DNA of 33,700 nt, from positions 1 to 33,700 of the forward strand of contig JABDPQ010000229.1 of the NCBI GenBank assembly GCA_013042695.1. Direction: 5' to 3'. The notes under the pieces are model-generated. The model made no database searches. It was given only the letters and a program-made list of their open reading frames with translations, and had not been told where the DNA came from. Shown here piece by piece: positions 1-33,700 of this stretch. Position numbers and translations under genes: made by a program. The DNA is from Desulfobacterales bacterium (GTDB lineage Bacteria; Desulfobacterota; Desulfobulbia; Desulfobulbales; Desulfocapsaceae). Numbering within the stretch: position 1 is the first letter of the stretch; each line of letters opens with the position of its first letter.

Positions 1-254
1 TGATAAAAAAACCATTCATTTTCAGGGCCAAGCAGTACTTCAAGATCGATGTCTTTCAGCTCCCGATATGACACACCGAGCAAATCATTCGCAGCCGGGT
101 TGGCATAGAGAACCTGATGATCAAGGCTCACTACCATGACTCCATTAGGTGTCTCTTCGAGAATCTGGTAGAGGTATAAATGGGAACCAAGCTCCCTGGT
201 TACCTCCGGCAGACTTTTCCGTAATGGAGATCTCTCGTCGTCCGATTTCTGCAC
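1..254 (-). CDS. PAS-domain sensor protein, N-terminal part (the gene runs off the left edge)
   Basis: The minus-strand frame is open from a GTG at 254..252 to position 1 (84 codons, no stop). My translation is ...LYLYQILEETPNGVMVVSLDHQVLYANPAANDLLGVSYRELKDIDLEVLLGPENEWFFY, a typical PAS N-terminal pattern. It begins 6 nt after the metF-like stop, so it is probably co-transcribed. The start is uncertain: the frame is closed by a TGA just upstream, and the only in-frame ATG (137..135) would cut into the PAS fold. Confidence 0.5.
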   Translation of the reverse strand, partial: MQKSDDERSPLRKSLPEVTRELGSHLYLYQILEETPNGVMVVSLDHQVLYANPAANDLLGVSYRELKDIDLEVLLGPENEWFFY

Positions 255-260
255 GCTTAT

Positions 261-1136
261 CTACCGTCCGATCAAATCAAGAAACTCCGGTAATTTTTCT
301 TTCCAACCAAGTGCCAGCAATACCACCCCGTCGCCGAGCGGGGCTAACTCCTCGAGAAAATCGACAGCAACGTGCATACCCGCATTTTTCTTGTCCGGGG
401 CCTGCATCATTTTTTTGAGAAATTCCTGAGGAATCGATGGTATTCCCGTCAAATTGTTGAGATATCGGATCATCGTCACCGATTTCAGATATAACAATGA
501 GGTATAGAGCTTAATCCCCGTCTCCTCGGCAAAGGGGAGAAATTGCTCGATAATGTTGAGATCATACGTGGGGCTCAGGGTAACAGACTGGACACCGTGT
601 TGTTCCAGCTGCTTGAAATATTCTGCACGTTCTCGATTAAAATTCACATCGTCTGATAGCTCAAGGTAGACCCCGACATTGAAATCTGTTGCCCCGTCAA
701 GAGGCTCACCACCAAGATCTGTGCCGTTATTCAAGGCTGCAGCACATTGAAGCATAGTGGCAAGGTCAAGATCACCGCTGGTTCTGGCAACAGGTTGATC
801 CCCTTCCTTGGGATCATGGCCTTCCTTTATAACAATTTCCTTAATCCCCAGAGCAGATGCACAGAGCAAGTCGGCTTGAAAAGAAATTCGGTTGCGGTCC
901 CGGCCATTGATAACCATGCTCGGCTCAAAACCTTTTTCTTTTAGAAACAGAGACGGAGCCAAGGGTGACATCCTCATGATCGCATGCTCACCGTCAGTAA
1001 TTCGAATTGTCTCGATTCGCCCCCTGATGCTGAGGGCTGAGGTGAGAAATGGCTCCAGGTTTGTTCCTTTGGGGGGATCAATTTCGGCAATAAGGTGGGT
1101 TGAGCGAGGGGAATAACTGGTGTTAGTAACTTCCAT
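261..1136 (-). CDS. metF: 5,10-methylenetetrahydrofolate reductase family protein (MetF-like)
   Basis: A 291-aa ORF with MTHFR-family patterns: AEIDPPKG...ITDGEHAIMRMSPL...INGRDRNRISFQADLLCASALGIKEIVIKEGHDP. An AGGAGG RBS (plus-strand cctcct at 1141..1146) lies 4 nt upstream of the ATG. Confidence 0.75.
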   Translation of the reverse strand: MEVTNTSYSPRSTHLIAEIDPPKGTNLEPFLTSALSIRGRIETIRITDGEHAIMRMSPLAPSLFLKEKGFEPSMVINGRDRNRISFQADLLCASALGIKEIVIKEGHDPKEGDQPVARTSGDLDLATMLQCAAALNNGTDLGGEPLDGATDFNVGVYLELSDDVNFNRERAEYFKQLEQHGVQSVTLSPTYDLNIIEQFLPFAEETGIKLYTSLLYLKSVTMIRYLNNLTGIPSIPQEFLKKMMQAPDKKNAGMHVAVDFLEELAPLGDGVVLLALGWKEKLPEFLDLIGR

Positions 1137-1746
1137 TGAACCTCCTATGATTAAATGAAAATACCCTTCTCGTTATTTCAAGACCAGCGGCCATCCGGAC
1201 CATGCAGCCAGTCTGAACAAATGTGAGCCAGACAGCGAATCCGGTCTAATCGTCTGCGCTTCCAGGAGATAGATAACACGTTGCACCCCTGATTCTCAAG
1301 CAGTTAAGAACAATGTATCTATGTATATAAAAGCAGTAACGGCCAACGCCATTTCTGCATGATTCTAATGTCTTACAAAAGACTGCGCGATGTTGCCGAC
1401 ACTCCAGAGCACAAACTACTCCCATTGAGAGAAATAACGATGCATGCTGGAAGTACTTTATTTCAAGCAGCCGAGACAATGCTCTCGTGCTGACTTAAAT
1501 TGTCACACAAAGCGAGATAAGAATGTCCGATTTATTTTGCAAGACAGGTTACTCATCGTTTTACCGTCTCGCGACCCGGACCAGCCATTCCGACACAAGG
1601 GTATTTCCCATATCCAAAACCTACCCATCGGATGACGTAACTCCGTACATATATTCAAATAATCTTACTATGTACGTAAGCCGGCCTTATATTACTGTCA
1701 CACTACCTGTTTTGTCAATCGTATATGTGGTTAAATTTTAGACGTT

Positions 1747-1766
1747 GCACTTAGTCAACTAAGTGC
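1747..1766. promoter_or_regulatory. Perfect 9-2-9 palindrome GCACTTAGT-CA-ACTAAGTGC next to a TATAAT hexamer (1781..1786)
   Basis: The arms at 1747..1755 and 1758..1766 are exact reverse complements. A 2-nt centre is too short for an RNA hairpin loop, so a dimeric DNA-binding-protein site is more likely. It lies inside the long non-coding region. Confidence 0.3.
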
Positions 1767-2122
1767 TTGTTATTTATCTGTATAATATTGCTTTTATCGG
1801 CAATTATTGTGGTTTTAATTGGGTGCCTGGGAAACTTTCAGATTTTCCCTTACCCTACTGCTGACAAAGAATTACAATACCTGTTATACTCATGCTTTGT
1901 TTTTACAAATGAGTATTGCTTCATCAAATAATTCGCAATACATCGAGCTTTTTGCAAGTGGCTCCATCATCAGAAGCAAGGAAAAGCAAGCATGGGTGAG
2001 ACCCAATATGGGACCGACATCAAGAGTTCTATTGATCAGTTATATTTTATGTTTTAACGAGCTTTTTGAGCTGCTTGATAAAGTACCTTAACGATTTTAT
2101 AACCATTTCGAGGAGTCATCAT

Positions 2123-2698
2123 ATGAAGATAGTCGCGATTCTTGGCAGCCCCCGGAAAGAGGGCAACAGCACAACGCTTGCCACGATAATAGCAGACGAG
2201 CTGGTCAACAAAAGCGGCACCGTTATCACTCATTGTCTCAACGATCTCTCGTATAGAGGCTGCCAAGCCTGCGGTGCCTGCAAAACTACAAGCGAGAAAT
2301 GTGTTTTGAAAGATGATTTAGCCCCGGTACTTGAGGATGTGCGACACGCAGACGTACTTATCCTGGCAACTCCGGTCTACTGGGGGGAGGTGACCGCACA
2401 GATGAAAGGTTTTATTGACCGATTCTACTCTTTTCTTACTCCGGATTTTATGACTGAACCGATAAAGCATCGGCTGGCGACAGGGAAAAACCTCGTTTTT
2501 ATCCAGGCACAGGGTGCTCAAGAGGAGCAATTATTCACCGATATTTTCCCTCGCTATAACTCGTTTTTCACCCAGCTTAACCTCTTTGAAAAAACATATT
2601 TTTTCAGGGCATGCGGCGTCAATAACAGAAAAGATGCAGCCACCCGTAGTGATTTGCTCGATCGAGCCAAGGAGATCGCGGCACAGCTTTCAACCTGA
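2123..2698 (+). CDS. Iron-sulfur flavoprotein / NADPH-dependent FMN reductase family (flavodoxin-like fold)
   Basis: MKIVAILGSPRKEGNS... is the usual FMN-reductase N-terminus. A compact CX2CX2CX6C motif (CQACGACKTTSEKC) matches the Isf-type 4Fe-4S motif. I moved the start to the ATG at 2123, which has a GAGGAG RBS at 2110..2115. The 19-codon extension in the ORF track has no RBS. Confidence 0.75.
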   Translation: MKIVAILGSPRKEGNSTTLATIIADELVNKSGTVITHCLNDLSYRGCQACGACKTTSEKCVLKDDLAPVLEDVRHADVLILATPVYWGEVTAQMKGFIDRFYSFLTPDFMTEPIKHRLATGKNLVFIQAQGAQEEQLFTDIFPRYNSFFTQLNLFEKTYFFRACGVNNRKDAATRSDLLDRAKEIAAQLST

Positions 2699-2749
2699 TG
2701 ATCGAGCTGATAGCACATCTTCGAGATCGTTTGAATGTTTTTCTGCTTC

Positions 2750-2763
2750 TTGACCTAGGTCAA
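2750..2763. promoter_or_regulatory. Perfect 14-bp palindrome TTGACCTAGGTCAA, about 85-95 nt upstream of the 2846 gene
   Basis: The sequence is exactly self-complementary. It sits in the 147-bp spacer between the Isf-like gene and the HD-like gene. It is an operator candidate only. Confidence 0.3.
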
Positions 2764-2845
2764 AGCAATCTCCTGTCTTATGCCTTATCATTTCAGTTAT
2801 AATTATTGGATACCACCTTATTGAAAATGATGGAGGAGCACCGAC

Positions 2846-3589
2846 ATGAAATGCCCCGGTCAAGATATGCAGTACTGGAAGGCCGAAGCCATATTTGACG
2901 TAGACTGTCCCAAATGCGCTCAGCCTGTTGAGTTTTATAAAGACGATACCACCCGCAAATGCGGTAATTGTGGAAACCGTTTTGTTAACCCCCGGATGGA
3001 TTTTGGCTGCGCCGCCTATTGTCAATACGCAGAACAATGTCTCGGTACTTTGCCAGAAGAGTTTGTCGGATCTCAGGACAACCTTCTCAAAGATAAAGTT
3101 GCCGTTCAAATGAAGCGTTTTTACAAGACCAATTTCAGCCGTATCAGTCATGTTTCACGGGTTGCACGATATGCTGAAAAAATAGGCAAGAAAGAAAGCG
3201 CCAACCTGCCGGTAATCCTCTGTGCCGCATATCTCAGCGATATCGCCATTGATGAGGTAATGCAGAAATACCAGAGTGATGACCCAGCTCTGATCAAAAA
3301 AGAAAGTCTCGTTGTTGCAGTATCTATCTTGTCCGAGCTCGGCGCCAAAGAAGCTGTAATCAAAGAAGTCTGCAGCCTGATTGAGTCTCACAATAGCGAT
3401 GATGCGAACATATCAGCAGAAAGTAAAATACTCCGTGACGCTGAACGTCTGGCACTCTTGGAAGAACAACACAAAAAGAGTCCCCTGGAAGCAGAACTGC
3501 TTGAAGAGAGTATCTCTGAAAACTTCCTGACCAGCGGTGGCCGGCAGCTTGTCCGGGATACCTTTGAGCATATGGGTGTTTTTTCATAA
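2846..3589 (+). CDS. Cys-rich (zinc-ribbon-like) N-terminal domain fused to a degenerate HD-domain phosphohydrolase-like domain
   Basis: A GGAGGAG RBS lies at 2832..2838. The N-terminus has CPKC...CGNC plus three more Cys. The C-terminal part follows the HD-domain layout (RISHVSRVARYAE...LCAAYLSDIA...IESHN...ILRDAERLALL), but SD replaces the HD doublet and DAERLA replaces DADxLD. Confidence 0.6.
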   Translation: MKCPGQDMQYWKAEAIFDVDCPKCAQPVEFYKDDTTRKCGNCGNRFVNPRMDFGCAAYCQYAEQCLGTLPEEFVGSQDNLLKDKVAVQMKRFYKTNFSRISHVSRVARYAEKIGKKESANLPVILCAAYLSDIAIDEVMQKYQSDDPALIKKESLVVAVSILSELGAKEAVIKEVCSLIESHNSDDANISAESKILRDAERLALLEEQHKKSPLEAELLEESISENFLTSGGRQLVRDTFEHMGVFS

Positions 3590-3699
3590 GTACACCGATC
3601 TCTAATCGTCCTAGGCAATGACACGATAAGCCCTATAAAGGAGCCTTCTCCAAGCAAACACCAGCCACAGTTTAAACTTTTGATTAATCCATTGTCAGG

Positions 3700-3885
3700 T
3701 TGTTGGTATCATACCGTTTTGCCAAAGACTCGGTTAACTCTCTGGCAGTTAGCAGGTTATTCTCAGATTTTTTGGTCTTCCAATCTGTGCGAGAATCGAT
3801 GAGATGCTTGATTATCGGAAGCGTCACAAACAGAGTACTGCAGACACCACCCTGCTCGGTTCTTGTTGTCAGGGAACCTGCCTGA
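3700..3885 (+). pseudogene. Remnant of a universal stress protein (UspA-family C-terminal segment)
   Basis: ...DFLVFQSVRESMRCLIIGSVTNRVLQTPPCSVLVVREPA resembles the Usp C-terminus (DLIVMGSRGRSG..LLLGSVT..V..APCPVLVV). The Gx2Gx9G(S/T) glycines are lost. The ORF has only a TTG start, no RBS, and none of the N-terminal two-thirds of the domain. Confidence 0.35.
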
Positions 3886-4045
3886 AGCAACAGCTCTCCA
3901 TCTGTCCAGGATAATCTGCTGCTGAAAACATTTGTATAAGACTGCTTTATGTGCTAGTTCAACGGTCATGCTATGATTGCATAAACCACGAGAGACTCCT
4001 TTGGTCTGAAGCAAAATCCATACGATACTATATGAGGAAATACAA

Positions 4046-4933
4046 ATGAACACACTTTCCGGTAAAACAATCGGCCTCATAGGACTTGGCTTGATGGGGA
4101 GACCAATGAGCATAAATCTGCTGAAAGCCGGCGCTCGATTGATTGTTACAAACCGCTCACCGGAACCGCGTCTGGAGATAGCCAAACAGGGTGCCACAGC
4201 CTTTGAGACGCCAGCCGAAGTTGCCGGCAAGGCTGATATAATCATTTGTATTGTTTCAGATACCTCTGCCGTTGAATCAACTCTTTTTGCAGACAATGGA
4301 GTGCTTCAATCCTTGCGTGCCCAGACACTGTTTATCGATATGGGCACAACATCGATGAAGGCAACCAAAACATTTGCCCAGGCCGTTTCAGAAAGAGGAG
4401 GTTATTACGTCGATGCTCCGGTGTCCGGCGGCACTATCGGTGCAGAACAAGGTAATCTGACCATCATGGCTGGCGGCTCAGATAAAGCCTTCACCATGGC
4501 CCTGCCGATCCTTCAGGTTCTTGGAGATCGTATTACCCATGTCGGCTCAACAGGAGCAGGGCAAGTAGCCAAAGCGGCAAATCAGGTAATTGTCGGCCTG
4601 AATATCGGCGCAGTTGCAGAAGCACTTGCTCTGGCAAAAGCAGCCGGAGTCGATCCCGGTAAAGTCAGGGAAGCCCTTAAAGGAGGGTTTGCAGACTCCC
4701 GGATTCTGGAAGTACACGGCAAGCGTATGGTAGATGGGACATTTGAGCCCGGCGCCAAGTCAACAATACAGCGGAAAGATATGCAGCAGGCCCTCGAGCT
4801 GGCGGCAAGTCTTAACCTCGACATCCCGGCTACCGCCCTCAGCAGAGATCTCTATGACCGCCTCATCGCCTTAGGGAGGGCTGACCTTGATCACGCTGCT
4901 CTGTTTACCCTCTTCGATAAATCCGAAGCTTAA
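4046..4933 (+). CDS. NAD(P)-dependent 3-hydroxyisobutyrate dehydrogenase / 2-hydroxy-3-oxopropionate reductase family oxidoreductase
   Basis: It has a Rossmann N-terminus (KTIGLIGLGLMGRPMSINLLKAG), DAPVSGG, and a C-terminal helical domain typical of the family. GAGGAAA precedes the ATG. Confidence 0.85.
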   Translation: MNTLSGKTIGLIGLGLMGRPMSINLLKAGARLIVTNRSPEPRLEIAKQGATAFETPAEVAGKADIIICIVSDTSAVESTLFADNGVLQSLRAQTLFIDMGTTSMKATKTFAQAVSERGGYYVDAPVSGGTIGAEQGNLTIMAGGSDKAFTMALPILQVLGDRITHVGSTGAGQVAKAANQVIVGLNIGAVAEALALAKAAGVDPGKVREALKGGFADSRILEVHGKRMVDGTFEPGAKSTIQRKDMQQALELAASLNLDIPATALSRDLYDRLIALGRADLDHAALFTLFDKSEA

Positions 4934-5026
4934 AGAGCCTTAATGAACAACACTGCTGTCTCAATGAATAGCCAGCAATATCAACATGCTAAATCATATA
5001 TATCTACACGCCCGACTGATTTTTAA

Positions 5027-6379
5027 TTACAGCTCACCCAGAGCAGTATCCAGCACTTCAATAATATAATCGACATCCGCTTTGGTGATGCACATCGGTG
5101 GTTTGATACGTAAGACATTTCCGTAAAAACCGCCTTTTCCGGTCAATAAACCAAGATCTTTTGCACGCTCAAACACTTGGGCTGTTTCGGCTTTTGCCGG
5201 TTCTTTGGTCGTTCGATCTTTTACCAACTCCATTCCGGTCATTAAACCTTTGCCCCTGATATGACCGATAATATCGTGTTTTTCCTGCAGTCCCTTGTAG
5301 CCCTCCAGCAGGTACGCACCTACTATTTTGCAATTCTGCTGGATGTTCTCACGATCAATAACTTCCAGGACAGCCTTACCCATTGCACACGATACCGGAT
5401 TGCCGCCAAAGGTGTTGAAATGAATTCGCTCAGATAACAGCTGGGCAATTTCAGGACGTGTCGCCACCGCAGCAAGTGGTGCACCATTGCCGATTCCCTT
5501 GGCCATGGTAACGATATCGGGAATGACATCCTGGGTTTGAAACCCCCAATAGTGTTCACCGGTGCGAGCAAAACCTGTTTGCACCTCATCTGCAATACAG
5601 AGACCTCCTGCATCACGTACATGCTTATACGAAGCCTTTAAGTAGCCATCGGGAAAAATAACCGTACCGCCCACTCCCTGGATGGACTCGGCGAAAAATG
5701 CACCGACGCGACCGGGCGTACTGTGCTCTATGAGATTTTTAATATCAGCTGCATATTTCGCCCCGGCATCAGGGTCATCCTCTCCATAGGGCCCGCGATA
5801 CGGGTCTGCATTAACTGCGTGGTGTACGCCAAAGCTATGCGGATAATTGAATTTCCAGGTACTGTGCGCAGTCAGTCCCATGGCTGAGGGACTGCCGCCA
5901 TGATAACAGTTGCGCAGAGCAATGATATCATAATTACCGGTATACAGGCGGCTCATCATCATCGCTAAATCATTGGCTTCAGATCCTGAGTTGACAAAAT
6001 ATATCACACTCAGTTCTTCCGGCAGCCTTTCAGCCAGGGCTTTACCAAACTCGGCCACAGCAGGATGGTAATAGATGGTTGTCGTGTGCTGCAATGTATC
6101 AATCTGCTCTTTTCCCCTGCTGGTCACATAGGGATGGCAGTGCCCCACACTTACCGTGACGATGCCACCAATGCCGTCGAGGTACCGGCGCCCTTTTTCA
6201 TCGTATAGATATTGCATTGATCCTTCGACGATCATGATCGGTCTTTGATAGAACGTCAGCAAGGCAGGTGACAGATAGGTTTTCCTCATCTTCGCTACTT
6301 CTTCATAACGGGGTCCTTCATAAGGTTTCGGACAATGGTCAAATGGCGGCAGTTCAGGGACGCTTAGCTGACGATTCAT
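5027..6379 (-). CDS. Class-III PLP aminotransferase (AGXT2 / beta-alanine-pyruvate transaminase-like)
   Basis: A 450-aa ORF with class-III patterns: [18 protein letters not shown]..., [34 protein letters not shown] (PLP lysine). AAGAGGAG RBS. Confidence 0.85.
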
Positions 6380-6550
6380 ATTCTAGAGCACTCCTCTTGA
6401 TGAGAGTTATCAATAAGATACGTTAACGAGTTATGGCGTTATGCATACAACTTTTTGTAAAGAATTTCTGCTTAAAAATGAAGAAGAACCGGGGAAGGAA
6501 CAACAGATAAATGACAAGTTGGCCTTCGTTTTACAAACTCTTCTCATTTA

Positions 6551-7351
6551 TCAGGAAACAATCGTCCCAGCCCTCACACCTTTAAGAAAGTTCATGCAAT
6601 AGTCATCATTGCCATTAAGCATTTCAGAGGTCCTTACACAGGCCATCAAAGCGCTGTCAAGTGGATCCATAATTGCTGAGTCCATACCAACCGCCATCAT
6701 GAAACTGAGGAACGTCCGATTGACGATCCGACGCTGGGGTAATCCATAGCTGATATTGGACAAGCCACCGGTGACATGAACGCCTTCAAGCTCAGTGGTA
6801 ATTGCTTTCACCGCAGCCATAGCCATCCTGCAGTTATTGGTATCAACACCTACGGGCTGGATAAGCGGATCGATAAAAATGTCTTCATGTTTAAAGCCGA
6901 TTCGCCCCAGCTCGCCTACCAGCCTGTGGGCACGAGAGACGATATCGTCGACTGAACGAGGCATCCCTGAATCATCCATGCAAAGGGCAATAATTCTACA
7001 CTCTTTACCTTGAAGATAAGCAAACATAGGTTCAAAACGATCTTTTTCCAGGCTGATCGAATTTACCAACGGTTTTTGAGAAACAAGCCCATAGGCAATT
7101 TCAAGAACATCCGGATCCGGGCTGTCGAGACACAAAGGGAGATCGGTCGCCTTCTGGATTACCTCGAGCAGCCATTTCATATCCTCTGTTTCATGACCTA
7201 TGCGGGCGCCGGCGTTGACGTCAATATAGGTTGCCCCTGCCTCTGCCTGCTGGATGACATCATCTTGAATGTAGTCGGCATCACGGTCTGCAACCGCAGC
7301 CTGCACCATTTTCAAGGTCGTATTGATGCGCTCACCAATAATAGTAAACAT
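6551..7351 (-). CDS. Methyltetrahydrofolate:corrinoid methyltransferase (pterin-binding, AcsE/MeTr-like)
   Basis: A 266-aa ORF. MFTIIGERIN...YIDVNAG...CLDSPDP...NSISLE...IDPLIQPV...GLSNISYGLPQRRIVNRTFL lines up along its whole length with the Moorella MeTr sequence as I remember it. Confidence 0.85.
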   Translation of the reverse strand: MFTIIGERINTTLKMVQAAVADRDADYIQDDVIQQAEAGATYIDVNAGARIGHETEDMKWLLEVIQKATDLPLCLDSPDPDVLEIAYGLVSQKPLVNSISLEKDRFEPMFAYLQGKECRIIALCMDDSGMPRSVDDIVSRAHRLVGELGRIGFKHEDIFIDPLIQPVGVDTNNCRMAMAAVKAITTELEGVHVTGGLSNISYGLPQRRIVNRTFLSFMMAVGMDSAIMDPLDSALMACVRTSEMLNGNDDYCMNFLKGVRAGTIVS

Positions 7352-7392
7352 AGATCACCTTCTGATTTGCTCCACTCACCATTGATTCATTC

Positions 7393-8025
7393 TCAGGCAA
7401 TAATAGCTTTGGCCATCTTACTTGCCGAGCCTGCATCAGGAGCATAACCGTCAGCCCCGATCTCATCGGCGAAAGCCTGGTTTACCGGAGCGCCACCAAT
7501 CAGGATCTTGAGGTTTTCCCTGACCCCTGAAGCATCAATGGCTTCAACCGTTTTCTTCAACATTGGCATGGTTGTGGTCAACAGTGCTGAAAGTCCGAGG
7601 ATTTCAGGCTGGTTTTTTTTAATCGCCTCGATGAAAATCTCAGGCTCCACGTCAACGCCAAGATCAACGACCTCAAAACCTGCACTCTCGAGCATCATGA
7701 CAACCAGGTTCTTGCCAATATCATGGAGATCACCCTTCACCGTACCGATTACGATTGTGCCGGCACTGCTGGATTCTCCCTCCCCAAGATGCGGTTTAAG
7801 CACCTCAACGGCAGCCCCCATGGCACGGGCGGACATTAATACTTCCGGGATAAACATTTCCCCGCTGCCCATCTTCTCGCCTACCAGATCCATGCCAGCA
7901 ATGAGCTCATCGTTGAGAATTTCCTGCGCCGCTCTTCCTGCTGCCAGCGCTTCGTTTACCAAGGCGATGAGGGTTTGGTCGTCACCCTCCATCAGGGTTT
8001 GAGTAATTTTGCTGATTTCAGACAT
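7393..8025 (-). CDS. Cobalamin-binding corrinoid protein (MtaC/MtbC/MttC-like)
   Basis: It has an N-terminal helical cap followed by a B12-binding domain. The DxHxxG motif (GDLHDIGKN), SxL (LGLSALLTTT) and GG (ILIGGAP) are all present. AAGGA RBS. Confidence 0.9.
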   Translation of the reverse strand: MSEISKITQTLMEGDDQTLIALVNEALAAGRAAQEILNDELIAGMDLVGEKMGSGEMFIPEVLMSARAMGAAVEVLKPHLGEGESSSAGTIVIGTVKGDLHDIGKNLVVMMLESAGFEVVDLGVDVEPEIFIEAIKKNQPEILGLSALLTTTMPMLKKTVEAIDASGVRENLKILIGGAPVNQAFADEIGADGYAPDAGSASKMAKAIIA

Positions 8026-8060
8026 AACTTATCCTTTTAATGGTTCAAAATTTCTTTGAG

Positions 8061-8216
8061 CTACAACTGCGAATAGCCGACATATTCCTGGGTAGCCGTA
8101 AAAAACGCCAGGACATTTTCCACAGGGTTATCATAACCGACATTATAACAGGGCGCCAGAATATAGCCGCCGTTTGTACCGAGATCATTGACCCGCCGCA
8201 TTACCTCCAGCTTCAT
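8061..8216 (-). pseudogene. 51-codon C-terminal remnant of a URO-D-family (MtaA/MtbA-like) corrinoid methyltransferase
   Basis: My translation is MKLEVMRRVNDLGTNGGYILAPCYNVGYDNPVENVLAFFTATQEYVGYSQL*. This matches the conserved C-terminal GGYIL..GC.i..dtP.EN+.a+ block of URO-D-type methyltransferases. The frame is closed by a TGA 7 codons upstream of the ATG and by a TAA a further 10 codons up. It ends 35 nt before the corrinoid protein start, where a substrate methyltransferase gene would sit. Confidence 0.5.
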
Positions 8217-8355
8217 TTCATCAACGCAGGCACATCATGCACACGGGAAACATGTTTTAAGTGCAATTAATCATATGGTATTCTATCCTAGAAGAGGAAG
8301 AGGTTTTCTATCTCTGCCCTCGCGTGGGCCTCTCAGCAACCATGGGAATAAAGAT

Positions 8356-9555
8356 ATGAGTGCACAAAGCATACGCTGCCAGAATGACCTGGAACTCTAT
8401 AAAAGGCTGCTCGAGCATCCTGAGGTCATTCAAATCAAGGAAATGATAGCCAGAATGGAAGGAAAGAAACCCATGGGGCTCAGAAGGCGCTTGTTGTCAT
8501 CTTCTGTGCGACTAAGTCGGGGTATGGCACCCGATATTCACAAAATTGCAGATGAATGCATTGAAACACTGGGAATGAAAATTCCACTGGAACTCTATGT
8601 GTTTGCAAGCCCACAATTCAATGCGATGTGTTTCAAGCCGGAGGACGGCCGACTGTTTGTCATGTTCGCATCGAGTTTGCTTGAATCGTTCACCCAAGGA
8701 GAACTGCGTTTTGTTATGGGCCATGAACTTGGGCACCATATTTATGGACACCACAACATACCCATAGGTTATTTGCTTGGTGGCGACGCAAAACCTGATC
8801 CACGCCTGGCATTGGAATTATTTACCTGGTCCAGATATGCTGAAATCTCTGCCGATCGTGCCGGAGCGCATTGCTCACAGGACCTCGACAGTGTTGCCCG
8901 ATCGCTATTCAAGCTGGCGTCCGGCCTGACGGGAAGAACTATCAGCTTCAACCTCAACGATTTTTTAAATCAGATTGATGACATGCAGTTAGTTGATGCT
9001 GAACCGGGCATCAGTGCACCGAAAGAAGATTGGTTTTCCACCCACCCCTTCAGTCCTCTTCGCGTTAAGGCCCTAAAGCTATTTGACGAATCAGAGCATA
9101 CCCGAAATGACGGCATGAGCAAAGCTGATCTGGAGATTGCCGTACAGGGTTTAATGGGTTTAATGGAACCAAGCTATATCGAAGGAAAAACCGAGACAGC
9201 TAAATTTATGCGCCGATTGTTCTATGCCGGTGCTATTGCAATTGCTGATGCCAGCGATGGAATTGGTCCGGAGGAAGTGGAGATTTTCGAGAAGTTTTTT
9301 GGCCCCGGTGAATTTTCAAAAAGTCTCGATGTGACGCGGCTGAAGGAAGATTTGGATAACCGGGTAAAAAACGCCTGCAATAATACCAGCATCCCGCAGC
9401 GCATGCAGGTTCTGCGGGACCTCTGCCTGGTAGCACAGGCAAGCGGCCGCATTACAAATGAAGAGCGGGACGTATTGGAACATCTAGCAGACGGCTTGAA
9501 TATCTCCCGTGGATTTATCGTTCGCACCATCAAACTGCTCATTGAGCCGGACTAA
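8356..9555 (+). CDS. M48-family zinc metallopeptidase fused to a TerB-like C-terminal domain
   Basis: HExxH sits in FVMGHELGHHIYGHH. The C-terminal third (FMRRLFYAGAIAIADASDGIGPEEVEIF...ITNEERDVLEHLADGLNI) looks TerB/DjlA-N-like. I moved the start to the ATG at 8356 (MSAQSIRC...). The 56 upstream codons in the ORF track overlap the divergent remnant and promoter region. Confidence 0.75.
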   Translation: MSAQSIRCQNDLELYKRLLEHPEVIQIKEMIARMEGKKPMGLRRRLLSSSVRLSRGMAPDIHKIADECIETLGMKIPLELYVFASPQFNAMCFKPEDGRLFVMFASSLLESFTQGELRFVMGHELGHHIYGHHNIPIGYLLGGDAKPDPRLALELFTWSRYAEISADRAGAHCSQDLDSVARSLFKLASGLTGRTISFNLNDFLNQIDDMQLVDAEPGISAPKEDWFSTHPFSPLRVKALKLFDESEHTRNDGMSKADLEIAVQGLMGLMEPSYIEGKTETAKFMRRLFYAGAIAIADASDGIGPEEVEIFEKFFGPGEFSKSLDVTRLKEDLDNRVKNACNNTSIPQRMQVLRDLCLVAQASGRITNEERDVLEHLADGLNISRGFIVRTIKLLIEPD

Positions 9556-9671
9556 ATGACTTTAAGCAGCAAAGATGATTACTTTTAAAAAAGCAACAGC
9601 ATTTGCCAGATTCCCTGTACAAAGCGCTACCGTCACTTTGCTCATATCGCCGCCTCAGACAGGAGTGAGCC

Positions 9672-10712
9672 ATGGCAACAATGAAAGCACTGGTAAAGGC
9701 AAAACCAGAAAAAGGAATATGGTTAGAAGAGGTTCCCATACCAGATCCCGGTAAAAATGATGTCCTGATAAAAATATTAAAAACAGCTATCTGCGGTACA
9801 GATGTTCATATTTACAATTGGGATAGCTGGGCGCAAAAGACCATTCCTGTGCCAATGCATGTCGGCCATGAATTTGTCGGCATTGTCATGGAGAAGGGAG
9901 AAAACGTGCACGATTACGCTCCAGGCGATCTCGTCTCAGGTGAGGGACATCTGGTCTGCGGTCACTGCCGCAATTGTCTTGCGGGCCGCCGCCACCTTTG
10001 TCATAGAACGGAGGGTGTTGGCGTCAATCGCCCCGGCGCCTATGCTGAGTATCTCTGCATTCCAGTTGCCAATGTCTGGTATTGTGATCCCAATATCCCG
10101 CACGATATCATTGCCTGTTTCGATCCTCTGGGAAATGCGGTTCATACAGCGCTTTCCTTTGATGTTCTGGGTGAAGACGTTTTAATAACCGGAGCAGGAC
10201 CAATCGGCTGCATGGCGACAGCAATTGCCAGACATGCCGGCGCCCGGCATATTGTTGTCACCGACCGTAATCCATACCGACTCGCTTTGGCAGAGAAGAT
10301 GGGAGCCTCCTTGACCATAAATGTCGGCAGCGAATCGGTTGCTGCAGCCCAGGAAAAGTTATGCATGAAAGAAGGATTTGATGTTGCCATGGAGATGTCC
10401 GGCAGTCCCCAGGCCCTGCAGACGATCTTTGAAAATACCTGCCACGGTGGCAAAATCGCTCTACTTGGTATCATGGACAAGCCGTACGAGCTGGATTTGA
10501 ACACGGTGGTATTTAACGGCTTGAGCATCAAAGGGATATACGGCAGAGAGATGTTTGAAACCTGGTATAAAATGACCTCAATGATCCAGACCGGGCTTGA
10601 CATTTCCCCTGTCATTACCCATCGGTTCGACTATACAGATTTCGAAAAAGGTTTCGAGGTTATGCGATCCGGGCATTCCGGGAAAGTGGTGCTTAATTGG
10701 GCCGACAGTTGA
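9672..10712 (+). CDS. tdh: L-threonine 3-dehydrogenase
   Basis: [66 protein letters not shown] is near-collinear with E. coli Tdh as I remember it. AGGAG RBS. Confidence 0.92.
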
Positions 10713-10774
10713 ACCGCACTTCTTTGAAAAATTGATCGTCTTTTGACCACCTTGATATCTATGGAGACCGCATC

Positions 10775-11995
10775 ATGTCGTTGAATAACCTGGATAGCAG
10801 TCTTGCTAAAGAACTTGAAGCCTTGTCTTCTGAGGGAAGGTTGAAACCTCCAGAGCGCATTATTACCGGAATTGCACCAGCCATAGACAAGAAAGGCCCG
10901 CGATACCTGCTGGAAGGAGGCAACCGTGAGTTTATCAGAATGAATTCAAACTCCTACTTGTCGCTGTCCACCCATCCTGAGCTTATCAAGGCGGCAGATG
11001 AAGCCACCCATACCTTCGGCGTTGGACCGGGCGCCGTTCGTTTTATCGATGGCACCTTCAGCTATCATATCGAGCTTGAAGAAAAAATTGCCGCCTTTGT
11101 AAAAAAACCAGCAGCCAAAATCTTTAACTCTGCTTATACGGCAAATTGTGGTTTAGCCTTATCCATCGGCAGCCCAAAAACCCACTGGATAGGTGATCAG
11201 CTCAATCACAATTCCATTATTCGAGCAATGCGCATTGCCGGGGTTCCCCGAGAAAACAAGGGGATTTTCAACCATAACGATATGGACGACCTGAAACGAT
11301 GTATGGACGAGATCAATCCTGACATCGAGCGAGTAGTGGTAATTTTCGATGGCATATACAGCATGCGGGGAGACAATGCTCCTATTGAGGCAGTACAATC
11401 GATTACAGCAGAGTATACAGAGCATTTTGCCGACGGAGTTATCACCGTTGTTGACGATTCCCATGGCATTGGCGCCTATGGCGATAGCGGCCGAGGTACC
11501 CCCGAGCATTGCGGTGCTTTGCCGGACATCATCATTGGCACCTTCGGTAAAGCATTCGGCGTCAATGGCGGCTTTATTGCGGCGAGTAAAACTGTTGTCG
11601 AAGCAGTTCGGCAGAAGGCTGACACCTATATCTATACCAATCCGCTCAGTGTTGCTGATTGTGCTGCTGCAGCGCGTGCACTTGATATATGCGACAGCCT
11701 GGAAGGGCAGGTAATTCTAAAACACCTCAAAGAGAGAACCATGCAGTTCAGGGCTGGCCTGGAACAATTGGGAAGAGAATCCATACCCGGACCACATCCG
11801 GTGGTACCGCTTATGGTGCGCGATACCGGCAAAACTCACCGGATGGTCAATGCGTTATATGATAACGGCGTCCTTGTCGTTGGGCTGACCTTTCCGGTGG
11901 TGCCTCGCGGCGATGAGAGTATCCGCTTTCAGGTAAACGCAGCTCATAGTGCATCTGATATCGAATATGTCTTAGAGGTACTTGAAAACCTCTAA
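10775..11995 (+). CDS. kbl: Glycine C-acetyltransferase (2-amino-3-ketobutyrate CoA ligase)
   Basis: It belongs to the alpha-oxoamine synthase family: SNSYLSLS, DDSHGIGAYG, GTFGKAFG (PLP lysine). It lies directly downstream of tdh, which is the classical functional pair. Confidence 0.88.
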   Translation: MSLNNLDSSLAKELEALSSEGRLKPPERIITGIAPAIDKKGPRYLLEGGNREFIRMNSNSYLSLSTHPELIKAADEATHTFGVGPGAVRFIDGTFSYHIELEEKIAAFVKKPAAKIFNSAYTANCGLALSIGSPKTHWIGDQLNHNSIIRAMRIAGVPRENKGIFNHNDMDDLKRCMDEINPDIERVVVIFDGIYSMRGDNAPIEAVQSITAEYTEHFADGVITVVDDSHGIGAYGDSGRGTPEHCGALPDIIIGTFGKAFGVNGGFIAASKTVVEAVRQKADTYIYTNPLSVADCAAAARALDICDSLEGQVILKHLKERTMQFRAGLEQLGRESIPGPHPVVPLMVRDTGKTHRMVNALYDNGVLVVGLTFPVVPRGDESIRFQVNAAHSASDIEYVLEVLENL

Positions 11996-12034
11996 AAAGG
12001 CTGTCAAAAAAGTCATTCCCTGAAAAAACCTGCT

Positions 12035-13915
12035 TCATCGCTCTGTACGGCGTTCATTGGACTGGAGCATCTGCAACAGAGTACCGTGGGTAAGCAGGTC
12101 CGAGTTAATCATGCCAAGCACCTTGCCATCGACCACTACCGGCATGGCAGATATGCGGTTCTGCTCCAACTTGCGAACAACGTCAATTATTTTGTCATTC
12201 GGTGCTGCGGCAATTACTTCGCGACTCATTACATCTGATAAGCCAACAGCATCACAAATACCCTCGGATGCGGCTCGCGTCACATCATACGCAGTTACCA
12301 CCCCGACCAGCATGCGATCATCAGACAGGACGCCGACCAGACTGCGACCTCCGGCCACAATCTCCATGGCTACTTCCTGCAAACTGGAGGTTTCGGTGAC
12401 CGTACTAATAGGAATCATGATGTCTGCAGCTGTACGGCGGCTCTCCCGGTCCGTCAGCCGCTGCAGACTGAGGTGTTCAGCCGCGCCGCAGGGCAGCAGG
12501 TCAACATCATCAGCTAACAGGTCAATGAGTTCGACCATGTTGCGATGAATTACCTCCTTTCTCGCAAGAGTACCCTCCTCCAGACGCTGGACCGACAATG
12601 CACCAAATGCTTCAGCATGCGTTTTGAGCCATTCAACAACAGCAGCACGGTCTCCCAGACATTCAGTTGGAATTTGCAGATTATCAGGGGTTTTGACCGA
12701 TTGTTCCTGTGCGGCAAAAATAACCCCACCTGAATTGACCAGGTAATCAGTTGCAATCATAACGCCTTTATGGCGGTAGACAATCTGCTCCATCTGGATT
12801 CGGGAAGCTTTGCGATTGGGATCAGGTGAATAGGTATTGGCACCTTCAACGATTACCAGCCATCTCCCCATACGATCGACACTCATAGACGTATCTTCGG
12901 ACGGCATGACTCCGAGATAATTAAAAGTTGCCGTGGCAGGAATCAGGCATACTGCAGACTCCCGAAGAAGGTTGTTGGCATTTGTGGAAAATTTTGTCGG
13001 GAATTTATGCCCTCTGCCGGCAATCTGCTTGTTATAGTAGGCATTTGTTACCAATCCCCGCTTCTGCCATAAATCAAACAGCCTCTCTATCGGCAATCCG
13101 TTTTCGTTGTAGAGATAGCCTTCAAGATCACTGATTCCAATAACACGAAGATCCTGCATGTCTTCAGTCATAATACGTGCAGCGTGCGCTCCCACGGCTC
13201 CGAACCCCTGGATAATTACCGTAAGCTCCTTGGGAGTAGGAATCACTATGTCGGCAAACTGCGGCAACACGCGAAGCCTCGGTAACACCTCTAAAAGGGT
13301 CTGCATGGCAATCACCACTCCGCCGGCAGCCCCTCCCAGTTCATCAATTCGGTTGCCCCCCATGTCCGCCGGTTTGGAAACGGCACTGTCCAGCCCATTT
13401 ATCATGGCAACGGTTTTCATATCACTGTCGTTGGTCCCCACATCCGGTCCCGGCACGTATATACCGCGATAGCGGCGCAGAAGACGCGCAAAACCGGCAA
13501 TCACATTTTCTCGATCAGCCGCTGACAATCCACCGCTGGTGACAATGCCGGATTTCCCGCCGCCATAGGGCAGGTCTGCCGCAGCGTTTTTAAGCGTCAT
13601 CCCCCGGGCAAGGTTTTGAATATCAATCAGTGTAATATCAGGCAATGCTCTGATGCCACCCATTGAGGGACTCCCCATGGCAACGTTGTCGACAACCAGG
13701 TAACCGCCAATCTCAACCGGTGAAGCGTCATCCCACATGCACACCACCATCTGTGGACCAAGCTTGTCTACGGTAATTCCAAGTTGAGCCAGCAACTGTT
13801 GTTCTCCGAAACCGAACTCGAGATAACACCGGCTGCCATCCCGGATTGTACGACTTTCGATCGCCGTCTCAGAGAGTGTCTGCCGCAGATAGGTAGCCAG
13901 ATTCTTTGGAATCAT
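12035..13915 (-). CDS. Glu/Leu/Phe/Val dehydrogenase-family enzyme with a C-terminal CBS-domain pair
   Basis: It has the catalytic motif LPYGGGKSGIV and the dinucleotide fold IQGFGAVGAHAARIM. The last ~140 aa (about 12035..12460) form two CBS repeats (IMIPISTVTE...LVGVLSDDRMLVGVVTAYDV; VMSREVIAAAP...AMPVVVDGKVLGMINSDLL). I set the start at the ATG at 13915 with a GGAGAAGA RBS. The ORF-track start at 13963 is a TTG. Confidence 0.8.
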   Translation of the reverse strand: MIPKNLATYLRQTLSETAIESRTIRDGSRCYLEFGFGEQQLLAQLGITVDKLGPQMVVCMWDDASPVEIGGYLVVDNVAMGSPSMGGIRALPDITLIDIQNLARGMTLKNAAADLPYGGGKSGIVTSGGLSAADRENVIAGFARLLRRYRGIYVPGPDVGTNDSDMKTVAMINGLDSAVSKPADMGGNRIDELGGAAGGVVIAMQTLLEVLPRLRVLPQFADIVIPTPKELTVIIQGFGAVGAHAARIMTEDMQDLRVIGISDLEGYLYNENGLPIERLFDLWQKRGLVTNAYYNKQIAGRGHKFPTKFSTNANNLLRESAVCLIPATATFNYLGVMPSEDTSMSVDRMGRWLVIVEGANTYSPDPNRKASRIQMEQIVYRHKGVMIATDYLVNSGGVIFAAQEQSVKTPDNLQIPTECLGDRAAVVEWLKTHAEAFGALSVQRLEEGTLARKEVIHRNMVELIDLLADDVDLLPCGAAEHLSLQRLTDRESRRTAADIMIPISTVTETSSLQEVAMEIVAGGRSLVGVLSDDRMLVGVVTAYDVTRAASEGICDAVGLSDVMSREVIAAAPNDKIIDVVRKLEQNRISAMPVVVDGKVLGMINSDLLTHGTLLQMLQSNERRTER

Positions 13916-14050
13916 GACGCTCTTCTCCAACGATATAGGGAAAGCTGAGGTGATCCCTCCCAAAGAACCATGTATACCGTCTCAGATGATGGCAGAATGA
14001 CCTGCTCAATCGAATTATTGTATACATGAGAATGCATCGCAGACACCGGT

Positions 14051-15316
14051 CTATCTGTGCAGATTCTCTGCACAAATCACATCTATACCAGCCCGGGTAA
14101 GGGCTTCGGCCGTGCGGTTTATTGCGTCATGTTTGTCCATGTAGTTCTGCTCGAGAGCTTCCATCAAACCCTGGGCAAGAATCTCTTCTTTGGGAAGAAA
14201 GTATTCCAATATATCGGAGACATGCACGCGAGTTTGATCCACCTCAGGATCACCACCTTCATGCTTCGCTGAAATATTCGGCACTGTTGCGGCAACTTCC
14301 ACGAGTTCATCACGCCTCAAGTAAGGCTGACGGACAATATGTTTAATCGGTTCAGTGATATGATGCTCAAAACGAACTAGTTCAGTTTGATTCAGTGCAC
14401 GTCTGATTGTATCGCTTTCGATAATTGTTTGATTATTAACCGAGTTTGAAAAATTAAATCCGATCAAACTGCTAGAACCATCGTCGCGCCCGAACATGCG
14501 GCTGCCGATGAGTGTCCATAGCACGGCATAAGGATTGTCGTTGCCCATGAAAACAGAGATTTTAAATTCCATATCAACCCCGAGTTTATGGAGCAAGTAA
14601 CCTAATAAGACCGTTCCAGGATTGATGTTAAGCACCTGGCGGATACCGTAAGTGGTAAAATAGTACAAGTATTCATCAATCCATTTGAGTGGGTAGTCAT
14701 TGGGCTGGCCGATACCACCAAAATAGCCGGTGATTGTCTCGGGGCCACCCAGATGAACGTTGGATCCATCGGTACCTTTTGTATCAAGGGTCTCAACATA
14801 GCTTGCTCCGATAATTCTCATAGCGGCTGCAACGGCCAAAATATCGCCGTCATCAGCCTCCTGCTCCTTCATTGCTCGTACGCGGATATAACGGCCAGGC
14901 ATGAGCTCACCATGCTTAATAGAATGTTTGGCTTGAGTTATCAGCCAGGGGAAAAACTGGAGTGCTGAGATTTCCAAGGTCACCGCATTATCAGTGTTGA
15001 ACGTCATTTTATCGGCCTTACCACCAAGTATTTTACGCCGGTAATCGGGCATCGAGATGAACGCTCTATTCTGACGCTGCTCCAGCAGCCAGTCTAGGTC
15101 TGCACCATAGGGCGATCGCTGTTCTTTCAACCGTTTCATCAGGTTGCTAAGATCACCGGCCTCAAGCGCTTTTCGATTAATTTCATCAACTCCTCCATAC
15201 TTCTCAATCAGCTCCAGCAAACGAGTGATCAGAGGATTCTCAGGGTCCAGCAGGTAACGGTTGATTTCCTCCAGCCGTTCGGTAGGAATCTGCAATCGGC
15301 TTCTTATATCAGACAT
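14051..15316 (-). CDS. Conserved-looking hypothetical protein, 421 aa, function unknown
   Basis: A long open frame with normal composition and a strong GAGAGAGGAA RBS before the ATG at 15316 (the ORF-track start is a GTG 17 codons upstream). I recognise no catalytic motif. Confidence refers to it being coding, not to any function. Confidence 0.7.
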   Translation of the reverse strand: MSDIRSRLQIPTERLEEINRYLLDPENPLITRLLELIEKYGGVDEINRKALEAGDLSNLMKRLKEQRSPYGADLDWLLEQRQNRAFISMPDYRRKILGGKADKMTFNTDNAVTLEISALQFFPWLITQAKHSIKHGELMPGRYIRVRAMKEQEADDGDILAVAAAMRIIGASYVETLDTKGTDGSNVHLGGPETITGYFGGIGQPNDYPLKWIDEYLYYFTTYGIRQVLNINPGTVLLGYLLHKLGVDMEFKISVFMGNDNPYAVLWTLIGSRMFGRDDGSSSLIGFNFSNSVNNQTIIESDTIRRALNQTELVRFEHHITEPIKHIVRQPYLRRDELVEVAATVPNISAKHEGGDPEVDQTRVHVSDILEYFLPKEEILAQGLMEALEQNYMDKHDAINRTAEALTRAGIDVICAENLHR

Positions 15317-15505
15317 AGTTCCTCTCTCAAGCAATAGAGCCACTTGCAAAACGCCCTTTTCGTTCACCCTCTGCGTTATGCTTAAATTTTTATCCTCGGA
15401 ATAGCAATTATATGCCTGCGGAAACTATTTTTCGCAGGCCTTGACTGTGAACGAAAATCATCATTTTGCCAAAGGCTCAATAGATTATTGTTGAAAATCA
15501 TATAA

Positions 15506-16363
15506 TTAATTAAATTTATCCAACATCTCAGAAAATCTTTTCTCCTCACCCTCAAGGATGTGATAGCAATGTTCATCTGCGGGAAATGTTTCTTTTTTAA
15601 CATCTTCTCTATAGGCACGGAATGCCTGGGTAATAATTTCACCAACATCACAATACTTCCTGACGAATTTAGGAGTAAATGCCTGAAACTGGCCAATCAT
15701 GTCAGAGACGATTAATAGTTGTCCGTCGGTTTCAATTCCGGCACCGATTCCATAGACGGGAATGTCCAACTTCTTGGTAATAAACGCGGAAAGTTCTGGT
15801 GGAATTGCCTCAAGAAGCAGTAGATGAGCTCCCGCTTGCTGAATAGCCAGCGCATCTTTAATCACCAGTTCTGCTGATTCTGTGGTTCGCCCCTGTGCCT
15901 TGTGACCGCCGAGTTGCCCGGAGCTTTGCGGAGTTAAACCAATATGTCCACATACGACAATGCCGGCATCGACTATGGCTTTAATGCGCGAGACCGTACG
16001 AACGCCCCCTTCAAGCTTGATGGCGTCCACGTATGCTTCCTTGAGAAAGCGCCCGGCGTTGGCCACTGCCACCTGATCTGACTCCTGGTAGCTCATGAAC
16101 GGCATGTCACCGATCACAAAAGCTGTGGGTGCACCTCGGCGTACAGCTTCGGTATGTACAATACACTGGTCCATAGTCACGGGAACGGTGCTCTCGTAGC
16201 CATAAACACACATGCCCATAGAGTCTCCAACCAGAATCATTTCGATACCCGCTGCTTCCTGAAATTGAGCGGTTGGAAAATCATAGCAGGTGAGCCAGCT
16301 GACTTTCTCACCAGCGGCCTTTTTAGTATAGAGATCATTTATTGAGATTTTTTTTCGTGTCAT
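15506..16363 (-). CDS. panB: 3-methyl-2-oxobutanoate hydroxymethyltransferase
   Basis: LTCYDFPTAQ...ILVGDSMGM...VIGDMPFMSY...AIKLEGG...VCGHIGLTPQS are hallmark PanB blocks. AGGAGGA RBS. Confidence 0.92.
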   Translation of the reverse strand: MTRKKISINDLYTKKAAGEKVSWLTCYDFPTAQFQEAAGIEMILVGDSMGMCVYGYESTVPVTMDQCIVHTEAVRRGAPTAFVIGDMPFMSYQESDQVAVANAGRFLKEAYVDAIKLEGGVRTVSRIKAIVDAGIVVCGHIGLTPQSSGQLGGHKAQGRTTESAELVIKDALAIQQAGAHLLLLEAIPPELSAFITKKLDIPVYGIGAGIETDGQLLIVSDMIGQFQAFTPKFVRKYCDVGEIITQAFRAYREDVKKETFPADEHCYHILEGEEKRFSEMLDKFN

Positions 16364-16823
16364 TGAATAAATCCTCCTGATAATAAAAGTGATACATTAT
16401 CTGGCGCGTACTAACCGATTGAGAAATTGGTTGATCTGTCAATCAAGAGTACCTTCTGACATCAATAATCTGACAGGCAATAACCAGGAACCCTCGAAAA
16501 CAAACTTCCTAACAAATGTAGCTAAATTTACAGTATTGAATGAGGGAATACTTGTCAACTTATTAATTATTGTTGGCATAACAGCAAAGTAGGCTCATCA
16601 GCAATCAGAGGTGCACAAGTTTAGCTGAATGATAAGCGAACGCCTGAGGAAGAGAGATTTAAGGGCTCTAATTGTCTGATGTTTTTTTTGTAGTAAAACG
16701 CCGACTAAAGTGTACTCTGCCATTGCCGCTTTACTCTCCGATAGCTCCCCTTCCTATTGCCACTTGTTGTTAATCAGACAGAGGCTGCTTATTGTTAACT
16801 CAGCAGGGATATTCGAGGGAAGG

Positions 16824-17090
16824 ATGGATTATTTTATGCATGATAAAAAAGAACTCTGTGAGGCCATAGTTTCACTCTACCCAGATATTGGTGTATGCGG
16901 AATTGACCTCAAAGTCGAGTATGATGAACCTAAAAAAGCGTGGGCAGTCCATTTACATCGAGACGACCATCACTTGACCCATTATATCGAAAATACTGAA
17001 GCGGATAATTGCCTTGATGGCAAGCAATGTGTCTCTCTGGGTCTAGAGATCGCCCAACTCAAAAAGCACATTGAAGGAGAGGGGTTTTAG
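16824..17090 (+). CDS. Small Cys/His-rich hypothetical protein (84-88 aa)
   Basis: An open frame with ATGs at 16824 and 16836. The purine-rich GAGGGAAGGATGG favours 16836. It has four Cys and an HLHRDDHHLTHY stretch. I recognise no family. Confidence 0.45.
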   Translation: MDYFMHDKKELCEAIVSLYPDIGVCGIDLKVEYDEPKKAWAVHLHRDDHHLTHYIENTEADNCLDGKQCVSLGLEIAQLKKHIEGEGF

Positions 17091-17095
17091 AAGAC

Positions 17096-17704
17096 TTATG
17101 ATGAACAAATAAGTTTTCCGGCAAGAAGCGTTCCGGTCATTGCCAGGCATTCCATATCAAGAAAATATTGTGCCGTTGCTTTGTACAGGATGGAGCAGGT
17201 TGCCTCAAAGAGATCATCCTGGTCATTGAAATTGACGATCACAGGAATTCTTGGTAAGGCATAAAAGAGCAGGGAAAGATCGTATGAAGCATCCTCCCTG
17301 ATCTCTGCTCCCAATTCGTCTGCACGTTCTCTAAAGCGCTCAAGCTTTCCTGAGTAGGTGGATTCTATGATCTTGTTTGTGTTTGTCGTGAAATATGAGA
17401 TGAGAGGAGCTGAATTGCGAAATTCCCGGTAGGTCATCAATCGATTTTGCTGAGGTGGAATTTCAGCAGGACAGCTAAGAACATATTTGCACAGGATAAC
17501 GCTCACGGCCGCTGCGACCTCCCCGCCATGACAATCAACGATGGTATCACCCGATACAGCATATGTTTTATTGTAAAGCGGCACGATTAAGGCGTCTTCT
17601 GAGATACTGACGCCGAGCAGATCAGCACGTGAGAGGTAATCGATGTTTTTAATCTCACCAAGGTAACGACGATAGGTTTCTTCGAAGACCGGTGCCTGCG
17701 CCAT
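17096..17704 (-). CDS. DUF3786-family protein (short form, no Fe-S N-terminal domain)
   Basis: A 202-aa ORF that is collinear with the C-terminal 200 aa of the 22995..23807 product: ...YREFRNS / SFRELRGG..., PRIPVIVNFNDQDDLFEATCSILY / PKVPLMICYWKKDEGMGSSLNVFF. The family name is from memory. Confidence 0.7.
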   Translation of the reverse strand: MAQAPVFEETYRRYLGEIKNIDYLSRADLLGVSISEDALIVPLYNKTYAVSGDTIVDCHGGEVAAAVSVILCKYVLSCPAEIPPQQNRLMTYREFRNSAPLISYFTTNTNKIIESTYSGKLERFRERADELGAEIREDASYDLSLLFYALPRIPVIVNFNDQDDLFEATCSILYKATAQYFLDMECLAMTGTLLAGKLICSS

Positions 17705-17705
17705 G

Positions 17706-17888
17706 TTATTCAGAACCTTTAAGCCGTACTAATTCATTAAGAAGCGCGTCCCGCTCATCTTCGAGCTCGAGCAGATCCATCATTACCGGCGGTTTTATTG
17801 AATGAGCCGGTAGCCGTTTTTGGGTCTCGGCAATTTCTTCTTCCAGCTTCTTCAGTCTACTTTCCAGATTGTCGCGGTTTTGGCTCAT
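17706..17888 (-). CDS. Small coiled-coil protein (60 aa) with an LPAHSIKP...LEDERD motif
   Basis: Its start overlaps the upstream stop (ATGA at 17885..17888), and its stop is 1 nt from the DUF3786 start, so translational coupling supports it as a real gene. I recall the motif from small deltaproteobacterial proteins that are often mis-annotated as histidine kinase. Confidence 0.55.
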   Translation of the reverse strand: MSQNRDNLESRLKKLEEEIAETQKRLPAHSIKPPVMMDLLELEDERDALLNELVRLKGSE

Positions 17889-18304
17889 TGAAGACTTTTG
17901 ATATGTGCTTCGATCTCATTGCAGATGAGATTACGCTCAGCAGCAGTGGGTGGTCTTCTGTCTATACGATAAAAATGATTGTCACCAAGCCGGTTGCTTC
18001 GGGTGAAGACGACAACTTCATAACGATCCTTAGTCGTCAGTTTCTCTGCCCAGAGCACTCGCTCCAGATCAAGAGAAAAATCAGTACAGACATGTTTGGC
18101 AAATTTTTCCGGATTAGCCGAGATTGAATGACCATGGCCGGTCTCTGAAAATACACACAGGTAGGGTTTGAGAAACTTGACGCCTGGTTGATGGGCCTGA
18201 AGATTTATAATCAGCAGGTTATAGGAACCGGCAAACCAGGCGATCGGATCACGATCTCCATGTCTCTTTCCATCCCAGCTATAGGTACCGTTAAAGATAT
18301 ACAT
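17885..18304 (-). CDS. Hypothetical protein (139 aa), first gene after cooS
   Basis: The ORF-track start at 18313 is a TTG that directly abuts GGAGAG. The ATG at 18304 lies 9 nt after that RBS, so I prefer it. I recognise no family. Confidence 0.55.
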   Translation of the reverse strand: MYIFNGTYSWDGKRHGDRDPIAWFAGSYNLLIINLQAHQPGVKFLKPYLCVFSETGHGHSISANPEKFAKHVCTDFSLDLERVLWAEKLTTKDRYEVVVFTRSNRLGDNHFYRIDRRPPTAAERNLICNEIEAHIKSLQ

Positions 18305-18347
18305 ACGATACAACTCTCCACGACACGCAGGCGGTCAATCAGAAGCA

Positions 18348-18382
18348 GTTCCGGATCTCACCTGCTTGGAAAGATCCGGAAC
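18348..18382 (-). promoter_or_regulatory. Perfect 11-bp stem-loop in the cooS-downstream spacer
   Basis: GTTCCGGATCT (18348..18358) and AGATCCGGAAC (18372..18382) are exact reverse complements around a 13-nt loop. It lies 15 nt after the cooS stop. No U-run follows on the minus strand, so it is not a classical intrinsic terminator. Confidence 0.5.
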
Positions 18383-18396
18383 GCAAGGTATTATTA

Positions 18397-20358
18397 TCAG
18401 GCTGTTGCCTCCAGGGCTCGACGATCAGCCATATCGAGCAGCACGCGTTCTCTTGCTTTATCAATTCCAAGCTCAGCACGTTTCTTATCGATATGGGCAA
18501 TCATGATTCGGGCCATCTCGTGAGGAGTATCAGCAAACCCCCACTTACCAAACCCTTTACCCTCAAGTTCCTCAAACAGATGCTTCTCGAATCTTGTTGC
18601 TTTGGTGATCGGGAAGGTGTGACCAAAAACGGTAAAGACGCCCGAAGCGACAAAATATTGTCCAATGGCGATCGCCTTCTCACTCATCCACTCAGGTGCA
18701 CAACCGGCAACGGGCAAATCAGCAATGGCGTCGCCTAAGCCCCCCGTTTTAACCATTTCCGAGACCGCCATCAAAATCCTGCTGTTATCAACACAGGCGC
18801 CCAGACCAAGTATCGGTGGAATACCAACAGTCTCACATACCTCTGCCAACCCTTGACCGGCAAGTGCCGCTGCACCCGGCGTTGTCAAGCCGGCTTTGGC
18901 AAGTGCCATCTGCGAACAGCCGGTCTGCACGACCAGGACATCGTTTTTTATCAGCTCCTTGACCAGCTCGACATGCGAGAAGTCCTGTTTTGAACGCGGG
19001 TTGGTGCAGCCGACGACACCGGCAACGCCCCTGATGCGCCCATTTATAATATTATCATTGAGTGGTTCATAGCCACCCCTAAATGAACCTCCGAGCATAT
19101 ATTTGATGTATTCGTGCGAAAAGCCATGAACCCCTTTGGCGACGTTACGTGGGATTTCTATAGCCGCAGACCGGTTTTTGTACCGGGAAATTGCCTTGAT
19201 GATGATCTCATCAGTGCATTTCATCGGGTCATGTTCGTCGAGTTCGATGTGCAGAGCATTTTCGATTTTGGCTCGATAGTTTGTGGTAATGAACTCGGTA
19301 TCATAACAGCCGGCGACTTTATGCAGGTCCTGCTTAATACACTGGATATCAACGGTCATTGCATCAACCGCGCCCGTGACAAGGGCAGCTTCAGTTGACG
19401 AGAAGTTACCTGCGTGCGGTATGCCATGTCGTGAAAGCACATCAAGACCTGAACAGCACATACCGACCAGGTTCAGCCCTTTAGCCCCGGCGTCAGTAGC
19501 CATTTTTTTAATTGACGGTGCATCAGCTGAGATCATCATGGCTTCAAGCAGAATCGGTTCATGGCCATGAACAATAATATTTACATGATCTTCCTTCAAT
19601 ACTCCCATGTCTACGGATACTTCAACCGGAGAGGGTGTGCCAAAAAGAATATCGGAGATGTCAGTTGAAACCATTGAACCACCCCAACCGTCAGCCAGGG
19701 CCGTACGGGAAATCTGTTTAGTGATGTTCTCATAATCCTGGTCAACTCCCATGGCAGATCGATGCATCATCTCCATGATCTCCCGCATAGCCCCCCGGGG
19801 CACAATGCCTTCGCGCCGCCATGTTTCCAGGGTTTGTTCCGGTACTCTCTTTACCAGTGGAATTTCACCTTCTACCTGGGTGTAGGTCATTTCCAATGCT
19901 TCATAGACGTCTGTGGCAATCTCCTTGATAGACCTGCCATCAACCTCGATGTCAAGTGATTCAGCCACCTCCTTTAATTTCATGGTATCTTTGATCTCAA
20001 AATCGGTAACCGTTCCCTCAATTACCCCTCGAAAGAGATCAAGCATTGCCATACCGTGGTCGGTGTGTGCCGCCGTTCCTGCTGCTACCATTCTACCGAA
20101 ATTTCTCGCTGCAATCGTGTCTATGGTTGCCCCACAGACACCAACACGCTTATAGGGATCGCTCGGGTTCATACGACACGGTCCCATAGAGCAGTGCTTA
20201 CAACAGGCAGAATCGGCACCAATCGGACAAGGCTTCACTTCCTCCGATCGATCAAAAAATAGTTCCACCCCATCCCTGCGGGCTTTAAGAATCATCTGCT
20301 GGGTGGATTCACAAATAGTAATGTCTTCTGGTCGAATTAATTGTTTAGGCTTTGCCAT
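18397..20358 (-). CDS. cooS: Anaerobic Ni-Fe-S carbon monoxide dehydrogenase catalytic subunit
   Basis: It has the N-terminal cluster motif CPIGADSACCKHCSMGPCRMNP and CooS blocks throughout (HGHEP, GMCCSG, VGCTNPR, GACVDNSR). I set the start at the ATG at 20358, which has a GGGGGAGGAG RBS. The 26 upstream codons in the ORF track have none. Confidence 0.92.
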   Translation of the reverse strand: MAKPKQLIRPEDITICESTQQMILKARRDGVELFFDRSEEVKPCPIGADSACCKHCSMGPCRMNPSDPYKRVGVCGATIDTIAARNFGRMVAAGTAAHTDHGMAMLDLFRGVIEGTVTDFEIKDTMKLKEVAESLDIEVDGRSIKEIATDVYEALEMTYTQVEGEIPLVKRVPEQTLETWRREGIVPRGAMREIMEMMHRSAMGVDQDYENITKQISRTALADGWGGSMVSTDISDILFGTPSPVEVSVDMGVLKEDHVNIIVHGHEPILLEAMMISADAPSIKKMATDAGAKGLNLVGMCCSGLDVLSRHGIPHAGNFSSTEAALVTGAVDAMTVDIQCIKQDLHKVAGCYDTEFITTNYRAKIENALHIELDEHDPMKCTDEIIIKAISRYKNRSAAIEIPRNVAKGVHGFSHEYIKYMLGGSFRGGYEPLNDNIINGRIRGVAGVVGCTNPRSKQDFSHVELVKELIKNDVLVVQTGCSQMALAKAGLTTPGAAALAGQGLAEVCETVGIPPILGLGACVDNSRILMAVSEMVKTGGLGDAIADLPVAGCAPEWMSEKAIAIGQYFVASGVFTVFGHTFPITKATRFEKHLFEELEGKGFGKWGFADTPHEMARIMIAHIDKKRAELGIDKARERVLLDMADRRALEATA

Positions 20359-20697
20359 GGCTCCTCCCCCTGGAAGGTTTTTGTGGGTGAACTTTCCTGA
20401 AAATGCCTGGAAAGCATATGATTTTTTTTCGTACACTCAGTAAATTGGAATGTGGATATCTCCAATATTGAGAATTATTCTCATATAGAACACTATAATA
20501 CCGCCACATTGTGGTAATGTCAAATAGAAAAAGATCGGAAAAAATAAAGATAAACGCTGAAAAATAACCAGATAGCCAAACGAAGGGAATCGTCAACTTT
20601 ATGGCGACCCAACAGTTAAATTGACCAACTCTACGAATAGCATAACACCTTTCTGCAGCAGTAGCAGGAAAACCGATATTGGCAGGGGATGAAAAAA

Positions 20698-21768
20698 TTA
20701 TACTTGAAAACGGATATTGAGAACATCACCATCAACGACAATATAGTCTTTGCCCTGAACAAACATTTTACCCTGTTTTTTCAGCTCAGCCTCACTGCCG
20801 TACTCTACAAGCTCATCATACTTCATGACTTCCGCCCTGATAAAACCTTTCTGCAGATCTGAGTGAATAACCCCTGCGGCAACCGGTGCTGGCGAATTTA
20901 CCCGCACCAGCCACTGGTGTACTTCATCCTTGCCGACGGTAAAAAATGATACCCGGCCAAGAGCTTTTATACACAGACGGGTAAGGGTTTCCAAGGCTGG
21001 TTCCTGAATCCCGAGGTCCTGAAGAAATTCCACTTTTTCTTCTTCACTGTCAAGCTGGACAATTTCAGATTCAACCTGTGCTGAAACGATCATCGCCTCA
21101 ATTTTTTCGGCTGTGCAAATATCCTTGATGTTTATTAGTAAAGACTCATCTTCTAAAGCATCTTCCGAGACATTAAAGACGATGACCAATTCTTTGCGGG
21201 TAATAAAGGGGTAACTGCGTATCATCAGGTCTTCACCTTCACTAAATACCATTAAACGAAGAGGCTTCTCATCTTCCAGATGACAGAGAATCTTTCTCAT
21301 TAATTCAAGCTCTTTGGCCTGTTTTTCATCTTTAATTTTCTTTACGCTTAATTCCAGACGCTCGATACGCTTTTCCACAAAAATCTGATCGTGCATCAGG
21401 AGTTCGGAATTGATCATTTCCACGTCCCGAAGCGGGTCGACAGTTCCCTCAGCATGATAGACAGCCTCATCCTCAAAGGCACGAACGACATGGCAGATTG
21501 CATCCACATCGCTGATGTCGCGAAAGATTTCTCCTTTGACTATTGTCTCCTGCTCAATCTTTGGCAGCAGTACCAAATCGATGCGGGCCCGGGTTTCTTT
21601 TTTGGGCCCGTACATGGCTACGAGTTTATCAAAACGCTGGTCGACAATATTTGCGATTCCCGGCACCGGTTTGAGCTGTCCTGATTGCTCTTTTAGCTGA
21701 GTTCCTGTTACAATCTGGAAAAGCGTCTTTTTACCGGTTTGCGGCAGACCAATTATTCCTACTTTCAT
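20698..21768 (-). CDS. ychF: Redox-regulated ATPase / ribosome-binding GTPase YchF
   Basis: It has a P-loop (IIGLPQTGKKTLF), the Obg-family layout, and a C-terminal TGS-like block (FFTVGKDEVHQW...GVIHSDLQKGFIRAEV). Confidence 0.9.
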   Translation of the reverse strand: MKVGIIGLPQTGKKTLFQIVTGTQLKEQSGQLKPVPGIANIVDQRFDKLVAMYGPKKETRARIDLVLLPKIEQETIVKGEIFRDISDVDAICHVVRAFEDEAVYHAEGTVDPLRDVEMINSELLMHDQIFVEKRIERLELSVKKIKDEKQAKELELMRKILCHLEDEKPLRLMVFSEGEDLMIRSYPFITRKELVIVFNVSEDALEDESLLINIKDICTAEKIEAMIVSAQVESEIVQLDSEEEKVEFLQDLGIQEPALETLTRLCIKALGRVSFFTVGKDEVHQWLVRVNSPAPVAAGVIHSDLQKGFIRAEVMKYDELVEYGSEAELKKQGKMFVQGKDYIVVDGDVLNIRFQV

Positions 21769-22135
21769 ATACCCCTCAACATATTACCTTTGGCACATCA
21801 ACCTGCTATTATTTGCCCTGCCAATACATCTGACGCCATCGCGATCAGCACACGATAACCAGTTTAGAATTCAGTAAACCCACTATAGCTCTACTGTCCT
21901 GCAGTCGTTTTATCGACCAGCCAGTCCTGCGTCGACTATATACCATAGATTCAGCAAAACGGGGATTCTACGAGTTATCGAAAAAGCTGACAATATTTTT
22001 TGTCATAGTGCAGTAATGTATCAATTTTTCATAAATTTATTTGACGTATCGTCTTTAGCCATTTAAAAATAGATGTGCATTTGTTAGCCGTTTTACCAAT
22101 GAGTAGTAAACTGTCAATAAAACAAGGAGACTCAC

Positions 22136-22327
22136 ATGAAAGCAGTAATCACTAATCAATGTATGGGTGACAGAAATTGCAACAAGCTTTGTCCCGAAGT
22201 TTTTGAATATGATGAAGATCAATTGCTCTCAATTGTCAAATTTGATCAAATCCCAGAACATCTGCAAGATATTGTCCAGCAAGCGGCCCGCGAATGTGGT
22301 GCTGATGCCATCGAGATAAAAGAGTAG
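22136..22327 (+). CDS. Small single-cluster ferredoxin
   Basis: A 63-aa ORF with CMGDRNCNKLCPEVFEYD...ARECGADAIEI, which is the mono-cluster ferredoxin layout. The last Cys is followed by Gly rather than the usual Pro. AAGGAG RBS. Confidence 0.75.
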   Translation: MKAVITNQCMGDRNCNKLCPEVFEYDEDQLLSIVKFDQIPEHLQDIVQQAARECGADAIEIKE

Positions 22328-22341
22328 ATTAGTAAACCGAT

Positions 22342-22917
22342 ATGGGACGATTTAGAGAAAGCCAGACAGCAAAAAACCTGCTCACCTCATTTTCAGCCGA
22401 AGCCCAGGCACGAACCCGCTACAACTTTTTCGGCATGCGTGCAGAAGAAGAAGGGTATATGCAAATTGCCAAGCTCTTTGACGAGACGGCGGATCAGGAG
22501 TATGAACACGCCCTGAGATTCTTCAAATTCTTTAACGGCGGAGAATTGGAAATAGCCTGGAATTTCCCGTCTGGGGTCATTGAAGAGACGCATGCTAACC
22601 TGCTCTCATCTGCAGAACTTGAGCTTTACGTTCACGATATCATGTACAAGGGGTTTGCAGAAATTGCCCGCGAGGAAGGCTACAAGCGGGCAGCTGACAC
22701 CTTTGATGCCATAAGTGTTGCAGAGCGTCATCATGAAGAACTATTTCGAGGTCTTGCCGACAACATCAGCAATAATCGAGTTTTTCTGCGCCAGGATACA
22801 CAGAAATGGAAATGCATTGGCTGCGGCTATATCCATCATGGTGCCGAAGCTCCGGATAAATGTCCCGCTTGTGTCAGACCTCAGGGTTACTTTGAACTAC
22901 TGGCACAAAACTGGTAA
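22342..22917 (+). CDS. rbr: Rubrerythrin
   Basis: It has the diiron four-helix motifs (EAQARTRYNFF, EYEHA, ERHHEE) plus a C-terminal rubredoxin-like CxxC...CxxC (CIGCGY...CPAC). Confidence 0.9.
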   Translation: MGRFRESQTAKNLLTSFSAEAQARTRYNFFGMRAEEEGYMQIAKLFDETADQEYEHALRFFKFFNGGELEIAWNFPSGVIEETHANLLSSAELELYVHDIMYKGFAEIAREEGYKRAADTFDAISVAERHHEELFRGLADNISNNRVFLRQDTQKWKCIGCGYIHHGAEAPDKCPACVRPQGYFELLAQNW

Positions 22918-22926
22918 CTGACCAAC

Positions 22927-22966
22927 AGGCGGCTTTATCCGAAAAGGTAAGGCCGCCTCTCCTTTT
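22927..22966 (+). terminator. Rho-independent terminator after rubrerythrin
   Basis: A 13-bp stem pairs 22927..22939 with 22946..22958: 7 G/C-rich Watson-Crick pairs at the base, then 6 more pairs including 2 G-U. The loop is the 6-nt CGAAAA. It is followed by CTCCTTTTCC. Confidence 0.6.
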
Positions 22967-22994
22967 CCATCATAGTAAACCATTCTTTTTGCTA

Positions 22995-23807
22995 TTAAGC
23001 TGCCACCACCAAGCCATGCTTGAGGGCCAGCCGCTCAAACATCTGGGTAAGACCGGCTCCAAGAGTAAAAGCAGCCTCTGCTCCAAGATTATCATCGACA
23101 GTTCTGTCAAAAAACACATTGAGACTTGATCCCATCCCCTCGTCTTTTTTCCAATAGCATATCATCAGAGGCACCTTCGGCAGGACAGGCAGCACGACGG
23201 AGATATCAGACTCAAAAAGGCTATCAACCTGCCTGCCTTGAAACAGATCCGTTATGTCATTAAAGAAATCGGTATAAATATCAGCAACCCGTTTCATGGC
23301 TTCTTCGCATCGTTTTCTAAAAAGTGGATAACGCTCCTTTCCCCCTCGGAGTTCTCGAAACGAAACCCATTCTCCGACGACATCACTGCCCTGACAATTC
23401 ATTACATAGATTAGAAATGGTCCGGTAATCCAAGGATTTACATGAATGTCTGAGCAGATGTTGCCCTGCGTATCAATGCCAAAATCTTTTCCAAGAATTT
23501 TTATCGTTAAACCCTCACCAGAGAAGTTGCCTCCTATCCGTGCCGCCGCCTCTTTCAGGTCACTCCTGGCCACCATCTGTTTGAGGGTTTCCAGACCGTC
23601 AACTTCGGCCTGACTGACGTGGTCTTCCCGTACCTCTGGTGCAAATCTTGCTGCAACAGCAGGATCCAGCACCGGACAATCATATATAGATCGCCGTCCC
23701 TGGTAGACCATACCGGCAAATGCCAGACAGGTCTTCTCACCACACTTCCTGCAATTGCTTTTATCCAGCAGCGAAAAAACCTGCATAACGTTTTCAGGTT
23801 TCGCCAT
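22995..23807 (-). CDS. Fe-S-domain (CoFeSP/RnfB-type N-terminal cluster motif) + DUF3786 protein
   Basis: The N-terminus carries CRKCGEKTCLAFAG...C (Cx2Cx4Cx16C), like the N-terminal 4Fe-4S motif of the corrinoid Fe-S protein large subunit and RnfB. The remainder is collinear with the 17096..17704 product. GGGAG RBS. Confidence 0.75.
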   Translation of the reverse strand: MAKPENVMQVFSLLDKSNCRKCGEKTCLAFAGMVYQGRRSIYDCPVLDPAVAARFAPEVREDHVSQAEVDGLETLKQMVARSDLKEAAARIGGNFSGEGLTIKILGKDFGIDTQGNICSDIHVNPWITGPFLIYVMNCQGSDVVGEWVSFRELRGGKERYPLFRKRCEEAMKRVADIYTDFFNDITDLFQGRQVDSLFESDISVVLPVLPKVPLMICYWKKDEGMGSSLNVFFDRTVDDNLGAEAAFTLGAGLTQMFERLALKHGLVVAA

Positions 23808-23875
23808 TCAGTGCTCCCAGTTCAAGATATAGGTTCCAATCAAAGCTACAGAGACATGGCAATAAGATCTCACAG

Positions 23876-25162
23876 CTAGCGCGCTGCAAGTGGTACAAAA
23901 TTTCTTGTCGCCTCACCGGTATAAATCTGTCGGGGCCTGGAAAGACGCTGCTTGTGCTCCAAGAGTTCCCGCCAGTTTGAAATCCAGCCCGGCATTCTGC
24001 CGATGGCGAACAACACCGTATACATATTAAGCGGGATACCTATTGCACGCAAGAGAATGCCACTGTAGAAGTCTACGTTTGGATAGAGATTTCGTTCGAC
24101 AAAATAGCTGTCTTTCAAGGTCTCTTCTTCCAGTTCAAGGGCAACTTCAAGCAACGGGTCATCCTGATGGAGTTCCTCAAGCACCTTATAAACCTGCTTT
24201 TTCATGATCAGAGAGCGCGGATCGAAATTTTTATAAACCCGATGACCAAAGCCCATGAGTTTGTAGTCGTTTTCTTTATCCTTTGCCATGTCAAGATATT
24301 GGCTCAGCGGCCGGCCTGATGTCTTAATATCTTCAAGCATCTTGATTACCGCCGCATTTGCGCCACCATGAAGCGGGCCCCAAAGAGCGCACACTCCTGC
24401 GGCTACAGAACTGAACAAGTTGGCACGTGAACTGCCGACAACTCGCACGGTCGAGGTAGAGCAGTTCTGTTCATGATCAGCATGCAGAACCAGGAAAAGA
24501 TTCAATGCCTTGACGATTACTGGAGAAGCAACATATTCCCGATACGGATCAGAAAACATCATATGAAGGAAGTTAGAGCAATAACTCAAGTTCGGATTTG
24601 GATGGTTGAATGGCTTGCCTGCAGCCATACGATAGGAAAAAGCACTGATCGTCCTGACTTTGGATAAAAGCAGAGCGACAGTCCGATCAAATTCAGGTCC
24701 CTCTGAGTGAACCTCCAGAACCTCCGGGTGAAAGCAGGAGATGAGATTGAGCATCGCTGACAAAATTGCCATCGGGGGCGATGTTTTTGGGAAACCAGAA
24801 AAGTGATGTTCCAGGTTGGTGTGTAAGGCGGCATGTTCTGAGATCGACTCTCTGAATGCCCGGAGCTGTTTTACGTTTGGTAATTCACCGTATAAAATGA
24901 GATAGGCCACCTCGACAAACGTCGCTTTTTCAGCAATCTCTTCGATCGGATATCCTCTGTAACGCAATATACCTTTATCCCCGTCAACGTAGGTGATGGA
25001 TGAGTAACAGGAGCCGGTATTTCCGTATCCTGGATCCATGGTAATGTAACCGGACTCTTTACGCAGCTTCTGAATATCAACACATTTTTCATTTTCTGTA
25101 CCGATGGTGACGTCTAGATCATAGGTTTTGTCACCGATAGTTAAGTGTGCCTTCTCACTCAT
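23876..25162 (-). CDS. gltA: Citrate synthase
   Basis: It shows characteristic citrate synthase blocks: ILRYRGYPIEE, HADHEQN, GPLHGGAN, GFGHRVYK. AGGAG RBS. Confidence 0.92.
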   Translation of the reverse strand: MSEKAHLTIGDKTYDLDVTIGTENEKCVDIQKLRKESGYITMDPGYGNTGSCYSSITYVDGDKGILRYRGYPIEEIAEKATFVEVAYLILYGELPNVKQLRAFRESISEHAALHTNLEHHFSGFPKTSPPMAILSAMLNLISCFHPEVLEVHSEGPEFDRTVALLLSKVRTISAFSYRMAAGKPFNHPNPNLSYCSNFLHMMFSDPYREYVASPVIVKALNLFLVLHADHEQNCSTSTVRVVGSSRANLFSSVAAGVCALWGPLHGGANAAVIKMLEDIKTSGRPLSQYLDMAKDKENDYKLMGFGHRVYKNFDPRSLIMKKQVYKVLEELHQDDPLLEVALELEEETLKDSYFVERNLYPNVDFYSGILLRAIGIPLNMYTVLFAIGRMPGWISNWRELLEHKQRLSRPRQIYTGEATRNFVPLAAR

Positions 25163-25440
25163 AATATCTCCTTTGTTGACAACAAATTTATGGGCAATCC
25201 CATTTCTTTTAAACCCTGTCTATTATCTACTAGTGATAATTATTATTCATTAATACGCAATGTTCTGTTATCGAGCAAGTCCATCACGTTTACCGTAGAT
25301 TGATTTTCTTTGATTTCAGTGGCCAATATACAGCGCAGCATGGCCTTTTAAATTGACATTTGTTGATGATCATTATTAGTATCATTGATAATGATTCCAG
25401 GTGACATCCATCGCACAACTATTCTTTCCCCAAGGACCTT

Positions 25441-26214
25441 ATGAGTGACAAGATCGCCGCAATAACACTTGAAGACATTCACAAAAGTTTTGGTAATAAT
25501 GAAGTCCTGTGCGGTATTTCGGTTACTGCTCACAAAGGTGAAGTGATCTCTGTCCTCGGCCCCAGCGGCAGTGGAAAATCCACCCTGCTGCGCTGCACCA
25601 ACCTGCTGGAAATACCAGATAGCGGTACCCTTAAAGTCTCCGGCGAAGAAGTACTGATGAGAAAGAATCGGCGGGGCCAAAATCAGCCGGCAGATATGCG
25701 CCAGGTTGAGCGGATCAGGTCCAAACTGGCAATGGTTTTTCAACAATTCAACCTCTGGTCGCATATGACCATTTTGGAAAATATTATTGAAGCACCTATC
25801 CATGTACTCAAGGTTTCCCGTGCAGAGGCTGTTGATAAGGCGAAAGAATACCTGCAGAAGGTTGGCATACCGGACAAACTCGATGCTTATCCATCACATC
25901 TTTCCGGCGGACAGCAGCAGCGTGCTGCCATAGCAAGGGCTCTGGCAGTTGAGCCAGAAGTCATTCTTTTTGATGAGCCAACTTCCGCACTTGACCCGGA
26001 ACTTGTCGGCGAAGTGCTGCAAGTAATGCATAATCTGGCCGAGGAAGGACGCACGATGATCGTTGTCACCCACGAGATGGGCTTTGCACGTGAGGTCTCC
26101 TCCCGGGTTATATTTCTCGATGAGGGACTCGTAATGGAAGACGGCTCCCCAGCAGAGATATTCGAAGCTCCAAAAACCGATCGCTTTAAAACGTTCATTA
26201 AGGCGATGGTATGA
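25441..26214 (+). CDS. Polar amino-acid ABC transporter, ATP-binding protein (HisP/ArtP-like)
   Basis: Walker A (GPSGSGKST), signature (LSGGQQQR) and Walker B ([11 protein letters not shown]). Confidence 0.9.
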
Positions 26215-26353
26215 GAGTCTCTCGCCTAAGCGATGGATAACCAGGGATATAACGAACATTGCCTATGAGCGTGCAATCCCTTATCAGATATTGACGATTT
26301 GAGGAAATTATCCAGACAAAGCGTTCTATTCAATTATGAAAGGAGGAAAAGGA

Positions 26354-27133
26354 ATGAAGAGAATTGTATTGATTTTTACTTTGACTTTGATGGTGCTGAC
26401 GGCAAGTGTTGCTATGGCAAAAGACTGGGGAAAAGTCCGCATCGGAGTTGAGGGTGCCTATCCGCCATTCAGCTATGTTACTCCTGGCGGTGAGTTAGCT
26501 GGTTTTGATATTGATATCGCTAAAGCGCTTGGTAAAGCAATGGGGGCCGAAGTGACGCTCGTACCGCAGGATTGGGATGGCATAATTCCCGCACTTCTGG
26601 CCAAGAAATATGATGCAATCATCGCCTCCATGTCGGTCACTGAGGAGCGAAAAAAGAAGGTGGCTTTTACCAACAAATATTACCAGACCCCTGCCAAGTT
26701 CATCGTTAAAAAAGGAGCTATTGGTGATTTTTCGCGCGAGGCAATCAAGGGTAAAAATATCGGGGTTCAGCGTGCCACCATTCACGATAAATACCTGACT
26801 GACAATTATGGAAAAGAGGTCTCAATCAAGCGATATGGATCTCAGGACGAAGCCTATCTTGACCTCACGGCCGGCAGGGTTGACATGTTGCTTGCCGACA
26901 GTGTTGCACTCTCGGATGGATTTTTGAAGAAGCCTGAAGGCAAAGACTACCAATTTATTGGACCCGACCTTAATGATCCGAAATGGTTCGGTGATGGTGC
27001 AGGTATTGCCATCCGCAAAGAAGACACGGATCTGGTCGAAAAATTCAATAATGCCATTGATCAAATTCGCAGTGATGGCACCTATAAAACCATTCAGGAC
27101 AAATATTTCGATTTCAACGTCTATGGTGAATAA
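26354..27133 (+). CDS. Periplasmic basic amino-acid binding protein (HisJ/ArgT-like)
   Basis: It has a signal peptide (MKRIVLIFTLTLMVLTASVAMA) and the family-3 SBP pattern (GFDIDIAKAL...). I set the start at the ATG at 26354, 7 nt after AGGAGG (26341..26346). Confidence 0.88.
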   Translation: MKRIVLIFTLTLMVLTASVAMAKDWGKVRIGVEGAYPPFSYVTPGGELAGFDIDIAKALGKAMGAEVTLVPQDWDGIIPALLAKKYDAIIASMSVTEERKKKVAFTNKYYQTPAKFIVKKGAIGDFSREAIKGKNIGVQRATIHDKYLTDNYGKEVSIKRYGSQDEAYLDLTAGRVDMLLADSVALSDGFLKKPEGKDYQFIGPDLNDPKWFGDGAGIAIRKEDTDLVEKFNNAIDQIRSDGTYKTIQDKYFDFNVYGE

Positions 27134-27168
27134 GTTGCCAAGGCGCAATCTAATCCCTCGCATCACTC

Positions 27169-27218
27169 CCCTTGCCAGGTCTGAAGCTTTTCCTGGCAGG
27201 GGATTCTCCTGCCAGGAA
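27169..27218 (+). promoter_or_regulatory. Two mutually exclusive hairpins in the binding-protein/permease spacer; the second covers the permease RBS
   Basis: Hairpin 1 pairs 27169..27179 with 27192..27202 (11 bp, one G-U, 12-nt loop). Hairpin 2 pairs 27190..27200 with 27208..27218 (11 bp, 7-nt loop). Both use the arm CCTGGCAGG (27192..27200). The 3-prime arm of hairpin 2 contains AGGAA (27214..27218), 7 nt before the ATG at 27226. Confidence 0.45.
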
Positions 27219-27225
27219 CGAACTT

Positions 27226-27915
27226 ATGCTTAATCTGCACGGATACGGAGCAAGTATTCTCGAAGGAACACTACTCACGCTTGAGGTCTCAATGGTGTCG
27301 CTGCTTTTTGCCATGACCCTCGGCATGATTGGTGCCCTTGCGAAACTTTCCAGCTACCCCCCACTGAAATTGATTGCACAGCTATATACAACCATTATCA
27401 GGGGAATTCCGGACCTGGTATTGATGCTGCTTATTTTCTTTGGAGGTCAGGTGTTTATCAACCGGGCCGGTGCCTTTATAGGCTATGATCAATATATCGA
27501 TATCAATCCTTTTATCGCTGGTATATTAACAATCGGATTCATTTTTGGCGCCTATATGACTGAGACATTCAGGGGGGCAATTCTTGCCGTCAGCAAAGGA
27601 CAGATCGAAGCTGGGCACGCATATGGCATGAGCAAAGCACTGGTGTTCCGTCGGGTTACTCTGCCGCAGATGGTGCGGCATGCAATTCCTGGTTTTGGCA
27701 ATAACTGGCTTGTCCTGGTTAAAACGACCGCCCTGGTTTCGATTATCGGCCTCGATGATATGGTGCGAAAGGCTGGTCTGGCAGCCGGTGCCACCAGAAA
27801 ACCATTCACATTCTACCTGGTGGTGGCGATAAATTATCTGCTCATCACCACAGTTTCAATTTATATCCTCAAATATCTTGAGCGCCGCTACAGTGTTGGT
27901 GTCAGGAGGGCATAG
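27226..27915 (+). CDS. Amino-acid ABC transporter permease (HisQ-like)
   Basis: A multi-pass membrane protein with the EAA-type loop (GQIEAGHAYGMSKALVFRRVTLPQ). I set the start at the ATG at 27226 with an AGGAA RBS. The ORF-track extension runs through the hairpin region. Confidence 0.85.
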   Translation: MLNLHGYGASILEGTLLTLEVSMVSLLFAMTLGMIGALAKLSSYPPLKLIAQLYTTIIRGIPDLVLMLLIFFGGQVFINRAGAFIGYDQYIDINPFIAGILTIGFIFGAYMTETFRGAILAVSKGQIEAGHAYGMSKALVFRRVTLPQMVRHAIPGFGNNWLVLVKTTALVSIIGLDDMVRKAGLAAGATRKPFTFYLVVAINYLLITTVSIYILKYLERRYSVGVRRA

Positions 27916-27917
27916 AT

Positions 27918-28637
27918 ATGGAACTATCAATCATCTGGGAAAATATCGATATCTATATTGAGGGCTTCAAGAACACGATCATTCTGGTCTCTATTTCGCT
28001 CGCTCTCGGGTTTTTACTTGCAGTGCCTTTGGCCGTACTTCGCACCTATGGAAACAGGTTTGTGCAAATTCCGATTCGGGCCTTTGTCTATTTCTTTCGA
28101 GGAACGCCTCTGCTCGTCCAAATGTTTCTCATCTATTATGGTTTCGGTCAGTTTGAGATGCTCAAAGAGAGTTTTCTCTGGCCCTTCTTCAAAGAGGCCT
28201 ATTTTTGTGCACTTTTTGCCTTCACGCTCAACACCGGCGCCTATACCACTGAGATCCTGCGTGGAGCGATAAAAGCGACATCTCATGGTGAAATCGAAGC
28301 AGCACTGGCCGCCGGCATGTCGCGTCTGTTAATGCTCAGAAGAATCATCCTGCCAAGTGCCTTTCGCCGAGCTCTGCCTGCTTATAGCAATGAAATTATA
28401 TTTATGCTGCATGGCAGTTCACTGGCAAGTGTTATCACTATTATCGATATCACTGGAGCTGCCCGCATTATCAACTCCAGATTCTACAGTCCTTACGAAG
28501 CGTTTTTAACTGCCGCAGTTTTTTATATGGCAATCACTTTTCTCATTATCTTTTTTGTCAAACGACTCGAGATACGCTGGTATGCTCATCTCGAACCGCA
28601 AGCCATCACAGAGAAGACTATTGACGTACGCCCATGA
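27918..28637 (+). CDS. Amino-acid ABC transporter permease (HisM-like)
   Basis: It has the EAA loop (GEIEAALAAGMSRLLMLRRIILPSA). An AGGAGGG RBS lies at 27904..27910. It starts 2 nt after the upstream stop. Confidence 0.88.
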   Translation: MELSIIWENIDIYIEGFKNTIILVSISLALGFLLAVPLAVLRTYGNRFVQIPIRAFVYFFRGTPLLVQMFLIYYGFGQFEMLKESFLWPFFKEAYFCALFAFTLNTGAYTTEILRGAIKATSHGEIEAALAAGMSRLLMLRRIILPSAFRRALPAYSNEIIFMLHGSSLASVITIIDITGAARIINSRFYSPYEAFLTAAVFYMAITFLIIFFVKRLEIRWYAHLEPQAITEKTIDVRP

Positions 28638-29770
28638 AGACCGAAGAGTTTAAACTTCTCCCACCTGCAAGCCCGGGAACAAGAAGATCACTCTCTGTTA
28701 TTCGCTATGGAATCCCGGACAGCAGTCCAAAAGTTTACATCCAAGCAGGTCTCCATGCCAATGAAGCACCTGGTTTTGTGGTTTTGAACAAGTTGATCGA
28801 AAAACTTGATGAAAGCGATGCCGAAAATCGAATCAATGGAGAAATAGTCGTCATACCCGTTGCAAATCCTATTGGTTTAGCCCAATGGCGTGATGGGTCC
28901 CTTGAGGGCCGTTTTGATTTTGTTAATTCGATAAATTTTAATCGACAACATCAGGATCTTGCCGAACGCATAGCCGAAGACATTGATACACAGCTTGAAG
29001 AGAACGCCATTGTAAATGTCTCTCACATTCGAGCCTCGACCGCCAAGATTCTTAAAAAAATTACACCTGATGACGAGGCAGGCTGTTTAAAGCATCAGCT
29101 TATATCCCTGTCTCATGATGCCGATATCGTACTCGACCTGCACTGCGATCTTGACGCGCTGATGCATGTCTATGTCGGCACTCCACTCTGGCCGGAAGCG
29201 ACAGATCTTTCTGCCCAACTCGGTGCAGAAGTAACACTGCTGGCTGCAGATTCCGGCGGGACACCCTTTGATGAAGCAAACAGCAGATTATGGTGGAATC
29301 TTGCCGAGAAATTTCCACAGGTGCCAATTCCATCGGCATGTTTATCTGCCACTGTTGAATTAAGAGGCTTCACTGATGTTGCCTATGACATGGCAGAAGA
29401 AGATGCAGCTAATCTCTACAAGTTTCTGCAGCGTAGAGGCTGCATTCATGGCGATCCGGGAGATCTTCCGCCACTGATCAACGAAGCAACCCCACTAACC
29501 GGCGTCGACTATATTAAAGCTCAAAAGCCTGGAATAGTTGTGTATTTAAAAAAACCGGGGGATTATATTAATAACGGTGAAGTAGTAGCTGAGATAATCA
29601 ACCCCTTGCCCGAAAATGAGGATGAGAGAGTGTACACCGTGAAGAGTTCAACAGAAGGGGTGCTTTTCAGCAGAAATGTTGACCGATTTGCACGGCCTGG
29701 ACGGATTATCGCCAAAGTCGCCGGGAAAAGACCATTGCGCGAACCTGGCGGCAACCTTCTGACACTTTAG
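28634..29770 (+). CDS. Succinylglutamate desuccinylase / aspartoacylase (AstE/AspA) family zinc deacylase
   Basis: It has the HxxE zinc motif in YIQAGLHANEAPG and the family layout. An ATGA start/stop overlap with the permease gene lies at 28634..28637. Confidence 0.8.
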   Translation: MKTEEFKLLPPASPGTRRSLSVIRYGIPDSSPKVYIQAGLHANEAPGFVVLNKLIEKLDESDAENRINGEIVVIPVANPIGLAQWRDGSLEGRFDFVNSINFNRQHQDLAERIAEDIDTQLEENAIVNVSHIRASTAKILKKITPDDEAGCLKHQLISLSHDADIVLDLHCDLDALMHVYVGTPLWPEATDLSAQLGAEVTLLAADSGGTPFDEANSRLWWNLAEKFPQVPIPSACLSATVELRGFTDVAYDMAEEDAANLYKFLQRRGCIHGDPGDLPPLINEATPLTGVDYIKAQKPGIVVYLKKPGDYINNGEVVAEIINPLPENEDERVYTVKSSTEGVLFSRNVDRFARPGRIIAKVAGKRPLREPGGNLLTL

Positions 29771-29817
29771 AACCAAAATCACTGATATCTTTTTAAAAGA
29801 GGATTCGAGTGTTATTT

Positions 29818-30744
29818 TCACTCAAGAAACAACTGATTCCACTCTTTTAATTGTGTCACTGTTACACCTACCCCACCGCACACAATGATGACAATATTCT
29901 GTCTGTCACTCAGCACATCAGCCTCATTGTAAACCACAGAGAGGCTGGCACCACAGGCGGGCTCAACCAATATTCTATGATCTTCAAGAAAACGGTTGCA
30001 ACCATCCAGCGCATCTTTATCAGATACGACGTAGTTATAGATCTGATGCTCATTGCGCAGCTCAAAGGCACGTTTTGCTACCTTTTTGGCACCAAGTGAT
30101 GTTGCAATACTGTCGATTCCATCTATGGCGATATGTTCATTTGCTCTACAAGCAGCAGAAAAGCAGTCAGCACCGACGGTCTCGACGGCAACGACGGGGA
30201 CATCATGCCATGTATGTCGTTTCAAGCCTTCAACGACACCGCATAAAAGTCCTCCCCCTCCCACAGACAAGACAATGACATCAGGCCGCACTCCTGTCTT
30301 ATAGATTTCATCTACCAAAGAGATATGGCCTTCCCAAATTGGTGGATCATCAAACGGATGTATGTATGCGGCCTTGTCCTGAGCAATTAACAATGCCCGC
30401 TGATGCGCTTCATCCCAATTCTTGCCGTGGACGATAACTTCTGCTCCTTCTCGTTTGATTAAGTCAATGGCCCTTTTCTTTGTCGTTTGCGGAACAACAA
30501 CGGTAACAGAAGTTCCCAACAACCGACCGGCATGAGCAACCGCTAAACCAGCATTCCCACCTGATGAAGAGACGAGTGAAGTCGCCCCATCCTCAAGATA
30601 CTTTTTACAGGCAAAGCCAATTCCTCTGGCTTTAAACGAACCGCATGGCTGCATTGCTTCAAGCTTCAGCCATACACGAGCATCTAAACCTGCACCCACT
30701 GACAGAGATTCAATCAATGGTGTGTTGCTATATAAATCATTCAT
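29818..30744 (-). CDS. PLP-dependent L-serine/L-threonine dehydratase (tryptophan-synthase-beta fold)
   Basis: It has the PLP lysine motif GSFKARG, SSGGNAG and the glycine loop SVGGGGL. GGAG RBS. Confidence 0.85.
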   Translation of the reverse strand: MNDLYSNTPLIESLSVGAGLDARVWLKLEAMQPCGSFKARGIGFACKKYLEDGATSLVSSSGGNAGLAVAHAGRLLGTSVTVVVPQTTKKRAIDLIKREGAEVIVHGKNWDEAHQRALLIAQDKAAYIHPFDDPPIWEGHISLVDEIYKTGVRPDVIVLSVGGGGLLCGVVEGLKRHTWHDVPVVAVETVGADCFSAACRANEHIAIDGIDSIATSLGAKKVAKRAFELRNEHQIYNYVVSDKDALDGCNRFLEDHRILVEPACGASLSVVYNEADVLSDRQNIVIIVCGGVGVTVTQLKEWNQLFLE

Positions 30745-30889
30745 CGCAACTCCAATGGTTTGATTACCACTTCAGATCAAAAAATATTTTCCAATAACCT
30801 ACTAACAAATAACAGAGAAGAATCTGGAAGACCATACCATTAAGTAGAATGTCAATAACCTGGCCATAACGATCACTTAAAAACAGAGA

Positions 30890-32176
30890 TCATGATGCGG
30901 ATAGCATCTCGTTGTCAGTACTTTTTGCTTCTTCATAATCAGTTTTGATAGTGAAATAAACTGTTATCAAGATGAATAGGGCCGAAAAACCAAAGAGTAA
31001 TTTATACGAGTCTTCCTGCATGAAATGCAGATAATCAAGCATCTTTCCGAAAACAAGTGGATAGCCTGCGGTTATCGGCAACGTAATAATCGGCGCCAGG
31101 GCGAAATATGAGGTGGCATCTGTTTTGTCGGCGAATTTCTTCACCGATGGCGGATAAACCATATTCCTGATCGCCCTGACAAAACCGAGCATATAGCTGA
31201 TCAGGAAAAAAGTGATATAGCTCGGGAAAAAGATGAGCATCATAAGAAGCATCAGTGTGACACATTTGGAGAGGATAAATTTTTGTTTCAAACCGAGGAG
31301 GTTCATCGCCCCAAGAAAAATGTTCACCGTGATTGAGCCGGCATAGATGCATGCAACGAACAGACCTGCGGCGATCGCATCTGCTACCTGATAGAAGCCG
31401 GTGGCATAATTGGCATAAAACGACAACACAGTAATAATGACATAAAAATCAAGATCGGCGATCAGAAAAATTAAAAATCGGCGATTCCTGGATATCTCAA
31501 CAAAAGAACTCCTGGTGTGGTGGAAAAATGAGAGATTCTCAACTGAAGGATCATCAGAATCGGCGATTTCCTTGGTAATAATAAAACATAACGACCCGAC
31601 AATAAAAACAAGACCTGTGCAGACAAATACCCAGGCTGATGAACTCAGCGAAAATGAATATCTATCCACTACCTTGAGAATAAATAAGCTCGAGACGACT
31701 TTGCCGATATTCTGGGCCAGCATCATATAGCCAAGTCCGGGAACTGTTTTTGACTCTGAGAAAATCCTCACAAGGTAATTCAACCAGACCGGAATTGTCA
31801 GCCCCATACATATTGAAAATATTGTGTAAGATGCAAAAAAGAGCAACAGGACATGTTCTGACTGCTTCATCACCAACAGAGTCAGTCCAAAAATCAGGAT
31901 GGAAAGTGCTGAAATCAGGTGAAGAAGAAGTACGAGTGTCTTTTTCAAGCGATAAAAGCTTGAAAGGTAACTCGAGAACAGCGGGAAACAAGATATACCA
32001 ACAACAAAGAGAGCAGGTACAAGACCGATGACAAAACTTGACGCACCGAGATTCTTCAGAAAAAGCTGAAGAAATGTCGATTCAAGGACAATCGGAAATC
32101 CCAATCCCCAGAAGAATTCAACGACAGATACACCAAAGACGTTTCTTTTGAAATAATTGTCCTTATAGCTATCCAT
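30890..32176 (-). CDS. MFS-type membrane transporter
   Basis: A 428-aa ORF with about 12 hydrophobic segments split by a central charged loop (ITKEIADSDDPSVENLSFFHHTRSS). The substrate is not predictable. Confidence 0.8.
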   Translation of the reverse strand: MDSYKDNYFKRNVFGVSVVEFFWGLGFPIVLESTFLQLFLKNLGASSFVIGLVPALFVVGISCFPLFSSYLSSFYRLKKTLVLLLHLISALSILIFGLTLLVMKQSEHVLLLFFASYTIFSICMGLTIPVWLNYLVRIFSESKTVPGLGYMMLAQNIGKVVSSLFILKVVDRYSFSLSSSAWVFVCTGLVFIVGSLCFIITKEIADSDDPSVENLSFFHHTRSSFVEISRNRRFLIFLIADLDFYVIITVLSFYANYATGFYQVADAIAAGLFVACIYAGSITVNIFLGAMNLLGLKQKFILSKCVTLMLLMMLIFFPSYITFFLISYMLGFVRAIRNMVYPPSVKKFADKTDATSYFALAPIITLPITAGYPLVFGKMLDYLHFMQEDSYKLLFGFSALFILITVYFTIKTDYEEAKSTDNEMLSAS

Positions 32177-32210
32177 TCATGATTCCGGCTGGAATATTAG
32201 CCTATTCACA

Positions 32211-32912
32211 TCACAGAGCGGAAAGAATTTTTCCTATTGCCTGCGTCAGGGCCTTGCTATGTATCTTTCCTGCAAAATGAACCGGACTTTTACCATGAAT
32301 CGGATCCCAACCGGCGGGGTCAGCAAAACAGTAGAATTGCGTATCGAGACCGATCTTGCGTGCAGCATCCTCAACGGATACTCCGACTAGGCGCTGAGCG
32401 GCTTCCCATGTCGCGCCGCACGGAGCTCCACGGATTACTCTGATGGCAACAATGTTACCATCTTTAACCTCAACCTCAAACTCGGGGGCGCCAAACCGGT
32501 TGCCGTATTCGCCAAGGCTAACCTGCCTTGGAAGGCCGCATCAGGTGGGCGGGGTCAGGGCCCATTTCGTCGTGGTCTTCTTGCCTGATGAAATAATAGG
32601 GATCCCTCTCCTGGCGCATAATTCTGCAAGATCCAACGACAGATCTTTGTGAGAGAGGAAATCAAGAACAAGATCAGACGCAAGATTGTCAGGTAGCAAT
32701 GCAGAGGTATCATCAAGGACGGGGGGCAAAGGAATATCAATAGATACGACTTCTAATGATATGATATCCTTGGCGTATTTCCGCACGCCGGCAATTTTTC
32801 TTTCACCGCTGCCATTTTGCTGAAACACGGTAACTTTCTGCAGCGCTATATGATTTTTCTCATGAGACATGGGCACACCACCATGCTTTTGGTTTATCTG
32901 TATGCGGCTCAT
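32211..32912 (-). CDS. Candidate selenoprotein, DUF166/COG1810-like, with in-frame UGA (Sec) at 32543..32541
   Basis: The ORF-track ORF 32541..32930 stops at TGA, but the same frame continues without a stop for 109 codons to the TGA at 32213..32211. The read-through gives ...KKTTTKWALTPPT-U-CGLPRQVSLGEYGNRFGAPEFEVEVKDGNIVAIRVIRGAPCGATWEAAQRLVG...DPAGWDPIHGKSPVHFAGKIHSKALTQAIGKILSAL. A SECIS-like hairpin lies 9 nt downstream. The start is uncertain: the ATG at 32912 is 8 nt after the upstream stop, and the ATG at 32870 (MSHEKNHIALQKVTVF) is the alternative. The 32930 start is a TTG that overlaps the upstream gene. Confidence 0.7.
32512..32531 (-). promoter_or_regulatory. SECIS-like stem-loop CCAAGGC-AGGUUA-GCCUUGG
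   Basis: A perfect 7-bp stem with a 6-nt apical loop containing GGU. The stem begins 9 nt after the UGA and the loop 16 nt after it. This fits the bacterial SECIS geometry as I remember it. Confidence 0.5.
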
Positions 32913-32919
32913 TGAGGAC

Positions 32920-33303
32920 TCAAATGTCAAGCCTCACCCAGCGCGTACAGTACCTGTACGCCGCTTCAAGCAGCTTTTTTTTCTTACTCTCAGCATGTAA
33001 AACGACCCCAAGCTCACCGAATTGACCGCGAAAAATCACCATGCCATCAAGAAAATCCTCTGAGTTACCGTCGTGTTCAATCTGACAAGGTCCTTCCAAC
33101 AAAGTAATGTCAAGCTCATCATCCTGGCCTTGAAAATATGCCATCTGAGCAAGCGCATGAAACTCATGCTTGTCATTGGCTCCTGACCGAATAGTAATTG
33201 CCTGAATATAACCTGGTTCACTGATAGCCCGATCAGGAACAATAATTATTGACACGCACGCTTGAATGGTTCTTCCTTCAGAAGCAATTTCTATTGCATC
33301 CAT
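32920..33303 (-). CDS. Hypothetical protein (127 aa)
   Basis: An ATG-initiated ORF packed tightly between the MetE-like gene (15-nt gap) and the selenoprotein candidate. I recognise no family. Confidence 0.5.
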   Translation of the reverse strand: MDAIEIASEGRTIQACVSIIIVPDRAISEPGYIQAITIRSGANDKHEFHALAQMAYFQGQDDELDITLLEGPCQIEHDGNSEDFLDGMVIFRGQFGELGVVLHAESKKKKLLEAAYRYCTRWVRLDI

Positions 33304-33318
33304 GAGAGCGTATTTCCG

Positions 33319-33700
33319 TCACATACACTTTGATCTGACAATTGCCGATACATCTCTGGTCAACTCAAGGACTCGCAATGCTTCCGCCTCGGATACGGTC
33401 CCGGTCCCGCAGCTCGGAGTTATCAACGTCTGTTCAAATATTGTTTTCGCCGATACGCCAAGTTTTTCAATTTGTGCTGACTGCTCAAACCATTTCTCGG
33501 CAAGGGCTTCAGCTGTTTCTGAGGCAATAAATTCAGGGGCAGTGGGAACAATACCTGAGGCGATAATTCCTGCACGCTTAAAAAAAGATACCAGGTGCTG
33601 CGGATAGAGGATCAACTTGTCGAAATAGCTGTATGCATCAAAGCTGATGATATCAACGGGTGATTCGAAAAGTATCGACCACTCGGTGTTGGCACAGACG
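33319..33700 (-). CDS. Cobalamin-independent methionine synthase catalytic-domain (MetE-like) protein, C-terminal part (the gene starts beyond the right edge)
   Basis: The frame is open from the window edge: VCANTEWSILFESPVDIISFDAYSYFDKLILYPQHL...GIVPT...LITPSCGTGT...RSKCM*. The (H)xC...and P.CG.. blocks correspond to the MetE-family zinc-ligand motifs (HMCYS / PDCGLKT in E. coli MetE, from memory). Confidence 0.7.
   Translation of the reverse strand, partial: VCANTEWSILFESPVDIISFDAYSYFDKLILYPQHLVSFFKRAGIIASGIVPTAPEFIASETAEALAEKWFEQSAQIEKLGVSAKTIFEQTLITPSCGTGTVSEAEALRVLELTRDVSAIVRSKCM

Follow-up and report, generated by a model that had tools for sequence, protein, structure and literature searches.

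A UGA codon very probably read as selenocysteine in a dfsP (DUF166) gene of Desulfobulbales-type sulfate reducers

Close to its end the window, by which we mean the whole 33.7-kb stretch of DNA analysed, carries a series of minus-strand genes (Table 1), among which an open reading frame, 32930..32541, stops at a TGA (32543..32541). Past this TGA the same frame continues for another 330 nt, that is, for 109 sense codons up to a second TGA (32213..32211), and none of the 109 codons is an ATG, GTG or TTG. An earlier note on this DNA had described both the open continuation and its missing start codon, and the sequence agrees on either point. The note had also joined the two parts into a 233-aa product starting at ATG 32912, whereas the N-termini of homologues and the NCBIfam model NF041372 place the start of the gene, dfsP, at ATG 32870..32868, giving a protein of 219 aa. 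Between this ATG and the final stop there is a single in-frame TGA, which is codon 110, and reading through it yields the peptide TPPT-U-CGLP, with selenocysteine (Sec) directly beside a cysteine as the note had proposed. As the true stop lies 34 nt before the start of a same-strand MFS transporter gene at 32176, the apparent 330-nt gap between the two genes is closed, and one 219-aa selenoprotein CDS fits the locus, rather than a 129-aa ORF followed by a 330-nt gap.

Upstream, dfsP is immediately preceded by a gene for a 127-aa protein, an arrangement found in 73 of 80 reference-genome loci, and this gene by the 3' part of a ~355-aa gene that in relatives is flanked by a CooC-like ATPase gene on one side and by the 127-aa gene on the other. 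The downstream MFS gene is co-located with dfsP in 21 of the 80 loci. No terminator-like site was found on the minus strand between positions 30700 and 33700.

Table 1. Features at the dfsP locus, in window coordinates.
Feature	Position	Strand	Basis or remark
dfsP CDS	32211..32870	minus	219 codons + stop; translation, PF02593, NF041372, homologue N-termini
In-frame UGA, very probably read as selenocysteine U110, then Cys111	32541..32543	minus	homologue column and orthologue codons
C-terminal 109 codons, predicted to be translated only upon Sec insertion	32214..32540	minus	DUF166 profile, codon differences
Putative bacterial SECIS core hairpin	32512..32531	minus	folds, bSECIS constraints, pairing in Sec forms
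127-aa gene, conserved partner upstream of dfsP	32920..33303	minus	73/80 loci
3' part of ~355-aa gene, cut by window end	33319..33700	minus	tblastn matches in 23 loci
MFS transporter gene, 34 nt downstream of dfsP stop	30890..32176	minus	Pfam MFS_1, synteny

The joined protein belongs to Pfam family PF02593 (DUF166), which it matches with 154.1 bits (E 5.3e-45; gathering threshold 24.4 bits) over profile positions 2-220 of 221, continuously over the TGA. The DUF166/COG1810 layout that the earlier note had proposed was hence recovered from end to end, and the C-terminal 109 aa alone still match profile positions 122-220 with 109.8 bits (E 1.9e-31), meaning that homologues do continue past the TGA through this segment. 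In addition, residues 11-212 match positions 1-202 of 203 in NF041372, a curated NCBI equivalog named "DUF166 family (seleno)protein DfsP", with 327.2 bits against a cut-off of 200 bits. A selenoprotein gene of this kind is not new, in view of the curated equivalog and of the work of Zhang & Gladyshev in 2007, who listed COG1810 as a selenoprotein with a predicted SECIS element, "Conserved protein COG1810" having first been reported in the delta1 and delta4 symbionts of Olavius algarvensis (PMC1976440). COG1810 is also named as a selenoprotein in reviews. dfsP is therefore a correct but ordinary find, from a family described in 2007 and already curated at NCBI. With the known DfsP/COG1810 proteins the window gene shares the equivalog-level family, a Sec position aligned to the Cys of homologues, a SECIS-like hairpin immediately downstream and a host within the Desulfobacterota; there is no essential difference between them, and the window protein is a further member of the family and not a variant. 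Its nearest database protein is 71% identical and its nearest reference-genome orthologue at most 78% identical. A literature search for the name 'DfsP' returned only dermatofibrosarcoma papers, and no report of 75Se labelling or mass spectrometry for any DfsP was found in the literature searched.

To judge whether the segment beyond the UGA is translated, we compared it with seven relatives, from which it differs by 42-54 synonymous-only versus 17-29 amino-acid-changing codons; the post-UGA part is at least as constrained as the N-terminal part. Judging from these codon differences, it is under purifying selection, and the synonymous excess together with the DUF166 match bears out its earlier description as protein-like and reveals conservation of the in-frame protein downstream of the TGA. 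The 109 codons also carry the family-invariant C111, C151 and C181, plus H198. Within the window, 33 TGA-terminated open frames have at least 100 codons and four of them possess a stop-free continuation of at least 100 codons, the three other than dfsP being antisense frames or simply running into the next gene.

The codon itself falls in an alignment column that is occupied by Cys in 113 of 120 protein homologues and by 'W' in the other seven, in which gene callers apparently read the TGA as Trp. Among the 76 scorable orthologues from reference genomes the column holds TGA in 56, TGT in 14 and TGC in 6, so that the TGA is itself conserved, as expected of bacterial selenoprotein genes, and homologues show Cys or Sec at this place as the earlier note had asked to be checked. 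Two close cultured relatives, Desulfofustis glycolicus DSM 9705 and Desulforhopalus singaporensis, carry the TGA form. For a selenoprotein, Zhang & Gladyshev demanded that at least two homologues show Cys opposite the in-frame TGA (PMC1976440, section 8); for dfsP such a Cys/Sec pair is seen with 113 of the 120 homologues and with the 20 reference genomes that have TGT or TGC. At least 16 database cluster representatives end exactly one residue before the Sec column. Annotation error is thus common despite the curated model, with at least 16 representatives truncated at the TGA and seven of 120 homologues mistranslated with Trp.

Across 52 distant DUF166 representatives the picture is different: only 24 have Cys in the Sec column and 20 have Phe or Leu there, while C111, C151 and C181 do not vary and H198 is shared by 42. 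The conserved Cys in a p..fC.L context that the note had named does exist, but it corresponds to C111, the residue after Sec, and not to the Sec column. The note had suggested that a Sec form would mark the catalytic residue of the family; with Cys in only 24 of the 52, the Sec would rather mark a subfamily-specific addition in DfsP, placed beside an invariant Cys, than the universally conserved residue of the family.

Nine nucleotides past the UGA, after the spacer UGCGGCCUU (9 nt), begins a perfect 7-bp hairpin, consisting of the 5' arm CCAAGGC (32531..32525), a 6-nt apical loop AGGUUA (32524..32519) and the 3' arm GCCUUGG (32518..32512), which is exactly the GGU-containing hairpin that the note had pointed out. 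It folds with a dG of -11.2 kcal/mol alone and -11.7 in 35-42-nt contexts. The bSECIS model (PMC13188914, Fig. 2A there for loop and stem) allows an apical loop of 3-9 nt on an upper stem of 4-16 bp; it asks for a G at one or both of the first two positions of the loop, most often as G followed by G or U, for a UGA-to-loop distance of 16-37 nt and for a minimum free energy of -7.5 kcal/mol or lower. The window hairpin lies within all four constraints; its distance of 16 nt, made up of the 9-nt spacer and the 7-nt arm, is the shortest that the range permits. Similar to the bSECIS consensus, whose archetype is E. coli fdhF, it is embedded in the coding sequence directly downstream of the UGA and has a small loop, with G then G at loop positions 2-3; it differs in being short and in having no evident extended lower stem, as far as can be told from the nucleotide sequence. 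No Rfam family, SECIS or other, was matched anywhere in the window at gathering thresholds. By chance such a structure is rare: of all 1,482 TGA trinucleotides in the window, plus and minus strand taken together, only three have a comparable hairpin downstream (perfect 7 bp, at least four G-C pairs, GG early in the loop, spacer of 6-14 nt), and apart from the dfsP TGA these are either out of frame or on the strand opposite a gene.

An 81-nt fold around the UGA was not more stable than shuffled sequences (z = +0.79), so the evidence for the hairpin is its conservation, not thermodynamics alone. In 57 Sec forms the stem is paired at 97.5%, a value that none of 500 shuffles equalled and that falls to at most 55% once the 3' partner is shifted by a single column. 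The pairing is kept by compensatory change, with 17 double changes (A-U to G-C) in the stems of Sec forms at synonymous third positions of Pro and Leu codons. It is also specific to the TGA-containing forms: in 20 Cys forms pairing amounts to 65.7%, which is the shuffle level, and a full 7/7 stem is present in 47 of 56 Sec forms versus one of 20 Cys forms (Fisher p = 3e-10). For the same P-R...L-G peptide, the mean number of pairs is 6.88 in Sec forms versus 4.86 in Cys forms. For the Arg residue encoded within the stem, 53 of the 57 Sec forms use AGG and 15 of the 20 Cys forms use a CGN codon, and every one of the 57 Sec forms has GG at positions 2-3 of the loop.

Could the UGA nevertheless be a defect? 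A Cys codon, TGC or TGT, may have been mutated or misread to TGA, leaving a broken gene from which only a 109-aa fragment or no useful product comes; one base substitution would suffice for this, since TGT/TGC Cys forms make up 20 of the 76 orthologues, and the Sec machinery is not visible in the window. We consider this highly improbable. The same TGA recurs in 56 independent reference genomes, the window gene has the hairpin, the AGG Arg codon and the GG loop that are specific to Sec forms and that the Cys forms do not have, and the downstream 109 codons contain neither frameshift nor stop and show a roughly 2:1 ratio of synonymous to non-synonymous differences. Scarcely more probable is that dfsP is an intact relic in a genome that lost its Sec-insertion machinery, with the UGA now terminating and the gene silent or truncated. 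Indeed, we found none of selA, selB, selC and selD within the 33.7-kb window, no tRNA of any kind, selC included (ARAGORN), and no second selenoprotein gene, as such a relic would have it; yet a perfect 7/7 SECIS and an intact, constrained downstream frame would decay quickly without read-through. Moreover, close relatives appear to decode Sec in DfsP and FdhA alike: in 32 of 34 loci the neighbouring formate dehydrogenase gene carries a TGA in frame, at HCARY-U-HSATV, which suggests that the clade decodes Sec. In L026 and L014, DfsP is of the Cys form and FdhA still keeps its Sec, implying that lineages escape Sec via a change of the codon and not via loss of the machinery. As for a genome-wide reassignment of TGA to Trp or Gly (code 4 or 25) instead of SECIS-directed Sec, the 'W' found in seven database homologues could be cited in its favour, but it is refuted by stop usage, and we give it practically no credence. 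TGA is the stop of 12 of the 27 window genes, those of the corrinoid protein, the pterin methyltransferase and the carbon monoxide dehydrogenase (CODH) lie exactly at the ends of the family profiles, and Cys homologues combined with a co-varying hairpin are what Sec recoding predicts.

The central reading of the earlier note, a Sec-decoded UGA with a bacterial SECIS and a U-C pair, is therefore supported by the family, column and hairpin tests, and we regard it as very probable that dfsP of Desulfobulbales-type sulfate reducers is decoded in this manner. On meeting the UGA at codon 110, the ribosome would find the downstream hairpin acting as a bacterial SECIS, which would recruit SelB carrying Sec-tRNA(Sec) and lead to the insertion of selenocysteine; translation would then run 109 codons further to give a 219-aa protein with adjacent U110 and C111. 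From its relatives we infer that the source organism can decode Sec, with an insertion that would depend on SelB. The current understanding of Sec recoding is unchanged by this gene.

Turning to function, the genomic context offers some guidance. Based on synteny in relatives, dfsP follows either acsC-acsD-cooC-like genes or an NAD-linked formate dehydrogenase that contains Sec, and it lies in Wood-Ljungdahl clusters, with either CODH/ACS accessory genes or a Sec-formate dehydrogenase. The 127-aa protein encoded next to it has about 360 homologues, all 'hypothetical', and matched no Pfam or NCBIfam model; its AF2 model (pLDDT 90) gave no PDB fold match in Foldseek (best E 0.12). A full-length homologue of the ~355-aa protein, from L008, had no Pfam match either. 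In Methanococcus maripaludis, a DUF166 gene adjoins cooC2 and is essential for CODH/ACS-dependent autotrophy; this gene, MMP_RS05055, is cofit with CODH/ACS (r 0.94-0.99), and CO2 fixation is lost upon its deletion (bioRxiv 10.1101/2024.03.05.583561). MMP_RS05055 is the only DUF166 member with a phenotype, and it resembles DfsP in belonging to the same Pfam family and in standing beside genes for a CooC-type ATPase and CODH/ACS, but it comes from an archaeon, is only distantly related, has not been reported to be a selenoprotein and has no known 127-aa partner.

Given the pairing with the 127-aa gene, the acs/cooC or Sec-fdh context and the M. maripaludis phenotype, our best guess is that DfsP may be an accessory factor, for maturation, repair or redox activation, of the CO2-reducing metalloenzymes of the Wood-Ljungdahl pathway. 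The conservation of C111, C151, C181 and H198 across DUF166 suggests that this Cys3(+His) constellation could form a metal or Fe-S site. To this site the DfsP subfamily would have added a Sec or Cys directly beside C111, where it could supply one more ligand of greater nucleophilicity or take part in a vicinal selenenylsulfide. More specifically, and only tentatively, DfsP and its nearly obligate 127-aa partner might work together as a so far unrecognised accessory system of two proteins that serves CODH/ACS and Mo/W formate dehydrogenase. Cys3(+His) would then hold a metal or Fe-S cluster, and the selenolate of Sec110, as ligand or nucleophile, would accelerate the delivery of metal or sulfur, or a reductive repair. 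If this were true, DfsP would be among the few selenoproteins that act in metallocentre biogenesis and not in catalysis proper. The Sec beside an invariant Cys, the 127-aa partner, the acs/cooC or Sec-fdh clusters and the methanogen mutant can in any case guide experiments on such an accessory factor.

The earlier note had spoken of a U-C redox motif, of which the adjacency of U and C stands, while the redox role is conjectural and a role as metal ligand equally conceivable. Taken literally, U110-C111 would be a free-standing redox pair forming a vicinal selenenylsulfide, and DfsP a small thiol/selenol oxidoreductase rather than a metal-handling accessory factor. Mammalian thioredoxin reductase has such a vicinal pair, Cys-Sec, in its C-terminal Gly-Cys-Sec-Gly. 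Like this enzyme, DfsP has its Sec adjacent to a Cys, and an eight-membered selenenylsulfide ring is possible in principle; unlike in the enzyme, the order is U-C and not C-U, the pair is internal and not C-terminal, the fold is unrelated and the Cys of the pair belongs to the family-wide Cys3(+His) constellation. The adjacent U-C in the window with its C-C counterpart in Cys forms and a rubrerythrin neighbour in 42 of 80 loci speak for such an oxidoreductase, as does the statement in PMC9312934 that most prokaryotic selenoproteins are redox proteins. Against it, the Sec column is not family-wide, whereas the invariant C111, C151 and C181 and the frequent H198 fit a shared metal or cluster site better, and both the linkage to cooC-like, acs and fdh genes and the phenotype of the methanogen DUF166 gene point to metalloenzyme biogenesis. 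We therefore view a purely redox function as conceivable but rather doubtful.

Structure searches gave little further direction. A profile search of PDB sequences found no meaningful solved relative of DfsP (best E 0.17), and with the AF2 model of the 71%-identical homologue P0001 (pLDDT 86) as query, Foldseek returned nothing with E < 0.01 or TM > 0.34. The C-C-G motif prompted us to consider the CCG cysteine-rich domain (PF02754, HdrB/GlpC type), but we rejected this kinship, given that a Pfam scan of the joined protein with E up to 1 gave DUF166 only and that the Gly is kept in only nine of the 52 distant family representatives. The label 'thymidylate synthase' carried by some homologues was without support in any search and was treated as legacy annotation.

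A few other places in the window were considered as well. Ahead of the CODH start, 51 codons stay open; they were not taken as a coding extension, as the CODH profile does not need them. The only other long TGA-joined frame in the window is 25351..26262 on the minus strand; it is antisense to an ABC ATPase ORF (25441..26214, plus strand), is not protein-like and is without a SECIS-type hairpin, and was discarded as a selenoprotein candidate. Finally, the in-frame TGA at 33321, which separates the 355-aa from the 127-aa gene, is a normal stop and not a Sec codon, as the two genes lie in different frames in L008.

The minus-strand open reading frame that opens at a TTG at 32930 indeed ends at a TGA (32543..32541), as the earlier note had claimed, and the same frame then continues through 109 sense codons (32540..32214) up to the TGA at 32213..32211. 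ATG, GTG and TTG are all absent from this stretch of 109 codons, which hides the extension from start-codon-based ORF finders. The real stop of the gene, dfsP, lies 34 nt short of where the MFS transporter gene begins, and this closes the apparent 330-nt gap downstream. The observation itself (in-frame TGA, extension and hairpin) is thus confirmed; the proposed 233-aa product starting from ATG 32912 had to be given up. Homologue N-termini and the start of the NCBIfam model NF041372 put initiation at ATG 32870, which yields a product of 219 aa, starting MSHEKN..., in which selenocysteine (Sec, U110) and C111 are adjacent. Coordinates are collected in the table.

Coordinates of dfsP, its hairpin and associated genes (window positions unless a reference-genome locus is named)
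Feature	Position	Strand	Remark
dfsP	32870..32211	-	Sec codon 110
Hairpin, 5' arm CCAAGGC	32531..32525	-	
Hairpin, loop AGGUUA	32524..32519	-	
Hairpin, 3' arm GCCUUGG	32518..32512	-	
MFS transporter gene	30890..32176		
127-aa gene	32920..33303	-	directly upstream of dfsP in 73/80 reference-genome loci
Roughly 355-aa gene	33319-33700	-	cut by window end; full length in locus L008, 4492-5559
DUF3786 genes	17096-17704 and 22995-23807	-	one with N-terminal Fe-S domain as in CODH/ACS gamma subunit
CooS-type CODH gene	18397-20436		
TGA-split fdhA, locus L026	2728-5415		
TGA-split fdhA, locus L014	2659-5346		30 further loci likewise

Assignment to the DUF166 family was borne out when the joined product was searched with U replaced by C: the PF02593 profile ran unbroken across the TGA (positions 2-220 of 221, E 5e-45), and the C-terminal 109 residues by themselves matched it with an E-value of 2e-31. 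In NCBIfam, the equivalog model NF041372 ("DUF166 family (seleno)protein DfsP", cut-off 200 bits) gave the joined protein 327 bits over 202 of the model's 203 positions. The family is small: when 1.8 billion cluster representatives were searched exhaustively with a profile, 364 clusters fell at E <= 0.001. Zhang & Gladyshev (2007, PMC1976440) described "Conserved protein COG1810" in the delta1 and delta4 symbionts of Olavius algarvensis as a new family of selenoproteins and predicted a bacterial SECIS for it; it also appears in two reviews (PMC9312934, PMC13188914), the later of which cites NF041372. Given this description, the model and the database entries already titled "DUF166 family (seleno)protein DfsP", the window gene is a correct rediscovery and a further member of a known selenoprotein family.

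The homologues are in line with the expectation of Cys or Sec at codon 110. Among the best 120 database homologues (60-71% identical to the window protein, about 218 aa), this column holds Cys in 113 and "W" in seven, the latter being the letter that gene callers give to a TGA read with code 4 or 25. A one-genome-per-species scan, in a set from which the window's own genome is absent, gave 534 relatives, and the best 80 were examined; all of these 80 belong to Desulfobulbales-type Desulfobacterota (Desulfofustis, Desulfopila, Desulforhopalus, Desulfocapsaceae and others), the nearest being 78% identical to the window DfsP. At the 76 scorable loci among them, the Sec-column codon was TGA in 56 (Sec forms), and TGT in 14 or TGC in six (Cys forms).

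The hairpin following the UGA is present as described, separated from it by the 9-nt spacer UGCGGCCUU. Set beside the limits that a recent review (PMC13188914) quotes for the bacterial SECIS model, it has an apical loop of 6 nt (3-9 nt required), an upper stem of 7 bp (4-16 bp), a G at the second loop position (at least one G required in the first two), a UGA-to-loop distance of 16 nt (16-37 nt) and a free energy of -11.2 to -11.7 kcal/mol (<= -7.5 kcal/mol). Comparable hairpins follow three of the 1,482 TGA trinucleotides of the window, the two besides dfsP being out of frame or antisense; likewise, 33 open frames of at least 100 codons end in TGA, and three of them besides dfsP continue for 100 codons or more, these three being antisense frames or the next gene. 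The 81-nt fold around the site was no more stable than shuffled sequence, which leaves comparative data, not energy, to carry the case.

This comparative test is stronger than the fit to the SECIS model. Standard pairs occupied 97.5% of stem cells in Sec forms (57 sequences including the window) versus 65.7% in Cys forms (20 sequences), a level reached by 0/500 and 322/500 shuffles, respectively, and the full 7/7-pair stem was found in 47/56 Sec forms versus 1/20 Cys forms (Fisher p = 3e-10). The Arg codon within the stem is AGG in 53/57 Sec forms and CGN in 15/20 Cys forms, and sequences sharing the P-R...L-G peptide have on average 6.88 (Sec) or 4.86 (Cys) stem pairs. Sliding the 3' partner by one column lowered Sec-form pairing to at most 55%. 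Furthermore, one Sec-form stem pair (A-U 39, G-C 14, C-G 3), formed between the third bases of one Pro and one Leu codon, both synonymous sites, has undergone 17 double changes, and every one of the 57 Sec forms has GG at loop positions 2-3. The comparison of the two forms shows RNA-level selection on the hairpin that is confined to genes with TGA as the codon. The one Cys form with an intact stem, a dfsP with TGT at locus L040 (5329-5382), keeps the 7/7 hairpin, the AGG codon and the GG loop, and is probably a recent Sec-to-Cys conversion.

Translation beyond the TGA is also supported by codon differences. Compared with seven relatives, the post-TGA segment showed 42-54 synonymous-only versus 17-29 amino-acid-changing codon differences (33-40 versus 24-35 in the pre-TGA segment) and is constrained at least as much as the part before the TGA. 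Genome-wide reassignment of TGA is ruled out because TGA is the stop codon of 12/27 window genes, and for the corrinoid protein, the pterin methyltransferase and CODH these stops coincide with the ends of the family profiles. The clade decodes Sec: fdhA (formate dehydrogenase alpha), where it lies beside dfsP, carries an in-frame TGA at the canonical HCARY-U-HSATV in 32/34 loci. This Sec TGA is also kept at loci with a Cys-form DfsP, so that the swap in DfsP apparently took place without loss of Sec decoding. Within the window we found no tRNA of any kind, no sel-family match (Pfam, NCBIfam) among the ORFs scanned and no second selenoprotein gene. We are highly confident, with some residual doubt because the sel machinery was unseen in the window, that dfsP belongs to the DUF166 family and that its Sec is inserted under direction of the SECIS. 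Another TGA-joined pair of minus-strand ORFs (151 aa and 121 aa, 25348-26262) was discarded as antisense to the plus-strand ABC-transporter ATPase gene at 25441-26214.

Residue conservation was assessed in an alignment of 52 full-length representatives spanning the whole family. Cys is found at C111 in 51/52, at C151 in 52/52 and at C181 in 51/52, His at H198 in 42/52, and Cys at C85 in 11/52. The conserved Cys in a "p..fC.L" context named in the earlier note thus exists and is C111, but it is not the Sec column, which holds Cys in 24/52, Phe in 15/52 and Leu in 5/52. Sec110 is not a universally conserved residue of the family and represents a subfamily-specific addition beside the invariant C111. 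Judging from this alignment, C111, C151, C181 and H198 look like a Cys3(+His) site.

As to function, the DUF166 gene of Methanococcus maripaludis lies in an operon with cooC2, shows cofitness with CODH/ACS (r 0.94-0.99), and its deletion abolished CO2 fixation and was complemented in trans (bioRxiv 10.1101/2024.03.05.583561). The type of dfsP neighbourhood to which the window belongs (acsC/cdhD, pterin-binding subunit, CooC-like ATPase, 355-aa gene, 127-aa gene, dfsP, MFS) recurs in about 24 loci, and a second type (NuoE-like, NuoF-like, Sec-FdhA, 128-aa gene, dfsP, rubrerythrin, DUF3786, HdrA-like) in about 37. An Fe-S/DUF3786 gene lies within 6 kb of dfsP in 37/80 loci, and rubrerythrin in 42/80. 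The window also carries a CooS-type CODH, two DUF3786 proteins, a corrinoid protein with its methyltransferase and an MTHFR-like protein. The best reading of this context is that DfsP and the 127-aa protein, probably its functional partner, would act as an accessory factor for CO2-reducing metalloenzymes of the Wood-Ljungdahl pathway, possibly in their maturation, repair or redox activation, with Sec110 contributing a further ligand or nucleophile next to the Cys3(+His) site. The main mechanistic rival would make DfsP a free-standing selenenylsulfide oxidoreductase. DfsP has no relative of solved structure; the AF2 model computed for a homologue 71% identical to it is confident (pLDDT 86).

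The 127-aa protein has about 360 homologues, all "hypothetical", with an invariant C-terminal CTRWVRLDI motif preceded by a nearly invariant Tyr; it matched no Pfam or NCBIfam model, and its confident AF2 model (pLDDT 90) no PDB fold with E < 0.1. The roughly 355-aa gene is flanked in about 23 loci by the CooC-like ATPase gene on one side and the 127-aa gene on the other, and its product has no Pfam or NCBIfam match; its C-terminal ITPSCGTGT motif may resemble the Zn-binding Cys of MetE/MtaA-type methyltransferases. Elsewhere in the window, the two DUF3786 genes flank the CooS-type CODH gene, ychF and a rubrerythrin gene, and the 930 nt or so between the MTHFR-like and FMN-reductase genes (1137-2065) match no Rfam family and hold no convincing ORF, the longest being 50-90 aa and non-coding in appearance.

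The useful yield is a corrected dfsP annotation, together with functional leads from residue conservation and gene context. In public protein collections, at least 16 cluster representatives (including P0256, P0258, P0260, P0264 and P0267) have profile position 108 as their last, one residue ahead of the Sec column; they are Sec forms that gene callers have cut short. With the seven close homologues that carry Trp in this column (P0026, P0050, P0093, P0095, P0097, P0100 and P0110), they show that dfsP is systematically mis-annotated when genes are called in metagenomes. A "thymidylate synthase" label for the family also persists in some sources.

Follow-up and report, generated by a model that had tools for sequence, protein, structure and literature searches.

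A four-gene cluster with the layout of an operon

What do a small protein of no known family and a selenocysteine-containing DUF166 protein do between a MetE-like gene and a transporter gene? The question is raised by four minus-strand genes that reach the edge of the window (i.e., the whole stretch of 33,700 nucleotides analysed here, which is the entire contig C806, JABDPQ010000229.1, of assembly GCA_013042695.1). These are the 3′ end of a MetE-like (MesB-like) gene (33319..33700; an ORF of 126 codons plus stop, open at the contig edge), u127 (32920..33303; a 127-aa ORF with an invariant C-terminus), dfsP (32211..32870; a read-through translation matching NF041372 and PF02593) and a gene for a 428-aa MFS transporter (30890..32176). 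The MFS protein matched PF07690 at 61 bits (cut-off 33.4), with neither an NCBIfam subfamily nor a PDB sequence match. A serine/threonine dehydratase-like PLP gene (29818..30744, minus strand; PALP at 252.8 bits, NF006094 at 194 bits and under its cut-off) and a terminator-like hairpin from the terminator scan (29805-29825, minus strand) may represent the end of the transcription unit; the PLP gene is missing from this position in related loci.

The close spacing noted in the preliminary description was reproduced, with intergenic gaps of 15 nt (MetE-like/u127), 7 nt (u127/dfsP) and 34 nt (dfsP/MFS). The second gap depends on the dfsP start codon: ATG 32912 gives 7 nt, TTG 32930 an overlap with u127, and ATG 32870 a gap of 49 nt. 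The favoured start is ATG 32870: in the TTG reading, both the NF041372 model and the alignment with relatives set in at residue 31. ATG 32912 and TTG 32930 are possible starts as well.

No promoter- or terminator-like site was found on the minus strand between the cluster genes, in a scan whose site counts do not exceed those of shuffled sequence. All three junctions are bridged by contigs of two RNA libraries, which stem from relatives 90-95% similar, carry little weight and cannot prove a single transcript; nothing was concluded from the stretches that these contigs leave uncovered. The earlier proposal of one transcript thus draws on tight packing, the lack of internal sites and, to a lesser degree, the RNA contigs, and in this bacterium of Desulfocapsaceae type the four genes probably form a single operon. 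Upstream of the MetE-like gene, no Rfam riboswitch (cobalamin, SAM) was found at gathering score in the window and six related loci.

The MetE-like protein and the MesB family

The N-terminal 282 aa of the MetE-like protein lie on contig C594 of the same genome; P0175 (355 aa), a complete public form, shares 123 of 126 residues with the fragment in the window. No HMM library gave the protein the MetE-family label: PF01717 (Meth_synt_2) matched none of 14 family members at E ≤ 10 and gave no hit in the own genome at E ≤ 1, and a profile search of PDB sequences returned nothing. A 34%-identical relative was borderline for PF01717 (20.6 bits vs. a cut-off of 21), and hhalign matched alignment A2 of the MetE-like family to five short PF01717 proteins (81.5% probability, E 1.1e-5, 237 columns). 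In that comparison HVCAN, FDAY and PSCGTG, with residues invariant in A2, align to the zinc-ligand motifs; the putative ligands H229/C231/D250/C326 form a His-x-Cys...Asp...Cys pattern with offsets of +2, +21 and +97. In the ESM Atlas, the cluster names of P0175 read 'methionine synthase family' (an automatic label) and PF01717 occurs in 26% of one cluster's members, which is a lead only. What stands of the proposed MetE-family catalytic domain is therefore its conserved PSCGTGT motif, the zinc ligands and a profile-profile match; the kinship itself is remote and gives no PF01717 match. Judged by these alignments, the protein is short, lacks the folate domain and is distantly related to the MetE catalytic domain. 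With more than 2,700 homologs the family escapes Pfam, and it merits its own model.

The short corrinoid-using MetE-like synthases that the preliminary description mentioned are indeed on record: PMC7857596 describes the core methionine synthase families MesA-D, with a MesB criterion of at least 173 bits vs. DET0516 in an organism with AcsC/AcsD. Related to the latter, the genome has both CdhD and CdhC, and in relatives the MetE-like gene is situated just downstream of acsD-acsE-cooC. The protein is most likely a corrinoid-dependent methionine synthase, which would work as a zinc methyltransferase with the corrinoid iron-sulfur protein as methyl donor. Where a genome with a MesB-like gene also has MetH parts, other functions are suspected (PMC7857596). 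Since split MetH-like pieces are also present in the genome, the MesB-like enzyme is not necessarily the methionine synthase. A paralog of the gene stands alone on contig C173.

The DUF166 gene encodes the selenoprotein DfsP

The DUF166 ORF matched PF02593 at 153.7 bits (cut-off 24.4, model positions 2-220 of 221) and NF041372 (DfsP) at 326.8 bits (cut-off 200, model positions 1-202 of 203). It encodes DfsP, a selenoprotein with an existing curated model, and a Sec-containing DUF166 protein is not new, being known as the COG1810 selenoprotein of Olavius algarvensis symbionts (PMC1976440, in the part consulted). The Sec codon is an in-frame TGA (32541..32543, minus strand) in the motif T-U-C-G. 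Among 64 related loci with both flanks aligned, this codon is TGA in 49, TGT in 10 and TGC in 5, and the vicinal pair is C-C in 16/16 full-length DUF166 genes of other Desulfobulbales families.

A SECIS hairpin, identified by fold and covariation (32512..32531, minus strand), consists of a 7-bp stem that begins 10 nt past the UGA (9 nt between) and a 6-nt loop, AGGUUA. Its mean MFE is -14.3 in TGA loci (n=50) vs. -9.4 in Cys loci (n=15). Across 49 distinct sequences 97.1% of the cells are paired, with compensatory changes at one pair in 17 sequences, and 0 of 500 shuffles reached the observed values. The Sec machinery of the genome includes selA (608.7 bits), tRNA-Sec and selB, the last as a contig-cut C-terminal part only (83.8 bits). 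The earlier call of a selenoprotein is thus borne out by the codon counts (TGA 49 vs. Cys codons 15), the covarying SECIS, and the presence of selA and tRNA-Sec in this genome.

In the AF2 model of DfsP (pLDDT 92.1) the N-domain is Rossmann-like and includes a Gly-Ser-Gly-x-x-Lys loop, and the protein holds five invariant Cys/Sec and two invariant His residues. A fold search returned only generic Rossmann-like matches for the N-domain (top Z 8.4 for CobK, with many others tied) and no thioredoxin-like fold, while residues ~107-217 weakly resemble CoxM-type flavoproteins in their C-terminal domain (Z 7.3-8.0). No function was drawn from these matches. The Sec form does pinpoint the reactive residue of DUF166, a widespread family with a strong methanogen knockout phenotype.

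u127 is a narrow-range family without a solved fold match

No Pfam or NCBIfam match was obtained for u127, and none of its 360 homologs (alignment A1) carries a Pfam domain. A profile search of 1.84 billion representatives yielded only 69 clusters, and the range is one family of Desulfobulbales. The structure prediction and fold search proposed for the 127-aa protein gave a confident AF2 model (pLDDT 91.5) and no solved match: Foldseek against the PDB (best E-value 0.11) and VIA-align against 48,161 chains (best Z 3.8) did not rise above chance, and the ESM Atlas held no usable match. As far as homologs and distribution can tell, u127 is a real, narrow-range family and a lineage-specific partner of DfsP. 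Its conserved residues and helix topology would allow a putative His/His/Cys metal site. A complex prediction for u127 and DfsP, with natural Cys-form DfsP homologs and u127 homologs (alignments A5 and A6), scored 0.01 vs. a mark of 0.32, which speaks neither for nor against a complex.

The u127-dfsP pair recurs in several Wood-Ljungdahl settings

Conservation was assessed in 80 related loci, which are kin and not independent, so that the counts overstate support. DfsP directly follows u127 in 66 of them, across many genera. In the other 14, three loci end within 320 nt and 11 have room, eight of these 11 being beside MTHFR. The complete order MetE-like, u127, DfsP, MFS was found with short gaps in only 15 loci, whose MetE-like proteins are 56-72% identical in the C-terminal part. 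The conserved co-occurrence on which the preliminary description staked its proposal therefore holds for the pair and far less for the four-gene form. The MFS gene follows DfsP in 15 of 16 loci with a MetE-like gene and room, and in none without a MetE-like gene.

The flanks of the pair vary. A MetE-like gene is upstream of u127 in 16 loci by ORF call (17 by tblastn), vs. FdhA immediately upstream in 36, and the arrangement seen most often is nuoE-like, nuoF-like, fdhA (which is likewise interrupted by a Sec TGA), u127, dfsP. Besides following formate dehydrogenase (FDH), the pair follows the MesB-like gene near acsD-acsE-cooC or lies near cooC/DUF3786. At least one core Wood-Ljungdahl family was present within 6 kb in 66 of the 80 loci (FDH module in 40, CdhD/AcsE/CooC in 16, MTHFR in 10 and FTHFCL in 7). 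The window also has a CooS-type CODH, two DUF3786 genes, MTHFR, a corrinoid protein with methyl-THF:corrinoid methyltransferase, and rubrerythrin; CdhC, CdhD, AcsE and CooC of this genome are on other contigs.

In 4/4 examined genomes with an FDH-linked pair, the MetE-like ortholog occurs without u127, DfsP and MFS; in the three of these genomes that are single chromosomes, its distance from the pair is 0.39-1.1 Mb. This separation, together with the 16 vs. 36 upstream genes, contradicts a pairing specific to the methyltransferase. The functional unit is best read, from gene order, as the u127-dfsP pair, a two-gene module that would move between Wood-Ljungdahl clusters. This mobility among FDH, ACS and MTHFR clusters narrows the client search to Wood-Ljungdahl enzymes. 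Among the carriers are cultured strains of Desulfopila, Desulfosediminicola and Desulforhopalus whose genomes are complete or nearly so, which makes the pair's role testable.

DUF166 beyond the pair

In an order sample of 201 genomes, DUF166 was found in 112 and CdhC in 164. Comparison by hand revealed 13 DUF166-positive genomes without a CdhC match, one of them 100% complete, and CdhC in 65 of 89 DUF166-negative genomes; DUF166-ACS coupling in this sample is only loose. Two genomes with u127 are without DUF166 altogether and two carry both genes non-adjacently, while u127 is missing from the vicinity of most DUF166 genes of the order. The DUF166 genes of other Desulfobulbales families come after an Fe-ADH-like gene and a 118-aa protein, which was rejected as a u127 relative because it is all-helical, dissimilar in sequence and missed by the A1 profile.

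The phylum survey comprised 20 DUF166 loci, 19 of which had their neighbours scanned by Pfam. In one (L120) DUF166 is translationally coupled between cdhA and cdhB, and the unscanned locus (L123) has the same ORF pattern; in another (L124) its neighbours are a CooC-like ATPase and RACo. Redox neighbours occurred in 3 of the 19 scanned loci, i.e., an FMN reductase fused to LMWPc (low-molecular-weight phosphatase), AhpC, SufBD, a flavodiiron protein and rubredoxin.

Experimental data come from Methanococcus maripaludis, in which, according to the consulted part of bioRxiv 10.1101/2024.03.05.583561, deletion of the DUF166 gene abolished autotrophy, was complemented in trans and showed cofitness with CODH/ACS. 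The defect was rescued by acetate (same part), which points to CODH/ACS as the client and not FDH.

Several observations weaken the reading preferred below: u127 without DfsP in 11 of 80 loci with room, the loose coupling of DUF166 with CdhC, the Fe-ADH-like context in other Desulfobulbales families, the redox settings in 3 of 19 loci, and, for the MesB-like enzyme, the split MetH-like pieces and the lack of a PF01717 match.

Weighing the possible roles of the pair

The reading that fits best, which we hold with slightly less than even confidence, is that of a MesB-like operon with a mobile u127-dfsP pair, in which DfsP is accessory to the CODH/ACS-corrinoid machinery. The task of DfsP would be to build, repair or service this machinery by (seleno)cysteine-based chemistry, either redox or at metal centres. 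The genes, the Sec decoding signals, the conservation and the gene context are shown by the data; co-transcription, zinc-methyltransferase chemistry and the accessory role are inferred from them. The preliminary description had suggested an accessory redox or activation module for methyl transfer. A wider accessory redox/maturation role for corrinoid and C1 enzymes is plausible, while dedication to the methyltransferase is only partly supported, since the four-gene form occurs in 15 of 80 loci and FdhA is upstream in 36.

DfsP might instead be a general thiol/selenol oxidoreductase (in oxidative stress or disulfide reduction), with u127 unrelated and the clustering with oxygen-sensitive enzymes incidental. 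A vicinal Sec-Cys motif and Sec/Cys exchange are typical of redox proteins, rubrerythrin occurs in 32 of the 80 related loci and in the window, and both the redox neighbours in 3 of 19 phylum loci and the DUF166 genomes without a CdhC match fit this role. We nevertheless regard it as unlikely: the Methanococcus phenotype is autotrophy-specific with CODH/ACS cofitness (bioRxiv 10.1101/2024.03.05.583561, part consulted), DUF166 is translationally coupled in the cdh operon of L120 and the ORFs of L123 are arranged alike, and the fold search gave a generic Rossmann-like N-domain, not a thioredoxin-like fold. Nor is it probable that the genes share no function and owe their spacing to compaction and local rearrangement. 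Such independence would suit the variable flanks (FdhA, MetE-like, MTHFR, FTHFCL and others) and the finding of u127 and DfsP each without the other, but it sits poorly with the succession of u127 and DfsP in 66 of 80 loci from many genera, with a four-gene form kept in 15 loci at 56-72% identity (MetE-like C-terminal part), and with C1 metabolism in nearly every context.

Two further explanations tie the pair to a single neighbour. Dedication to the MetE-like enzyme, e.g., by keeping its zinc-thiolate site or corrinoid methyl donor active, would agree with the short-gapped four-gene order in 15 of 80 loci and with RNA contigs from relatives that span the MetE-like/u127 and u127/DfsP junctions. 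It has only a slim chance, given FdhA upstream of u127 in 36 of 80 loci, the ortholog without pair and MFS in 4/4 examined FDH-linked genomes, the solitary C173 paralog and the lack of a nearby u127 at most DUF166 genes of the order. In NAD-dependent FDH operons, FdsC/FdsD hold an operon position to which that of the pair would correspond, and the pair could similarly serve formate dehydrogenase through cofactor insertion or sulfur/selenium supply, as its commonest context (nuoE-like, nuoF-like, fdhA, u127, dfsP; FdhA upstream in 36/80) would suggest. We consider this improbable too, because no FDH gene is near in the window and 15-17 other loci, DUF166 is widespread without an adjacent FDH gene, and the Methanococcus defect is rescued by acetate, pointing to CODH/ACS (bioRxiv 10.1101/2024.03.05.583561, part consulted).

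The preferred reading of DfsP as an accessory to the CODH/ACS-corrinoid machinery has a more specific form that we regard as rather unlikely, in which u127 and DfsP together are a selenium-dependent maturation/repair factor for Wood-Ljungdahl metal centres (CODH/ACS Ni-Fe-S and/or corrinoid cobalt). The Sec-Cys pair of DfsP and its further Cys/His residues would then act as a transient metal or sulfur carrier, and u127, with what would be a new fold, as a small His/His/Cys metal-binding partner. If true, this would put a name to an accessory step so far missing from an ancient route of carbon fixation and explain the need for DUF166 in methanogen autotrophy.

Comparison with known systems

Like MesB (DET0516 of Dehalococcoides mccartyi; PMC7857596, consulted sections), the MetE-like protein has ~350 aa and no folate-binding domain, and it shares with MesB the ligand offsets and an Asp in place of Glu. 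The settings also agree, in that the window organism likewise has CoFeSP genes and the gene adjoins acsD-acsE-cooC in relatives. The MetE-like protein differs in its lack of a PF01717 match, its relation being by profile-profile comparison only, and in the split MetH-like parts of its genome.

The window's DUF166 gene and DfsP (NF041372) agree in a full-length match, the same Sec position, Cys forms in relatives and a SECIS directly downstream, with no structural difference. A u127 partner and a Wood-Ljungdahl setting of DfsP did not appear in the consulted parts of the literature naming DUF166.

The cdhA-DUF166-cdhB operons of other Desulfobacterota (archaeal-type CODH/ACS) carry the same family with a direct tie to CODH/ACS. 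There, DUF166 has the Cys form, inside the enzyme operon and without u127, whereas the window gene has the Sec form in a separate small operon.

M. maripaludis MMP_RS05055 belongs to the same Pfam family as DfsP, with likeness at the family level. It is archaeal, the consulted part of its report mentions no u127-like gene, and the autotrophy phenotype is known from the archaeon. Its gene adjoins cooC2 and the CODH/ACS operon (same part), and dfsP here and in relatives lies in clusters with cooC, acsD/acsE, FDH or MTHFR. What the Desulfocapsaceae contribute to the picture of DUF166 is a conserved partner of no matched fold.

Gene layout and transcription unit

The window comprises one entire contig (C806 of G000). 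The four-gene cluster is situated at its high-coordinate end, on the minus strand, and consists of a MetE-like ORF that is open at the contig end (33319..33700), a 127-aa ORF (u127; 32920..33303) that follows after 15 nt, the DUF166 ORF (dfsP; ending at 32211 and read through an in-frame TGA at 32541–32543), and an MFS gene (30890..32176) located 34 nt after dfsP. For dfsP, a start at ATG 32870 is favoured because the NF041372 model and the relatives start aligning ca. 10 residues past it. This would leave 49 nt between u127 and dfsP, while the 7-nt gap of the preliminary description corresponds to a start at ATG 32912.

No promoter- or terminator-like sites were detected on the minus strand between the four genes, but the counts of the scan were not above those of shuffles. 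The sole minus-strand terminator-like hairpin of the region (29805–29825) was found after a serine/threonine dehydratase-like PLP gene (29818–30744, minus strand), which itself starts 145 nt after the MFS gene. On its other side, this PLP gene is flanked by an AstE/AspA-like gene; related four-gene loci lack a PLP gene at this position.

Contigs from two metatranscriptome libraries, 90–95% alike to the window and thus from relatives, covered 32657–33393 (from the DfsP start through the entire u127 gene into the 3′ end of the MetE-like gene), 33148–33395, and 31938–32459 (the 5′ part of the MFS gene and the 3′ part of dfsP). This bridging of the junctions by relatives' RNA contigs is weak evidence for the single transcript proposed earlier; contigs of this kind are no proof of transcription or of one shared transcript.

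DfsP is a selenoprotein

When read through the TGA, DfsP scored 153.7 bits against PF02593 and 326.8 bits against the NCBIfam equivalog NF041372 ("DUF166 family (seleno)protein DfsP"; cut-off of 200). Among the 80 u127-type loci retrieved from relatives, 64 had both flanks of the Sec site aligned, and carried TGA (49), TGT (10), or TGC (5) at this position. The hairpin that starts 10 nt past the UGA (9 nt between) has a 7-bp stem and an AGGUUA loop. Its pairing was retained in 97.1% of cells over 49 distinct TGA sequences. In 17 sequences, both partners of one pair are changed, and 0/500 shuffles reached the observed values. Moreover, Cys-form loci folded worse at this site than TGA loci (mean MFE of –9.4, n = 15, vs. 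–14.3, n = 50). The genome assembly (G000) also contains tRNA-Sec, selA (608.7 bits), and selB as a contig-cut C-terminal part. The NF041372 match, TGA/Cys exchange, hairpin, tRNA-Sec, and selA thus bear out the DUF166-like selenoprotein of the preliminary description. The family itself has already been published, as COG1810 of Olavius symbionts (accessible text of PMC1976440) and in the tables of two reviews (PMC9312934 and PMC13188914, likewise).

The predicted DfsP model (pLDDT of 92.1) consists of two domains. The N-domain is Rossmann-like and bears a Gly-Ser-Gly-x-x-Lys loop, and the other is also of alpha/beta type. A structure search with the model yielded generic matches. C85, U/C110, C111, C151, C181, H198, and H204 were invariant over 37 sequences.

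The u127-dfsP pair is a conserved unit

None of the 360 u127 homologs (125–150 aa) carried a Pfam domain, and a u127 profile retrieved only 69 clusters from 1.84 billion representatives, with fused forms absent. The C-terminus is invariant, as are H46, E47, C119, and others. Structure prediction and a fold search, as proposed earlier, yielded a confident alpha/beta AlphaFold model (pLDDT of 91.5) and no match among solved structures (best Foldseek E of 0.11, best VIA Z of 3.8). We found no paper on u127 in the searched literature. The gene was present in 11 of 201 genomes sampled from the order, all of one family.

The 80 related loci came from a scan of species-representative genomes and were all labelled Desulfobulbales-type or unclassified MAGs; as they are kin, their counts are not independent events. 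In this survey, dfsP directly followed u127 in 66 of the 80, and the full MetE-like/u127/DfsP/MFS order was limited to 15. It is the u127-dfsP pair that constitutes the conserved unit. The 14 loci without DfsP after u127 included three that were cut within 320 nt and eight that were divergent beside an MTHFR-Hdr-like cluster. The gene before u127 encoded FdhA of formate dehydrogenase (FDH) with NuoE-/NuoF-like genes (36 loci), a MetE-like protein (16, or 17 by tblastn), MTHFR (8), or 5-formyl-THF cyclo-ligase (5). In FDH-linked loci (L006, L007, and others; ca. 3200–5800), an in-frame TGA divides the FdhA gene into two ORFs, which would make FdhA a second selenoprotein of that operon. Four genomes with an FDH-linked pair had a MetE-like ortholog without u127, DfsP, or MFS but near MTHFR-like genes, located 0.39–1.1 Mb from the pair in the three with a single chromosome. 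The MetE-like (putatively MesB-like) and MFS genes are thus one of several settings of the pair.

Wood-Ljungdahl enzymes as likely clients

At least one core Wood-Ljungdahl family was found within 6 kb in 66 of the 80 loci, and the four-gene form was usually located just downstream of acsD, acsE, a 98-aa gene, and cooC. Elsewhere in the window, a CooS-type CODH (TIGR01702, 573 bits), a 142-aa protein without family, and a DUF3786 gene follow each other on the minus strand (17096–20436); the latter two recur after cooC in five related loci, adjoining u127-dfsP. A 438-aa ORF (14051–15367) had no Pfam or NCBIfam match.

Outside the range of u127, several Desulfobulbales families (L086, L087, L092, L095, L098, and L099) and L135 showed a conserved trio in which DUF166 comes last, after an Fe-ADH-like gene and the gene of a different small partner, a ca. 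118-aa all-helical protein without family and unrelated to u127. In a phylum-wide sample (20 DUF166 loci fetched, neighbours of 19 scanned by Pfam), L120 (ca. 4706–8285) is a bacterial locus with a CODH/ACS operon of archaeal type, in which DUF166 separates cdhA from cdhB and has a 4-nt overlap with the cdhA stop. The same ORF sizes and order were seen in L123 (ca. 4740–8318; ORF pattern alone), and DUF166 lay beside a CooC-like ATPase and RACo in L124. A general redox role of DfsP is kept alive by L119, L121, and L129, where DUF166 neighbours genes for peroxide defence and for a fused FMN-reductase/LMWPc protein; settings were mixed in the other scanned loci.

Across the 201 genomes of the order, DUF166 occurred in 112 and the ACS marker CdhC in 164. 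Of the DUF166-positive genomes, 13 had no match to CdhC, and of the 89 without DUF166, 65 carried CdhC. This loose coupling of DUF166 and ACS disfavours an obligatory role. According to the accessible text of a preprint, a DUF166 knockout of M. maripaludis lost CO2 fixation and could be complemented (bioRxiv 10.1101/2024.03.05.583561), and the searched literature held no further DfsP/Wood-Ljungdahl link. Wood-Ljungdahl metalloenzymes are most likely the clients of the pair.

The MetE-like enzyme resembles MesB

The missing N-terminus of the MetE-like gene was found on contig C594, whose end (3981–4142) overlaps the last 162 nt of the window (33539–33700) at 92% DNA identity, which points to strain mixture having broken the assembly inside this gene. 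Further upstream, C594 carries ABC transporter genes and an isopropylmalate/homocitrate synthase-like gene, where relatives instead have acsD-acsE-cooC. A public full-length form (P0175; 355 aa) matched the window fragment at 123/126 residues, and a 359-aa paralog is present on contig C173.

No PF01717 gene and no full-length metH were seen in G000. MetH occurs as separate pieces only (C726, C428, C429, and window 6641–8010), with homocysteine-binding, pterin-binding, B12-binding, and activation-domain matches. Because of these split MetH-like parts, the MetE-like enzyme may have a role other than methionine synthesis. At 6551–8025 (minus strand), the window encodes a corrinoid protein near glycine-betaine/methylamine-type MtgC/MtbC and a methyl-THF:corrinoid methyltransferase (NF005719, 311.8 bits), which could be the methyl donor system for a MesB-like enzyme.

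Searches of Pfam and NCBIfam with the MetE-like fragments and P0175, of PF01717 with 14 family members (E ≤ 10), and of PDB sequences with the family profile returned no match. Comparing the family profile with one built from five short PF01717 proteins of the phylum gave 81.5% probability (E of 1.1e-5, 237 columns), with HVCAN, FDAY, and PSCGTG aligning with the zinc-ligand motifs; H229, C231, D250, and C326 are invariant in the family alignment. Although no HMM library assigns the family, its initial MetE label is right at the superfamily level because of this match and the invariant ligands, and by its sequence the enzyme looks MesB-like, as the ligand spacing (+2, +21, and +97) and the Asp for Glu equal the values for the MesB class of core methionine synthases in the accessible part of PMC7857596.
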